Source: an uncultured Acidobacteriota bacterium (GTDB taxonomy: Bacteria; Acidobacteriota; UBA6911; RPQK01; JAPXNP01). Taken from it: DNA of 64,000 bases. The notes below the pieces were generated by a model. That model was not told the origin of the DNA. It saw nothing but the letters and a program-made list of their open reading frames with translations, and did not search any database. Positions 1 to 64,000 of the stretch are shown here, piece by piece. The translations under genes were made by a program, and so were the position numbers. The first letter of the stretch is position 1. Each line of letters opens with the position of its first letter. Location of the stretch: positions 288,001-352,000 of the forward strand of contig CAVZRV010000010.1 of assembly GCA_963777605.1 (NCBI GenBank), in the 5' to 3' direction.

Positions 1-528
1 TGCGTTGGCGGGCACAATTAGGTCAACCCGACTACCGAAACGTATGAGCGCTATTCTATCACCGCACCGAACCGAATCTCCCACCGATTTCCAGGGGATA
101 ATCCGGCGGGCGACCAATCCGGCGATCAAGGCAAAGGTGACGTCGCCGATGGTGAAAACGTGCTGTTCATTCTCTACCGAGGCACGATCGTCAAACGCCA
201 GGTGGAACTTCCCCTTGCGATGCTCGCTTCGCTCCACCTTCCCATCGACAGGGGAACGGTTCACATGCACGTTGAAAACCGAGAGGAAGATGCAGATGAC
301 GGGCCGGTCTCCCTCGGTGCGGATTCGGATCACCTTGCCGTCGGCCGGACTGACGATCGCGTCCGGATCGGCGGGTATCCGGCGTTCGGGATCCCGGAAG
401 AAAAAGGCGACGAATCCCCCCAGGACCAGGAGGATTACCCCTGCCCAAACCACACCGGCAACCAGGCAGACGACTGCAAGTGCAAAAAGAGGAAGTGAAA
501 AGAGGTAGCCTTCACGTACAAATCGCAT
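1..528 (-). CDS. psd: Phosphatidylserine decarboxylase (short type), 3' end runs off the window
   Basis: Not in the ORF track. Manual minus-strand translation from ATG at 528 gives MRFVREGYLF...FFFRDPER...VSPADGKV...IFLSVFNVHVNRSP...IAGLVARRI...IRFGSRVDL, including the FGS self-cleavage motif. Confidence 0.93.
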   Translation of the reverse strand, partial: MRFVREGYLFSLPLFALAVVCLVAGVVWAGVILLVLGGFVAFFFRDPERRIPADPDAIVSPADGKVIRIRTEGDRPVICIFLSVFNVHVNRSPVDGKVERSEHRKGKFHLAFDDRASVENEQHVFTIGDVTFALIAGLVARRIIPWKSVGDSVRCGDRIALIRFGSRVDLIVPANA

Positions 529-534
529 GCTGGT

Positions 535-574
535 AAAAGAAAAAGCCTGCCGGGGCACGAATCCGCCGGCAGGC
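535..574 (-). terminator. Intrinsic terminator-like hairpin downstream of the DUF465-like gene
   Basis: Minus strand GCCTGCCGG-(12 nt)-CCGGCAGGC followed by TTTTTCTTTT. Confidence 0.7.
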
Positions 575-588
575 AGATACAAGAGCAC

Positions 589-819
589 CTAGTTGACGGA
601 TTTCTGAATCTGCACTTCGTGAATCAGGGTCTGCATTTGATCCTTCAACGCGAGCTTCTTCTTCTTAATCACCGTCTCCTCAACCTGTTCATCCATACTC
701 AGAAAGGGCTTTTCTGAAAACTCGCCCAGTTTCCGCTCAAACTGCTGATGCTCATCAAACAGTTGGCGGAAATGATCGTCAGTTTTGAGCAGATAGTCCT
801 TTGCCGCCCTTTCATCCAT
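589..819 (-). CDS. Small coiled-coil protein, DUF465/YdcH-like (76 aa)
   Basis: ATG at 819 with an AAGGAGG RBS. Sequence pattern HFRQLFDEHQQFERKL...KKKKLALKDQM. Confidence 0.75.
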   Translation of the reverse strand: MDERAAKDYLLKTDDHFRQLFDEHQQFERKLGEFSEKPFLSMDEQVEETVIKKKKLALKDQMQTLIHEVQIQKSVN

Positions 820-933
820 AGTCCCTACCTCCTTGGAAAATGTGATTAAAAAAACGGTGTGATTTATTCGTCTGAGGATTGTGGAATCCAGCATGCTAAC
901 TAAATTTCACTTTAGCAGATCCACCTAGCCGTT

Positions 934-2064
934 TCAAGAAACTTCGGCAGTGCCAAAACGGTCGATTTTCAAAGATTTGCGGCGCAAATGCCGGGTCAGT
1001 CCGAGGTCGATCAACCGGGAAAGGAGTTCCCGGTACGGGAGACCCGAAGCCTCCCACAACTTGGGGTACATGCTGATCTTCGTGAACCCGGGAATAGTGT
1101 TCGGCTCGTTTATCCAGAGTTCCCGGCTGTTACGATCCATCAGAAAATCGACTCGCGCCATCCCCTCGAGGTGCAGTGCCCGGAAGGCCTCCACGGCAAG
1201 CCCCTGGACCCGCGCGATTTCCGCCGATTCCAAAGGAGCCGGAATTATCAACTCCGATGCCTCCGAAAGATACTTGGCCTCGTAGCTGTAAAAGACGTCG
1301 GAGGGCCGGATCTCACCCGGCACCGAAACCGTCGGGGAAAACGATCCCAGAACAGAAACCTCGATCTCACGAGCGTCGATTCCCTGCTCTACGATGACCC
1401 AGTCGTCGAAGGCCAACGCCTCGTCGATGGCGTTTTCCAGCCTGTCGGGCGCCGTACACCGGGAGATCCCAACAGAAGATCCCAGGTTGACCGGCTTGAC
1501 GAACACCGGATAGGGGAATAGCCGCGCCACCTCGGCCAGCAGGGCTTGCGGAGAAGAAGACCATTCGGCACGATCAATACAGCGGCCCGGAACCACAGGC
1601 AACCCGGCAGCAGCCAGGATCTGCTTGCAGTGCATCTTGTTCATGCCCAAGGCCGACCCTCCGACCGACGCCCCCACGTACGGCAGGTCCAGCACCTCGA
1701 GTGCCCCCTGAACGGTTCCGTCTTCACCGTAAGGTCCGTGCAGCACCGGGAAGACAACCGTCTCTTCAGAGGAACAGTTTTCCAAAAACGACACCCAGCC
1801 CACCGCATCGGGAAATTCAGACGGAGCCAGGGCGCCTGCCGGGTCGAGGCCGCGCCGGAGTTCGTCGGCCGACATCGTTGAACCATCCTTCCGGATTCCA
1901 AGCACTGATACCTGGAATCGAGAACGATCGAGATGACTGATCACGGAGGCTGCCGAAAGCAGTGAAACCTCGTGTTCTGCGGATCGTCCTCCGCAAAGCA
2001 GAACGACGTGCCTGCTACCTTCTGGAGACTTGACTCTCGCCCTCGTCGAGTCACTCACGGGCAC
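934..2064 (-). CDS. ddl: D-alanine--D-alanine ligase
   Basis: Motifs [38 protein letters not shown]. Exact start uncertain. Confidence 0.96.
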
Positions 2065-2992
2065 CCTCGTAGGCCTGGATGATCAACTGAACCAAATGGT
2101 GCCGCACGACGTCACGATGGTCGAAGTAACAAAACGAGATCGCTTCGATGTGTTGAAGAATGCGAGAGGATTCCACCAGCCCCGATTTCTGCCCTGCCGG
2201 CAGATCGATTTGGGTGATGTCTCCCGTCACGACCGTCTTGGAGTTGATCCCAATCCGGGTCAAGAACATCTTCATCTGCTCGCTGGTTGCGTTCTGAGCC
2301 TCATCCAGGATGATGAACGAGTCGCTGAGGGTCCGGCCACGCATAAAGGCGATTGGAGCGACCTCGATAATTCCGCGTTCGAGAAACTTCTCCACCTTCT
2401 CGGCGTCCAGCATGTCGTAAAGGGCGTCGTAGAGGGGCCGCAGATACGGATTAACCTTCTCCTGCAAGTCGCCGGGAAGAAAGCCCAGTTTCTCGCCCGC
2501 CTCGACCGCAGGACGGGCCAGGATGATTCGCCGGACCGCCTTGCTCTGGAGCATGGAGACGGCCATGGCCACTGCCAGATAGGTCTTTCCCGTCCCCGCC
2601 GGTCCGATGCCGAAAACCAGGTCATGGCTTTCAATCGAACGCAGGTAGACATCCTGGTTCAGAGACCGGGGAACGACCTCGCGGATTGGAGTCCGGATCG
2701 ACATTCGACCCGTGAAAAGCTTGTGAAGGCTTTCGGCAGAATGCTGGGCAATCTGTCGGAAGGCATTACGCAACTCCCCGTTGGAGAATTGAACGCCCTC
2801 GTTAACCAGAGTGGAGAAATCGGCGAGGATTTGCTCGACTCTCTCCACACCATCCTCGGTACCCTCAATTGACACGCGCGAACCGCGGGCGCTGATTCGA
2901 ACGTCAAAAAGGGATTCCAGGAGCCGAATATTCTCGTCTCGAACGTCGAACAGGATCTCGGCTCCCCGGTCAGGCAGGAGGAGTTTTCTCAA
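2051..2992 (-). CDS. phoH: PhoH-family ATPase (YbeZ-like)
   Basis: Motifs [39 protein letters not shown]. Confidence 0.95.
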
Positions 2993-3010
2993 TGCGAGAA
3001 CTCCCGAACG

Positions 3011-3265
3011 CTATTCGAGGGACTTGGTCAAGCGAGACTTGTAACGCGCGGCGGCATTGGCATGTATCACGCCTTTCTGGGCCGTCTTGTCGATGATTGA
3101 GAAGACCGTGGGAAGTAGTGCCCGAGCCTCGTCCGCCTTGTTCTCCGAAACCAGGCTCCGGAACTTCTTGATCTCAGTCCTCATCCTCGACCGCTTGCTG
3201 CGATTGGCCTGGCGCCGTTTCCGGTCCTGCCGCATTCGCTTGATGGCCGACTCAATATTCGGCAT
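3011..3265 (-). CDS. rpsT: 30S ribosomal protein S20
   Basis: MPNIESAIKRMRQ...KGVIHANAAARYKSRL. Start trimmed to the ATG at 3265. Confidence 0.97.
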   Translation of the reverse strand: MPNIESAIKRMRQDRKRRQANRSKRSRMRTEIKKFRSLVSENKADEARALLPTVFSIIDKTAQKGVIHANAAARYKSRLTKSLE

Positions 3266-3341
3266 AACAGAATACTCCTGAATCTTAGGAACAACTAAAT
3301 GCGCAAATTCGTAAAGAGAGAAATTATAGGGATCTCCGTCC

Positions 3342-4274
3342 TCAGGTGTCAATGATGACCCGTTCAAGGTGGATCCGGCCCAGGGCACCGGAAGTCTTCA
3401 CCAGCCGCTCCGATTCCCTGAGACGGAGCAGGAGATCGACCAACCGTTCCCGGGAATAGCTCCGGATCTCCCTTTCCCGCCCCTTGAAGCTCCACAGCTT
3501 CAACTCCTTGATCGAGTTCATGAAGTTTTTCCGCCGATCAAGCCGTTCCTTCAGAACCAGAACCCGTTTGAAGCTCCAGTACAACAAGGAGAGTAGCTGG
3601 GGCTCCCGAACCCCGGAGTCGAACAGGCTCTGAAGCAGGTGAAGAGCCCGGATTCGATCCCGGTTCGCCAGGGCGCCGATCAGATCGAAAACCTCGTGTT
3701 CTCGACCCGCTACCGCCAGCTTGAACACCGAGTCGACGGTAATCTTCTTACTTTCCCACTCCCACAGGATCAGCTTTTCCAATTCCATCTCCAACTGCTG
3801 GAGATCTTCTCCGACCAACTCAATGAGAAGGCTGGAGGCATCCGGAGCAATTGCAAAGCCCTCTTTACGGGCCTTGCCAGAAAGCCAACTCCGGACACCT
3901 TTGCCGGTGTCCAGACTGACAACGGGGAGTTTCTTGGGCCATCCGGCCGCCTTGCGGCTGCACGCCAGGACCATTACGGTGCGATCGGATGGTTTCTCGA
4001 GGTAGGCCTTAAGCTCACTGTCCCCCTTTTCCCCGCTCCTGACAAAGATCCAGCGACGGGGGCTCATCCAGGGGAGAGTGCGGGCCCTCGACACGACCGC
4101 CTCGGTCCCTTCACTCTCAATGTCATGATCAGACCAGTCGAATGTCCGGGCCGACTCGTCGATTTGCGACCTGCAATGCTCCAGGACACGATCCCTGAGA
4201 TAAGTCTGGTCGGTCATCAACAGGTAGACTGTTTCCGGATCGGCGGTTGATTTGACGAAGTCGGAGAAGTCCAC
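3342..4274 (-). CDS. holA: DNA polymerase III delta subunit
   Basis: TLPWMSPRRW, DLQQLEMELEKL and VFDLIGAL pattern. Position next to lptE and rpsT is typical. Confidence 0.85.
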   Translation of the reverse strand: MDFSDFVKSTADPETVYLLMTDQTYLRDRVLEHCRSQIDESARTFDWSDHDIESEGTEAVVSRARTLPWMSPRRWIFVRSGEKGDSELKAYLEKPSDRTVMVLACSRKAAGWPKKLPVVSLDTGKGVRSWLSGKARKEGFAIAPDASSLLIELVGEDLQQLEMELEKLILWEWESKKITVDSVFKLAVAGREHEVFDLIGALANRDRIRALHLLQSLFDSGVREPQLLSLLYWSFKRVLVLKERLDRRKNFMNSIKELKLWSFKGREREIRSYSRERLVDLLLRLRESERLVKTSGALGRIHLERVIIDT

Positions 4275-4285
4275 AGCAATCCTTG

Positions 4286-4804
4286 CTAGAAACCCTCGAG
4301 AATCGAAACGACGACACTCTCGGCGAAATCGTTGGCAATCCGTTGAAGAGCGGGATTCATTTCGGAGAAGAAGTTCTCTACATCGACGTTCACAATGTAT
4401 TGTTCACGAAAGATGTACTGGTCGTTCTTGAAGAGGACCGCACCCGTCCGCCGGTCAGTGAGTTCGATGCCGGCGTAGACCGTAACCAGCACGGTCGAAG
4501 CAAATGCCGTGCGGGCAAACGTCACCGGGTTGGCCGTCACCCGGATGACCCGCCCTTTGAGAACGGCATCCGCCTGCGAATTGCCACTGACGACGTCGTA
4601 ATTGGTCCGCTCAACGAGTTCGGAAACAAGCGCCCGCGTCAGGATCTGCTCGACCTTGTAGGTCGTTGTCTGATTCTTAAGCGGCTCGACGTCGATGGTG
4701 TGAATCGGCTGTGGCAACCGGTTCTTTGAAGCCACCCGGTACCCGCACCCGCAAAGCCCAACCACCATGACGACAGCCAACGCGGTGCGTTTCATCTTCG
4801 GCAT
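4286..4804 (-). CDS. lptE: LPS-assembly lipoprotein LptE-like
   Basis: Lipobox LCGC followed by GYR. Adjacent to holA. TGATG overlap with the dcd stop. Confidence 0.8.
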   Translation of the reverse strand: MPKMKRTALAVVMVVGLCGCGYRVASKNRLPQPIHTIDVEPLKNQTTTYKVEQILTRALVSELVERTNYDVVSGNSQADAVLKGRVIRVTANPVTFARTAFASTVLVTVYAGIELTDRRTGAVLFKNDQYIFREQYIVNVDVENFFSEMNPALQRIANDFAESVVVSILEGF

Positions 4805-5373
4805 CACTCCCGCTCGCTGTCGACTTTCGAAAGCACTATGCCTTTCTGCGCCTGGTATTTCCCCCTGCGGTCACGGTAAGAGACAGTGCAGATCTCGTCC
4901 GCAGAAAAGAAAACGAGCTGGGCGATGCCTTCTCCAGCGTAGAGCCGGACCGGTGACGGGCCCGTGTTTGAAATCGCCATCGTCACGTGTCCCTCCCACT
5001 CAGGCTCGAACGGCGTGACGTTCACCAGGATTCCGCAACGGGCGTAGGTCGACTTGCCGCTGCAAAGGGTCAAAATATCGCGAGGTATCCGAAAGTATTC
5101 GACCGACTTCGCCAAGAGGAAAGAGCCGGCCGGGACAATGCAGGAGTCGCCCTCGAAGTCCTCGAACAGGCCTCCGTCAACCCCCTTGGGATCAACAACG
5201 TCGGAACCGTTGCCGCGGAAGATCTTGAACTGACGATCGACCCGGAAATCGTATCCGTACGAGGATGGTCCGAAAGAGATCGAGCCGGCCTTCACGAGCG
5301 TGTCCACAAAGGGCTCGATCATCCCCTGTTCCCTTGCCATCTCGACGATCCAATGGTCCGGTTTGACTCCCAT
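4804..5373 (-). CDS. dcd: dCTP deaminase
   Basis: Motifs [36 protein letters not shown]. Confidence 0.96.
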
Positions 5374-5462
5374 ATTCAAGGCCGGATTCTACCATACCGG
5401 GGGCTTCCCCTCCCCGGGACGAGGACTGCCCAACTCGCCGGATAAAAGGCGGAAGAGAGGCT

Positions 5463-6221
5463 TCACGGGGACTTCCGATGCGGCTCGAGGAGCCGCTCAA
5501 CCATCTCTGCCAACCCGGCATAGGCTTCGGAGCACTCTCTGTGGCGCGCATCAGCGACCGCCCCTTCGATCCCGGCCCCCTGCTTTGCCTGCGCCCCCTC
5601 AAGATGGCAGATCAAAGACTCGCGCCGCGCGGGGTTCAACGCGCCGCGCGCCGGCTCTCCGGAAGATTGTTGAGGTGGTTCCACATTCTGCTCCGCCAGG
5701 GCTTCGAGAACCGCTTCTCTTCTCCCGAGCAGGTTGACCGACAGGTACAAGGCCAACGCGTCGGCCAGGTCTTCTTCCGACCGGTCTCCCGAGCTCAGCT
5801 TGAACAGATCGATAAGGGCATGCCCAATCTCGTGACAGATAACGAACGTGATCGCGCCTTCGTAAAGGTGGTCCCGTTCGGCAGACTCCGGGCTGGGAGT
5901 CCCGGACTCCGGCAGAAGTTGCATGGCATAGGGGATCGAGATCGTCCTCGCCAAGGGATCGTAGTAGGGTCCCATCGAACCCAGCCGGATCGTGACCGAC
6001 ACCGGCAGATCCGTGCTCATTGTGACGGCCTGGGAGATGTCATTGAGCAACTTTGAACGTTGCAGGAATGCATGGACCTCGATCTCTCTCGGCCCCTGTG
6101 GTGGAAGGTAATCCAGCCGGATGTTGGCCGCCTGCACGATCCCAGGGACCAGGAAAACGACTGCGGCGGCCGATGTCACGACCGCGAGGGGGACCACCTT
6201 GCACAAACGGATCATCCACAT
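5463..6221 (-). CDS. Secreted putative zinc metallopeptidase (DUF4344-like)
   Basis: N-terminal hydrophobic segment, HEIGHALI zincin motif and downstream EEDLAD. Start uncertain. Confidence 0.7.
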   Translation of the reverse strand: MWMIRLCKVVPLAVVTSAAAVVFLVPGIVQAANIRLDYLPPQGPREIEVHAFLQRSKLLNDISQAVTMSTDLPVSVTIRLGSMGPYYDPLARTISIPYAMQLLPESGTPSPESAERDHLYEGAITFVICHEIGHALIDLFKLSSGDRSEEDLADALALYLSVNLLGRREAVLEALAEQNVEPPQQSSGEPARGALNPARRESLICHLEGAQAKQGAGIEGAVADARHRECSEAYAGLAEMVERLLEPHRKSP

Positions 6222-6331
6222 CGTCCCGACCTTCCGGTCAAGGTTCCTGAAGCTGCAGCCGCGGTCAAATCTCCCCGGCCGGTTCATCCTTGTCGCACCG
6301 AACCGACTGGAAGCCGGCGCACCCGGCCCGG

Positions 6332-7630
6332 CTAGACCTCCGGATACTCCCACGGAGATCGATAGTCCCGACGCAGCAACCGGTTGGCCTCGTCGTCACC
6401 CGGTACCCGCTCGCTACTGCCGTCCCAATTCACACTCCGGCCAAGCTTCAGCGACAGCATTCCCAGGAGGCTCATGGTCGTCGAGCGGTGCCCGATTTCA
6501 ATGTCGCAAACCGGGGTCCGACCGGTATCGATCGAATCGATAAAATCGGCCCAGAGTTCCGGGATATTCTGCTGATCGGGTTCATGAAGCCGCGGTTCCC
6601 GGTGAACCGGAGGCTCTCCCTTCTTACGCGGATAAAAGGTCCAGCCGTCCAGCCACCCCATGTGGAAGACACCTTCGGTCCCGTAGAAGAAACATCCGAA
6701 TTGATGCGGCTGCTCCGGATTGCCTCCGAACATCCGATGTTCCCACTCGACCGTAAACCCATCGAAATCGAAGGTTGCCACCTGCGTGTCGGGAGCATCG
6801 GAGGCATCCCGCAGGATGTGGCGACCTCCCGTTGAATAGATGCGCGAGGGGAATTTCTGCTCGGTCCACCAGAGGATCTGGTCCAGCCAGTGAATTCCCC
6901 AATCGCCGAGAGTACCGTTGGCATAGTCGAGAAAATTGCGAAAGCCCCGGGGATGGATTTGGGGATTGAAGCGGCGATAGGGAGCAGGGCCGCACCACAT
7001 GTCCCAGTCCAACCCTGCCGGCGCGTCGCGGTCCGCCTGGGCTTCCCCTGCGGAATCCCGGCCGTTGTAGACGAAGGCCCGAACCAGGCTGACCCGGCCG
7101 ACTCTGCCGGATTTCAGGAACTCCATCCCGGATATGTTGTGGGGAGAAACCCGCCTGTGGGTTCCGACCTGGACCGTCCGGCCGGCCTTTCGGGCGGCCT
7201 TGACCATGGCCCGGCCTTCCAGAATCGTGTGACCGATCGGTTTCTCCACGTAGACGTGGGCACCGCTTTCCACTGCCGCAATCGTGATCAGCGGATGCCA
7301 GTGGTCAGGAGTCGCGACGATGACGACCTCGGGTTTCTGCTCCTTCAACAGTTCCCGGAAATCGCGATACGACCGCGGTGCGCTTCCGGTGAGTTGAGTG
7401 ACCTTCTCGAGTCCTGGTTTGAGCTGACGTTCATCGACGTCACACATAGCCACGACGCGGCTTCGGCCGGCTGCAATCGCCGATCCCAGGATATTCATTC
7501 CCCACCAGCCTGTGCCGATCAAAGCGGTGGACATCACCCGCCCTTCAGCCCGGCCAAAAACAGGTGTTCCGAGGGCAACTCCTCCCGCCATCGCGGCCCT
7601 CACGAAATCCCGGCGATTCAGTTTCCCCAT
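6332..7630 (-). CDS. Tat-exported Gfo/Idh/MocA oxidoreductase
   Basis: Twin-arginine NRRDFV signal, IGTGWWG, ATPDHWH, YVEKP, DWGIHWLD. GGAGGAG RBS before ATG 7630. Confidence 0.9.
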   Translation of the reverse strand: MGKLNRRDFVRAAMAGGVALGTPVFGRAEGRVMSTALIGTGWWGMNILGSAIAAGRSRVVAMCDVDERQLKPGLEKVTQLTGSAPRSYRDFRELLKEQKPEVVIVATPDHWHPLITIAAVESGAHVYVEKPIGHTILEGRAMVKAARKAGRTVQVGTHRRVSPHNISGMEFLKSGRVGRVSLVRAFVYNGRDSAGEAQADRDAPAGLDWDMWCGPAPYRRFNPQIHPRGFRNFLDYANGTLGDWGIHWLDQILWWTEQKFPSRIYSTGGRHILRDASDAPDTQVATFDFDGFTVEWEHRMFGGNPEQPHQFGCFFYGTEGVFHMGWLDGWTFYPRKKGEPPVHREPRLHEPDQQNIPELWADFIDSIDTGRTPVCDIEIGHRSTTMSLLGMLSLKLGRSVNWDGSSERVPGDDEANRLLRRDYRSPWEYPEV

Positions 7631-7640
7631 CACTCCTCCT

Positions 7641-8411
7641 CTAATGCATGACTTGCCCACCACAGATGTTATAGGCCTGCCCCGTGATGTTCCTCGCCTC
7701 CTCGGAAACCAGGAAGCGCACCAGCCCGGCAACCTCTTCAGGCTCGATCATGCTATTGAGCGGAACGTGACGCAAGGCCGCTTCTCGAAACTCCGTGTAG
7801 GTTCTGCCGGATTCCTCGGCAAGGCGCTCCATGACCGACTTCGCCATTTCCGTCTCAACCCAACCCGGGCAAAGAGCATTCGCGGTGATCTTCCGGGGCG
7901 CCAATTCCAGCGCCGCGGTCCGGACGAGTCCGATCAGCCCGTGCTTGGCTGCGCTGTAACCGGCCGACCCGGGAGCTCCAAACTTACCGGTGACCGACGA
8001 GATGTAGATCATGCGACCGCCGTCCGGCATGTGTGCCAGCACCCGAGTGGTCAGGTAGTACGGAGCGTCCAGGTTGGCTGCCAGGATGTCGCGCCAGGCT
8101 GCGTCGTCAGGGCGATCCAGCGGCGTCGGGCCAGTCGAGCCTGCGTTGTTGACGAGAATGTCGATCTGGCCGAAGCGTTCGACAACGCGGCCAACGAAGT
8201 TATCGATGTCGACTGGCTTGCAAACGTCACAGGGAACAGTGAGCACGTCGACTCCAGCCGAGGCCAGGTCACGGGCGGCGTCGGTGAGTCTCCCCACGCT
8301 TCTGCCACAAATCGCGACCTTCGCACCGTCAAGGCCAAGGCGACGCGCAATCGCCAGACCGATTCCCGCACTCCCTCCCGTAATCAGAGCGGATTTTCCG
8401 GTAAGTTCCAT
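7641..8411 (-). CDS. Short-chain dehydrogenase/reductase
   Basis: TGGSAGIG, NNAG, YSAAK, PGWVET. Start trimmed to MELTGK. Confidence 0.92.
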   Translation of the reverse strand: MELTGKSALITGGSAGIGLAIARRLGLDGAKVAICGRSVGRLTDAARDLASAGVDVLTVPCDVCKPVDIDNFVGRVVERFGQIDILVNNAGSTGPTPLDRPDDAAWRDILAANLDAPYYLTTRVLAHMPDGGRMIYISSVTGKFGAPGSAGYSAAKHGLIGLVRTAALELAPRKITANALCPGWVETEMAKSVMERLAEESGRTYTEFREAALRHVPLNSMIEPEEVAGLVRFLVSEEARNITGQAYNICGGQVMH

Positions 8412-8473
8412 TGGACTAACTATAACCCAGTCCATCCGGCATGGTTGACTCCCGCCGTTCCTTGCAGTAATCA

Positions 8474-9535
8474 GTGAACATGTTTCCCTCGCGGATCGAT
8501 CGAGTTCCTCCGGTGGGTCGAGCCTTCCTCTATCTATTCGTGCTGTCGTTGGCGCCTTCGGTCCCGGTCGTGGCGCAGCAACGGAGTCCGCTCGACGATT
8601 TGCCGTCCAATATCCGCATCCTGACTCAGTTCGGCGAGCGTGCCGTCTGGTCCCCGGACGGAACGCGAGTCGCGTTCGTCCATCGAACGCTGGGCGACGC
8701 GTTCGAGGTCGAGGTCGCAACCGGATCGATCAAATGCCTGACCTGTACCTTTAAGAACGCAGGCTTCTTCCGGGTTCACTACCTCCCCACCGGTGATTAC
8801 ATCCTGATCGGGCCCGTTGAGTCCACCGACCCCCAGCAGGCCCGATGGAACCGCGCGGCCCTCTGGTTTCTGGACAGGAATCGTCAACGACCTCCGGTCA
8901 GCCTCAACCGGAGACTCAACGAGGGGATCGCCACATCAAAGACTTCTCCAACCATTGCCTGGTCCGAGAGTTCCAGCCAGTACCCGGATCGTATACCTGA
9001 GGGCGTCTCGCGACTGATGACCGGAGAGGTCCTTAGCGATTCCAGTGGACCGCACCTGGTCAACATCAGACTGGTGCACCAGGACAAGTGGCCCCACTGC
9101 TGGCTGGAAGCCCAGGACTTTCGTCGAGACGACGCTGAACTGATCTATTCCTGTTACCAACCCGAAACCAAGGCAGACGTCATGGGAGTTGACCTTGCCT
9201 CGGGCAGGACGACCAACTACACGGCGTCCCCCGGAGTCTATGACGAGCCCGAGGGAATCTTCCCCGATGGCCAGTACACCACGGTCGAATCCGACCGGCA
9301 GAACCCAAGGGGAGATCACTACGTCGACATCTGGAAACTCCGCCTCGACAGCATGGGCGCGGATTACCAGCGTCTTACGCACTTCACCGATTACGACGGG
9401 TACAAGGCATCCAACCCCACGATCAGCCCAGACGGCCGGTTCATGGCCTTTCAGTTGGCCATGTCAAAAGACGAGGCCGGAGTGGGATACGGAATCCTGA
9501 TCATGGACTTGGCCGCAAAGTCGGGCACGCGATGA
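8474..9535 (+). CDS. Secreted TolB-like/PD40 beta-propeller protein
   Basis: Signal peptide and repeats of WSPDG, IFPDG and ISPDG type. Confidence 0.7.
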   Translation: MNMFPSRIDRVPPVGRAFLYLFVLSLAPSVPVVAQQRSPLDDLPSNIRILTQFGERAVWSPDGTRVAFVHRTLGDAFEVEVATGSIKCLTCTFKNAGFFRVHYLPTGDYILIGPVESTDPQQARWNRAALWFLDRNRQRPPVSLNRRLNEGIATSKTSPTIAWSESSSQYPDRIPEGVSRLMTGEVLSDSSGPHLVNIRLVHQDKWPHCWLEAQDFRRDDAELIYSCYQPETKADVMGVDLASGRTTNYTASPGVYDEPEGIFPDGQYTTVESDRQNPRGDHYVDIWKLRLDSMGADYQRLTHFTDYDGYKASNPTISPDGRFMAFQLAMSKDEAGVGYGILIMDLAAKSGTR

Positions 9536-9790
9536 GGTTGCCGTCCGGAAGGCAATCGTGACCACGGCCCTTCACGGGTTCCGAGAAGCCAACTGAAACA
9601 AATCCTGCAAGTTGCCGACAACCAGCCCAACCGCGCTAGCCCAATCTCCCGTGCCTCCTCCCGTCAGATTTCGAAAAGTCAAACCAGAGTTGGACTATTT
9701 CTCATGCCCCACCTTGACTTTTTTCCTTCCGAAATCCCTCCAACTCGAACAAGTCCCATGAAATTAATGTCTTATGAAATCTTCAAGAAT

Positions 9791-9806
9791 TGGAACGGGA
9801 CCTGCG
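9791..9806 (+). promoter_or_regulatory. Candidate sigma54 (-24/-12) promoter for the peptide operon
   Basis: TGGAACGGGACCTGCG has the GG-N10-GC spacing of TGGCACG-N4-TTGC and lies about 65 nt upstream of the peptide start. Confidence 0.4.
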
Positions 9807-9871
9807 ATAACAGCCGGTTGACAGTGCCCCGGCCAGGGGACACGAACAGAAACCCAAACAGGAGGTGTGAA

Positions 9872-10093
9872 GTGAGAAGAAAGGTCATCGCGTTACTCGT
9901 CCTACTAATCCTGCCATTCCTGATGGCAGCCCCAGCAGCCGTGCCAGTCAGCGCTGACTGGGGCTACGCATACGCCAAGATGGGCATGTCTGACTTCGAA
10001 TTGGGCGTTTGGAGTGTTGGCACAGGGATCATGTGTGCCATGTCCTTCACAGGAGTAGCCGGTATCGGCTGTGTAGTATCCTCTGCCCTCTAA
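9872..10093 (+). CDS. 73-aa secreted peptide precursor (putative circular-bacteriocin-like RiPP precursor)
   Basis: GGAGG RBS at 9861 and GTG start. Sequence MRRKVIALLVLLILPFLMAAPAAVPVSA|DWGYAYAKMGMSDFELGVWSVGTGIMCAMSFTGVAGIGCVVSSAL. First gene of the Yip1/SpoIIM/ABC operon. Confidence 0.7.
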   Translation: MRRKVIALLVLLILPFLMAAPAAVPVSADWGYAYAKMGMSDFELGVWSVGTGIMCAMSFTGVAGIGCVVSSAL

Positions 10094-10110
10094 TGGATTG
10101 AAGGGGTTCT

Positions 10111-10752
10111 GTGAAGCTTACATTCGTATTTGAACCTTGGCACTACTTCGAATCAAAGCTTAGTCTAAGGCCAAATTGGATAGTCGCAGCCGCGGGTCCC
10201 CTTCTCTGCTTCCTTCTGCATTGGTTCTCCTTCTGTGTTATTCACAACAAACTCACACATCAAGTTGAAACAGACCTTGGCGATCGGCTGGCAGTCCTAA
10301 TATCAGCTAAATGGATCTATGTGATGGATTTCTTTGGAGCAGCAGGTTATGTCCTTATGCCAATTTTCGCAGCTACCATTGTGGCCTGTGTCGATATCCT
10401 TGCCCGGCAACCGAAGAAGTTGGATCGCTTCTTCGAATTCACCGGACTAAGTTTCTATAGTCTTTTACCCTATCTGCTTTCAGTGCTCTTACTAGCTCTC
10501 GCCTTTGATCCTCCCGCAATGAAGGCCGTCGGCCCAATCTCGAATGAAGATATTCGTTCCACTATTCAAGATTTTATGATCAGCGTCCGAGCAACGCCAA
10601 CTATCCTCTTGATCACGAATTTAGGCATCCTTTTCGATGGTTGGCTGGCAATTTTGATCGCCAATTCGTATCGAAGTGTTAACCAGTGTTCCCGAACAGC
10701 CTCGATTGCCACCTCAATCGGAGTCTTCGGGATGATTGTCCTCACGACTTGA
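10111..10752 (+). CDS. Yip1-like multi-pass membrane protein
   Basis: N-terminal F-x-F-E-P-x-x-YF...RPNW pattern, about 5 hydrophobic segments and a YSLLP motif. Similar in layout to the Yip1 protein at 30460. Confidence 0.6.
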   Translation: MKLTFVFEPWHYFESKLSLRPNWIVAAAGPLLCFLLHWFSFCVIHNKLTHQVETDLGDRLAVLISAKWIYVMDFFGAAGYVLMPIFAATIVACVDILARQPKKLDRFFEFTGLSFYSLLPYLLSVLLLALAFDPPAMKAVGPISNEDIRSTIQDFMISVRATPTILLITNLGILFDGWLAILIANSYRSVNQCSRTASIATSIGVFGMIVLTT

Positions 10753-10759
10753 GGAGAAC

Positions 10760-11290
10760 ATGAAAGACCTCCGTAATTTGGTCCTAATTAACATCTCAAT
10801 TCTCGGCGCCGCAGTTTTTCTGGGGATAGTGCTTGGATGGGATTCCGCAGGTCTCTTCACGATACAAGAACCTAAGTGGATGGGATTCTCAACCGCGCTC
10901 CAAGACTTTGTAAGAATTTCTCTGAATAACCTTTTCCTAGTCAGTCTCGCAGTAGTAGGCGCCGTTACTTTTGGGACGATGTCCATCGCCATCGTGATCT
11001 GGAACGGTCTATTCTTAGGATTCAATTTACCTACGATTGCTGCGCTGGGCATTCAAGAAGCCGGCTATCTCGTCCTCTACCTGCCGCTTGAATTTCTGGG
11101 AATCTGCATGGCAGCGACCGTAGGTGAATCCGCAGGCTGGTGGCTGTTCCGCTCTCTTATAAGCCCTACCCCTCCGGATTATGGAAGTTGGAGAGGCACC
11201 GTTGGACTTGCGAAGACTTCTGCTCTTCTCATTCTTGCTTCGGCTGGACTCGAGACGACCGCAAAGATAATTCGGAATTATGGAACCTAA
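10760..11290 (+). CDS. Stage II sporulation protein M / DUF95 membrane protein
   Basis: GAGGAG RBS. Family pattern I-x-x-NN...G-x-x-T-F-G...NG-x-x-LG...x-x-x-LE...A-x-x-x-G...A-x-LE. Confidence 0.8.
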   Translation: MKDLRNLVLINISILGAAVFLGIVLGWDSAGLFTIQEPKWMGFSTALQDFVRISLNNLFLVSLAVVGAVTFGTMSIAIVIWNGLFLGFNLPTIAALGIQEAGYLVLYLPLEFLGICMAATVGESAGWWLFRSLISPTPPDYGSWRGTVGLAKTSALLILASAGLETTAKIIRNYGT

Positions 11291-11780
11291 ATTACGATCC
11301 AAGTGGAAGAGGCTGGACCACCGCGCCGCATTTCTGGCTTTGGGCGTGACATTGGCCGTGCTCGCATCAGCGGGAGCCCTGATCCATCCTCACCCACCAG
11401 ACCGGGAGAATCTCTCTGGAATTATGTGCGTTGATCTTGACGGGAACTCCAGGGAGTGCACTCAAGTCATGGGAAACAAATCCCTTCTAGTTTTCAGTGT
11501 CTTCTGCACAAATTGCCGGGATCTCATCTCAGAGATTCCGCGCTCTGAGAAACTGGTCGGAATCAGCTCTCACTCTCTCCCCTATTTGCGCTATTACCGA
11601 ATCAAGCTGGGGATTCGGTGGCCGATCGTGCGTGTTGAAAAGCCCGTACTCCGCGAAATTGGGGTAACCACGCTGCCTACGCTACTCAGACTTGACGCCA
11701 ACGGGAAAATCGTGTCCCGTCTAACTGGAAAGGCGAACATCCTATCGGCGATTCGACTGCTTCATGAGGACCAACGATAA
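11280..11780 (+). CDS. Membrane-anchored thioredoxin-fold (TlpA-like) thiol-disulfide oxidoreductase
   Basis: N-terminal TM segment, LLVFSVF-CTNC, and cis-Pro loop region GVTTLPTLLRLDANGKIV. Confidence 0.8.
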   Translation: MEPKLRSKWKRLDHRAAFLALGVTLAVLASAGALIHPHPPDRENLSGIMCVDLDGNSRECTQVMGNKSLLVFSVFCTNCRDLISEIPRSEKLVGISSHSLPYLRYYRIKLGIRWPIVRVEKPVLREIGVTTLPTLLRLDANGKIVSRLTGKANILSAIRLLHEDQR

Positions 11781-12646
11781 TGGCCACACTTCGAATCTCA
11801 GATCTGGTCAAGCGATTTCCGAAATTCCAACTTGGACCGATCAACTTCGAGCTAACCCCCGGGACAGCCTGCGGTCTGCTTGGGCCAAACGGGGCGGGCA
11901 AGTCCACGCTGATGAACTGCATCGCGGGGCAACTTACGCCTGATGAAGGGAAGGCTAGTTGGGATGACACGCCCCTCACCCGTCGAAACTGGAAGATCCG
12001 CGAACGCGTCGGATACGTACCGGAGCAGAGCCGCATGTACGACTCCGTGACAGTCGCTCAGACTCTCCTTCTATGTTCCAAGATATACGCACAGTGGGAC
12101 AGCAGATTTGTGTCAGATTGGCAACAACGATTCCAACTCGACGGGATTAAGAAGGTTGGGAATCTGTCAAAGGGCATGCGCACGAAACTGCAACTGCTTG
12201 TTGGGTTGGCACACGGTTCAGAACTCTTGCTCTTGGATGAGCCTACAGCAGGCTTGGATCCCGATGCCCGTGTCGACCTTCAGCATTATATTCGTCAACT
12301 GATCAAGGCAAAGAGCGCGTGTGCCATCATCTCATCACATCTCTTTGAGGACATCGAGACCATGGCTAGTCACGTCAAGATTATCCGTGCAGGACGAATC
12401 GTATTCGACCTCGCGACCACTGAACTTCCTGGGCTGAGGCTTTTTCGAGTTATTTCCGGAGCTGCCTCCAAGAGCAAGGTCTCAGAGCTGGCCCTTCTAG
12501 CGTCTCACAATCAGGATGGGGACCTTCTGTTGCTGGCCCCCGAATCGGCAAAACCAATGATAGAGAGGCAATGTCCAGAATGTTTCATCACGGCTGAGAC
12601 GATCAGCTTAAAACAGATATATTTTCTAACCAAGAACGAGTCCTGA
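11780..12646 (+). CDS. ABC transporter ATP-binding subunit (peptide/drug exporter type)
   Basis: Walker A GPNGAGKST, signature LSKGM, Walker B LLLDEP, SSH switch. TAATG coupling to the upstream gene. Confidence 0.95.
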   Translation: MATLRISDLVKRFPKFQLGPINFELTPGTACGLLGPNGAGKSTLMNCIAGQLTPDEGKASWDDTPLTRRNWKIRERVGYVPEQSRMYDSVTVAQTLLLCSKIYAQWDSRFVSDWQQRFQLDGIKKVGNLSKGMRTKLQLLVGLAHGSELLLLDEPTAGLDPDARVDLQHYIRQLIKAKSACAIISSHLFEDIETMASHVKIIRAGRIVFDLATTELPGLRLFRVISGAASKSKVSELALLASHNQDGDLLLLAPESAKPMIERQCPECFITAETISLKQIYFLTKNES

Positions 12647-12649
12647 TTC

Positions 12650-13300
12650 ATGAGACACGTATTCATTCTGATTGCCAAGGAACTATTCATACACCGCCTT
12701 GAATTGTCTATATCAACGGCAGGAATTTCAGGAATCGCTATATTTGCGTTCCAAATGAGATCTCCGGAAACCTACACGCAAGGTCTTGTAATCATTTCTA
12801 TGCTCAATGTTGCTCTAATGATGGCCTCGACAGAGTGGCTTTCTTACATGGAGCGGGCTAAGGGAACCTTTCTCTGGCTTCGTACGCTTCCTGTTTCGGA
12901 CAAAGCAGTAGTCACTGCAAAATTCGTTACGAACGGGATAATTCTCACTTGCTGCTACCTCTCAGCTGTCTTAATCCTGAATCTACATGTCGCTGTTGAG
13001 CGCCTGCTTCCAGTTATCGCATTCTGGTTGGGATTGCTTTCTCTTGGATCCTTTATGCTCTTCACTAAGCTCGTGTTGAGCCGGCGGCTCGGGCCGAGCG
13101 TCCCGCTGATGGTAGTCTTCGTTCTCATGATGGGTTGGAGGGCACTCTCCACTCGAGCACCCCACGCGGCGTCGATGGTGTCTAGTTTCCTTTCGAATCC
13201 CTTTGTCTTCATCACGCTCGAGGTTCTCTCAATCCTGTCCTTCTGGTACATGATGTGGATCTGGATTGCCTCCCGAGACACTCACAAACTAATCGACTGA
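12650..13300 (+). CDS. ABC-2-type permease
   Basis: About 6 TM segments and ERAKGTFLWLRTLPVS...VTAKF motif. Directly follows the ATPase. Confidence 0.85.
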   Translation: MRHVFILIAKELFIHRLELSISTAGISGIAIFAFQMRSPETYTQGLVIISMLNVALMMASTEWLSYMERAKGTFLWLRTLPVSDKAVVTAKFVTNGIILTCCYLSAVLILNLHVAVERLLPVIAFWLGLLSLGSFMLFTKLVLSRRLGPSVPLMVVFVLMMGWRALSTRAPHAASMVSSFLSNPFVFITLEVLSILSFWYMMWIWIASRDTHKLID

Positions 13301-13326
13301 CCGGACCTCTCGGATCTCTGTCTTGA

Positions 13327-13353
13327 GGTCCCAGCGGTCCTTTGGGTCCCATT
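13327..13353. repeat. Degenerate 9-bp tandem (GGTCCYnnn x3)
   Basis: GGTCCCAGC GGTCCTTTG GGTCCCATT, at the right edge of the low-GC operon. Confidence 0.45.
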
Positions 13354-13514
13354 TTCCCGGTTCTTGAGACCGCGACGGGACCGTGGGGCTTCTGATGAAA
13401 TGGATATCTTTGCCTCTCCACAATCGGCCGCCCAACCGGGCGCGGCTTTCCCTGACCCCTGGCCCTTGATTGAAATCAGTTCCTGGCCGGTCGATACTGG
13501 GATTGCAGGGGCAC

Positions 13515-13946
13515 ATGAAAATGAAGCAACCATCCTGGCTGGAAGAACTCGATCACACGGCTGACGCAGGCATTGTCGTCTCCGCCGGAAATCTCTCCGA
13601 ACTTTTCGAGCGGACGGCATGGGCGATGTTCAACCTGATCCTCGACATGGATGTGGTTCGACCCGTCGAGCAGGAATCGATGGCAGTGGAAGGATCCGAC
13701 CTGGAGGACTTGATGGTTCGCTGGCTCTCGGAACTCAACTATCGGCACATCACCAGAGCCAGAGTGTTTGGCGGCTTTCGAGTCAAAGAGATTAACGAGC
13801 GGTCCCTGCGCGCGGACATTCAAGGAGAGGCGATTGCCCCTGGTCGCCACTCCGTCTTCGCCGAAATCAAAGCCGTTACCTATCATGGACTCAGTATCAT
13901 CGCGACTGATCGCGGGTTTCAGGCTAGAGTAATCTTTGATCTGTGA
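13515..13946 (+). CDS. Archease
   Basis: N-terminal DHTAD and C-terminal EIKAVTYHGL...VIFDL are archease hallmarks. Directly upstream of rtcB. Confidence 0.95.
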   Translation: MKMKQPSWLEELDHTADAGIVVSAGNLSELFERTAWAMFNLILDMDVVRPVEQESMAVEGSDLEDLMVRWLSELNYRHITRARVFGGFRVKEINERSLRADIQGEAIAPGRHSVFAEIKAVTYHGLSIIATDRGFQARVIFDL

Positions 13947-13953
13947 GGCAGCC

Positions 13954-15396
13954 ATGGCAGACATAACCCTCGTCAAGCGGACTGACTTCTGCTGGGAAAT
14001 TCCTCCCCGGGGCGGGATGCGTGTTCCGGCCAGGATTTACGCGACCGAGCAAATGGTCGATGCCATCCTCTCGGACAATGCTCCTCAACAGGCGATGAAC
14101 GTCGCTCACCTGCCCGGCATCGTGAAGGCGTCGCTCGCCATGCCGGATATCCACTGGGGATACGGCTTCCCGATTGGAGGCGTGGCCGCATTCGATCCCG
14201 ACGAGGGGGTGATCTCCCCGGGCGGAGTCGGCTACGACATCAACTGCGGCGTCCGCCTCATGGCAACCCACCTGGAACTCAGTGCCGTCAAACCGAAGAT
14301 CAAGGCTCTGATGCAGGACCTCTACATCCAGATTCCGACCGGCGTCGGCGCCTCGGTGCCGCAAAAGGTGAGCCGGAAAGAACTCGAGCACGTGGTCCAG
14401 GAAGGAGCCGGCTGGGCAGTCAAGAACGGACTCGGCGAGCGCGCTGACCTTGACCTCATCGAAGAATGCGGCTGCATCCGGCAGGCCGATCCCGGGCAAG
14501 TCTCGGAACGGGCGTGGGAACGGGGTTTTGCCCAACTCGGCACGCTCGGATCTGGCAACCATTTTCTGGAAGTGGGCTACGTTGCCGAGATCTACGATCG
14601 GGACGCAGCACAGGTCCTGGGCCTGCAGGAAGACCAGGTCACGGTGATCATTCACTGCGGCTCCCGCGGTTTCGGGTACCAGGTCTGCGATGATTTTCTC
14701 GCGCTCATGGACAAGGCGGCCCGAAAATACGGAATCGAATTGCCCGACCGCCAACTGGCTTGTGCACCAGTCCAATCCGAAGAGGGACAGGCGTACCTGG
14801 GTGCCATGCGCTGCGCCATCAACTACGCATTCGCAAACCGCGAGGTCATCGCCCAGCGGGTCCGCGAGTCGTTCCTCAGGGCCCTCTCAATCTCGCCGCG
14901 CGATCTCGGCGCGCGCACCGTCTACGAGGTCGCCCACAACATCGCGAAGTTCGAACAGCACGAGGTTAGCGGGAAGAATCGCATGCTCTGCGTCCATCGC
15001 AAGGGCGCCACGCGGGCGTTCGGTCCCGGTGAGCGCGAGATCCCGGAACGCTACCGGTCGGTCGGGCAACCCGTCCTCGTACCGGGTGACATGGGTCGTT
15101 ACTCCTACGTCCTGGTCGGCACCAGCCAGGCAATGGAGGAGACTTTCGGAAGTACCTGTCACGGCGCAGGCCGGGCCATGAGCCGCCACAAGGCGATAAA
15201 GGCGGCACGCGGCCGGGATATCAGCCGTGAACTGGAGAGCAAGGGGATTTTCGTGATTGGCCACAGCAATAGAACGCTGGCCGAAGAGATCTCCGACGCG
15301 TACAAGGATGTTTCGGAGGTGGTGGACGCGTGTCAGGGAGCCGGGATTTCCCGAAAGGTCGCACAGTTGAGGCCCATCGGATGCATTAAAGGTTGA
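13954..15396 (+). CDS. rtcB: RNA 2',3'-cyclic/3'-phosphate--5'-OH ligase RtcB
   Basis: MPDIHWGYGFPIGG, GVGYDINCG, GTLGSGNHF, HCGSRG, HRKGATR, STCHGAGR. Confidence 0.97.
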   Translation: MADITLVKRTDFCWEIPPRGGMRVPARIYATEQMVDAILSDNAPQQAMNVAHLPGIVKASLAMPDIHWGYGFPIGGVAAFDPDEGVISPGGVGYDINCGVRLMATHLELSAVKPKIKALMQDLYIQIPTGVGASVPQKVSRKELEHVVQEGAGWAVKNGLGERADLDLIEECGCIRQADPGQVSERAWERGFAQLGTLGSGNHFLEVGYVAEIYDRDAAQVLGLQEDQVTVIIHCGSRGFGYQVCDDFLALMDKAARKYGIELPDRQLACAPVQSEEGQAYLGAMRCAINYAFANREVIAQRVRESFLRALSISPRDLGARTVYEVAHNIAKFEQHEVSGKNRMLCVHRKGATRAFGPGEREIPERYRSVGQPVLVPGDMGRYSYVLVGTSQAMEETFGSTCHGAGRAMSRHKAIKAARGRDISRELESKGIFVIGHSNRTLAEEISDAYKDVSEVVDACQGAGISRKVAQLRPIGCIKG

Positions 15397-15471
15397 CCTC
15401 GCTGACTGGTCGTTAGTTGAGAGGATTCGCCGGTCACCCTGCGGATCTCTCCCGGACAGGAGGATGAATTC

Positions 15472-15999
15472 TTGAAACGAAAAGTCACAGCTACGCTGTT
15501 CCTGGCCCTGTGCCTGCTCCCTTCGGCGGCCTTATCCCAGTCGAATCCGGCAGATCCTTCCGACGTCGAGTCCGAAGACGCGATTCTGAAGGCCGTCTAC
15601 GAGACCATCTCGGGTCCTGCCGGGGAAGGCCGTAATTGGGAACGGTTTCGTTCCCTGTTCCTCCCCGAGGCCCAACTGGTCTCCACATTCAAGCGGCTGG
15701 GCCAGGAGAAGGTTCAATATCGAGCGATCACACCGGAGGAATACATCACTCTCTCCGGCCCGGTCCTCCAACAGAAAGGGTTCTTTGAGAGAGAGGTTCA
15801 CCGCGTGGCCGAACAGTACGGCCCGATCGCCCAGGTTTTCAGCACCTACGAATCCCGCCGTAACCCGGCAGACAAGCCGTTCGCCCGCGGGATCAACAGC
15901 TTTCAGCTCCTCAACGACGGGGAGCGCTGGTGGATCCTGAGCATCTTCTGGACGAGTGAACGCCCGGATCTGCCGATCCCGGAGAAGTTCTTGCCCTGA
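15472..15999 (+). CDS. Secreted hypothetical protein, probably NTF2/SnoaL-like fold
   Basis: GGAGGA RBS, signal peptide, and RNWERFRSLF...RGINSFQL...WWILSIFW pattern. Confidence 0.7.
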   Translation: MKRKVTATLFLALCLLPSAALSQSNPADPSDVESEDAILKAVYETISGPAGEGRNWERFRSLFLPEAQLVSTFKRLGQEKVQYRAITPEEYITLSGPVLQQKGFFEREVHRVAEQYGPIAQVFSTYESRRNPADKPFARGINSFQLLNDGERWWILSIFWTSERPDLPIPEKFLP

Positions 16000-16013
16000 A
16001 GTCAGGGTTGCAA

Positions 16014-16211
16014 GTTTCTGGTTCTTGGTTTCTGGGGTGATGCCCGCCGCGCTGAGGAGACTATTCAGGCAATTCATCCAGTTCGCCCAGATCATCCAGA
16101 CGAAATTTCCGGTTCGAGACTGTATTCGCCGGGCAAGCTGCCCGGCCGCCATCCCAGGCAGGGTTGCCTGGATTACTCGCCACGAGGAATCAGGAACGAG
16201 GCACCAGGAAC
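16014..16211. repeat. Intergenic element: inverted 7-bp arrays enclosing a REP-like double hairpin
   Basis: Left GTTTCTG GTTCTTG GTTTCTG. Right GAGGAAT CAGGAAC GAGGCAC CAGGAAC. Hairpins GCCGGGCA-AGC-TGCCCGGC and CCAGGCA-GGGT-TGCCTGG at 16128-16171. Confidence 0.7.
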
Positions 16212-16218
16212 CCATGCT

Positions 16219-18117
16219 TCACTTGCCTGATCCGCTTTGGTGGATCGGCAAGCGAACCTGGGAGGGATAAGCCGCCGAGTGATGAACACGGTTCCTGGCT
16301 ACCACCGGCTCTGATTCGTCGAAGTTGTTTCCTCCCGTGTTGAGGTTGCGCTCGAACCGGGGAAAATTGCTGCTGGAAACTTCGATCCGGATCTGGTGAC
16401 CCGGTGCAAAATAGTTGCTGGTGGACAACGGACTCAACTCGAGCGGGTAGACTTTCCCCTCTTCCATGAAGACTTCCTTATCGTACCCCTCCCGGTAGCG
16501 CGCTCGCTGGATAGTCTCATCCAGGTTGTAGGCGGTCCCGTCCGGGTAGACATCGATCAACTTCACGGTGAAGTCGGTGTCCCTGGCGTCCGAAGAAACA
16601 TAGAGCGTGATCTTCACCGATCCGGTCACCTCGATCCCCTCCTTCAGCGGATCGGTCGAGTAGACCAGGATGTCATCCCGGGTTTCCAACTGGCGCTGGT
16701 CGTAGGCTCCTGCATCGAGAGCATTTCCCATGCAGCAGACATTTCCTCCGTGGGACGGCACCGGGAACGAGGGATCGTAGGTGAAGCCGTCCGATCGGTT
16801 GTCCGACCCGGGCTTCCCGGTGGTTAGACGGCCGTCACCGAAAACGCTGTTGGCATGTCCCGCTCCCGCCAGGTAGTAGGTCACCATCTCGGTTTCCTTC
16901 GGAGGCCAGGTGGACGACGATTGCCAGCGATTTGATCCCATGGTGTAGTACTGCACTTTCGGGGTCTTCTCGAGTATTCCGTTGTCCTCTCCCTTCAGCC
17001 ACCGGTCGAACCACCCGTAGATCAGGTCATCATAGTCAAGCCGGGCATCCCCCATGTGGCGTTCCCCGACAACGGTGTCCTCAGTAGAACGCCAGTAGCC
17101 GCAGTGGCCGGTCGGTGCGACCACCGCAAACTGGTTGTCGGCCACTTCGGGATCGGTCGCATGGTGCGTCACATGGTTGAACAGAGCCAGGTTAGGGCTG
17201 ATCGAGACATCGTACCAGGACATAAACCAGAGCGAGGGCACTCCGAAGGGCATATTGTCGTGGTACAACCCGCCTTCATACCAGGCCGGATCATTCGGCT
17301 TGCGGCGGATCATCTTCTCGTAGATCCCCTTGGGACCCTGAACGTTCTTGATGATGTCCTGCACCGGAAGATCGCGGAGGGCCTCCGACCAATCCACCCG
17401 GGGCATCTCAGGGGCAAGGTCAAAGAACCGCGACACTCGAACCCGGTCCTCCTGGGTCATGTTGGATGGAAAGGTAGGCCGAAAATCGTTCTGCACGCTG
17501 TAGAGCCAGACCGTAAACAGCATCTGCTGGGCCCCACCGCGGTACCAGTTTCCCTGTTCGTAGTATTGATCGACTCGGCCGACCCCGGCCCCGAATCCCA
17601 TCGGGACCATGGCCGCGTGTGCCGGATGGTTGAGGGCGGCAACCGCCATCTGCCACTCGGCCGTCGACGAGCATCCGAGCGTCCCGACTTTCCCGTTCGA
17701 CCAGGGCTGGTTCGAAATCCAGGTAAGGGCGTCATACCCGTCGCTGGTCGGAGTTCCCAGGATGTCCCAATCTCCTTCCGAAAAATACCTGCCTCGCTCG
17801 TTCTGGACGACAAATGCGTACCCGCGCGTGACGGCCGTGTAGGCCTCGGAGTAGGTGCGCGTGTTCAGCTTGCCATCTCGCCAGGCATTGAAATTGTAAG
17901 GCGTTCGGGAAAAGATCGTCGGAACGGGCGTGTCCGTCCTCGGCCGGTAGACGTCGGTGGCGAGGCGCACTCCGTCACGCATCGGAACCATCAACTTCTG
18001 CTCGATGACGGCGACATCCTGGAGCTGTTCCAGGATGTCGTCCTGGGCCCATCCTGGGGTCACGATCGACGGTGCGGCCAACGCTCCCAACCAGCACAAC
18101 AGCAAGCATCTCTTCAT
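16219..18117 (-). CDS. Secreted CocE/NonD-family (peptidase S15) serine hydrolase
   Basis: [25 protein letters not shown], nucleophile GCSS, C-terminal [11 protein letters not shown]. Confidence 0.93.
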
Positions 18118-18265
18118 CTTCCCAACACCCTTCCTCCAGCAGACCTCCCGAGAATCAGGCTCGATCAAGGGGTCCCTTTGGCTTTTCCGAAATCGCATAT
18201 TACCTGCCCGGGCAAGGAAAAGCGACCGCCTTCTGAGAGCTAAGCTGAAGCTTCATTCAGGATGA

Positions 18266-18357
18266 GTTCCTGGTTCCTGGTTCCTGGTTCCTGGTTCCTG
18301 GAGGCACACTAATCCAGGCGGCTCTGCCTGCTATGGCGGCCGGGCAGCTTGTCCGGC
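18266..18357. repeat. (GTTCCTG)x5 tandem plus an inverted copy of the REP-like double hairpin
   Basis: Five perfect heptamers at 18266-18300. The reverse complement of 18309-18357 aligns with 16127-16175. Confidence 0.8.
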
Positions 18358-18964
18358 GGAAGTGAACCTTCTCAGGGTGTGCTGCCGAAATCACCTTCGG
18401 AGCGAAATCTGAATCGTCTCTCCGTGCCCAGTCCGCCAGCGGGCGCACGAAGCCCCCGGGCAAAGCCTCCGGCGGGGGCCAAACCCCTAACCCCATCTAG
18501 TATTAACGAACGAGTTGGAAAAAGTGCGAAGAGACCGCGGGAAGAATGTGAAAAAGGTGCCGTTTGCAGGGAGAGGAAGCGAAAGGACCTCTGGGAGCAA
18601 GGATGTAGAGACAACCCAGGGAGAGGCGGCTCTCCATCCCAGTTTGGGCAACATACCCCTCAATCCAGGATTCTTGATCTCCGGTTTGTTCTGAAACAGT
18701 CCGCCACCGGGACTAAATCGCACTTTCAGCACTTTCAGTGCTCCATTGCCGTCCCGGCTCCCATTCCCGGGGCGTTGCCGCCGGGCTAAAGATGACCCTG
18801 CGCAGTTGTTTGTGCGCTCATCTGGCGATGCTTCACCGGTTTCACTCTGCGGATGATCTCCGCAGCGCGGAGGGCGGGGCTGACCTGCAGACAAGTCCCG
18901 ACGAAAGATCGTAGAATTGGTCCTCGCGGTTTAATGGGATGGGAACGTTCCTGGATCACGGATA

Positions 18965-19582
18965 ATGACATTTGCAACGCATTCGACTCGACGCCTCGCT
19001 GCCGACCTGGACCTCAACACGGATACTCTCGCGACGGGACCGTATTCCCGGATGTCGACCCGTTTTCGGAAGTCCTTCTTCATGTTCGGGGTCGAAATCG
19101 TGGACGTCAGAATCCGCTTTGGCATGCAGACGGCAGATCGCCTCGAGGCTGCCGCCCGCTCCAACGGTTCGGGAAACCGCACGGTCGATCGGCTTGCCGA
19201 AATTGCGCTTCGGTCAGAGGATGCCCTGGTCGAGATCCACTTCCTGAGGCCCGTAAACCTGGGACTGTTCCTTGGCGAATTGAAGCGCAATTCCAGGGCG
19301 GTCTACGAATGCGGCCTCATCGACCTCGATCTCTACCAGGAAATTGCGAGCAGCCTGACCAGCTGGTACTCCTTCCTCAATGGCCGTGGAGTCCGAGCAA
19401 ACGACCGCATGATTTACCGGATCGAAGGCGAAGGCTTCCGGGTTGTCTACCAGTCCGGCGACGCCCGGGTCCTTTTCGACCGCTGCTACGAGGGACCGAA
19501 GCGGCGTTTGGCAATCCTTGGCGCCTACTTTCACTCCGGGTCTGAGTTCCGGAATCCCTTGATCCGTTCCGTGCTGGCCTAG
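18965..19582 (+). CDS. Hypothetical protein (205 aa)
   Basis: Longest plausible ORF here, with globular composition and normal codon usage. No family recognised with confidence. Confidence 0.6.
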   Translation: MTFATHSTRRLAADLDLNTDTLATGPYSRMSTRFRKSFFMFGVEIVDVRIRFGMQTADRLEAAARSNGSGNRTVDRLAEIALRSEDALVEIHFLRPVNLGLFLGELKRNSRAVYECGLIDLDLYQEIASSLTSWYSFLNGRGVRANDRMIYRIEGEGFRVVYQSGDARVLFDRCYEGPKRRLAILGAYFHSGSEFRNPLIRSVLA

Positions 19583-19762
19583 GAATATGTTTCCAAGACC
19601 CGCGAACGCCTCTAATCTGGATCACTGCTGCTCCGGGAATTTCCAGGTCGCCAGAGAAAGACTTGCTTGAATCAGACTTCCAGTGTAAATCAGGACAAGG
19701 CCGCATCCTGACACGAGCAACCGCTCTGGACCGAATGAACTGCTGCCGAAAGGACTCACTGG

Positions 19763-21721
19763 ATGAAACGTGCGCGATCCCTCCGCTTCTTCGTTCTATT
19801 GGTGTTACTGGGGAGCCCCTCGCTGCGGGCTGCCGTTTCGCTTCCAGAGATCTTCTCTGACCACATGGTCTTGCAGCGTGACCGGGTCAACCCGGTCTGG
19901 GGTTGGGCGGGGCCGCGGGAACGCATCGCCATCGACATCGCCGGCCATCACTATGAGACGGTCGCCGACGAGAACGGGACCTGGCGCATCGACCTCGCCC
20001 CGATGGCAGCCGGTGGCCCATTTGTCCTCGGCGTTCGGGGGGAGAACCTGCTGCGGGTTGAAGATGTCCTGATCGGCGAAGTCTGGTTCGCTTCGGGCCA
20101 GTCCAACATGCAGTTCTCAGTCGGGTCGACCACCCGGGCCACGCGGACGATCGGGTCGAGCCTGAACCCAAACGTCCGCCTGTTCAAGGTGGTCCAGCAC
20201 AGCGCCCTGGAACCCAGGTCACATAACCCCTCGAAGTGGGAAAGCTGTTCCCCTGCAACGGTTCCCGGGTTCTCGGCAGTAGCCTATTTCTTTGGAAGCG
20301 AGATTCAGAAAAGCCTGGGCGTGCCGGTGGGATTGATTGATTCGAGTTGGGGTGGAACCAACGCAGAAGAATGGACCCGTCACCGGGAACTGGAGGCAAT
20401 TCCAATGTTTGAGGCCCTCCTTGAGCGCTGGAGAACAGTCCCGGAGGCCACCCGGCATCTCTTTTCGGGGAACTTCGAGGTGGAATTATCGCTCGACGAC
20501 CTGATCTTCCTGCCCGAGGATCCAAACGACCATCCGATGGCCCTGGACGACTTTCAGGACGGTGACCTGATCAACCGGCTCTTTGGCCGTTGGACCGCCA
20601 GCGCTCCAAGCCCGTGGGGGAGCCGAACCATGTCGGTGGACCAGGGAAGCAACCCCAGCCTGCATTTTGCGTCGAGTTCCCGGCCCGGAGGGGTCAACTC
20701 GGTCCGGGTGGACTACACGCCCGGCCGCTACATTGACCTGAGCCGTTATGGGGCACTCCAGTTTCGCTGTCGCGGTAAAGGTTTTCTGAAGGTCCGTTCG
20801 ATTCAGCCTGACGTGACCGACTCCGACGACTACGCGACCGGCATGATTCCCCTGACCTCGGACTGGCGAACCCTGACAGTCCACTTCGAAGAGCTGGCCC
20901 AGGCTGGATGGGGCAAGCAACAGTCATTCACCCGAAAACGACTCTCCGGGGCCGTTTTCGAGGTTCTGCCCGCCGAGTCGATGCCACGTCCCCCATCGGG
21001 ACTTTACAACGGCATGGTGGCTCCGTTCCTCCCGTTCAGCGTCAGAGGCGCCCTTTGGTACCAGGGCGAAGGAAACGCCGGACGTGCATACCAGTACCGC
21101 CACCTCCTGCCGACCATGATCGAAAGCTGGCGCTCTTCCTGGGGTGCACCGGAGCTCCCGTTCCTGGTCGTCCAGCTTCCCGGGTACCGGCAACGGGTCG
21201 CGGAGCCGTCTGACAGCGACTGGGCGGAACTGCGCGAGGCTCAGTTGATGACGGCACTATCGGATGATCGCGTTGACCTGGCGGTGACCATCGATCTCGG
21301 CGAAGATGACGACGTTCATCCTCGCGAGAAGGAGGAAGTAGGACACCGCCTCGCCCTGCTGGCGAGGAATCGTATCTACGGCCAGGAAGTCGTCGCCTCG
21401 GGCCCGGTCTATCGGTCCTTTGAGCGAGAAGGAAACGTGATTCGAATTCACTTTACCGGGATCGGTGGCGGCCTCGCGAGTGCGGGCGGCGACCCGTTGC
21501 GGGGATTTACGATCGCCGGCGACGACCAGCGGTTCCTGCCCGCCGAGGCCCGGATCGAAGGAGACACAGTCGTCGTTTCCGGCAGAGGGATCGACGCGCC
21601 GGCCGCGGTTCGCTACGCGTGGGCGGACAACCCCGATTGCAGCCTATATAACGCCGAGGGTCTCCCGGCCTCTCCATTTCGTACCGACGACTGGCCGGGA
21701 GTCACGTTCGACAAGCGCTGA
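19763..21721 (+). CDS. Sialate O-acetylesterase (SASA/SGNH) with an inserted carbohydrate-binding-like domain
   Basis: Signal peptide, GEVWFASGQSNM, WGGT, WYQGEGN, LREAQ, DVHPREK, VRYAW. Confidence 0.9.
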   Translation: MKRARSLRFFVLLVLLGSPSLRAAVSLPEIFSDHMVLQRDRVNPVWGWAGPRERIAIDIAGHHYETVADENGTWRIDLAPMAAGGPFVLGVRGENLLRVEDVLIGEVWFASGQSNMQFSVGSTTRATRTIGSSLNPNVRLFKVVQHSALEPRSHNPSKWESCSPATVPGFSAVAYFFGSEIQKSLGVPVGLIDSSWGGTNAEEWTRHRELEAIPMFEALLERWRTVPEATRHLFSGNFEVELSLDDLIFLPEDPNDHPMALDDFQDGDLINRLFGRWTASAPSPWGSRTMSVDQGSNPSLHFASSSRPGGVNSVRVDYTPGRYIDLSRYGALQFRCRGKGFLKVRSIQPDVTDSDDYATGMIPLTSDWRTLTVHFEELAQAGWGKQQSFTRKRLSGAVFEVLPAESMPRPPSGLYNGMVAPFLPFSVRGALWYQGEGNAGRAYQYRHLLPTMIESWRSSWGAPELPFLVVQLPGYRQRVAEPSDSDWAELREAQLMTALSDDRVDLAVTIDLGEDDDVHPREKEEVGHRLALLARNRIYGQEVVASGPVYRSFEREGNVIRIHFTGIGGGLASAGGDPLRGFTIAGDDQRFLPAEARIEGDTVVVSGRGIDAPAAVRYAWADNPDCSLYNAEGLPASPFRTDDWPGVTFDKR

Positions 21722-21741
21722 GCTGGAAGGAGGCACGTTCT

Positions 21742-23871
21742 ATGAGAATGAAACACGCCTTGTCATCGCTCTTCCTCGTTATTCTGCTGACGGTAATTGC
21801 GCCGGCCGAAACCCGGCAGCGGTTCGACACGATTCTCTACGGAGCCTCCTACTACCACGAGTACATGCCCTACGATCGCCTCGACCAGGATGTCGAGCTG
21901 ATGAAACAGGCCGGCATCACCGTCGTCCGACTCGGAGAATCGACCTGGTCGAGCTGGGAACCTGAACCGGGCCAATTCAAGTTCGAGTGGATGGAGCGGA
22001 TCCTCGACCGGCTCCATGAGGCCGGCATCAAGGTGATCCTGGGAACCGCGACTTACTCCATCCCGCCGTGGCTTTACCGGCTTCACCCTGAGATTCTCGT
22101 CTTTCGACTCACCGAAGCGCCTCCTACCAACCGCGATGGTTACTCCACATACCCGGGCCGCACAACGCCGGGTGCCTACGGTCCTCGCCAGAACATGGAC
22201 ATCACGCATCCCGCCTACCGTTACTACGCGGAGCGGCTGATCCGCCAGGTGATCGCTCACTTCAAGGACCATCCTGCCGTCATCGGATACCAAATCGACA
22301 ACGAGACCCATCCACCGGGCTTTCCAACCGAGAACACGCAGAAACTCTTTGCCGACTACCTCCAGGAGAAATTTCATACCGTGGACCGGCTCAACCAGAT
22401 CTGGGGTCTGACCTACTGGGGCCAACTGATCGGGAACTGGAGGGAGCTTCCACCGATCGACGGCATACTGAACCCCGGCTTCAAGCTGGAATGGGAACGC
22501 TTCCAGCGTAAGACGGTGACCGACTTCCTGGCCTGGCAGGCGGCCATCGTGCGGGAATACGCGCGCCCGGACCAGTTCATCACGCACAATTTCATCGGAG
22601 GCGTGCGAACCGACATCGATCAGCCCGCGATCGCCCGCTTCCTCGACATCTCCGCCGTCAACCCCTACCACCGGGTACAGGACGAGCTGGACGGCGAGGC
22701 CATTGCACTCTCCGGGGATCTCAACCGGTCCCTCAAACAGGCCAACTACCTCGTGACGGAGACCAACGCGCAGGGGATCGGGTGGGATTCGCGCGGCCAG
22801 CAACCCCCGTACGACGGGCAACTTCGCCTCAGTTTCTACAGCCACGTCTCGAGTGGGGCCAACCTGGTGGCTTACTGGCACTGGCACTCGCTGCACTACG
22901 GCCAGGAGACGTACTGGAAGGGGATCCTGTCCCACGACCTGGAACCGAACCGTGCCTACCGGGAAGTCAGCCGCATCGCCCAGGAACTGAAGACGCAGGG
23001 ACCCCGGCTCGCCAACCTCCGGATCAAGAACCGGGTGGCGATCCTCTCAAGTGTCGATTCCTTCCAGGGCCTTCGCTTCATGCGGTTCAGCGACCGCGTG
23101 AACTACATGACCGTGCTCAGCCAGCTTCACAGGGCCCTCTATCAACTGAACGCCGGGTGCGACTTCGTATTCCCCAAAACGGAGAATCTCTCCAGGTACC
23201 GGGTGATCCTGGTTCCGCCGCTCTATGTCGCCGACGACGCCCTGCTCGAGAGGCTTTCCGACTACGTCGAAGGGGGAGGACACCTGCTGATGTGTTTCAA
23301 GAGTGGATTTACCAACGAGTTCTCTACCGTCCGGTGGGAACGGGCACCGGGGCCCCTCCGGAAAGCCGCCGGCTTCAGCTACCAGGAATTTTCCAGCCTG
23401 ACCAAACCGCTTCCGCTGGCCGGCGATCCCTTCCGGGCCGGCGATGAGAACCGGGCCTCGGTCTGGGCCGAGTTCCTCCTCCCGGAAACGGCCGACGTGC
23501 TGGCCCGTTACGATCATGTCTTTTTCGGCCAGTTCCCGGCTATCACCCGGAACCGATTCGGGAAGGGTTCATTGACTTACGAGGGAACCTGCCTGACCGA
23601 CCTGCTCCAGAAGAAGCTTGTGAAAGATGTGCTCGAGCTGGCGTCCCTGACCGGGCCCGATCAGGACTTGCCTGCTCCGGTCCGGGTCAAGCATGCCATC
23701 TCATCCGATGGAAGACCGGTTCACTTCTACCTGAACTACTCGGGCGACCGACAGCGATTCTCATACAGCTACCAGGACGGCAGCGAAAGCCTGAGCGGAG
23801 GCAAAGTCAACCGGGGACAGGAACTCTCCGTCGGGCCCTGGGACCTGGCGATCGTCATCGAAGAGCCATGA
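21742..23871 (+). CDS. Beta-galactosidase, GH42-like
   Basis: YGASYYHE, GESTWSSWEP, YQIDNE (acid/base), VTETN (nucleophile), trimerisation-domain-like C-terminus. Confidence 0.9.
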   Translation: MRMKHALSSLFLVILLTVIAPAETRQRFDTILYGASYYHEYMPYDRLDQDVELMKQAGITVVRLGESTWSSWEPEPGQFKFEWMERILDRLHEAGIKVILGTATYSIPPWLYRLHPEILVFRLTEAPPTNRDGYSTYPGRTTPGAYGPRQNMDITHPAYRYYAERLIRQVIAHFKDHPAVIGYQIDNETHPPGFPTENTQKLFADYLQEKFHTVDRLNQIWGLTYWGQLIGNWRELPPIDGILNPGFKLEWERFQRKTVTDFLAWQAAIVREYARPDQFITHNFIGGVRTDIDQPAIARFLDISAVNPYHRVQDELDGEAIALSGDLNRSLKQANYLVTETNAQGIGWDSRGQQPPYDGQLRLSFYSHVSSGANLVAYWHWHSLHYGQETYWKGILSHDLEPNRAYREVSRIAQELKTQGPRLANLRIKNRVAILSSVDSFQGLRFMRFSDRVNYMTVLSQLHRALYQLNAGCDFVFPKTENLSRYRVILVPPLYVADDALLERLSDYVEGGGHLLMCFKSGFTNEFSTVRWERAPGPLRKAAGFSYQEFSSLTKPLPLAGDPFRAGDENRASVWAEFLLPETADVLARYDHVFFGQFPAITRNRFGKGSLTYEGTCLTDLLQKKLVKDVLELASLTGPDQDLPAPVRVKHAISSDGRPVHFYLNYSGDRQRFSYSYQDGSESLSGGKVNRGQELSVGPWDLAIVIEEP

Positions 23872-23890
23872 CGACCGGCTTCGATCCGAC

Positions 23891-26323
23891 TCAGAAGCTC
23901 AGGAAATAGGAGACTTTGAAAAAGAGCTGCCAGCTGTCACTGGCGAGGCTCGACCAAGGCACCAGAATCGAATCGGCTTCACGAGCCAGGAGGTACCGGT
24001 TCCGCAGGTTGCTGTTGTAGCCCAGGTAGAAGGCAGTCCACGGATTGACCTGGTAGGTGACAAGCATATCGAAATTCAGATTCCGTCGCGTTTCCAGTTC
24101 GGTGAACTCCTGGTTGGCCAACACCGCGTCGTACTGAACGATCAGGCGGGCTGAGAGGGGTCGGCTGAACTGCCAGTTGGTTTTCACCCGGGCAATGTGA
24201 TTGTTGAAAACGCTTTGCCCCGAACCGCGCTCGAGAACCCGTGCCAGCAGGTAGGTTCCCTGAACACGTACGGACCGGCCTGGATAGAACGTCAGCTGAA
24301 GGTTCCCCTCTGTAGAATCGCTCAGCCTGGGTGGACGGCCCGCGGCTGGGACCAGGTTCACGAGAGTACCCTGCGCAAACTCCCCCTGGATGCCAACGTT
24401 CTGCCAGTAATTCGAACTCCAGAAGAACCCGTTTCGACCGCTCGAAAACCTCGACCGCTCCGTCAGGCTGTCGAAGTCGTCGGGACTCAGCCGCTCCACC
24501 GTACCTGTATAGAACAGGCCCAGGTTCGTCTGCCCGATCAACTCCGCATTGAAGTCGAGGCTGTAGAGCATATCCAGCGGTTCGCCGGCATGATTCCAGG
24601 TCGGGTTCACGTTCACATCTGGACCGAACGCGATCAAGGTCTTCCCTTCGGGCCGAAAACGATAGCTTAGAAATTGTCGAACTCCCCGAATATCGCGACG
24701 CAGTGGCACTCTCCGGATTCGCGGACTGCCCGGCCTCGACGTCCTCGTTGACCCGGGCAGGTAGCCGGTGAGGGTTTGAAAGCCGGGGCTCCGGTCGTTG
24801 TATTCGAACGTGTAGGAGAGTTTCCTCCCGGTTCGCTGTATGGACCCGTCGTAGGCCGGTCCTGCCGAGGTGACTCCATCGATGTCTCGGGTTGAACTGG
24901 TCACTCCCTGGAATGCGGCCACCCAGTTCTGGCTGAGCTTGAATCGCCCGTCAATGCCTCCAACACGATTGTACGACTCGTCGAATTCCCGATTCGTGAA
25001 TATCACTCCGACGGTGGATTGTCTGCCGATCTCCCGGTTGACCCGAAAGACACCGTAGTAGGTCCGCTTGCCCGAGAGCGGGTCGTCCTCAGGCACCGCC
25101 TTGCCCGCAGCTTGATCGTCAGCGAGCAGCAGGCCGATTGCGGTCTTACCGACTTTGCCGGTCAGTCGTCCCCCGAACTCGGGGTCTGCGATCCGACGCG
25201 TGAAAAGGAGGTTCATAGGAGTCTCAAAGTAGCTCGCATTCTCCAGGAAGAAAGGCCGTTTCTCGGGAAAGAAGACCTCGAAACGCTGGTTCACAGTGAC
25301 CTGGGGTTCGTCCGACTCAACCTGGTTGAAGTCGGGATTGAGGGCTACATCGAGCACGAGGCTGTCCCGGAATACCATCTTCAGATCAACCCCCGCGTCA
25401 AAGTCAGCGCTCTCTCGAACGAACGTGGGCTCCCCCTGTTCGGAAAGGGCCCGATACGAGCGGAAAAATCCGTACGGAATTGCCTGAATGTTCCGTCCCG
25501 GCGAGACATTTTCGAGACCTTCGAGAGTTGCCTCCTGGTTCAGCCTGCCTTCGATCCTGCTGGTCACGCGGGGCCAGAACGAACCTTCGTTTGCCCGCGG
25601 AATGAAGCGAGTCAAAATAATTCCCCACTTAAGCTGCCGGGTAGCCGGGAAACGAAGGCTTTTGAAAGGGATCGCCATCATCGCGACGTAGCCCTGGTCG
25701 GTCAGTCTCCCGTCTGACTTCCAGATCGTGTCGAACGAAGCGTCATACTGACCGGTCTCCCGTTCCGTCCACATGGCGTCCAGCTGTATACCCAGCGGGT
25801 TTAGCGTAAAGGCGTACGCTCGCAGCTGGTCGTCGAAGGTATCGAGGAAGAGATCCACCCGGTCGTCCCGGGTGATGTCCTCACGGCGGGACATCCGGGC
25901 CCGAATCTTCTCCGGCTCGCTGTCAAAACAGACATAGATCGCGTAGAAGTAATCGTCGTCGTAGCCGACATAGGCTTCGGTTTTCTGAGAGGCGGGTTCC
26001 CCGTCTCGCGGAATCCACTGGACGAATCCATCAACTTTGGTCAGTTCCCGGGCGAGATCGGGAGGTGGCTTCATCCCGGTGAAATCACTAATCTCAGGGG
26101 GACGGGAGAGCCGGTTGACCGTGATCGAGACTCTTCCCGTCGTAGACGTTTCGGCCACAGAAAGATCGACAAATGTGAGCAGCACCAGCAAACAGAGCGC
26201 GAGCCGCCGATGGCCCCTCCGGAGACACCCGTCCGCTCGTACAGCTTGAGTGCATGAATAGAACATGAGCCAAACCACCCCAGCAAAAGCAACACCATCG
26301 CCTGCACGCACCACGCGCTTCAA
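23891..26323 (-). CDS. CBM9-like + DUF5916 outer-membrane protein
   Basis: N-terminal sugar-binding-like domain, NPDFNQVESD...FFPEKRPFFLEN motif, C-terminal FFKVSYFLSF barrel signal. Start uncertain. Confidence 0.8.
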   Translation of the reverse strand: MKRVVRAGDGVAFAGVVWLMFYSCTQAVRADGCLRRGHRRLALCLLVLLTFVDLSVAETSTTGRVSITVNRLSRPPEISDFTGMKPPPDLARELTKVDGFVQWIPRDGEPASQKTEAYVGYDDDYFYAIYVCFDSEPEKIRARMSRREDITRDDRVDLFLDTFDDQLRAYAFTLNPLGIQLDAMWTERETGQYDASFDTIWKSDGRLTDQGYVAMMAIPFKSLRFPATRQLKWGIILTRFIPRANEGSFWPRVTSRIEGRLNQEATLEGLENVSPGRNIQAIPYGFFRSYRALSEQGEPTFVRESADFDAGVDLKMVFRDSLVLDVALNPDFNQVESDEPQVTVNQRFEVFFPEKRPFFLENASYFETPMNLLFTRRIADPEFGGRLTGKVGKTAIGLLLADDQAAGKAVPEDDPLSGKRTYYGVFRVNREIGRQSTVGVIFTNREFDESYNRVGGIDGRFKLSQNWVAAFQGVTSSTRDIDGVTSAGPAYDGSIQRTGRKLSYTFEYNDRSPGFQTLTGYLPGSTRTSRPGSPRIRRVPLRRDIRGVRQFLSYRFRPEGKTLIAFGPDVNVNPTWNHAGEPLDMLYSLDFNAELIGQTNLGLFYTGTVERLSPDDFDSLTERSRFSSGRNGFFWSSNYWQNVGIQGEFAQGTLVNLVPAAGRPPRLSDSTEGNLQLTFYPGRSVRVQGTYLLARVLERGSGQSVFNNHIARVKTNWQFSRPLSARLIVQYDAVLANQEFTELETRRNLNFDMLVTYQVNPWTAFYLGYNSNLRNRYLLAREADSILVPWSSLASDSWQLFFKVSYFLSF

Positions 26324-26434
26324 GCTCTCACAGCGTCAAAGAGCATATCACCCGATCAGTCTGAAACGATTCTTTCTCTCTCCGCATAACAGAATTAAGA
26401 GGCGTTCTTACTATCCTGAACCACAGGAGTTGAT

Positions 26435-27370
26435 ATGGAAGCGACCGATTTTGAACGAGTTGCCATCCTGGGAGCCACTGGTCCGACGGGCCGACACCTG
26501 GCCGCAAGGTGCCGGGCTGATGGCCTGCGCGTCAGGGTGGTTTCACGAAACCTGCGCCACCTCGAGGAGGTCTTTCCCGGCGACGACATTGAACGAGTCC
26601 AAGCCGATCTGCTTGATCAAGACGCCACGACCAGGGCCGTTGATGGACAAGACCTTTTGTTCGACTGTGTCGGCCTCCCGCCGGATCTGATGGCGGCTCA
26701 CCCGAAAGTTGCACGGAATATCTCCAGGGCAATTCAGCCGCAGAGAATACCCTGTTACCAGATATCGAGCTTCTGGTCGTATCTCCCGGTCACGAGCCTG
26801 CCCCTGAGCGAGTCCCATCCCAGATCTGGAGGATCAGACTGGATCCGATACCGAAGAGGTGCTGAGGACCTGCTCCTGGCGGCCGGCGCCTCGATCCTGC
26901 ACCTCCCTGATTTCTACGGTCCGTGGGTACACACGAGCGTCCTGCAGAATGCCCTCCAAGAAGCCTTCGAAGGTAAGGTAGTCAACTGGATGGGGCCTCC
27001 GGACCTGCCCCGCGAACACGTCCACGTCGAGGATGCCATCGATGCTGCGCTGCGCCTCGCCCGCGCCGCTCCAGACCCGGGGCGCTGGATCGTTCCGGGG
27101 TCCGGCCCCCTTTCCGGAAACGAACTGACGGGTATCCTTCGCCGCTTGCTCGGCGAGAAAGTCAGAATCCGAACCGCGGGATTCTGGACTCTAAGAATGG
27201 TCAGCCTCTTCAACCGCGACCTTCGCGGCTTCATGCAAATGGTCCCCCACTACCTCAAACCGATCTCCTATGATGCGTCCAAGCTGGAAGGATCGATTGG
27301 AAAAATAACCACCAAGTCCTACGAATCAGGAATTGCAGAGACCCTGGCATGGCTCAAACAGGAGGGGTGA
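26435..27370 (+). CDS. NAD-dependent epimerase/dehydratase family protein
   Basis: ILGATGPTG Rossmann motif and LPDFYGP. Confidence 0.85.
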   Translation: MEATDFERVAILGATGPTGRHLAARCRADGLRVRVVSRNLRHLEEVFPGDDIERVQADLLDQDATTRAVDGQDLLFDCVGLPPDLMAAHPKVARNISRAIQPQRIPCYQISSFWSYLPVTSLPLSESHPRSGGSDWIRYRRGAEDLLLAAGASILHLPDFYGPWVHTSVLQNALQEAFEGKVVNWMGPPDLPREHVHVEDAIDAALRLARAAPDPGRWIVPGSGPLSGNELTGILRRLLGEKVRIRTAGFWTLRMVSLFNRDLRGFMQMVPHYLKPISYDASKLEGSIGKITTKSYESGIAETLAWLKQEG

Positions 27371-27469
27371 CAGGGAACGGAACATGCCACAGTTACCGCC
27401 GGGCCACACCGCTGGAGGCCAACCTCCAACCACCGCGATCTGCTGCGATCTTCTCCTGAAATGAAATAA

Positions 27470-28075
27470 TCAACAGACCGGCATGCGCACGATCGTCCGC
27501 TGCGATTCGGGTAACGCATCACGCGGGTCGCCCAGGTAAATTTCATGGTGGAGACCATGAAATGAGAGCCCGCGCTCACGGACATACTCGCTCATCTTCT
27601 CGACCGACTCGCGGACTTCCCCGGTACCGCCGAGATGGAGGACCTGCACACATCGTCCCTCGTGCAGATCGAGGACTCGAACCTTGGACACCTCCGGCTC
27701 GGCTCCTCGAACCCGGAGCGCATCGACAGCCGTGGCGACATGCTCCGGACGGACATAGTCCGGAATCCGCAGCAACAGACGCCAGTTCCAGTCGCTTCGG
27801 GGTTCAATGAAGAAATCGCCGGGCCCCATCACACCCCAGAAGAAGACCTCCAACAGCCCCATCAAATAGCTTCGACCCCGGCTTTCGAAATCGGACTGTG
27901 TCTGGCAGGCAACCGCCATCAGTGCGTCCAACCGCCTTCGATAAACCTCCTGCTCAGGGTCTCCCATGCCCTCGATCACGAGGTAGCGAGCGGCTGAGAC
28001 GTCGATAAGGCAAGGATCTGCCGATGCCTGGTACTCTTGATCGACACTCGAGAAAGCGTTTTCCGTTCCCGACAT
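27470..28075 (-). CDS. GyrI-like small-molecule-binding protein
   Basis: IEGMGDP, LEVFFW, EGRCVQVLHLG, HHEIYLGDPR. Confidence 0.85.
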   Translation of the reverse strand: MSGTENAFSSVDQEYQASADPCLIDVSAARYLVIEGMGDPEQEVYRRRLDALMAVACQTQSDFESRGRSYLMGLLEVFFWGVMGPGDFFIEPRSDWNWRLLLRIPDYVRPEHVATAVDALRVRGAEPEVSKVRVLDLHEGRCVQVLHLGGTGEVRESVEKMSEYVRERGLSFHGLHHEIYLGDPRDALPESQRTIVRMPVC

Positions 28076-28113
28076 ACTCCAACTCTACTACGGAAAGCTG
28101 GACTCGACAATTG

Positions 28114-30303
28114 CTACAGGTTCTCCAGGATGAACCGGGTGATCAGCAAACGCAGATGGTAGACGTGACGCGGGGATCGAACGCCGTGACGGGCCCCGGG
28201 GTAAAGCATCAGATCGAACATCTTCGCCGCTTTCTCGAGTTCGTCGACGAGCTTGATTGTGTTCTGCATGTGCACGTTGTCATCGATCGTCCCGTGGATC
28301 AGAAGGAGCCGCCCTTCCAGGCTGGAAGCGGCCTCAATGACCGAGGTCGATTGGTAACCGGACGAGTTGGTCTGCGGAAGTCCCATGTAGCGTTCCGTGT
28401 AAATGCTGTCGTAGAGGTGCCAGTCTGTGACCGGCGCACCAGCGATCCCGACCTTGAAACTGTCACTGTGAGTGAGAGCATAGGAGGTAAAGTACCCGCC
28501 GTAACTCCATCCCCAAACCCCGATTCGGGAACCGTCGATAAAAGGCTTCTCCCGCAGCCAATTCACGGCGTCCTCGAGGTCGCGCAGTTCCACTTCGCCA
28601 AGCCGGTGATGAACGGGCCACGAGTACTTGGCTCCCTTTCCGCTGGCCGACCGGTTGTCACAGTAGAAGACCAGGTAACCTTTCTGCGCCATCATCTGGT
28701 GCCAGAGGTAGCCCGTCCCGCCCCAAGAGTTCCGGACTGTGGGCGATTGAGGGCCGCCGTAGACACTGATCAAGACCGGGTAACGCCGGTCTTGAGAGAA
28801 ATTCGGAGGCTTGATCCACATGGCCTCCATCTCGAATCCGTCGCGGGCCGGGACTTTGAAAAACTCCACTTTGCCCAGTCGATACTCGGCCAGTTTGGAC
28901 TTGTCGCCGCCGCCGAGTTCCCGAACCAGGCTCCCGTCCGCACGATGCAGCGAAACCTGGCGCGGAGTTGAGATATCACTCCACGAGTCGATATATAAGC
29001 CACTCTTGGAACTCAACTTTACCGAGTGAAAACCATCTCTTCGTGTGATCCGTTCCCGGTTCGTGCCGTCCAGGCGTATGCGATAGAGGTGCTGTTGAGG
29101 TGCCCCGTCCGCTTTACCGGAAAAATAGACCCACCCGGCATTCTCATCGACACCTTCCAGGCCTGTGACTTCCCACTCGCCCGAAGTCACTGGTCCCAGC
29201 AGCTTCCCTTCCGCGGAGTAGTGGTAAATGTGACGAAAGCCGTCCCGCTCACTCTCCCACAGGAACGAACCATCCTCCATCCACTCCGGTTCACCGAGCA
29301 CGTTGACCCACGCCGGCGACTCCTCCCGGAAAAGCACGGTCTCTTCCCCGCTCGAGCGGCTGAGCGCGGCCAGGTCCAACCAGTTTTGTTCCCTGTTCTG
29401 GACCTGGCAGATCACACGATTGGAATCGGGCGCCCACTTGACCCGGACCAGGAGAGGCTCATCCCGGAAGTAGCGCTCAAGGTTGGCCCACCGGAGCGCC
29501 CCGTCGTTCACCGAGATAATTCCGAGCCGCACCTTCGGGTTCGGGTCTCCAGGCTTGGGATACCAGGTTTTCTCGATCTTGAGTTGAACCGGGCGGTGGT
29601 CCACGACCGTAAATTCGGGCACATTCTGTTCGTTCAGCTGTAGAAACGCAATCGACGAGGAGTCCGGGCTCCACCAAAAACCTCGAAACCGTCCCCGTCC
29701 ATAGACCTCCTCCTGGTAAACCCAGTCCAGTTTCCCGTTGAGGACAGTGGGAGAACCGTCTTCGGTCAGCCGGGTAGAGAAAGAACCGTCAACCGCAACC
29801 ACCCAAAGGTCGTTTCCTTTCACAAAAGCCGCCATCTTCCCGGAAGGACTCAGTTGCGCTTCTTCCTCCTCTTCCCGATCACTAGTCAGCCTCGTTAGGC
29901 GGTTCTGCTCACGGTCGTATGCAAAGAGATCACTGCCCCAACTGATCAGGAAGGTCCGCTCGTCTTGTGCCATCTCCACATGTGACTTCCGTGCCAAGGT
30001 CCCCGAATCCTCCCCGTTGAAGCCTGTGAGCTTCTCCGCCGCGGCCTGGAGCTGGTTCGGGTCCAGCAACGTCTCGGAGTCCCCACTCCCGGCATCGACT
30101 CGCACGAGCCGGTTGTTGGACTGTCGTTCCAGGTAGTGCCTGCCGTCAGACAGCCACTCACGGCTGACGGGAGGCGGCCCATCAAAGTCGATCTGGTGGT
30201 CAGGTTCGTAGAGTTCCTCGAGTGTCAGCAGTTGGTCTTGAGCAAGGCCGAACGAGGCCGTCAGGAGGCACGGCAATGCGAATCTCAGGCAGCTTTTGAA
30301 CAT
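28114..30303 (-). CDS. Dipeptidyl-peptidase IV family (S9B) peptidase
   Basis: DWVYQEE, GWSYGG, HGTIDDNVH, C-terminal His. Signal peptide present. Confidence 0.95.
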   Translation of the reverse strand: MFKSCLRFALPCLLTASFGLAQDQLLTLEELYEPDHQIDFDGPPPVSREWLSDGRHYLERQSNNRLVRVDAGSGDSETLLDPNQLQAAAEKLTGFNGEDSGTLARKSHVEMAQDERTFLISWGSDLFAYDREQNRLTRLTSDREEEEEAQLSPSGKMAAFVKGNDLWVVAVDGSFSTRLTEDGSPTVLNGKLDWVYQEEVYGRGRFRGFWWSPDSSSIAFLQLNEQNVPEFTVVDHRPVQLKIEKTWYPKPGDPNPKVRLGIISVNDGALRWANLERYFRDEPLLVRVKWAPDSNRVICQVQNREQNWLDLAALSRSSGEETVLFREESPAWVNVLGEPEWMEDGSFLWESERDGFRHIYHYSAEGKLLGPVTSGEWEVTGLEGVDENAGWVYFSGKADGAPQQHLYRIRLDGTNRERITRRDGFHSVKLSSKSGLYIDSWSDISTPRQVSLHRADGSLVRELGGGDKSKLAEYRLGKVEFFKVPARDGFEMEAMWIKPPNFSQDRRYPVLISVYGGPQSPTVRNSWGGTGYLWHQMMAQKGYLVFYCDNRSASGKGAKYSWPVHHRLGEVELRDLEDAVNWLREKPFIDGSRIGVWGWSYGGYFTSYALTHSDSFKVGIAGAPVTDWHLYDSIYTERYMGLPQTNSSGYQSTSVIEAASSLEGRLLLIHGTIDDNVHMQNTIKLVDELEKAAKMFDLMLYPGARHGVRSPRHVYHLRLLITRFILENL

Positions 30304-30459
30304 GGCGGCAATCTTAGCATCGGCCACCAGTACTGGCACGTCAAAGCTCCGCCGGACGGGAACAGAGCGCGAGATTTCTCGCCAAGCCCATTGAAAAAGC
30401 GCCCCGCACGGAATACAAACGCTTCCAGAACCGTATTGCCACCATCAAGGAGGAGGAGA

Positions 30460-31200
30460 ATGGAAGCACACGTACCGTCCGTCGGTCCCGAGCAGCAGGC
30501 AACCAAAGGAGCTTTGTGGAGGCTCCAGGGAATCTTCTTCGAGCCATCGGCCACGTTCGAAGACATCAACCGGAAACCGGGCTTCGTCGTTCCGCTGTTA
30601 GTCGGGATACTGTTGGCTCTCGTCACCTGGCAGGTGATTGGTCACCTCGTCAACCTGCAAGAGATCCTGATGGTGAGCATGAAGACGAACCCTCAAGTGG
30701 CCGACAAGGTTTCCCCCGAACAGATGCAGCAGCAGGCGAGCTTTCTGGTTCCCTTTATACAGTATGTGGCTCCCCTGCTGGGAGTCCCGATCATGATCTT
30801 CCTGACCTCGGGCGTACTTATGCTGATGGTCTGGATCTCCGGCTCGGAAACGACCTTTTCTAAGATCGCGAGCGTGGTCTCCTACTCGATGTTCCTCCAG
30901 GGCTTGATTGGAGGCATCCTTATGATCCTGGTTTTCGCTCTGGCCAGCGATCCCCTCGCAATTGACCTGAAAAACCCGGTCATGACCAACATTGGAAGAT
31001 TCGTAGACGCAAGCGAATCTCCGGTGCTCAACCGGTTGCTGTCTTCAGTGGATATCCTGGTCTGGTACGTGATCTTCCTGCTCGGCCTCGGCCTCTCGAA
31101 AATCGCGCGCCCAATGACTATCGCCCGCGGGGTTATCCTTGTTGCGGTCCCGTACCTGCTCTACGTAGCCGCTTCAGCAGGACTGGCAGCATTATTCTAG
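30460..31200 (+). CDS. Yip1-family membrane protein
   Basis: AGGAGG RBS, IFFEPSATFEDINRKP N-terminus and 5 TM segments. Confidence 0.85.
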   Translation: MEAHVPSVGPEQQATKGALWRLQGIFFEPSATFEDINRKPGFVVPLLVGILLALVTWQVIGHLVNLQEILMVSMKTNPQVADKVSPEQMQQQASFLVPFIQYVAPLLGVPIMIFLTSGVLMLMVWISGSETTFSKIASVVSYSMFLQGLIGGILMILVFALASDPLAIDLKNPVMTNIGRFVDASESPVLNRLLSSVDILVWYVIFLLGLGLSKIARPMTIARGVILVAVPYLLYVAASAGLAALF

Positions 31201-31205
31201 GAAGG

Positions 31206-31234
31206 GAAAAATGGGAGGCGGAGATCCCGCCTCC
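31206..31234 (-). terminator. Terminator of the ribosomal superoperon (between convergent genes)
   Basis: GGAGGCGG/CCGCCTCC stem at 31214-31234, followed on the minus strand by CATTTTT. Confidence 0.65.
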
Positions 31235-31252
31235 TGAGGTCTGTAGCTGAGG

Positions 31253-31789
31253 TTACTTTGCCGGCTTGGACTCGGGAGCCTTTTCAGCCTTCTTCGTGCG
31301 CTTCTTGGCAGTGCCGGCAGGTTTGGCAGGCTTCTTCTCTTTGCCCGAAGCAGCACTCTTGGAAGCAGCCTTCTTCCCTGAAGACTTGGTTTGCTTAGCC
31401 TTTTTGGCCGGCTTCTCTTCTTCCCCCTTGGGTGCTGCGTCAACGAACTCGAGAAGAGCCATCTCCGCCGCATCCCCGGGCCGGACTCCAAGGCGGAAGA
31501 TCCGGGTGTAGCCGCCGTTTCGGTCGGCAAAACGCGGAGCCAGCGAGTCGAACAACTTGAACACTACCTCTTTTTTTCGGAGGTAGGACAACGCCTGCCG
31601 CCGGGCATGGAGATTTTCCCGCTTTCCCAGCGTGATCATTCGTTCCGCGGCGGATCGCACTTCCTTAGCCTTCGGAACCGTCGTGACCATCTTCTCGTTC
31701 TCGAAAAACTCAGTCACCATCGTGCGCAACAGCGCCTTCCGATGGCTTGTTGTTCTGCCCAGCCTACGGCCGGCTCTACGGTGTCGCAT
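31253..31789 (-). CDS. rplQ: 50S ribosomal protein L17 with Lys/Ala-rich C-terminal tail
   Basis: [20 protein letters not shown]...RNGGYTRI. Confidence 0.98.
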
Positions 31790-31860
31790 CTTCTCCTCCG
31801 CTCAAATCCTGATAGCCTTCACAGGCAGAATTCACATCCATTCCCGACGGAAATATCGCG

Positions 31861-32853
31861 CTAGTCCTCGGATTCCTGGCCTCCAATGAGCCTGCCCTGT
31901 TCGTCGATCCTCATTCCAAAAGAGAGTCCCATATCAGCGAGAATTTCCTTGATCTCATTGAGGGACTTTCGGCCGAAATTCTTCGTTTTAAGCATCTCGG
32001 CTTCGGTTCGGGTTACCAGTTCGCCAATCGTCTGAATATTGGCGTTCTTCAGACAGTTGTACGAACGGACGGACAGTTCCAACTCCTCAATCGATTTGCT
32101 GAGGTTCTCGTTGTAGCTGTGCGTTCCGGTTTCGCTCCCGCTCTCCCCCTCATCACTGTCCTCTTCAAAGTTGATGAAGATGTACAGGTGATCCTTAAGG
32201 ATTTTCGCAGCCTTGGCTACCGCTTCCTGGGGACGAATGCTGCCGTTGGTCCAGACTTCGAGGTTCAGCTTGTCGTAGTCGGTCGAATGGCCGAGACGCG
32301 CCGATTCCACCCAGAAATTCACTTTCTGGATCGGGGAATGCACTGCGTCGATAGGAATGTAACCGATACCCAAGTCCTCATCAAAATTCTCGTCGGCAGG
32401 AACATAACCACGGCCCGCCTTAACCCGGAGTTCCATCCGGAATTCCACATTTTCCCCAACCGTAGCGATGTGGAGGTCTTTCTCCAGAATCTCGATATCG
32501 GGGTCCGGCTTGAGATCTCCGGATTTCAAGTCTCCCCCTTTGCCCGACGACTCCAAATAGAGAGTCTTCGAGTGATCCACGTGCAACTTCAAGGGGATCT
32601 GCTTCAAATTCATGATGATGTCGGTCACGTCCTCCCGGACTCCGGGAATGGACGAGAACTCGTGCAGGACACCATCGATCTTAACCGCCGTAATCGCCGC
32701 CCCGTCGATGGATGACAACAGGATTCGGCGTAATCCGTTTCCAATTGTCGTCCCAAAACCCCGCTCGAACGGCTGGGCTGAAAAATGCCCGAACGTATCC
32801 GTCAGAGTTTCCATGTCACACGCCAATCGTTTTGGTTTCTGGAAACCTTTCAT
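31861..32853 (-). CDS. rpoA: RNA polymerase alpha subunit
   Basis: [41 protein letters not shown]. Confidence 0.99.
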
Positions 32854-32931
32854 GGGACTTTATCTCCGTATTCTTGAGCCAAAAAACTGCCGAAGGTCCT
32901 GAATGAACACCCCGACCCGCAGCTAATCTGC

Positions 32932-33570
32932 TTACTTCGAGTACAACTCGACGATCAGCTGTTCCTCGATCGGCACCTTGATTTCTTCACGACTCGGAAG
33001 CTCGAGAACTTGACCGGTGAAGTTCTCACGGTCCAGATTCAGCCAGGACGGCACACCCCTTCCGGCAACATCTTCCATGGCAGCGATAATCAGGGGGTTC
33101 TTGCGACTCCGCTGCCGCACCGAAACCTCATCACCCGCACGCATCATGACCGAAGGCACCGTCACCTTCTTTCCATCCACACGAATATGCCCGTGCCGAA
33201 CAATCTGTCTCGCCTGCGCCCGTGAGCCGCCGAAGCCGAGTCGATAAACCACGTTGTCCAGACGACACTCCAGCAACTGCAAAAGCAGCTGTCCCGTAAC
33301 GCCCTTCCGGCGAGCTGCCTTTTCAAAATAGCGCCGGAACTGACGCTCCAGAACACCATATGTTCGCTTCGTCTTCTGCTTCTCCCTCAGCTGCTGGCCA
33401 TAGCCACTCGCCTGGCGGCGGCGGCGGAAGAAGGAACGCCCGTGTTCGCCCGGGGCATAATTCCGCTTCTCTACAGCACACTTATCCGTAAAACAGCGCT
33501 GGCCCTTCAGGAACAGCTTCGTTCCTTCACGCCTGCACAACCGACAAACGGCGCCTGTATACCTAGCCAA
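32932..33570 (-). CDS. rpsD: 30S ribosomal protein S4
   Basis: [32 protein letters not shown] start. Confidence 0.98.
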
Positions 33571-33659
33571 TCTCAAACCTCCCGACGGCACCGGGCCGTC
33601 CTGTCGATGACCAATCCAAATTCTTCCTTTTCGCGTCCAAACTGCTCATCTCGCGGAGA

Positions 33660-34070
33660 TCAAACGCGTCTCTTCTTGCGTGGCCGACAACCGTTGTGCG
33701 GAATCGGCGTCACGTCCTTTATCGATTTGACATCCAGACCCGCAGCCTGGATCGAGCGAACCGCTGCCTCGCGACCGGCGCCGGGGCCGTTGACTCGAAC
33801 GTCGCAATACTTCATCCCGTACATGTCCCGGGCCGCGGCGGCGGCTGAGTGCGCAGCCTGAGATGCCGCGAAGGGCGTGCTCTTCCGGCTTCCCTTAAAA
33901 CCCTGTCCACCAGCGCTTGCCTGCGAAAGCACGTTACCCTCAAGATCACTGATCGTAATGAGCGTGTTATTGAACGTCGCCCGAACAAAAGCGATCCCAT
34001 GAGCAACAAGCTTCCGCTCACGCTTTTTGGTTGTCGTTTTCTTCTTCGAACCCTTAGCGCCTTTTGCCAT
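33660..34070 (-). CDS. rpsK: 30S ribosomal protein S11
   Basis: [31 protein letters not shown]. Confidence 0.99.
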
Positions 34071-34094
34071 AATTACCTCTTGGGTTTCCCAGGG

Positions 34095-34463
34095 TTACCG
34101 TTTCTTACGACCGATACGACCCTTCTTCGGCCCCTTCCGCGTGCGAGAATTGGTATGCGTTCGCTGTCCCCGAACTGGCAATCCGCGCCGGTGACGCAGG
34201 CCCCGGTAACAGCCAATATCCATCAGGCGTTTAATGTTGAGCTGGACTTCTTTCCGAAGATCGCCCTCAACCCGGCCTTCGTCCTGAATGATCTGGCGGA
34301 TTCGACCCGCATCCTCTTCCGTCAGTTCGCGGACCTTAATGGCGTTGTCGACACCTGCCGTTTGGCAGATCTTGCCCGCACGAGACCGTCCGATCCCGTA
34401 GATGTAAGTCAACGCGACATCTACTCTCTTGTTGTCAGGAATATTCACTCCGGCGATACGCAT
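34095..34463 (-). CDS. rpsM: 30S ribosomal protein S13
   Basis: [23 protein letters not shown]. Confidence 0.99.
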
Positions 34464-34484
34464 TCTCAGCCTCCAGCTAAGGGC

Positions 34485-34598
34485 CTAGCCCTGTCTCTGC
34501 TTATGCTTGGGATTCTCGCAGATCACCCGCACCACGCCCCGCCTCTTGATCACTTTACACTTCATGCAAATTTTCTTGACCGATGCTCGAACCTTCAT
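34485..34598 (-). CDS. rpmJ: 50S ribosomal protein L36
   Basis: Too short for the ORF track. Manual translation [37 protein letters not shown]. Confidence 0.98.
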
Positions 34599-34630
34599 CG
34601 TCTTTTCTCCCTGGCGCGTCGTGCCGGTGC

Positions 34631-34852
34631 CTATTTGTAGCGATAGACGATTCGTCCCCGACTCAGATCATAGGGGGAAAGTTCCACCTTGACCTTGTCG
34701 CCGGGCAGAATCCGGATGAAATATTTCCGCATCTTCCCGGAGACATGAGCCAATACCTCGTGCTTGTTCTCCAGTTCGACTCGGAACATGGCATTGGGAA
34801 GCGTTTCAACTACGGTTCCAATAACCTCTATCGCTTCTTCCTTCTTTGACAC
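34631..34852 (-). CDS. infA: Translation initiation factor IF-1
   Basis: [27 protein letters not shown]. Confidence 0.99.
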
Positions 34853-34870
34853 GCGTTCCGTCCTTACTCT

Positions 34871-35623
34871 TCAGTTCAATTCGCTCAGTATCCAGGGACC
34901 ATCCTTAGTGACGGCTACCGAGTGCTCGAAGTGCGCACTGCAGCCTCCATCTACGGTAACAGCGGTCCAGCAATCCTCCAAAATACGGACGCCCGGGCCT
35001 CGGTCGTTCACCATGGGCTCGATCGCGAGCACCATCCCTTCAACCAGACGGGGCCCTCGCCCCGGCACACCAAAATTCGGAACCTGCGGGTCCTCGTGGA
35101 GCGACCGGCCAATCCCGTGTCCAACAAAATCCCGGACTACAGAAAATCCATACTTTTCCACGTACTGCTGAATCGCAGCGGAAATGTCGGAAACCCTGTT
35201 CCCGACCTGAACCCGCTCAATTCCAACATAAAGAGAGTCCCGCGTAACATCCAGCAACTGCTGGAGATCCGCTTTGATCTCCCCAACCGGGAAGGTTCGC
35301 GCCGAGTCACCGTAATACCCCCGGTACCGAACCCCCACGTCCACCGCCAGGATGTCTCCTTCTCGGAGAATCTTGTCCCTGCGCGGAATCCCGTGGACGA
35401 TTTCCTCGTTCACGGAAGCACATATGGTCGCCGGGTATCCCCGGTAACCCTTAAAACCCGGTTCCCCTCCCTCTGCCCGGATAAAGTCTTCCGCGACTTC
35501 ATCCAGTTCCAGGGTCGAAACCCCCGGCCTGATCATCCCTGAAAGAAGGTCGAGCACCCGGGCTACCATTCGGTTCGAGCACTCCATCTTCTCCAGTTCC
35601 GCCGGACCTTTCCGGATTATCAT
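34871..35623 (-). CDS. map: Methionine aminopeptidase type I
   Basis: VNEEIVHGIP, GHGIG, HEDP, AIEPM, AHFEH. Confidence 0.98.
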   Translation of the reverse strand: MIIRKGPAELEKMECSNRMVARVLDLLSGMIRPGVSTLELDEVAEDFIRAEGGEPGFKGYRGYPATICASVNEEIVHGIPRRDKILREGDILAVDVGVRYRGYYGDSARTFPVGEIKADLQQLLDVTRDSLYVGIERVQVGNRVSDISAAIQQYVEKYGFSVVRDFVGHGIGRSLHEDPQVPNFGVPGRGPRLVEGMVLAIEPMVNDRGPGVRILEDCWTAVTVDGGCSAHFEHSVAVTKDGPWILSELN

Positions 35624-35628
35624 CCCGG

Positions 35629-36316
35629 TCAGACCTCAACGATCCGAGCTGATCGATTCAAAAACGATCGTGGGATCCTGGCTTCCGTCGACCTCCTGGT
35701 AGCATTCCCTGATCCCTGTAGAAATCAACTACCGGCCGTGTCTGCTCATCGTAAACCCGCAGCCGTTCCTGGATTACGTCCTCGTAATCGTCGTCCCGCC
35801 GCTTGAGGGCAGTCTCCACATCGATCACAGAATCCCTGCTCGGCTGGCGGAGAAAAGTAAATATTATAAATGTTTCCGCACTTTGGGCAAAACCGCCTTC
35901 CCGAAAGCCGACGAACGACCAGGTCAGGCTCCACTGCAATGTTGACTACCTGCAAGCCGAGTCCATTCCGAATCGACTCCAGAAACCTCGGCCTGCGCGA
36001 GATTTCTGGGATACCCGTCCAAAATACAGCCCGGTGTACCAACCATCCTCTCAACCGAGCCTTCACCATTTCGCCGATGAATTCGTCCGGGACCAGGTCC
36101 CCGGCTTCCATGATCACTTTCGCGCATTTTCCAATTTCAGTGTTGCGCTTCACTTCATCCCGAAGCAACTCCCCGGTCGAAAATGCGCCAACCCAAACTG
36201 CTCCGACAACCGTTTTGCCTGTGTCCCTTGCCCCCCCCCGGGTGGGCTAAGTAAAACCAGGACTAAAGACTCCTTCTTTCCCTCCGAATCAACCAGCTCC
36301 ACTTCCACTCAGCCAT
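35629..36316 (-). CDS. adk: Adenylate kinase, broken by several indels (probable sequencing errors)
   Basis: Fragments in different frames: PPG-x-GKGTQ, STGELLR, GDLVPD, ILDGYPR, LID CPKC...CDRC, RRDDD, RLRVY. Lies between secY and map. Confidence 0.88.
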
Positions 36317-36330
36317 CTCCACTTCCACTT

Positions 36331-37735
36331 TCACCGGCGCCCCCGAACTCGTCCCTTCTTGAGGAATCCTTCGTAGTGCCGCATGATCAACTGCGATTCA
36401 ATTTGCTGAACGGTATCCATGGCAACCGCCACGACAATCAGAAGCGACGTGCCGCCAAAATAGAAGTTGACACCCAGACCCGTGGTAATGAAGTCCAGGT
36501 CATAGGTTGTCAAGAAGTCATCGATCGGGGGTCCGATAAACGGGATCGGCTGGATCTTGAATCCTGTGATCAGAAACTCTGGAATCAGACAGACCACAAC
36601 CAGGTAAATGGCACCGATCGTCGTTAACCGGCTCAGAACCGTATCGATGTATTCGGCAGTGCGTCTTCCGGGCCTGATACCCGGGATGTACCCGCCGTAT
36701 TTCCGGATGTTGTCGGCGACTTCATCCGGGTTGAAAATGATGCTCACGTAAAAGAACGTGAAGAACACGATGCCGATGATGTAAATCAAGTTGTACAGGG
36801 GATATCCCTGCGACAATTGCTGAGTCACCCCCTTGACCCAATCCGCCTGGGTGACCAATCCGAGGGTCGACGGGAAGGCCACGATCGAAGCCGCGAAGAT
36901 GACCGGGATAACACCTCCCGAGTTGATCCGCAACGGCAGATGCGTTGCCTGTCCACCATACATCCGGCGTCCGACCACCCGCTTCGCGTATTGGACCGGT
37001 ATCCTCCGTTGCGCCCGTTCGACAGCAACAATTCCCGCAGTCACCGCGAGCATCATGAGGAGAAGAAAGAGGATCGTGAACACCGTCCGCTCACCCATTT
37101 GCCAGGACTGGATCAGCCCGTAGGAAGCCCGCGGCAATCCGACAACGATACCCGCAAAGATGATCGAGCGAAATTCCGTTTCCGATTCCCCGCTCGGTAA
37201 TCTGCTCGCCCAACCACATGACCAGCACCGAACCCGTCGTCAGGGTCAGCATAGTCATCAGACGAAATCCCCATCCCGGATGGGGAACGATCGGCGGGGT
37301 CGACTGGGTCTGTTCCAGAGCCACCGCCGTAAAGAATCCCTGAAATGAACTCAGCCCAACGGTCAGGTAGCGCGTGTACTGATTGATTTTCTTGCGGCCC
37401 AGTTCGCCCTCTTTTGACAACCGCTCGAGGTAGGGCCAGACCACCGTCAACAGCTGGAGAATGATTGACGCCGTAATGTACGGCATGATTCCGAGGGCAA
37501 AAATCGAGAGGCGGCTCAGGCTGCCTCCGACGAACATGTTGAACATGCCGAAAATCGTCCCACCCTGCTGGGCGAAGAACGACTGCAATGCCTGGCTGTC
37601 GATTCCGGGAGTCGGAATAAAACTGCCAATTCGATAGCAGGCCAGCAATCCGAGCATGAAAAGAATTCGATTCCTGAGATCCGGGATCTTCAGGATATTT
37701 CGAACTCCCGCTTGAAAACCGGTCATCTCTCCCAT
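36331..37735 (-). CDS. secY: Preprotein translocase SecY, with one extra base near 37165
   Basis: [16 protein letters not shown] and [17 protein letters not shown], which continue as IIFAGIV in the shifted frame, then IPGIRPG and GGTSLLIVV. Confidence 0.95.
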
Positions 37736-38183
37736 TAGCTCAAGACCTCTACGCTTCCACCTGCTGCCTCGATCTTGGCCTTGGCCGAGCCGGTGAAATG
37801 ATGGGCACGAACCGTGAGTTTCTTTGTCAGGTCGCCTTCACCAAGGATCCGCAGTCCATCACGCATATTCTTGACGAATCCGGACTCGATCAAGGTCTGA
37901 GGGGAAACTTCAGTGCCCTCATCGAACGCATTCAGGTCGCGAACGTTCAGAACGATGTACTCTTTTCGAAACTTGTTCGTGAAACCACGTTTCGGAAGCC
38001 GGCGGTAGAGGGGCATCTGCCCCCCTCAAATCCGAAGCGCTGCGAATAACCGCTTCTCGACTTCTGACCTTTCTGACCACGACCCGCACGGACGCCAAGG
38101 CCCGAACCCGGACCACGGCCCACCCGCTTCTTCTGTTGGTTCGCGCCCTTGGAACGCGACAGTGCGTGTAACTGAAAGCTCAC
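37735..38183 (-). CDS. rplO: 50S ribosomal protein L15, with one base missing in the C-run at 38020-38025
   Basis: RVGRGPGSG...GFEGG joins [13 protein letters not shown] after a frameshift. Confidence 0.95.
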
Positions 38184-38383
38184 GACTCTTCTCCCTCAAT
38201 GACCTGGACCAGGTGGCTGACTTTCCGGACCTGTCCCCAGGTTGCCGGGGAATCGGGCCGTTCCACGACCTGGTTCAACCGCCTCAATCCCAATCCCTGG
38301 ACAACTTTTCGCTGCGCTGCCGGCCGGCCGACTACGCTTCGAACGTACTTGATTCTGATGACTCCAGCGTCCTTCTTGGTCAT
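38180..38383 (-). CDS. rpmD: 50S ribosomal protein L30
   Basis: IKYVRSVVG...GLGLRRLNQ...KVSHLV. Confidence 0.95.
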
Positions 38384-38399
38384 GGATCCCTCGAACTTC

Positions 38400-38894
38400 C
38401 TACAGTTCCTCTGCGACCTTGCCGCGCAGAGCCGCGACCTCTTCGGCACTTCGCAACTGTGCCAACCCTTCAAAGGTCGCTTTCACCACGTTATGCGGGT
38501 TGGCAGAACCCAGCGACTTGGTCACGACATTTCGGATTCCGGCGGATTCCATAACCGCACGAACCGGCCCACCGGCGATTACACCAGTACCTTCAGCCGC
38601 CGGCTTCAACAGAACCTGCCCCGCTCCGAACCGCCCCACTACCGCGTGAGGAATCGTCGATCCAGTCATTGGAATCTGGATCATCCCCTTTTTCGCCTTC
38701 TCCAATCCCTTTCGAATTGCCGCGGGCACTTCCTTGGCCTTGCCCATTCCATACCCAACTCGGCCGGTCTGATCTCCAACCACCACCAACGCGCTGAAGC
38801 TGAGGTTCTTGCCTCCCTTAACGACTTTGGTGACCCTTCGAATCGAAACGACCTGGTCTTTCAGTTCAAGTTCATTAATCTGCCCGTTTGCCAT
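38400..38894 (-). CDS. rpsE: 30S ribosomal protein S5
   Basis: [17 protein letters not shown]. Confidence 0.99.
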
Positions 38895-38914
38895 CAGGAC
38901 ACCTCTCGACCAAT

Positions 38915-39280
38915 TCAGAACTCGAGCCCAGCTTCACGGGCTGCATCAGCCAGCGCCTTGACCCGCCCTGTATAAAGATTCCCGTTGCGGTCAAAAACGA
39001 CCTTCTTCAAGCCTGAAGCCTGCGCCTGGGTCGCAATTCCCTTGCCGACCTCTTTGGCCGCAGAGACATTTCCACCATTGGGCAGCTTAGTCCCATCCAG
39101 CTTCAAAGACGACACCGTCATCAACGTCCGTTGAGCATCGTCGTCCACTAACTGAGCGTAAATATGCTTTAGGCTTTTGAACACACAGAGGCGCGGCCGC
39201 TCCGCAGTACCCAGCACCGCAGTCCGACTTCTCAGGTGTACCTTCTTACGACGTTCAGCCCTGCTCAAATGCTTAGCCAT
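38915..39280 (-). CDS. rplR: 50S ribosomal protein L18
   Basis: [23 protein letters not shown]. Confidence 0.98.
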
Positions 39281-39289
39281 GATTAACCG

Positions 39290-39850
39290 TTACGCCCCCT
39301 TCTTTCCAACTTTGAGCCGGACGACTTCGGTGGAGTACCGCACGCCCTTGCCCTTATACGGATCGGGCGGCCTCAGCGCGCGAATGTTAGCCGCGATCTG
39401 TCCCACCATATAGCGGTCAGCCCCGGCAATCTTCACCGTCCCAACGTAGTTGGAGATCTGGCGCTGCTCACGTTCTACGGAAACGTCCATCCCATCGGGA
39501 ATCGGGAACTCGACCGGATGGGAATGACCCAGGGAGAAGTTGATGTACCGGCCCCGAACTTCGGCCCGATACCCGATCCCGACCACGTCGAGCTTCTTCA
39601 CCCATCCCTCGCTGACACCGGTGACCGCGTTCTGCAGCAGCGCCCGGGTCAACCCGTGCTTCGAGCGCAGATCTTTTTGATCGTTGGCCCGGCACACGGT
39701 CAAGGTTGTCCCATCCTGTTCCACTTTGATCCCTTCCGGAACCGGAACACTCAGTTTTCCTTTAGCTCCCTCGACAGCGGCGCAATCTGTTTCGATTGCG
39801 ACCTTCACACCCGAAGGAACGTTGATGATTTTTCTTCCAATACGAGACAT
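39290..39850 (-). CDS. rplF: 50S ribosomal protein L6
   Basis: MSRIGR, GIGYRA, PDPYKGKG. Confidence 0.99.
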   Translation of the reverse strand: MSRIGRKIINVPSGVKVAIETDCAAVEGAKGKLSVPVPEGIKVEQDGTTLTVCRANDQKDLRSKHGLTRALLQNAVTGVSEGWVKKLDVVGIGYRAEVRGRYINFSLGHSHPVEFPIPDGMDVSVEREQRQISNYVGTVKIAGADRYMVGQIAANIRALRPPDPYKGKGVRYSTEVVRLKVGKKGA

Positions 39851-39870
39851 GACGACCTCAATTGTCTCTC

Positions 39871-40269
39871 TTAGTAGACTTCCAGCAACAACTCACCACC
39901 AACACCCTCCTGTTTCGCGGATTTTCCGGTAAGGACACCGCGTGATGTGGAGAGTATGGTGATACCGAGCCCACCCAGCACATCGGGGATCTCATCCTTG
40001 GCAACGTACACACGCCGGCCTGGTTTACTAAGCCTTTTCAACGTGCGGATCGCAGGCTTCCTGTCTCCGAGGTACTTCAGGGTAATAGAAATTTCCCTAA
40101 AGGAATTCGCCTGCCCCAACTTGTAACTCGCGATGTATCCCTCTTCCTTAAGGATGCGACTGATCGCCTCCTTGATCCTGGAATGGGGGAGGGTCACCGT
40201 TTCATGCATCGCACTCTGTGCGTTGCGAATCCGCGTCATAAAATCCGCGATCGGATCAGTGACTGACAT
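39871..40269 (-). CDS. rpsH: 30S ribosomal protein S8
   Basis: DPIADFMTRIRN, SKPGRRVY, STSRG. Confidence 0.99.
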   Translation of the reverse strand: MSVTDPIADFMTRIRNAQSAMHETVTLPHSRIKEAISRILKEEGYIASYKLGQANSFREISITLKYLGDRKPAIRTLKRLSKPGRRVYVAKDEIPDVLGGLGITILSTSRGVLTGKSAKQEGVGGELLLEVY

Positions 40270-40341
40270 TGCTATCCAATCTCCTTCAAACAACAACTAC
40301 CTGGCACGGCCAGCTCCAAGGCCTTGTTACTTTTGGACTCT

Positions 40342-40527
40342 CTACCAGCTTGCCTTCGTGATTCCCGGAACCTCACCACGGAGAGCAAGTTCTCTAAAGC
40401 AGATCCGGCACAGCTTAAACTTCCGCAGGTAGCCGCGCGGCCGACCACAGCGCTGGCAACGGGTATACGCCCGCGTCGAGAATTTGGGTTTTCGTCTTTG
40501 CTTCGCGATCAACGACTTCTTAGCCAT
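40342..40527 (-). CDS. rpsN: 30S ribosomal protein S14 (Zn-binding type Z)
   Basis: RCQRCGRPR...LCRICFRE. Confidence 0.98.
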
Positions 40528-40542
40528 CGGATCTCCCAATCA

Positions 40543-41109
40543 TTAGAGTGCCGCAGCAGCGGCCTCTTCCTTCCTCTGGAAAGGCATTCCCAATCGGTCC
40601 AACAGAAACCGAGCCTCTTCGTCGGTCCTGGCAGTCGTGACGATGGTCACGTTCATGCCGTAAACTCGCTCGACCCGCCCGGCATCCAACTCGGGAAAGA
40701 TAAACTGATCTCGAATTCCCAAGGTATAGTTCCCCCGTCCGTCGAACGCCTTGGGCGATATTCCACGGAAGTCCCGGACTCGAGGAAATGCTATGTTCAT
40801 CAGGCGGTCCAAAAACTCGAACATCCGATCACGCCGCAAAGTGACCGTCACACCAATCGGCATCCCGGCACGGAGCTTGAACCCGGCAATCGCCCGCCGA
40901 GCCTTCCGAATCACCGCCTTCTGACCCGTGATGGCCCCAATCTCTTCGGCGACGGTATCCAGCAAACGGGGATTGGTCGTACCCTCACCCACGCCCACAT
41001 TGACCACCACCTTCTCGATCTTGGGAACCGCCATCCGATTCGAGTAGCCAAACTGCTCGACCAAAGCCGGGACGATCTCCTTTTCGTAACTCTCTCTCAG
41101 TCTCGCCAT
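40543..41109 (-). CDS. rplE: 50S ribosomal protein L5
   Basis: [24 protein letters not shown]. Confidence 0.99.
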
Positions 41110-41117
41110 GGTTATTC

Positions 41118-41438
41118 CTACTTATCCACAGTTCCGCCGCACTTCTTGCACACACGGACCTTCTTACCGTCCGACAGGGCCTGCACGGCCGTCCGCGAAC
41201 CCTCGTTGCACTCCGGACAGATCACCTGCAGATTCGAGAGGTGAATCGCCGCTTCCCGCGTGACGATTCCGCCCTGAATGTTCTGCTGCGGATTCGGTCG
41301 GGTGTGACGCCGGACGGTATTGATATTCTCAACAATCGCCCGATTTCTCACCGGAAACACCCGCAGAACACGACCCGTCCGCCCGGCATCTTTCCCGGAA
41401 AGCACCTTTACTTGGTCATTCTTCTTGACGTGTAACAT
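41118..41438 (-). CDS. rplX: 50S ribosomal protein L24
   Basis: [14 protein letters not shown] (KOW motif), EAAIHLSN. Confidence 0.98.
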
Positions 41439-41447
41439 CCCAACCCC

Positions 41448-41816
41448 CTAGAGCACTTCCGGCGCCAGAGATACAATCCTCATGAACCGCCGGTCCCGCA
41501 ACTCGCGGGCCACCGGTCCGAACACGCGCGTCCCGATCGGCTCGCTCTGATTGTTGACGAGCACCGCGGCGTTCTCGTCAAAGCGGATGTAGGAACCATC
41601 CTGCCGTCGGGCTTCCTTCTTCATCCGCACGATCACGGCTTTGACTACGTCACCCTTCTTTACGGTGCCGTCTGGCGTCGCCTCCTTGACCGAAGCGGTG
41701 ATGATGTCACCCAGGCCCGCCTGCCGTCCGGCATCGCCGCCCAACGGGGCAATACACCGGATCCTCCGCGCGCCCGAGTTATCAGCCACATTCAAAACTG
41801 TCTGCATCTGGATCAT
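41448..41816 (-). CDS. rplN: 50S ribosomal protein L14
   Basis: [26 protein letters not shown]. Confidence 0.99.
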
Positions 41817-41818
41817 GG

Positions 41819-42094
41819 CTATTCCTTCGCTTTCTCCAGAATCTCAGTGACAGTCCAGCGCTTCCGTTTGCTCAACGGTCGCGTCTCCTGGATGCGAACC
41901 TGATCTCCGACTCCGCATTCATTGTTTTCGTCGTGCGCCATGAACTTGCTGGTTCGCCGGATCGTCTTCCCGTACACGGGATGCTTCACCAAGCGATCCA
42001 CCGAAACCACCACCGACTTCATCATGGAATTCGAAACGACGCGTCCAACCTTTGACTGCCCCCGGACTTCCGGGGCCCCATTCTCAAGCGCCAT
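41819..42094 (-). CDS. rpsQ: 30S ribosomal protein S17
   Basis: GRVVSN, HPVYGK, ETRPLSK. Confidence 0.98.
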
Positions 42095-42287
42095 TGCCCT
42101 TCGCCTTCTCTGTCTGAATGGTTTTAATCCTCGCCAGATCCTTCCGAATCAGGCGAATCTTGTTGACGTTGTCGAGTTGACCCGTCGCCTTCTGGAGACG
42201 GAGCTGAAACAACTGCTTCGAGAGCTCACGCTCTTCGTTAGCCAGTTCTTCCTGCGACATTTCGCGAACCTTCGATGCTCTCATCAA
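42084..42287 (-). CDS. rpmC: 50S ribosomal protein L29
   Basis: [13 protein letters not shown]...[10 protein letters not shown]. Confidence 0.97.
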
Positions 42288-42697
42288 TCACCAAACCTGG
42301 TTACGAACTTGGTCCTGAGTGGAAGTTTGTGCGCCGCCAGTCTCATTGCCTCGCGGGCCACATCAATCGGGAGCCCCTCCATTTCATAGAGGATCCGTCC
42401 AGGCTTGATCACGGCGACCCAACCTTCAGGTGCGCCTTTTCCCTTGCCCATCCGGGTTTCAGCGGGCTTCTTGGTAATCGGCTTGTCGGGGAATATCCGA
42501 ATCCAGATTTTCCCGCCCCTCTTGGTGTACCGGGTCATTGCGATACGAGCAGCCTCGATCTGACGATTGGTAATCCATCCCGGCTCGAGTGCTTTCAACC
42601 CGAACTCGCCGAAGTCCACCGAACTTCCACGTTGCGCCAGCCCGCGCATGCGGCCCTTCTGTCGCCTTCGATACTTGACCTTTTTCGGCATCAACAT
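42284..42697 (-). CDS. rplP: 50S ribosomal protein L16
   Basis: [18 protein letters not shown]. Confidence 0.99.
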
Positions 42698-42712
42698 GAT
42701 CTTGTTACTCCA

Positions 42713-43357
42713 CTATCGATCAGCTTTCTTCCCGCTGAAGATCTCACCACGGTAGATCCACACTTTGACGCCGATCACGCCGTAGGTCGTAAAAGCCTCG
42801 GCCAGTCCGTACTCAATGTCGGCCCGCAACGTGTGCAGCGGCAGGCGTCCGTGCAGATACCATTCCGTTCGAGCAATTTCGGCACCGTTCAGGCGTCCCG
42901 CACAGCAAACCCGGATGCCCTGGGCACCAAATCTCAGTGCTGTATCGACTGCACGCCGCATCGCCCGCCTGAACGCCACTCGCTTTTCAAGCTGCTGGGC
43001 GATGTTCTCGGCCACCAACTGGGCATCCAGTTCAGGCTTGTGCACTTCCTGGATGTTGATAAAGACTTCCCGGCCGGTTTCCTTCTGGAGATCAGCTTTC
43101 AGCCGCTCAATCTCGCTCCCTTTCCGCCCGATGATGATTCCGGGACGAGATGTGAACACTATAACGGTCAGCTTGTTGGCGGCGCGCTCCATCTCGAGCC
43201 GGGAAATCCCGGCGTGATAAAAGCGTTTCTTCAAAAGCCCTTTCAGCCGAAGATCTTCATGCAGAAGATCACCGTAGTTCTTCTTCGCAAACCATCGCGA
43301 CTTCCACGACCGGTTCACTCCCAGGCGAAATCCGTAAGGATGCGTTTTCTGACCCAA
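42713..43357 (-). CDS. rpsC: 30S ribosomal protein S3
   Basis: [22 protein letters not shown]. Confidence 0.99.
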
Positions 43358-43369
43358 GCTGACTTCCTC

Positions 43370-43714
43370 CTACTTCTCGTCGGTTATCCGGATCGTGATG
43401 TGGTTCTGTCTCCGCCGATGCCGGTAAGCCCGGCCCATCGGAGCCGGCCGCAGCCGGAATCTCGATTTCGTCGGCCCCTGATCGACGAAAGCTTCCTTGA
43501 CGACAAACTCGTCCATCGAAGCTGTAGGCTCCGCCTGCTCAGCATTTGCTATAGCAGAATGAAGGACTTTCGAAATCGTTCTTGCAGAGCGCTTCCGAGA
43601 AAACCGCAGTATGCTCAACGCTTCTTCGACGTTCTTGCCTCGGATCAAATCGATCACGAGACGCGCCTTCTGCGGCGACCCTTTGATGTATTTCGCCGTG
43701 GCTTTCGCTTCCAT
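43370..43714 (-). CDS. rplV: 50S ribosomal protein L22
   Basis: SPQKARLVIDLIRG, RPAPMGRA. Confidence 0.98.
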   Translation of the reverse strand: MEAKATAKYIKGSPQKARLVIDLIRGKNVEEALSILRFSRKRSARTISKVLHSAIANAEQAEPTASMDEFVVKEAFVDQGPTKSRFRLRPAPMGRAYRHRRRQNHITIRITDEK

Positions 43715-43726
43715 TACATCGCCTCT

Positions 43727-44011
43727 CTACTTCATCCGCGAGCCCCGCTCCGTCCTGCTCGTGTGTCCCTTGAAGGTACGAGTCGGAGCGAATTCCCCAA
43801 GCTTGTGCCCGACCATGTTCTCAGTAATGTAGATCGGGATGAACTTCTTGCCATTGTGCACGGCTACCGTGAGGCTGACCATCTCGGGGATGATCGTTGA
43901 CCGCCTCGACCACGTCTTGATGACGGTCCGGTCCTTGGCATCCAGAGCACGAGCCACCTTCTTGAGCAAGTGGTCGTCAACAAACGGTCCCTTCTTCATT
44001 GATCGCGGCAT
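43727..44011 (-). CDS. rpsS: 30S ribosomal protein S19
   Basis: [25 protein letters not shown]. Confidence 0.99.
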
Positions 44012-44012
44012 A

Positions 44013-44843
44013 CTATCTCCTCTTGGCCCGTCGGCGTACGATGAACCCTTCCGTCCGCTTGTTCTTGCGGGTCTTCTTCCCCTTGGTCTTCCAGCCCCAC
44101 GGCGAGCATGGATGACGACCGCCCGAAGTGCGGCCCTCGCCGCCACCCATCGGATGGTCAACCGGGTTCATTGCAACACCACGCACCTTGGGACGCCGTC
44201 CCCGCCAGCGCGTTGCCCCAGCCTTCCCGAGCGATACGTTTTCGTGCTCCGAATTGCCCACCTGGCCGATCGTGGCCCGGCACTGAATGTGGACCCGCCG
44301 GACTTCGCCCGAAGGCAACTTCACCTGAGCGTAATCACCCTCCTTGGCTACCAACTGGGCGGAGGTTCCGGCTCCCCGCGCCATCTGTCCTCCCCGGCCC
44401 AGATTCAACTCGACGTTGTGAATCGTGGTACCAACCGGGATATTCACCATTGGAAGGCTATTCCCCACCACGATGTCCGCGCCCGCTCCGGACATCACGC
44501 CGTCGCCCACCTTCACCCCTTCCGGGCAGATGATGTAGCTCTTCTCACCGTCGGCGTAGTGCAGTCGCGCGAGGTGCGCCCCGCGATTGGGATCGTATTC
44601 GATTGCCGCCACTTTGGCCGGGATGCCATCCTTCGTTCGCTTGAAATCGATAATTCGGTAACGGCGCTTGTGCCCGCCACCCCGTCGCCGCACTGCGATC
44701 TGCCCAGTCGAACTGCGACCGTTGATCCGCGTTTTGCCCTCGACCAGCGCCTTCAAAGGCTTGATGTCACTCAATTCAGGCGACACCTGCGTCGTCCTGA
44801 ACCGAGTGCCGGGCGATGTCGGTTTGTAACTCTTAATCGGCAT
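44013..44843 (-). CDS. rplB: 50S ribosomal protein L2
   Basis: [29 protein letters not shown]. Confidence 0.99.
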
Positions 44844-44845
44844 GA

Positions 44846-45139
44846 CTAGACACCTTCGAAGAATTCGATCTTCTGACCGGGCATGAGGGTGACGTACGCC
44901 TTCTTCCAGTCGGGCCTGCGCCCCTGGGTTTTTCCCTGACGTTTCATCTTTCCCTGGAACCGGGCCGTCCGAACGTGGTCCACCTTAACGTTGAAGACCT
45001 TCTCAACCGCTTCCTTTACCTGATGCTTGTTCGCTCCCACCCTGACTTGCAGAGCGACGACCTGCTTCTCCCCCTGCTCGGAGAGGGCCGTACTCTTCTC
45101 AGTGATGTGAGGGGAGCGAATGATCTCGTACACGCTCAT
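44846..45139 (-). CDS. rplW: 50S ribosomal protein L23
   Basis: [13 protein letters not shown]. Confidence 0.98.
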
Positions 45140-45762
45140 CTCTGCAGTACCTCCTGCAACTCAAGAATGGCCTGCTTACTGATCATCAGGACATCGTGGT
45201 TGACCAGGTCAAGAATATTCACGCCTTCAGAAGCCACCATCTTGGCCAACGGAACGTTCCGTGAACCCAGATAGAGATTCCTGTTCTCGCGACTATCCAC
45301 CAGCAGGACTTTCCGGCCTGCTTCCAGGCCCTCCAGCCACTTGACAAATTCCTTGGTTCGATGGGTTTCCAGAGCCAGGCTATCGAACACAAGGATCTTC
45401 TCGTTCTTCAGCTTGTCGCTCAGCACCAACTTCATGGCACCACGCCGCTTCTTCTTCGGGAGAGCCTGGGAGTAGTCTCTCGGCTGGGGCCCATGAACCG
45501 TCCCGCCACCCTTCCAAATCGGACTACGGATCGACCCTATTCGTGCGCGACCGGTCCCCTTCTGCCTCCACAGCTTGGCGCCGCTACCGGCAACCTTGGC
45601 ACGACCCTTTACCGCGTGCGTGCCCTTCCTTTGGGCAGCCTGAAAGGCGGTCACCGCCTCCCACACAAGCGTCCGGCTGGCCTCGTAATTGAACACTTCG
45701 TCCGCAAGCTCAAGCTTACCGACGACCTGGTTCTGCAGATTTCTTACTTCAACTTCAGCCAT
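45136..45762 (-). CDS. rplD: 50S ribosomal protein L4
   Basis: RQKGTGRARIGSIRSP, GGGTVHGP. Confidence 0.99.
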   Translation of the reverse strand: MAEVEVRNLQNQVVGKLELADEVFNYEASRTLVWEAVTAFQAAQRKGTHAVKGRAKVAGSGAKLWRQKGTGRARIGSIRSPIWKGGGTVHGPQPRDYSQALPKKKRRGAMKLVLSDKLKNEKILVFDSLALETHRTKEFVKWLEGLEAGRKVLLVDSRENRNLYLGSRNVPLAKMVASEGVNILDLVNHDVLMISKQAILELQEVLQR

Positions 45763-45780
45763 TTTCAGCTACTTTCAACC

Positions 45781-46410
45781 TCAAAAGGATCGGGTCACCA
45801 TCAGATAGCCGCCCCTGGCTCCGGGAACCGACCCCTTCACCAGCAGCAGATTGTTCTCTTCATCCACGGCCACCACCTTAAGCTTTCGGATCTTCGCCGG
45901 TCCTCCACCCATCCGGCCCGGCCCCTTCATTCCGGCAACGACCCGGCTCGGATAGGCACTGGCCCCGATCGAGCCCGGAGCCCGGTGAAACATCGAACCG
46001 TGAGTCGCCCGACCCCCGCTAAACCCGTGCCGCTTGACGACACCCTGGAAACCGCGGCCCTTGCCCCGCCCCCTGACATCCACGACGTCGTTGACACCAA
46101 AGACATCATTGACCAGGAGCTGGTCGCCCACGCCCAGATTCTCACCTTCCTCCGCCAGGTAGAAAAACTCGTGAAGAGGCTTGCAGGGCGGAACTCCGGC
46201 CCGCTTGAAATGGCCCTCTTCCGGCTTGTTCACCCGGACCTTTTTCCCGGGATCGACAAAGCCCAGCTGGACCCGGGTCTCGCCGTTGATATCAAACTTA
46301 TCCACAACCACGCAGGGCCCGGTCTGGATCACGGTCACTGGAACCGCCTTTCCGGCACTGTCGAACACCTGCGTCATTCCAATCTTCTTACCGATCAGAC
46401 CCTCAACCAT
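45781..46410 (-). CDS. rplC: 50S ribosomal protein L3
   Basis: GKKIGMTQ, GRGFQGVVKRH, HRAPGSIG. Confidence 0.99.
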   Translation of the reverse strand: MVEGLIGKKIGMTQVFDSAGKAVPVTVIQTGPCVVVDKFDINGETRVQLGFVDPGKKVRVNKPEEGHFKRAGVPPCKPLHEFFYLAEEGENLGVGDQLLVNDVFGVNDVVDVRGRGKGRGFQGVVKRHGFSGGRATHGSMFHRAPGSIGASAYPSRVVAGMKGPGRMGGGPAKIRKLKVVAVDEENNLLLVKGSVPGARGGYLMVTRSF

Positions 46411-46412
46411 AA

Positions 46413-46739
46413 CTAGTCCTTCTCCGTGCCAAAGGCCTTGATCTCGACGTCGATCGCAGCTGGAAGATCCAGCTTCATCAACGCGTCGACTGTTTGCGGG
46501 GTCGGCTCAAGAATGTCCACCAGACGTTTGTGCGTCCGCATCTCAAACTGCTCCCGGGATTTCTTGTCCACGTGGGGCGACCGCAGGACTGTGTAGCGGC
46601 TGATTCTGGTCGGAAGCGGGATCGGTCCCGACACCCGCGCTCCCGTCCGCCGGGCGATCTCAACAATCTCCCGCGTGGACTGGTCCAGCACCTGGTGGTC
46701 ATAGGCCTTCAGTCGAATTCGAATTTTCTCGTCGATCAT
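46413..46739 (-). CDS. rpsJ: 30S ribosomal protein S10
   Basis: [22 protein letters not shown]. Confidence 0.99.
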
Positions 46740-46747
46740 CGATTTTC

Positions 46748-47936
<1,189 letters not shown>

Positions 47937-48039
47937 AACGCTGACTCCCCCGAAAATCGTTTCCTTTTCTTTACAACCGGAAAGGTGCCTCAGGTGGCCC
48001 GCCGAACACGACACCCCCAGGCGCCGGAACGGTGAACAA

Positions 48040-50133
48040 TCACTTAGTGCCCACCCTCCCCTGAGACCTGGCGGTCAACTCCTGGGCAGTCGCCGCCGGC
48101 ACCTGCTCATATTGGGCAAAATGCATCGTGTAGGTCGCCCGACCCTGGGTGACCGATCGAAGATCCGTAGCATACCCAAACATTTCCGAAAGCGGCACGA
48201 AGGCCTGAACCACCTGGGAAGTCCCCCGGGCCTCCATTTGCCCAATTCGCCCCCTCCGGCTGTTCAAATCGCCAATCACAGCGCCCATGTATTCCTCCGG
48301 CACCACCACTTCGACCCGCATGACCGGCTCGAGCAGAACAGGAGCAGCCCTTTTGGCTGCGTCCTTGAACGCCATGGAACCTGCAATCTTAAACGCTATT
48401 TCTGAAGAGTCAACGTCGTGGTAGGAACCGTCGTAAAGAACGACCTTCAGATCCTCCACGGGATAGCCGGCCACAATTCCAGCCTCCATCGCCTCTTGAA
48501 TCCCAACCCGGACAGGGTCGATGTACTCACGTGGAATCGTCCCGCCCACGATGCCGTTCTCAAAAACGTATCCAACCCCGGGATCGCCCGGCTCAATTCG
48601 AATCTTGGCGTGACCGAACTGCCCGCGGCCTCCAGTCTGCCGAACGAACCGACCTTCACCTTGGGCCGCCTTCGTAATCGACTCCTTATAGGCCACCTGC
48701 GGCTTTCCGACGTTCGCGCCGACGCTGAATTCACGCAACAGACGATCAACGATAATCTCCAGGTGGAGTTCACCCATCCCCGCAATAATCGTCTGCCCAG
48801 TATCCCGATCCGTGTGAACCTTGAAAGTCGGATCCTCCTGCATCAACTTATTGAGAGAGAAACCAAGCTTGTCCTGATCCTGGCGCGTCTTCGGCTCAAT
48901 CGCGACTGCAATTACCGGCTCCGGAAAGTCCATGGCCTCGAGAATCACCGGCGCGTTTCGCGCGCAAATCGTGTCGCCCGTGGCGACGTCTTTCAAGCCA
49001 ACGGCAGCGGCGATGTCACCGGAATAGACCGCATCGATCTCTTCCCGCTTGTTGGCGTGCATTTTGAGCAGACGGCCAATCCGCTCATCCCGTCCGCGCG
49101 CTGCGTTAAACACCGTCGAGCCCGCTTTGAGCGATCCGGAATAAACCCTAAGAAAAGCCAGGTGACCCACATACGAGTCGTTCATGATCTTGAAGATCAG
49201 AGCGGCAAACGGCTCATCGTCACTGGCACGCCGAACCACCACCTCGTCTGAATCCGGCTTGACACCCTCCATCGGCGCGACATCCAGAGGTGAGGGCAAA
49301 TAGTTGACAACCGCGTCCAGAAGAGGCTGCACGCCCTTATTCTTGAAGGCGGTACCGCACACGCACGGCACGAATTCGAGGTTGATGGTGGCCTTGCGGA
49401 TTCCACGCATCAACTCTTCCTCGCCAATCTCTTCCTCCCCCAAATACTTTTCCAAAAGGTCGTTGTCAGTCTCAACAACCGCCTCAACCAGCTTCTCTCG
49501 CCATTCTCGGGCCTGCCCAACAAACTCCGCCGGAATCTCGATCTCGTCAAACTGAGCTCCGAGCTCTTCGACGCGATAGACCATGGCCTTCATTCGGACC
49601 AGATCAATCACCCCGGTAAACTTCTCTTCCTGCCCCAGCGGAATCTGCAGTGCAACCGGCTTGGCAGCCAATTTGCGGGAAATCGACTCCAGCGACTTGA
49701 AGAAATCCGCACCCGCCCGGTCCATCTTGTTCATGAACGCCAGCCGCGGAACCCCATACTTGTCAGCCTGGCGCCAGACCGTCTCCGATTGCGGCTCCAC
49801 TCCGGCTACCGCATCAAAGACGGCAACCGCACCATCCAACACCCTGAGCGAGCGCTCCACTTCCGCAGTAAAGTCCACGTGACCCGGCGTATCAATAATG
49901 TTGATACGGTGCTCTTTCCAGAAGCAGGTAGTGGCAGCCGAGGTGATCGTAATTCCGCGCTCCTGCTCCTGGACCATCCAGTCCATGGTCGCCGTTCCCT
50001 CATGGACCTCGCCGATCTTGTAGTTGATCCCGGTATAAAACAGGATCCGCTCCGTCGTCGTGGTCTTACCGGCATCGATGTGAGCCATGATGCCGATATT
50101 CCGGGTTTTATCGAGAGCTACCTTTCTTGGCAC
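48040..50133 (-). CDS. fusA: Elongation factor G
   Basis: [25 protein letters not shown]. Confidence 0.99.
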
Positions 50134-50241
50134 GGTTTTCTATCACTCCAGATAATCGGACACTACGCCGCCCGGCCCTATCTTGGCCGCACCTCGTAGT
50201 CCGAGAAATCTCAATCTGTAATCTTAACTTGAAGAAGAGCC

Positions 50242-50255
50242 CCGCCCGAAGGCGG
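50242..50255 (-). other. C(UUCG)G tetraloop hairpin in the rpsG-fusA spacer
   Basis: Minus strand CCGCC-TTCG-GGCGG followed by GGCTCTTCTTC. Confidence 0.55.
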
Positions 50256-50266
50256 AAACTTGTATT

Positions 50267-50737
50267 TTACCACCGGTAGTGAGCAAAAGCACGGTTGGCG
50301 TCCGCCATGCGGTGAACATCCTCCCGCTTCTTCACTGCCCCACCCCGGTTATTGGCGGCATCGATCAACTCGTTTGCCAAACGCTCCGCCATTGTCTTCT
50401 CACCCCGACTCCGGGACGATAACACAATCCACCGAAGCCCCAGGGCCGTACGGCGCCGCGGACTTACTTCAACCGGAACCTGGTAGGTTGACCCACCCAC
50501 TCGTCGAGACTTCGTCTCCATGAATGGACGCGCATTCTCAACCGCCTGCTTAAAGACCTTCAACGGATCTTCTCCGGTCCGCTCTTCAATTTTCTTCATG
50601 GCTCCGTAGAAAATCCGGTAAGCCGTCGTCTTCTTGCCTCCCGAGATCAGCTTGTTAACGAGCCGACTAACCAACTCATTCCCGTAAACCGGGTCCGGAA
50701 AAATTTCACGCTTGGGTACTTCTCTGCGCCTTGGCAT
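50267..50737 (-). CDS. rpsG: 30S ribosomal protein S7
   Basis: [29 protein letters not shown]. Confidence 0.99.
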
Positions 50738-50815
50738 TGATCTACTCCACAAACAAAACAAGCTGCATGACCCCTGATGCCGTGCAGCTCGCGCCCAAAA
50801 CGGTTAATCGGCCCG

Positions 50816-51190
50816 CTATCCTTTCGGCCTCTTGGTGCCGTACTTGGAGCGCGCGTTTTCGCGCCCTTCCACACCGACAGTATCAAGAGTGCCTCGGATC
50901 ACGTGATAGCGAACACCTGGGAGATCCTTCACACGACCACCGCGAATCAGCACGAGTGAATGCTCCTGCAGATTGTGGCCAATTCCAGGAATGTAAGTCG
51001 TCACTTCGATCTGATTGGTCAGACGAACTCTAGCCACTTTCCGCAACGCCGAGTTCGGCTTCTTAGGAGTCTGAGTGTAGACACGGACACAGACTCCCCG
51101 CTTCTGCGGGCAAGATCCCAATGCGGGGCTCTTGGTCTTCGTCCGGATCTTCTTTCTCCCTTTTCGGACTAACTGATTAAAAGTCGGCAC
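50816..51190 (-). CDS. rpsL: 30S ribosomal protein S12
   Basis: [22 protein letters not shown]. Confidence 0.99.
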
Positions 51191-51464
51191 GCTTTAATTC
51201 TCCCAGTAAAAACAAAAAAGTGATGCCGAGGCACCACTTTCCGTTCTTTCAACCTACGGAAATGGACCTCCAATGCTAGCCTGATGCACGGATATGTGTC
51301 AAGCCGCACCCCTACGGAAGTGCGTATGTTAGCAGAACCTGCCTCAGTCTACAAAGAAAGTGGGATTTTTTTGCACCGGGCACCTTTCAATTCGGTTAGC
51401 ACCCCACCTTGCTCTCTCCGAAATCGACATAATACGATGACCGTTCCAGGATAACCGATTCGCT

Positions 51465-52790
51465 ATGTTCCGAATTATTCTGTCAGCATATTCGATTCTC
51501 TACTCCATGGGGCTCGCCCTTTACGCCGTGGTGACTCTGCCAGGACGCATCTTGGGTCGGGCGGCCCGTCCCCTTGGGGAACGGCTCGGCCGAAAGGCTT
51601 GCGTCCAGGCGCTCCAGCCCGTTTCCGGCTCGATTCGAGTCTGGGTCCATGCCGTCTCCGTCGGAGAGGTCAACGCGGTCCGTCCGTTGGTGAATGAACT
51701 CTCGCAACACCGAGGCGTGCAACTCTTCGTTTCGACCACGACGGTAACCGGCCAACAGATTGCCCGGAACCACTTCAAGGATGCCGCCTCCGTCTTCTAC
51801 TTCCCGTTCGACCTCCAGTCGATCTGCCGCCGGTTGATCAGGCGCATCCGTCCCCACGTGGTCCTGCTCGCAGAAACCGAGATTTGGCCCAACTTCCTGG
51901 TGGCGGCCAATCGCGCGTCGGTGCCGGTCATCCTGGTTAACGGGAGGCTGTCCGACCGTTCCTTCGCTCGCTACCGACGTTTTCGGATACTGTTCAAACC
52001 GCTCCTTGACCGGATTGATCACTACTGCGTGCAGTCCCGGATCGATCGGGAGCGGTTCCTTCAGCTCAACGTAGCTGAAAGTCACGTGAACTGGGTGGGC
52101 AATCTGAAGTTTGACTATGAAGTCAGGATCACACCGGCTCACGAACTGATCAACTCCATGCTGGAACAGGTGCTGCGGCGAGGCGAAAGCGACCTCATCC
52201 TGGTCTGCGGGAGTACGAAACCGGGAGAAGAGGAAATTCTCCTTGATGTCGTCTGCCGGTTACGCGAACGCCATCCCGAGCTAAAACTCCTGCTCGCGCC
52301 GCGACACCCGAAGCGAGGCCAAGAGGTCCGGCAAATCGCGCAGAATCAGGGACTCTCCTGCTGCCTGCGGTCCGAACTCGTTCCGGCACGGGCCGTCCAG
52401 CCGGAATTCGAGTGCGTCGTCCTGGACACGATCGGAGAACTGGCCCAGGTGTACGAGATCGCCGATTTCGTCTTCATCGGCGGCAGCCTGGTAAACCAGG
52501 GGGGGCAGAACATCATCGAGCCGGCCGCCCACGGAAAGCCCATTCTGTTTGGGCCCGACATGAGCAACTTCAGAGAAATCGCGGCTGCCTTTCTCGATAA
52601 CTACGCCGCCCTCCAGGTCGATTCTCCAGCGGACCTCGAGGGGCGGCTGAAGATTCTCATCGGAGACTCTCATGCGCGCAACTGGCTGGGTCGAAATGCC
52701 CGAAAAGTCATTCGCAACAACCAGGGTGCGGTTGCCCGTACCATGGAAATCGTCCAGCGCTTCTGCCCACCACCCAGCGAGGCAGGATAA
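51465..52790 (+). CDS. waaA: Kdo transferase
   Basis: WVHAVSVGE, ETEIWPN, APRHP, GGQNIIEPA. Confidence 0.96.
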   Translation: MFRIILSAYSILYSMGLALYAVVTLPGRILGRAARPLGERLGRKACVQALQPVSGSIRVWVHAVSVGEVNAVRPLVNELSQHRGVQLFVSTTTVTGQQIARNHFKDAASVFYFPFDLQSICRRLIRRIRPHVVLLAETEIWPNFLVAANRASVPVILVNGRLSDRSFARYRRFRILFKPLLDRIDHYCVQSRIDRERFLQLNVAESHVNWVGNLKFDYEVRITPAHELINSMLEQVLRRGESDLILVCGSTKPGEEEILLDVVCRLRERHPELKLLLAPRHPKRGQEVRQIAQNQGLSCCLRSELVPARAVQPEFECVVLDTIGELAQVYEIADFVFIGGSLVNQGGQNIIEPAAHGKPILFGPDMSNFREIAAAFLDNYAALQVDSPADLEGRLKILIGDSHARNWLGRNARKVIRNNQGAVARTMEIVQRFCPPPSEAG

Positions 52791-52838
52791 TGGACATTTG
52801 TGATTTTTCCATTTTCTTTGATCTGTGATTTTTGAACT

Positions 52839-53927
52839 ATGTTCGGTCGGTCTGGATTTGGTGCACGGCAGGTTGGACGCGTCTTCGGGAGAATCGTCTC
52901 CGTGCGCAATCGCCTCTACGATCGGAACCTCCTGCCAGTCAAGCGACTGAGCCGACCCGTCATCAGCGTAGGGAACCTCAACCTCGGGGGAAGCGGAAAG
53001 ACCCCACTGGTTCAGTACCTGGCCCAGGAGCTTCAGCGACGCGGGTGGGCCCCCGCCGTTGTAAGCCGCGGATATCGTGGCAGTTCCGAATCCGGCAACC
53101 TGCTGGTTTCTGACGGAGCCGAGATTTTCTGCACCGCTGCGGAGTCGGGAGATGAGCCGTACCTGATGGCCCGGCGACTGTCCGGCGTCGCAGTGGCGGT
53201 CGGCAAGTACCGCTGGAAGTCAGCGCGACTGATTGAGCAACGTTGCCCGGCCCCCCGCCGCGTCTTTCTTCTCGACGACGGGTTTCAACACCGAAAGCTG
53301 GCTCGTGACCTCAACATCCTGGTCATTGACGCTTCCGCACCACCGTTCTCCGACCGGCTTCTTCCGGCAGGCAATTTGCGGGAGCCTATCACTTCCGTGG
53401 CCCGAGCGGACGTTGTGTTCCTCAGCCGATGCCACCTCGCACGCTCCCGCGTCGAAGGACTCGAAGCCAGGACTCGCGAACTGGCCCCGGACGTCCCGGT
53501 ATTCAGCTTCGGACACCGCTACCGGGATTACCGGAATCTCGCGGACAACAGGACCGCCGAGGTCGACGACCTGGTTCGGTCGAAGGTCGTCGTACTGGCT
53601 GCTTTGGGGAATCCAAGGCAGTTCCTCGATGATCTGGCTCGTGCCGGATTGAGGGTGGTCAACGAGTTTCTGTTTCGGGATCACCATCCCTACTCCCAGC
53701 AAGAGATCGATTTCGTCCTTGAGCGGGCGCGTCGACTCGGAGCGGAAGCCATCATCACCACAGAGAAAGACGCCGTCCGCCTGGAGGGAATGAATTTTGG
53801 GAACATCCCCTTCTGGGCGCTCCGCATTGAGCCATACCCACTCGATCAAGAGCACTTTTCCCAGTGGTTGGACTCCCAGATGGAGAAGATCGGCGGGTCG
53901 AGTCCTGCAAAGGGGATGGAACCTTGA
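52839..53927 (+). CDS. lpxK: Tetraacyldisaccharide 4'-kinase
   Basis: SVGNLNLGGSGKTP, SRGY, GDEP, LDDGFQH, TTEKDAVR. The 5' end is uncertain. Confidence 0.95.
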   Translation: MFGRSGFGARQVGRVFGRIVSVRNRLYDRNLLPVKRLSRPVISVGNLNLGGSGKTPLVQYLAQELQRRGWAPAVVSRGYRGSSESGNLLVSDGAEIFCTAAESGDEPYLMARRLSGVAVAVGKYRWKSARLIEQRCPAPRRVFLLDDGFQHRKLARDLNILVIDASAPPFSDRLLPAGNLREPITSVARADVVFLSRCHLARSRVEGLEARTRELAPDVPVFSFGHRYRDYRNLADNRTAEVDDLVRSKVVVLAALGNPRQFLDDLARAGLRVVNEFLFRDHHPYSQQEIDFVLERARRLGAEAIITTEKDAVRLEGMNFGNIPFWALRIEPYPLDQEHFSQWLDSQMEKIGGSSPAKGMEP

Positions 53928-54985
53928 GAACCAAACCCGACTTTCGCCGGATTATGGTTCGCTCGACCAACTGGATCGGCGACGTCGTCATGTCTCTCGC
54001 AGCCCTCAGAGAATTGCGTGCGGCTTACCCCGAGGCTCACGTTGCGGTCCTGGCCCGTGACTGGGTCGCCGACCTCTATCGGGAACAGGCTCTGGTCGAT
54101 GAAGTGATCAGCTTTCCTCGAGGCCAGTCTTCTCTCCGGTGCCGGGACCAGGTCCGAGGATATGACGCGGCGGTTCTCTTTCAGAACGCATTCGAGGCGG
54201 CCCTGCTCGCCTTCCTGACCCGGATACCGCGCCGATTCGGATACTCGATCCAGGGCCGTGGGTTCCTTCTGACCGACCGGGCCCACCCTCGTACCCCCGA
54301 ACTGGGTCGGCACCAGGTCTTTTACTATCTTGACCTGCTCCACCAGGTTGGGCTTTCCGAGCGAGACTACCTGGCCGATCCAGGATTCACTCCCGACATC
54401 AGCCTGCGCCCACCCGAAGCGGGAACCGCCGAAGCCCGGCGGTTGCTGAATGAAGGAGGATGGGCGGAGGAACGTCCCCTGATCGGCATCAACCCGGGCG
54501 CCACCTTTGGTCCGGCCAAGCGCTGGCTGACGGAACGATACGCGGAACTGGGAGATCGCCTCTGCCGCGAACTGGGTGCCAGCGTCATGATTGTCGGATC
54601 GGCCTCGGAGCGCGTTCTCGCAGAGCAGATCCAAGAACGCATGGAAGCTCGCCCGATCATCCTCAGCGGACAAACCAATCTGCGGAGCCTGCTCGGCTCG
54701 ATCGCTCTTTGCCGACTCTTTATCACCAATGATTCCGGTCCCATGCACCTGGCGGCCGCCCTCGATGTTCCACAAATCGCTCTGTTTGGTTCCACCGACC
54801 AAATCGCGACCGGCCCGTTGAGCCCGAGGGCCCGGGTCATCCACAAGCACGTCAAGTGCAGCCCCTGCCTGCGGCGGTGCTGTCCCATCGACCTGCGATG
54901 CTTCACCCGGATATCGGTTGACGAAGTCTTTCACCTTGCACAGGAATTGCTCCATGAAATCCCGGCGTCCGGCTCTTTTTCTTGA
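53924..54985 (+). CDS. waaF: LPS heptosyltransferase II (GT9)
   Basis: NWIGDVVM, NPGATFGPAKRW, NDSGPMHLAAA. Confidence 0.9.
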   Translation: MRTKPDFRRIMVRSTNWIGDVVMSLAALRELRAAYPEAHVAVLARDWVADLYREQALVDEVISFPRGQSSLRCRDQVRGYDAAVLFQNAFEAALLAFLTRIPRRFGYSIQGRGFLLTDRAHPRTPELGRHQVFYYLDLLHQVGLSERDYLADPGFTPDISLRPPEAGTAEARRLLNEGGWAEERPLIGINPGATFGPAKRWLTERYAELGDRLCRELGASVMIVGSASERVLAEQIQERMEARPIILSGQTNLRSLLGSIALCRLFITNDSGPMHLAAALDVPQIALFGSTDQIATGPLSPRARVIHKHVKCSPCLRRCCPIDLRCFTRISVDEVFHLAQELLHEIPASGSFS

Positions 54986-55544
54986 TCGTGACGGTACCCT
55001 GATCAAAGAGGTCAATTACCTAACCACCATCGACCAGCTAGCAATGCTCGACGGGTCCATCGAAGCGCTCCGCCTGGCCCACGCGGCAGGAATGGCGACC
55101 GTTCTCATTACGAACCAGTCCGCCGTCGCGCGCGGCATGCTCACAGAAACGGAACTCCAAAGAATTCACCACCACCTGTCCCGCCTGATTGTCGAAAAGG
55201 GAGGTGTGCTGGACGGTGTCTACTACTGCCCCCACCATCCCGAGGGATCGGTTGCGGGGTACGCCGCCCCCTGTCAGTGCCGCAAGCCGCAACCCGGACT
55301 CCTCCTGGCGGCCGCCCGGGAACTGGGATTGAATCTCTCCAAAAGCCTCATGGTTGGGGACAGCCTGAAGGACGTCGAGGCCGGCCGGAAGGCGGGGTGT
55401 ACATCCGTCCTCGTTGAGACTGGCTACGGAGCCCGCGAATCCGCGCTGATCGAGAACGGAGAGAACGGAGGGACAGTCCCCGACTACGTCGCCCCGGACA
55501 TCCTCGAAGCCGTTCGCTGGTTTCTCACCCGCCGCGAGGGCTGA
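54954..55544 (+). CDS. gmhB: D,D-heptose 1,7-bisphosphate phosphatase (HAD)
   Basis: FLDRDGTL, TNQS, CPHHP...CRKP, MVGD. Confidence 0.93.
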   Translation: MKSRRPALFLDRDGTLIKEVNYLTTIDQLAMLDGSIEALRLAHAAGMATVLITNQSAVARGMLTETELQRIHHHLSRLIVEKGGVLDGVYYCPHHPEGSVAGYAAPCQCRKPQPGLLLAAARELGLNLSKSLMVGDSLKDVEAGRKAGCTSVLVETGYGARESALIENGENGGTVPDYVAPDILEAVRWFLTRREG

Positions 55545-55625
55545 ATTCCCGCCTCCAGCCAATCCGGGACAGACTCCGATTACCGTCCAGTGCGGCTGGC
55601 TTTCTGGGAGAACCGGCGAAGCAAC

Positions 55626-55742
55626 ATGCCGGGACGACATGCCAGGAGGGACCTCCGGGCTAAGGCTGCCCCGGCGACATATCAGGCAATCTGCCTGGAC
55701 TACCTTCGCCCCGTCAACTCGGTCTCCTGTCTCCTGTCTTCT
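55626..55742. repeat. Two tandem REP-like units followed by a 7-bp array (GTCTCCT GTCTCCT GTCTTCT)
   Basis: GCTGCCCCGGCGACATATCAGGCAATCTGCCTGGACTAC (55665-55703) aligns with 16137-16176. A more degenerate copy precedes it. Confidence 0.6.
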
Positions 55743-55789
55743 AACCCCATTCCTGCTATGCTTACGGTCGTTCAAGTTGCCGAGGGACT

Positions 55790-56815
55790 ATGACTGGCCT
55801 TTCACCTGACGTTGCGCGCACCCTCGATGGGCTTGGCAAAGCCCGCCTGGTGGTGCTCGGGGACTTCCTCATCGATGAATTTGTATTTGGCGAAATCTCC
55901 CGGGTTTCCCGGGAAGCCCCGGTCCTGATCCTGCATTACAGCGAGACCCGAATCTGTCCAGGAGGAGCCGCCAACACCGTCGCCAATGCGGCAGCCCTCG
56001 GAGCTCGTGTGGACGCCATCGGGGTGATCGGCGACGACGCCGGGGCTGACCAACTGTGCGAACTCTGGCCGGAATCCGTGTCGCGAAGGGGTGTCATCAA
56101 GCTCGCCGGGGTTAATACCACCCGGAAGTCGAGGATTCTCGCGGGATCCTTTCATTCTTTCCGCCAGCAGGTTGTCCGAATCGACCGTGAAGCTCCCATC
56201 CCTCGCCAGCCGGAATGGGAACAGTCCGTAATCGATCACCTCAACGAATCGGTTCCCGGAGCCGGCGCAATGATCATTTCCGACTACAGCCTCGGCAACG
56301 TTACTCCGCGGGTCAAGGAATCCGCAACTGCGCTTTGCCGCAAGCTCGGCATCCCTCTCGTGATCGATTCCCGCGACCACCCTGCCGAGTTTCCAGGCGC
56401 AACAACGGTGACCCCCAACATCACGGAAGTAGAGTCCGGCCTCGGGGAACTGATCGGCCAGGAAACCGGGCGCCTCGAACATTTCGGAAGGCTGGCCCGC
56501 TCCAGGTGGCAGGTGGACGCGCTGCTGGTTACCCGGGGAAGGCTCGGCATGTCCCTCTTCACCGAGGATTCTGCGGTCCATCTCCCGGCTTTCGGCAGTA
56601 GTGAAGCCGTCGACGTCACCGGCGCAGGCGATACCGTTGCGGCCACCTATGCAACCGGCCTGGCCACAGGAGCCGACTTCTCGACTTCCGCGTTTCTCGC
56701 CAACATCGCCGGCGGACTGGTCGTCATGAAGAAAGGGACCGCAACCATTTCAACTGCGGAACTCAGGCAGGCGCTCCTGGAGATGGAGCCCGGAGAGGAA
56801 CTCCAACGCTCGTGA
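55790..56815 (+). CDS. rfaE1: D-glycero-beta-D-manno-heptose-7-phosphate kinase (stand-alone HldE domain I, PfkB family)
   Basis: RVSREAPV, GGAANT, TPNITE, DVTGAGDT. Confidence 0.88.
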   Translation: MTGLSPDVARTLDGLGKARLVVLGDFLIDEFVFGEISRVSREAPVLILHYSETRICPGGAANTVANAAALGARVDAIGVIGDDAGADQLCELWPESVSRRGVIKLAGVNTTRKSRILAGSFHSFRQQVVRIDREAPIPRQPEWEQSVIDHLNESVPGAGAMIISDYSLGNVTPRVKESATALCRKLGIPLVIDSRDHPAEFPGATTVTPNITEVESGLGELIGQETGRLEHFGRLARSRWQVDALLVTRGRLGMSLFTEDSAVHLPAFGSSEAVDVTGAGDTVAATYATGLATGADFSTSAFLANIAGGLVVMKKGTATISTAELRQALLEMEPGEELQRS

Positions 56816-57285
56816 CCAGCAAGATCGTCCTCCTCCCCGAAGCTGAGCGGATCCTGACAGAAGCCCGCAATCACGGCCGCACGATCGTTATGGCCAACGG
56901 CTGTTTCGACTTTATTCACGTGGGTCACGTCCGCTACCTGGAAGGGGCGAAGGCCAAAGGGGACCTCCTCCTGGTCGCGATCAACGCCGACGCTTCAGTT
57001 CGCGCCCTGAAGGGCAGCGAACGTCCCATCCTGCCCGCTGCCGAAAGGGCCGAGATCGTTGCTGCATTCGAGTGCGTCGATCTCGTCGTCGTCTTCGAAG
57101 ATCTGACCGTCGATAGTCTCCTGCTAAAGCTCAAGCCGGACGTGCACGCCAAAGGGACCGATTACACTACTGCCACCGTCCCGGAACGTGAGACGGTTCT
57201 CTCTTACGGGGGCAGAGTGGCCATTGTCGGCGATCCCAAGAATCGCTCCAGCAAGGATTACATCGCGCGCCTCAGGGCCAAATGA
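56812..57285 (+). CDS. rfaE2: Heptose-1-phosphate adenylyltransferase (stand-alone HldE domain II)
   Basis: NGCFDFIHVGH, LKG...RP, KGTDY. Confidence 0.9.
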   Translation: MTSKIVLLPEAERILTEARNHGRTIVMANGCFDFIHVGHVRYLEGAKAKGDLLLVAINADASVRALKGSERPILPAAERAEIVAAFECVDLVVVFEDLTVDSLLLKLKPDVHAKGTDYTTATVPERETVLSYGGRVAIVGDPKNRSSKDYIARLRAK

Positions 57286-58367
57286 AACGGGCTCCAGTCA
57301 GCTTTCAGTTCGATCACGATGGCCGCAGGATCCGGCGAATCCTCATGGTCCGGCTTGGAGCCCTCGGAGACATCATTCTTACGATTCCCGCCCAGCAGCA
57401 ACTCGCCGGTCTGTTCCCCCAGGCAGCGATCGACTGGCTGACCTCTCCCGCCTACCGTTCACTGCTCGAGGCAGTTCCCGGTATCCGCCAAGTCTGGACC
57501 GTCGATACCCGCAAGTGGGCAAAAGGTCGCCAGGTTCAGGACAGCCCGTCGCGGACGCTCAGCCAGCTCAGAAGAGAGAATTACGACCTTGCCATCGATT
57601 TCCAGGGACTCCTGAAATCTGCCCTCATGGCGCGACTTTCCAGCGCAGGTGAAGTGAGAGGCTTCGGCCGGACTCAGTCGCGGGAGGGCGCAGCGTCCTT
57701 CTTCTACACGGAACGCGTCCTGATCTCCAGCCAGCAACGACACCAGTTCGCCCGCCATATCGACCTGCTCAGCCCCCCGCGGTGGGAGGGTCCCGTGTCA
57801 CCAAGATTTCCGCTTCAGGTCCCGGACGAGGCCACCGATTACGTTGAGACCGAACTGCGCCGGGCAGGAATCGACCGACCTGTCCTCTTGAACCCGGGAG
57901 GCGGCTGGCCGACCAAGCGCTGGGCAGCGGACCGATTCGCTGAGCTCGCCGAACGGATCGAAGCGCAGTTCGGGCTTCCTGCTCTCTTCTGCTACGGCCC
58001 CGGGGAGGAGGACTTACTGGAGGCGGTCCGCAGGAGTCTCCGCCATGTCCCGCTGAGGTCGTTCCCCACGTCCGTGCTGCAGCTTGCGGCCCTCTGCCGG
58101 AAGGCATGCCTGATGGTCGCGGGGGACACCGGCCCGTTGCACCTGGCGGTCGGCATGGGGACCCCGTGCGTCGCCATTCTGGGTCCGGCTGAGCCTTGGA
58201 GAACGGGGCCGGCCGGCACAGGCGACGAGTACGTCTTGCATGACCGGCGCTGCCCGCACCCATACCGGCGCGAGTGTCGCAATCACTTTTGCATGGATAT
58301 CCCAGTCGAGCACGTGTTCGGAGCGGTTCGGAAGCGACTCGGTCTCCTACCCTCGTCGGGGTGCTGA
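57282..58367 (+). CDS. waaC: LPS heptosyltransferase I-like (GT9)
   Basis: VRLGALGDI, DFQGLLKSA, NPGGGWPTKRW, GDTGPLHLA. Confidence 0.8.
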   Translation: MKRAPVSFQFDHDGRRIRRILMVRLGALGDIILTIPAQQQLAGLFPQAAIDWLTSPAYRSLLEAVPGIRQVWTVDTRKWAKGRQVQDSPSRTLSQLRRENYDLAIDFQGLLKSALMARLSSAGEVRGFGRTQSREGAASFFYTERVLISSQQRHQFARHIDLLSPPRWEGPVSPRFPLQVPDEATDYVETELRRAGIDRPVLLNPGGGWPTKRWAADRFAELAERIEAQFGLPALFCYGPGEEDLLEAVRRSLRHVPLRSFPTSVLQLAALCRKACLMVAGDTGPLHLAVGMGTPCVAILGPAEPWRTGPAGTGDEYVLHDRRCPHPYRRECRNHFCMDIPVEHVFGAVRKRLGLLPSSGC

Positions 58368-58410
58368 CCCCGGCCAACGGAACCTGCTAAACTCGCCCGG
58401 AGTGAGTACC

Positions 58411-58971
58411 ATGGTCCACCAATCGCCCTCACCGATCGCCGCTCGACTCCAACGACTCCGCGTCCCGATGGGTTTCGCATTTGGGCTCCTTTATGTGATC
58501 TTCTGCAAGCCCACCATGGAGTGGCTCATCCCGGGACTCACTGTCGCCCTCCTTGGGCTACTGCTCCGTTGCTGGGCGGCGGGGCATCTCCGAAAACATG
58601 AAAAGTTGACGATATCCGGCCCGTACCGGTGGACGAGGAACCCGCTATACCTGGGCTCGTTTCTCATGGGGCTGGGATTCTCTCTGGCCGGCGGGCGCTG
58701 GTGGATGGCTCCCCTCTTCCTGCTCCTTTACCTCCTTGTCTACGTCCCCGTCATGCGAGCCGAGGAGGGAGAACTCCGGGGCCGCTACGGCGCAGCCGCC
58801 GAGTCATTCATTGAGCGAGTATCCCTCTTCGTTCCACTGAGATCGCCGATCGCCGGGGACCCGGGACAGACGTTCAGCCTGGAGCGGTTTCGCCTGAACC
58901 GGGAATACAAAGCCGTTTTGGGATTTCTCCTGCTCGCCGCGTTTCTGATTGTGCGGCAAGCACTGCTATGA
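58411..58971 (+). CDS. ICMT/PEMT-family membrane methyltransferase
   Basis: LRCWAAG, GPYRWTRNPLYLG, EEGEL. Located within the LPS operon. Confidence 0.85.
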   Translation: MVHQSPSPIAARLQRLRVPMGFAFGLLYVIFCKPTMEWLIPGLTVALLGLLLRCWAAGHLRKHEKLTISGPYRWTRNPLYLGSFLMGLGFSLAGGRWWMAPLFLLLYLLVYVPVMRAEEGELRGRYGAAAESFIERVSLFVPLRSPIAGDPGQTFSLERFRLNREYKAVLGFLLLAAFLIVRQALL

Positions 58972-59822
58972 AACGAAGACTCAGCTTACTTCTCGTCGCG
59001 GCCCTGGCACTGACGGCACTCTTCGCCGCACAGCCCCAGAATCGCACGATCCGGCTCCTCTCGAAGCCCTCCGAACTCCACGTCCCGTTTGCCCACGGAG
59101 AGCGGCTGGTTTTCGAGGTCAACTGGAAGCCGATCTTCTTCTTCCCGGCCTTCAAAGCCGGTGAGATTACCCTGTCAGCTGAAAACGCTACCTTCGACGG
59201 TCACCCCACCTACCGCCTGCAGGCCTGGGCAAACTCGGACGGAGCCCTCCTGAGTGTGGCCGGGATCGAGGTCAAGAACTACTTCGAGTCGCAGATCGAT
59301 CGTAAGACGTTCCGCTCCCTCCGCTTCTTTCAGGCGGCCCGGGAAGGCGACCGGCATCGTGACCTGGAGATGATCTTCGACTATGACCGCGACCTCGTTA
59401 AAATTCACGAAACCGACCCGTCCACCGATCCGCCCCGTGTCATCCGGCACATTACGAGGAAAGGGATCCCGGGTCCGGCAGTAGACGTCATCTCGGTCTT
59501 CTACGTGATCCGCCTCCGAAGCTTTAAACCGGGGGACAAGTTCCTCCTGGACCTTGACGAGCGCGGCGTCTTTCGCGAGGTCCCGATTGTTGCCCTGGAC
59601 GACGAAACCGTTGACACCCCGGTCGGAAAGTACGCTTCGGTCAAACTCAGCACAGTTGGCGGGCTCTTCACGCAGGGAGGAGACTTCCGTGCCTGGTACG
59701 CCCGGAACGGTCTGCGCAATCCGACCAGGTTCGAGGCGGATGTTCGCTTCGGCAAGGTTTACGGAAGCCTGATTCGTCTTGACACGCCTCAGATGATCCG
59801 CGGCGTCATTCGCGTCCCGTGA
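58968..59822 (+). CDS. Secreted DUF3108-like protein
   Basis: Signal peptide, PFAHGERLVFEV, D-x-x-S-x-FY-x-IR, ETVDTPVG pattern. Confidence 0.7.
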   Translation: MKRRLSLLLVAALALTALFAAQPQNRTIRLLSKPSELHVPFAHGERLVFEVNWKPIFFFPAFKAGEITLSAENATFDGHPTYRLQAWANSDGALLSVAGIEVKNYFESQIDRKTFRSLRFFQAAREGDRHRDLEMIFDYDRDLVKIHETDPSTDPPRVIRHITRKGIPGPAVDVISVFYVIRLRSFKPGDKFLLDLDERGVFREVPIVALDDETVDTPVGKYASVKLSTVGGLFTQGGDFRAWYARNGLRNPTRFEADVRFGKVYGSLIRLDTPQMIRGVIRVP

Positions 59823-59850
59823 GAACGGGTCCCCTCCCTACTTTTCAAAA

Positions 59851-59859
59851 TGCTAGAAT
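59851..59859 (+). promoter_or_regulatory. Extended -10 promoter candidate for rnpB
   Basis: TGCTAGAAT about 15 nt upstream of the P1 helix. Confidence 0.45.
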
Positions 59860-59873
59860 TCAAGCTGCGCATT

Positions 59874-60236
<363 letters not shown>

Positions 60237-60264
60237 TTTGCGCGTCAGTCCACCCTGGATGACC

Positions 60265-61320
60265 ATGAGAATGTCCCGAAGGCAATTTCATAAACTGGCA
60301 GCGACCGTTCCCCTGGCCTCCTCTCTCGAAGACTGGAGGTCAGGCCGGGAAGACCGAGGCATCACTCGGGTACCGGGAATTCGCGTCGGTCACTGGACTT
60401 CGTCGACCAGGCCGACCGGCTGCACGGTAGTAATCGCCGAGCGTCCGGCCACGGCCGGCGTCGATGTTCGAGGGTCTGCTCCCGGAACGCGGGAAACGGA
60501 CCTCCTCAAGCCGGTTAACACTGTCTCTGCGGTCGATGCCGTTCTTCTCTCCGGCGGAAGCGCGTTCGGGCTCGATGCCGCAACCGGGGTCATGCGCTTT
60601 CTCGAAGAGCACGGCCGCGGCTTTAACACTGGTGTAGCGCGGGTCCCCATTGTGCCTGCCGCGATTCTCTTCGATCTCGCGATTGGCGATGCCAAGATCC
60701 GACCCGATGCCGAATCCGGTTATGCGGCCTGCGTGAATGCGTCGGAGGGCAAGGTCATCGAGGGCAATGTCGGGGCCGGGGCCGGGGCAACCGTCGGGAA
60801 ACTGCTGGGATCGGATCGGGCCATGAAGGGTGGACTGGGTAGCTCCAACATCCAGGTTCCCGGGGGACTGATTATCGGTGCGCTGGCCGCCGTCAACTGC
60901 CTGGGTGACGTGCGTGATCCCGAGACCGGGGCCATCCTGGCCGGCGCCCGCTGCAGCGACGATAGCGGCTTCGAGGACCTTCGCCGCGTTCTGTCGTCCC
61001 GAAACCTGAGACCACCCGAATCCGCCGGCCGGAACACGACACTGGTCGTGCTGGCTACCAACGCATCTTTCGACAAGACCGCGATGACCAAGGTGGCGCA
61101 GATGTGTCACGACGGGCTCGCCCGTGCCATAGACCCGGTACATCTTCCCTTGGACGGAGACACTGCGTTCGCCCTTTCGACAGGGCAACTTGAGGGCTTC
61201 GACCTGACCCAGGTGGGTGCACTCGCAGCCCAGGTCACAGCCCGAGCCATCGCCCGGGCGGCTCTGAACGCAACCTCCATCCCCGGTTACCCGGCTCACC
61301 GCGACTACCCACCTCGGTAG
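60265..61320 (+). CDS. Peptidase S58 / DmpA (P1) family
   Basis: VDVRGSAPGTRETD, GGSAFGL, GNVGAGAG, GRNTT autoprocessing site, DGDTAF. Confidence 0.92.
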   Translation: MRMSRRQFHKLAATVPLASSLEDWRSGREDRGITRVPGIRVGHWTSSTRPTGCTVVIAERPATAGVDVRGSAPGTRETDLLKPVNTVSAVDAVLLSGGSAFGLDAATGVMRFLEEHGRGFNTGVARVPIVPAAILFDLAIGDAKIRPDAESGYAACVNASEGKVIEGNVGAGAGATVGKLLGSDRAMKGGLGSSNIQVPGGLIIGALAAVNCLGDVRDPETGAILAGARCSDDSGFEDLRRVLSSRNLRPPESAGRNTTLVVLATNASFDKTAMTKVAQMCHDGLARAIDPVHLPLDGDTAFALSTGQLEGFDLTQVGALAAQVTARAIARAALNATSIPGYPAHRDYPPR

Positions 61321-61341
61321 AAATTCGCGCGTGTCACCGAA

Positions 61342-62499
61342 TTAGTCAACGCGCTTGTGGAAGCGGAGGGCGCTTGCCATGATGGTGCCGACTCCGATCA
61401 GGGCCATCCCCAGGAGTTGCGGCCACAAAACTTCCAACCCAATGCCCTTAATGAAGATTCCCCGGGAGATTTCGATGAAGTACCGGATCGGGTTGAGGTA
61501 GGTGATGTATTGGACCGGAAGCGGCATGTTCCTAATCGGGAACGCGAACCCGCTCAGCATGAACACCGGGAGGAAGAAGAAGAACGAGCCCATCATCGCC
61601 TGCTGCTGGGTGCCCGAAACCGTTGAAATCAAAAGCCCAGTGCCAAGCGTGGTTAGCAGAAAGAGAACGGAGCTGACCAGGAGGAGCAAGGCGCTCCCCT
61701 GGAAGGGTATGCCAAAGATCAAGAGGGCCGCCCCAACGACGAAAACCACGTCACCCAGCCCAATTAGCGCAAAGGGAAGTGTCTTTCCCAGCATCAACTC
61801 GGTCGCCGTAATAGGTGTGACCATCAACTGTTCGAGCGTCCCGATCTCCTTCTCCCGGACGACCGCCATCGCCGTCAGCGTCACCGTAACCAGGGCAATG
61901 ATGTTGACGACCACTCCGGGGATGAAATAGTCACGACTTTCCAGGTTCGGGTTAAACCAGATTCTCGTCTCGGCGACTACACCGCCCAGCGGAAGATATA
62001 CCGCTCCTCCTCGCTGGGTCGTCGCCGCGACGAGCCGTGACGCGGCCTGTTTCTTGAAGGTAGCGGCAGTAAAGGTGGCGACGGTCTGGGAGATGTAACT
62101 GGAGACAATCGCCGCGGTGTTCGAATTGGTGCCGTCGAGCAGGGCCTGGATCTTTCCGCTTCCAGAGGACCTGAGGTCAGACGCGAATCCGACCGGAACC
62201 TGGATAACCGCATCCAGATCACCCCGATCGAGGTAAGAGTCAACCTGCGCCTGGCTACTGAGCGAATCCACAACGGTGAAATAGCGGGAACCCCGAAAAC
62301 CGGCGAAAAGCTGCCGGCTTTCGGGTGTCTGGTCAAGATCCAGCCATCCCAGCCGGCTGTTCGTGACGTCCAGGTTCACCGCATAGCCGAAAATGATCAA
62401 CTGCAGGATGGGCGGTCCGATCAGCAGGGTCCGCATGCGCGCGTCCCGAAACGTCGTGATCAGTTCTTTCTTGAAAATTACCAGGATTCGACCAATCAC
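61342..62499 (-). CDS. ABC-2 exporter permease (YbhR-like)
   Basis: LIIFGYA, DGTNSN, FNPNL, VREKEIGTLEQLMVTP. Confidence 0.92.
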   Translation of the reverse strand: MIGRILVIFKKELITTFRDARMRTLLIGPPILQLIIFGYAVNLDVTNSRLGWLDLDQTPESRQLFAGFRGSRYFTVVDSLSSQAQVDSYLDRGDLDAVIQVPVGFASDLRSSGSGKIQALLDGTNSNTAAIVSSYISQTVATFTAATFKKQAASRLVAATTQRGGAVYLPLGGVVAETRIWFNPNLESRDYFIPGVVVNIIALVTVTLTAMAVVREKEIGTLEQLMVTPITATELMLGKTLPFALIGLGDVVFVVGAALLIFGIPFQGSALLLLVSSVLFLLTTLGTGLLISTVSGTQQQAMMGSFFFFLPVFMLSGFAFPIRNMPLPVQYITYLNPIRYFIEISRGIFIKGIGLEVLWPQLLGMALIGVGTIMASALRFHKRVD

Positions 62500-62551
62500 G
62501 AGTCACCTCCAGGCGCTGTCCACACTCCAGGGAAAAAGGGGCCTCGGTTTC

Positions 62552-63685
62552 TCATGCCACCTTCCCCTTCATTTTTCGTGTTGCCAGAATTACCACCAGG
62601 ACCGCGAAACCAAGAAGGAAAAGGAACTGCCCAACCAGGGCCTCCAGGCCGATCCCTTTCAGAAAGATTCCCCTCAGGATGCTGATGAAGTAGCGCGCGG
62701 GAACGATGTACGTTACCGCTTGAACCGGGATCGGCATGTTCGCGATTGAAAAGATGAATCCCGAAAGGAGAAAAGCGGGCAAGAACGAGGAAATCATTCC
62801 CATCTGGTAAGCCAGCAACTGAGATCGGACGGTTGCCGAGAGGAAGATCCCCCAGCAAAGTGCTCCCACAAGAAACAGGAAGCAACTCCCTGCCAGCAAA
62901 AGAATATTTCCTCGAAGAGGGACTCCGAATACCACGACTCCCAGAACGATTGCCACGATCGTGTCGGCCGTTCCCAGCAAGAAATAAGCGGACATTTTCC
63001 CTAAAACCAGCTCGAGTGGCCGGACCGGCGTCGAGAGAAGCTGTTCCATGGTGCCCATCTCCCACTCACGGGCGATTGTCAACGACGTCAGCAGGGAAGC
63101 AATGATCATCAGAACAACTGCGATCAGTCCGGGCACAATGTAGTCCCTGGACCTGAGCGCGCTGTTGTACCAAATGCGCGTTCGCAGCTCGACGGGTGTT
63201 TTCAACGCCCTTCCCACCTGCCGGCTCAGGAGCTGGTTGCGGAAGTCCTCGGACAACCTGGTCACGATTCCCTGGGCATACCCCAAGGCAATCGAAGCCG
63301 TGTTTGAGTCGGTCCCGTCAATGATGAGCTGCACCGGGGACTGCTCGCCGCGGCTGAGGTCCCGGGCAAAATCAGGCGCGACCACCAGTGCCGCCAGGCA
63401 GGTCCCCTTGTTGATCAACACCTGAACATCGGAGTAGCTTTCGGCCTTGGCTACGACTTCGAAATAACGGCTCCCGGAAAACCGGGAGATCACTTCCCTG
63501 CTCTGAGGCGTCTGGTCCTGGTCCAGGACTACCAGCGGGATCCGATCCACGTCGAGCGTGAGTGCGTAACCGAACAGGACCAACATGAGCACGGGGAGCG
63601 CCAGTGCCATCGCCAGGCTCCTCGAGTCCCGTACGATATGGAGGAACTCTTTGCGCGCAATCGCCGCAAAGCGCCGGTATTTCAT
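62552..63685 (-). CDS. ABC-2 exporter permease (YbhS-like)
   Basis: LVLFGYA, DGTDSN, AREWEMGTMEQLLSTP. Confidence 0.92.
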   Translation of the reverse strand: MKYRRFAAIARKEFLHIVRDSRSLAMALALPVLMLVLFGYALTLDVDRIPLVVLDQDQTPQSREVISRFSGSRYFEVVAKAESYSDVQVLINKGTCLAALVVAPDFARDLSRGEQSPVQLIIDGTDSNTASIALGYAQGIVTRLSEDFRNQLLSRQVGRALKTPVELRTRIWYNSALRSRDYIVPGLIAVVLMIIASLLTSLTIAREWEMGTMEQLLSTPVRPLELVLGKMSAYFLLGTADTIVAIVLGVVVFGVPLRGNILLLAGSCFLFLVGALCWGIFLSATVRSQLLAYQMGMISSFLPAFLLSGFIFSIANMPIPVQAVTYIVPARYFISILRGIFLKGIGLEALVGQFLFLLGFAVLVVILATRKMKGKVA

Positions 63686-64000
63686 TGCGTGACCTGCTCC
63701 TTCGCCGATTCCACCCGAAGGACGAACACGTCCTCTATCCCAGGCTTGACTTCTTCGAGACTAATCACATCAAGGTTGTCCGACTCAAGGCGCCGTCGAA
63801 TCTCCTCCTCAGCGGCAGCCCGGTCGTCGGCTCTCAGTCGCAGGCCACTCCCAAAGACGGCCACATCGAGAATGGAACCACCCGGGGCAAGCACTCCCAG
63901 GGCCTTCATCGTGTCCGAAGTCTCCAGCTGCAGAAAGATGTTTCCTGACAGGCTTTGCCGAAGGTTCGCCGGAGTGTCCAGAGCGATAATTCGCCCTGCA
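63682..64000 (-). CDS. ABC exporter ATP-binding subunit, C-terminal part (5' end outside the window)
   Basis: Minus frame reads GRIIALDTPANLR...PGIEDVFV and is directly upstream of two ABC-2 permeases. Confidence 0.8.
   Translation of the reverse strand, partial: AGRIIALDTPANLRQSLSGNIFLQLETSDTMKALGVLAPGGSILDVAVFGSGLRLRADDRAAAEEEIRRRLESDNLDVISLEEVKPGIEDVFVLRVESAKEQVTQ

Follow-up and report, generated by a model that had tools for sequence, protein, structure and literature searches.

Organization of the Operon

The window analyzed here is a stretch of DNA of 64,000 nt, in which six genes from the ORF list, all on the + strand, form a densely packed operon at positions 9872-13300. The intergenic gaps computed from the ORF coordinates are 17, 7, -11, -1, and 3 nt in gene order, with the ATG at 10760 taken as the start of the SpoIIM gene. 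These gaps uphold the co-oriented, near-contiguous arrangement reported in a preliminary description of this DNA. The Shine-Dalgarno sequence AGGAGG, read directly at 9860..9865 (+), is strong and lies 6 nt before the GTG start codon of the first gene (9872..10093), which encodes a precursor peptide of 73 aa. It is followed by genes for a Yip1-like polytopic membrane protein of 213 aa (10111..10752), a SpoIIM/DUF95-family membrane protein of 176 aa (10760..11290), a thioredoxin-fold protein of 166 aa that is anchored in the membrane at its N-terminus and contains a CTNC motif (11280..11780), a DrrA/PmtA/GldA-like ATP-binding protein of an ABC-2 type ABC transporter, 288 aa long (11780..12646), and an ABC-2 family permease of 216 aa (12650..13300). 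All six previously proposed gene identities were confirmed by Pfam and NCBIfam matches together with orthologue searches. There is no space for an additional small ORF within the operon, and no outer-membrane export component, membrane-fusion protein, or separate small immunity protein is found among its ORFs, in agreement with the earlier remark that a small immunity ORF is absent.

The GC content of the operon is 0.505, compared with 0.607 and 0.598 in its flanks, and GC dips of about 4-15 points likewise occur at the related loci L008, L009, L010, and L051. This is probably an accessory operon that was gained horizontally. The genes that flank the operon out to about 3.5-5 kb encode GFO/IDH/MocA, SDR, a PD40 protein, archease, RtcB, and an S15 peptidase. 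No RiPP enzymes are found among them, so the reported absence of RiPP-type modification enzymes holds over this distance. The three named relatives are all Acidobacteriota MAGs, which supports the proposed host phylum. The host genome is of a soil-type Acidobacteriota.

The Precursor Peptide Family

The precursor begins with an RRK n-region and a hydrophobic h-region, followed by the AxA-type sites APA|A and VSA|D, and a Sec-type signal peptide is predicted at residues 1-22/28. The conserved hydrophobic core of 45 aa (9956-10090, DW...SSAL) contains Cys55 and Cys67. The Sec-type leader and Cys pair noted earlier are thus both recovered. The family is defined by this C-terminal core of 41-46 aa, which no Pfam model matches. 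A search of 1.84 billion representative proteins with the family profile gave 37 matches, 36 of which finish no more than 4 residues from the protein C-terminus. Judging from these comparisons, the peptide gene is genuine and conserved and represents a new conserved family.

Across 39 aligned cores, both Cys residues are invariant, their spacing is always Cys-x10-12-Cys, and the tail beyond the second Cys is exactly 6 residues (39/39 in each case). The alignment indicates that the Cys pair and the fixed C-terminus are under strong constraint. The cores are 41-46 aa long with a net charge of -4 to +1, a GRAVY of 0.67-1.45, and an Ala+Gly content of 37%. The conserved stretch sets in abruptly with an aromatic residue, which is W in 33 cores, Y in 5, and F in 1 and follows a Gln in 15 of 39. 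The linker that separates the core from the signal peptide is of variable length across the family, from 0 to about 35 residues. The AF2 model of the core (pLDDT 77.6) contains three helices at 2-8, 13-30, and 34-44. None of 32 family members matched the circular-bacteriocin families PF12173 and PF09221. Two of the six ESM Atlas clusters nearest the precursor are cyclic-bacteriocin families, which is a mere lead because the scores are only 0.80. At locus L046, three paralogous precursor genes lie in tandem, and two of these are degenerate. The L044 peptide is the sole one that lacks the Cys pair, and its locus lacks the thioredoxin.

Membrane Proteins, Thioredoxin, and ABC Transporter

The preliminary description had made its reading depend on a conserved upstream peptide in homologous operons and on a SpoIIM/DUF95 match of the ORF at 10760. 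Both points were checked, and both stand. Homologous operons do carry homologous peptides upstream. The SpoIIM protein matches PF01944 with an E value of 1.3e-4 and 22.4 bits (cut-off 26.9) over profile positions 5-159 of 163, PF01944 is precomputed on 37 of its 39 database relatives, and among the 30 ESM Atlas clusters closest to it, 28 are SpoIIM. The Yip1-like protein matches Pfam Yip1 with an E value of 0.013 and 15.9 bits (cut-off 28.6), spanning residues 29-209, and its orthologues in related loci were found by tblastn at E values of 1e-8 to 5e-15. These weak matches were accepted because the orthologues score higher: the PF01944 cut-off was passed by all five SpoIIM relatives tested and the Yip1 cut-off by two of five (38.8 and 33.3 bits). 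SpoIIM has five predicted TM helices and an AF2 model with pLDDT 91.2 and pTM 0.86, and in its alignment N57, E111, and E165 are invariant and N82 is nearly so. Its gene has an alternative TTG start at 10736. Bacillus subtilis SpoIIM is a membrane scaffold, and the family is common in non-sporulating bacteria and archaea, where it has other neighbors and occurs in unrelated contexts (PMC5898192).

The ATPase matches ABC_tran (PF00005) with 102.3 bits, and its best NCBIfam matches, PmtA, GldA, and DrrA, are all under the equivalog cut-offs. Its orthologues are present in all related loci at 38-52% identity, and Pfam finds no peptidase domain on it. The permease matches ABC2_membrane_5 (PF13346) with an E value of 6.6e-5 and 23.0 bits (cut-off 25) over 197 of 205 profile positions. 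Nine of ten locus permeases match the same model, two of them above the cut-off.

The thioredoxin matches are weak (Thioredoxin_2, E 0.069; ResA, E 0.0055; Pfam and NCBIfam). In an alignment of five orthologues, the S-x2-C-x2-C motif is invariant, and the Pro at the cis-Pro position and a Gly are conserved. A profile search against PDB returned the thiol:disulfide interchange protein 3or5 (E 6.7e-4) and ResA 4nmu (E 5.7e-3). The domain is predicted to face the periplasm, since the N-terminus is basic and a hydrophobic segment comes next. The thioredoxin gene is confined to family-f1 loci. Neither VKOR nor DsbB was found in the four genomes with thioredoxin-bearing loci of this family, whereas VKOR is present in all six module-bearing genomes with thioredoxin-free loci. 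This pattern is confounded by phylogeny, because the thioredoxin-bearing loci all belong to a single family, and VKOR was found in just 2 of 16 genomes of that family.

Recurrence and Distribution

The peptide has a strong match in 8 of the 401 Acidobacteriota genomes sampled, and in these eight the peptide gene adjoins genes for a SpoIIM-like protein, an ABC ATPase, and a permease. The gene set thus recurs in other Acidobacteriota together with a homologous upstream peptide, as the earlier description had proposed to look for, and its association in the window is more than chance. The module is carried by G012, G007, G236, G374, G284, G254, G351, and G144, and by one metagenome contig, with varying gene order. 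In all eight genomes, the peptide gene either comes first in the module or adjoins it. A Yip1-like ORF was detected at all of these loci, the contig included, but that of G007 scores under the Pfam Yip1 threshold, and a Yip1-like protein is counted at seven of the eight genomic loci. Within the family to which the window belongs, 3 of 15 genomes have the SpoIIM-like gene. The G010 locus has kept SpoIIM, Trx, ATPase, and permease and lacks the peptide and Yip1, and a family-profile search of the whole G010 genome finds no peptide. This result indicated that the link between the machinery and the peptide is not a strict one. In the closest relative, a JGI contig, the peptide is 84% and SpoIIM 83% identical, so the peptide diverges no faster than its machinery. 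Many toxins diverge faster than theirs.

Comparison with Known Peptide Systems

The signature of circular-bacteriocin clusters, as given in PMC8534725, PMC8659200, and bioRxiv 10.1101/2025.10.31.685828, is a precursor with SpoIIM/DUF95 and an ATP-binding protein, often accompanied by Yip1. DUF95 is named as the class-defining protein in PMC11580447, and PMC13463998 proposes that it performs both leader cleavage and ligation. Published mining (PMC8534725) recovered 6,925 precursors in Firmicutes, 2 in Actinobacteria, and 1 in Thermotogae. To this extent the literature bears out the earlier statement that DUF95/SpoIIM and an ABC ATPase beside a hydrophobic precursor mark such loci, mostly in Firmicutes.

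The window operon has its gene set in common with the Yip1-containing clusters of Bacillota (pumilarin, altitudin A/S, and cerecyclin type). Its peptide, like the circular bacteriocins of Bacillota described in PMC8659200, PMC8534725, and bioRxiv 10.1101/2025.10.31.685828, is hydrophobic, helical, and without a C-terminal extension. The three paralogues of L046 resemble the several precursor copies that some circular-bacteriocin clusters contain, according to PMC8659200. However, the host is a diderm Acidobacteriota, whereas nearly all known clusters come from Firmicutes. Known circular bacteriocins are 58-70 aa long, up to 82, with a saposin-like fold of 4-5 helices (PMC7132975), in contrast to the 41-46 aa of the window family. 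They are described as lacking Cys pairs and disulfides (PMC7132975; PMC13463998), whereas the window family has an invariant pair and, in the window lineage, a dedicated thioredoxin. Unlike circular-bacteriocin clusters, the operon encodes neither a large As-48B/CycB-like membrane protein nor a small immunity protein. The leader also differs, in that it is a Sec-type signal peptide, which to our knowledge has not been described for circular bacteriocins. Membership in the known circular-bacteriocin families is not supported, in view of the Pfam result (0/32), the short core, the Cys pair, and the leader. Of the earlier proposal of a diderm version of circular-bacteriocin machinery, the gene set matches, while the peptide departs from such precursors in length, leader, Cys pair, and Pfam family.

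Class II microcins of the microcin V type are ribosomal peptides of diderms that are Gly/Ala-rich, hydrophobic, and non-cationic, with a C-terminal disulfide loop. The window peptide shares these features, set beside them by description only. Microcins use a double-glycine leader, a peptidase-domain ABC exporter, a fusion protein, and TolC, whereas the window operon has a Sec-type leader, an ABC-2 pump, and an ATPase on which Pfam finds no peptidase domain. SDP, the SdpC-derived cannibalism toxin of Bacillus subtilis, is matured by SdpA/SdpB and not by SpoIIM. PMC4887032 describes SDP as a hydrophobic toxin with a length of about 42 aa and one intramolecular disulfide, against which the bacterium protects itself through the joint action of the Yip1-family protein YknW and an ABC transporter. 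The likeness to SDP/YknWXYZ, compared by description and not by sequence, lies in a short hydrophobic one-disulfide peptide, a Yip1 protein, and an ABC pump. The pumps differ, YknXYZ being of the MacB type and including a membrane-fusion protein, whereas the window operon encodes an ABC-2 pump and no fusion protein.

Proposed Function and Alternative Explanations

The operon pairs a new family of two-cysteine secreted peptides with membrane proteins of the kind used in Gram-positive circular-antimicrobial production. We give about even credence to the reading that it produces a small secreted, bacteriocin-like, disulfide-stapled, membrane-active peptide, with DUF95, Yip1, and the ABC-2 pump serving in maturation, export, and immunity. 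Sec would export the 73-aa precursor, and signal peptidase would cleave it at APA|A or VSA|D, leaving an anionic Gly/Ala-rich peptide of 45-51 aa and pI ~4 on the outer face of the inner membrane. This peptide may adopt a helical hairpin, in which the membrane-anchored periplasmic thioredoxin would form or proof-read the Cys55-Cys67 disulfide, stapling the two C-terminal helices. The predicted topology places the SpoIIM/DUF95 polar residues N57, N82, E111, and E165 toward the periplasmic half of the five helices. SpoIIM/DUF95, Yip1, and the ABC-2 pump could act jointly in trimming the peptide and removing it from the producer membrane, and by analogy with YknW and its ABC pump they may also shield the producer. 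The evidence cited for this reading comprises the tight gaps and strong SD, the recurrent module, the published cluster architecture, the peptide properties, the L046 paralogues, the patchy distribution, the low GC, the thioredoxin/VKOR pattern, and the SDP analogue. Counted against it are the lack of a bacteriocin-family Pfam match, the confounding of the thioredoxin/VKOR pattern by phylogeny, and the occurrence of the SpoIIM family in unrelated contexts. Other points counted against it also favor a non-antimicrobial role, namely the neutral-to-anionic cores, the equal divergence of peptide and SpoIIM (84%/83%), the peptide-free machinery of G010, and the absence of outer-membrane export and separate immunity genes, the missing fusion gene being counted as well. 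Most bacteriocins are cationic. In that role, the peptide would be a small envelope or membrane protein that stays inside the producer as a subunit, cofactor, or substrate-mimic of a SpoIIM/Yip1/ABC-2 complex, whose true role would be envelope remodeling or the export of something else. The scaffold function of B. subtilis SpoIIM and the other neighbors of its widespread family (PMC5898192) agree with this explanation. However, 8 of 401 phylum genomes and 3 of 15 family genomes are a poor fit to a housekeeping envelope role, as is the atypical GC, and the tandem precursors of L046 and the likeness to peptide-toxin clusters also oppose it, leaving it rather improbable.

We think that a linear stapled hairpin is more likely than a ring as the product. 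For a true circular peptide, which we regard as unlikely, an outward-facing SpoIIM/DUF95 would cut just before the conserved Trp/Tyr after Sec export and ligate the N-terminus so exposed to the C-terminal carboxylate. A ring of about 40-45 residues, also disulfide-stapled, would be formed in this diderm periplasmic version of circular-bacteriocin maturation. The shared gene set with its class-defining DUF95 (PMC11580447), a proposed cleaver and ligase (PMC13463998), points in this direction, as do the C-terminal position of the core with its fixed 6-residue tail, the abrupt start at W/Y/F, often after Gln, a variable linker that resembles a removable leader, and the low-scoring ESM Atlas lead. 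In contrast, the core is shorter than the published 58-70 aa of known circular bacteriocins, with two or three helices expected against the 4-5-helix saposin-like fold (PMC7132975; AF2 model). The Cys pair, the Sec-type leader, and the missing PF12173 and PF09221 matches likewise argue against it, and in short-linker members the mature end could come from signal peptidase alone. We know of no DUF95 protein for which catalytic activity has been demonstrated.

It is very unlikely that the operon is a resistance module directed at foreign hydrophobic peptides that contain disulfides. The thioredoxin would reduce such peptides, SpoIIM, Yip1, and the ABC pump would expel them, and the operon's own peptide would be an inducer, decoy, or remnant. 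TlpA/ResA-like thioredoxins are typically reductants, and the orphan G010 locus would suit such a function, as would the protective role of the YknWXYZ pump (PMC4887032). Opposed to this are the strong SD of the peptide gene, the constrained Cys pair and C-terminus, which are unexpected for a remnant, and the first or adjacent position of the peptide gene in every peptide-bearing genome.

Organization of the operon and its membrane machinery

In a diderm phylum, the Acidobacteriota, the membrane toolkit of circular-bacteriocin clusters goes together with a peptide family that is new and well constrained. The operon at 9872-13300 is composed of six plus-strand genes, separated in order by 17, 7, -11, -1, and 3 nt, which bears out the preliminary description of a co-oriented and tightly packed unit. 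According to the ORF listing, the first gene (9872-10093) encodes a 73-aa peptide from a GTG start 6 nt past AGGAGG. It is followed by genes for a 213-aa Yip1-like membrane protein (10111-10752), a SpoIIM-like membrane protein of 176 or 184 aa (10760 or 10736 to 11290), a CTNC-containing thioredoxin-like protein of 166 aa (11280-11780), a 288-aa ABC ATPase (11780-12646; PF00005), and a 216-aa permease of the ABC-2 family (12650-13300; PF13346).

The protein encoded at 10760-11290 had been called SpoIIM/DUF95, and this assignment held. It scores 22.4 bits against PF01944, 4.5 below the cut-off of 26.9, with 155 of 163 profile positions aligned. All five orthologues lie above the cut-off (28.8-52.0 bits), precomputed PF01944 is present on 37 of 39 database relatives, and SpoIIM accounts for 28 of the 30 ESM Atlas clusters closest to it (top score 0.91, 214 shared features). 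Judged by its sequence matches, the protein is a member of the PF01944 SpoIIM/DUF95 family. The Yip1-like protein spans most of PF04893 at 15.9 bits (cut-off 28.6). Two of its five orthologues are above the cut-off (38.8 and 33.3 bits), two are below it (22.8 and 13.2), and one has no match; tblastn links the orthologues to the window protein at E values of 1e-8 to 5e-15. The ATPase provides the sole clear Pfam match among the operon proteins of the window (PF00005, 102.3 bits). The permease aligns with 197 of 205 positions of PF13346 (ABC2_membrane_5) at 23.0 bits, where the cut-off is 25, and nine of ten locus permeases match the same family, two of them above the cut-off. By these domain assignments, the ATPase and the adjacent PF13346-type permease are an ABC-2 type exporter. 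Of the gene identities suggested earlier, the ABC ATPase was firm in the window itself, with SpoIIM, Yip1, and ABC2 below their cut-offs; among orthologues, SpoIIM was recovered throughout, and Yip1 and the permease in part. In genome G012 (locus L009), the Yip1-like gene is present as two adjacent minus-strand ORFs of 87 and 131 aa (7593-7988 and 7988-8251), which reflects either a frameshift or an assembly error.

The AF2 model of the SpoIIM protein, built from 49 sequences, has a pLDDT of 91.2 and a pTM of 0.86, and five long helices are predicted (2-29, 46-70, 73-96, 98-134, and 144-174). Alignment columns I53, N57, G72, G87, E111, and E165 are invariant, and N82 is nearly so. Because the relatives have basic N-termini and a K/R-rich loop between helices 4 and 5, the topology is probably N-in and C-out. 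N57, N82, E111, and E165 would lie some 9-14 residues from the periplasmic helix ends. A Foldseek comparison of the model with the PDB gave a best E of 0.35 and a TM of 0.36, and a wide VIA-align search reached at best a Z of 6.9 with generic helical bundles, which is inside the noise range for helical models. A PDB sequence search with the profile of the SpoIIM alignment (A5) returned nothing meaningful, its sole match having an E of 0.72, and the SpoIIM protein of a related locus (L049) had zero tblastn matches in the plasmid collection. The structural comparisons thus gave no hint of function. A complex predicted without controls from A5 and the peptide-core alignment (A6) scored 0.00 against a mark of 0.32, and it counts neither for nor against an interaction.

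The precursor peptide family

The precursors share a layout in which a Sec-type signal peptide (M-x-K/R-R-K plus a hydrophobic run) is followed by a linker whose length ranges from 0 to about 35 residues and a conserved C-terminal core. A profile of the 44-position core, searched with hmmsearch against 1.84 billion representatives, gave 37 matches at E <= 0.001, five of which were at E <= 1e-10. Proteins of 57-108 aa account for 35 of the 37, and 36 finish no more than four residues from the C-terminus. One match (P0075, 306 aa) has a SpoIIM-like N-terminal half that continues into a complete precursor; it is either a gene-call read-through or a true fusion, and it shows the SpoIIM-then-peptide order in another locus. 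A match of 2396 aa was taken as spurious. In the database, the peptide closest to that of the window shares 84% identity with it and lies on a 3.6-kb JGI contig. Since the peptide is conserved among relatives, its reading as a chance ORF was dropped.

Core statistics were obtained from 39 aligned sequences, which leave out a few truncated or aberrant members and P0042 of locus L044, a member without the Cys pair. The cores are 41-46 aa long and begin with W in 33 sequences, Y in 5, and F in 1, with Gln just before this residue in 15. Both Cys residues are invariant (39/39), their spacing is 10 in 32 sequences, 11 in 6, and 12 in 1, and exactly six residues follow the second Cys in every core. 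The net charge is -4 to +1, GRAVY is 0.67-1.45, and Ala plus Gly make up 37%. With this alignment as input, AF2 predicts three helices in the 45 residues of the window core (2-8, 13-30, and 34-44; pLDDT 77.6), and the two Cys positions fall within the last two of them. The core may form a disulfide-stapled hairpin.

A Pfam scan of 32 family members at E <= 10 found no family common to all, and none of the 32 matched the cyclic-bacteriocin families PF12173 and PF09221 at that threshold. Foldseek of the core model against the PDB returned no match at E <= 10. On these sequence comparisons, the peptides constitute a new family without a known Pfam relative. The DUF3309 match of the window peptide (19.1 bits, below the cut-off) was set aside, as it covers the signal peptide and is absent from the 31 other members. 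A lipoprotein reading was also rejected, since no canonical lipobox is seen by eye and the LNC of the L009/L010 type has Asn at -1. Weak peptide-profile matches in G296, G067, G297, and G398 (E 4.5e-4 to 9e-3; frames of 3308, 642, 658, and 102 aa) were treated as spurious.

Three paralogous precursor genes are found in locus L046 (G284:C1:3273000-3290000), at 3251-3520, 6189-6455, and 8030-8287. Two of these copies may be degenerate or diversified, because their C-terminal halves are aberrant, with altered Cys spacing and charged residues.

Distribution and related loci

Within a set of 40 relatives, a SpoIIM-like gene was found in 3 of 15 same-family and 1 of 25 same-order genomes. The three named contigs are Acidobacteriota MAGs. 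In the loci of the window's type, those of G012 (L009), G007 (L010), and the metagenome contig L051, the order is peptide, Yip1, SpoIIM, thioredoxin, permease, ATPase, and permease, the final gene of L051 falling outside the contig, which stops at the ATPase. G082 has weak synteny only. SpoIIM-profile matches were found in 32 genomes of a 401-genome phylum sample, a count that takes in the unpublished G182, a genome that no other result depends on. The ten strongest of these (E <= 4e-12) give six further loci, in G236, G374, G284, G254, G351, and G144, which belong to families other than that of the window. SpoIIM, ATPase, permease, and Yip1 are clustered in all six in varying order, and a homologous small ORF adjoins the module in each.

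Strong core-profile matches (E <= 8.4e-16) occur in 8 of the 401 genomes, and all eight adjoin a SpoIIM-like gene. The expectation that homologous operons would have a conserved peptide beside them was confirmed, with the homologous small ORF at the SpoIIM-like loci of these eight genomes; the eight loci are those used to build the profile, so that the co-occurrence count is not independent and no additional sampled genome carries the peptide. A pattern-based scan of metagenome contigs (alignment A2) yielded one locus, L051, and the same kind of scan of genome contigs yielded only the three loci already found; both rest on one short pattern, and their yield is little guide to the true range.

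The module of G010 (L008) contains SpoIIM, thioredoxin, ATPase, and permease without Yip1, and a family-profile search found no peptide anywhere in that genome. This orphan module (G010:C12:700000-715000) is at 5168-7773. A 387-aa secreted protein (7894-9057) is encoded directly upstream on the same strand, and a small ORF at 4792-5058 looks by eye like an excisionase-type DNA-binding protein.

Three loci (L045:7839-9062, L046:4641-5873, and L049 at about 10561-11796) share a conserved soluble protein, 407-410 aa long and unmatched in Pfam, which is encoded after Yip1. The linkers in the precursors of the genomes concerned (G374, G284, and G144) are long, at 47-54 residues, and end in PQ|W or AQ|W. 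With the same query, the protein was not found in G000, G007, G236, G254, or G351. In the long-leader forms, it may serve as an additional maturation factor. A conserved ORF of 279-280 aa adjoins the peptide gene, in divergent orientation, in L009 (9115-9957, plus strand) and L051 (313-1152, minus strand).

Thioredoxin-like protein and oxidative folding

The HMM matches of the window thioredoxin-like protein are weak (Thioredoxin_2, E 0.069; ResA, E 0.0055). Five orthologues have an N-terminal hydrophobic anchor, an invariant S-x2-C-x2-C motif, and a Pro where the cis-Pro is expected, and their profile weakly matches the solved thiol:disulfide oxidoreductases 3or5 (6.7e-4) and ResA 4nmu (5.7e-3). 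The gene occurs only in window-family loci, namely those of the window, L008, L009, L010, and L051. Neither VKOR (PF07884, 0/4) nor DsbB (PF02600, 0/4) was found in the four genomes whose locus includes thioredoxin (G000, G007, G010, and G012). In the six whose locus lacks it (G236, G254, G284, G351, G374, and G144), VKOR was found in all and DsbB in one. A DSBA-family domain was found in five of five genomes examined, and VKOR in 2 of 16 genomes across the window's family. The window's family may lack the usual quinone-linked route of disulfide re-oxidation. An oxidoreductase dedicated to the peptide, making up for the absent general pathway, would suit this pattern, which is one lineage-level association and is silent on the direction of the enzyme. 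The sole member without the Cys pair (L044) has a locus without thioredoxin; five Cys-pair loci likewise lack one.

Comparison with circular bacteriocins and SDP

Circular-bacteriocin clusters are described as recognizable by three genes, which encode the precursor and a DUF95/SpoIIM protein as well as an ATP-binding protein (PMC8534725, PMC8659200). DUF95 is termed the class-defining protein of these clusters (PMC11580447), and its role in leader cleavage and ligation is presented as proposed, not demonstrated (PMC13463998). Yip1 is frequent among the clusters, some of which carry several precursor copies (PMC8659200). The operon resembles this arrangement in its SpoIIM-family gene (10760-11290), two genes downstream of the precursor, and in its ABC ATP-binding protein. 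SpoIIM proteins are reported from unrelated contexts as well (PMC5898192).

The precursor, in contrast, departs from the known class. Circular cores are described as having 58-70 aa, a saposin-like fold of four to five helices, and no Cys pairs or disulfides (PMC7132975, PMC13463998), and the core of altitudin S is given as up to 82 aa (altitudin S preprint), whereas the present cores have 41-46 aa, three AF2 helices, and an invariant Cys pair. The host is a diderm and the leader is of the Sec type, whereas published clusters are almost confined to Firmicutes, with 6,925 precursors reported there by one mining study, 2 in Actinobacteria, and 1 in Thermotogae (PMC8534725). DUF95 and the ATPase are present and the precursor differs in size, Cys pair, fold, and family matches; therefore, the machinery matches circular-bacteriocin clusters and the peptide does not. 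The proposal of a circular-bacteriocin-type operon thus survives for the class-defining machinery and the conserved adjacent peptide, but not for the precursor.

SDP of Bacillus is described as a toxin of 42 aa that carries a single disulfide, with YknW, a Yip1 protein, as an aid to the protective ABC pump (PMC4887032). SDP and YknWXYZ are functional analogues only. YknX is the fusion protein of a MacB-type pump, and the ORF listing of the present operon includes no fusion-protein gene. The full-text literature searched, which takes in few subscription journals, contained no account of an Acidobacteriota SpoIIM/Yip1 peptide system.

Possible roles of the peptide

The claims made here come from comparative genomics, and product and activity are predictions. 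There is about an even chance that the product is a bacteriocin-like membrane peptide that would be exported by Sec and then stapled by a disulfide. SpoIIM, Yip1, and the ABC-2 pump would trim the peptide, extract it, and protect the producer. Several observations weigh against a toxin. The cores are anionic, the six ORFs of the operon include neither an outer-membrane export gene nor a separate immunity gene, and the orphan G010 locus retains the machinery without the peptide. Moreover, peptide and machinery are equally diverged between the closest relatives (84% identity for the peptide and 83% for SpoIIM). A non-toxin role of the peptide in the envelope is rather improbable, and a module for resistance only is very unlikely.

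A genuinely cyclised product, for which the class-defining machinery speaks and the precursor does not, is likewise judged improbable. On this reading, an outward-facing SpoIIM/DUF95 enzyme would close the ring head-to-tail within the periplasm after Sec export, in addition to the disulfide staple. The peptides of Acidobacteriota would then be the first from a diderm phylum to be circular and bacteriocin-like, and also the smallest, at about 40-45 residues. For the window peptide, the calculated monoisotopic mass after cleavage at VSA is 4624.10 in linear reduced form, 4622.08 with the disulfide, and 4604.07 with disulfide and ring; after cleavage at APA the values are 5148.39, 5146.38, and 5128.37. 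A ring would join SSAL to DWGY and leave the N-terminus blocked. If periplasmic cyclisation were true, export and ring closure would be physically apart, and this would be the cleanest available system for DUF95 catalysis. More generally, if the peptide is processed by the SpoIIM/Yip1/ABC machinery, export is uncoupled from maturation, and the functions of DUF95 and Yip1 become directly testable. The operon may be a sign that Acidobacteriota, abundant but poorly cultured soil bacteria, make natural products of a new class, namely small hydrophobic peptides.

Genomic surroundings of the operon

The GC content is 0.505 in the operon, 0.607 in the upstream flank, 0.598 in the downstream flank, and 0.582 in the whole window. 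Nothing unusual is encoded nearby, the products being a GFO/IDH/MocA oxidoreductase, an SDR, a protein with PD40 repeats, archease, RtcB, and a peptidase of the S15 type. The upstream PD40 orthologues of G014 and G004 have other neighbours, with archease, RtcB, and the operon all absent nearby, so an empty insertion site is not demonstrable. An Rfam scan of 9000-14000 at E <= 1 gave zero matches, and promoter and terminator predictions were no more numerous than in shuffled sequence. Neither a sequencing run nor an RNA holder was on record for 9700-13400. A 19-nt inverted repeat, 79% complementary, flanks the operon, with one arm just upstream of the peptide SD (9831-9849) and the other 146 nt past the permease stop (13446-13464); it may be due to chance. 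Directly downstream of the operon, the archease gene overlaps the start of the RtcB RNA ligase gene (13470-15396), an ordinary pair with Pfam scores of 131 and 584 bits, respectively.
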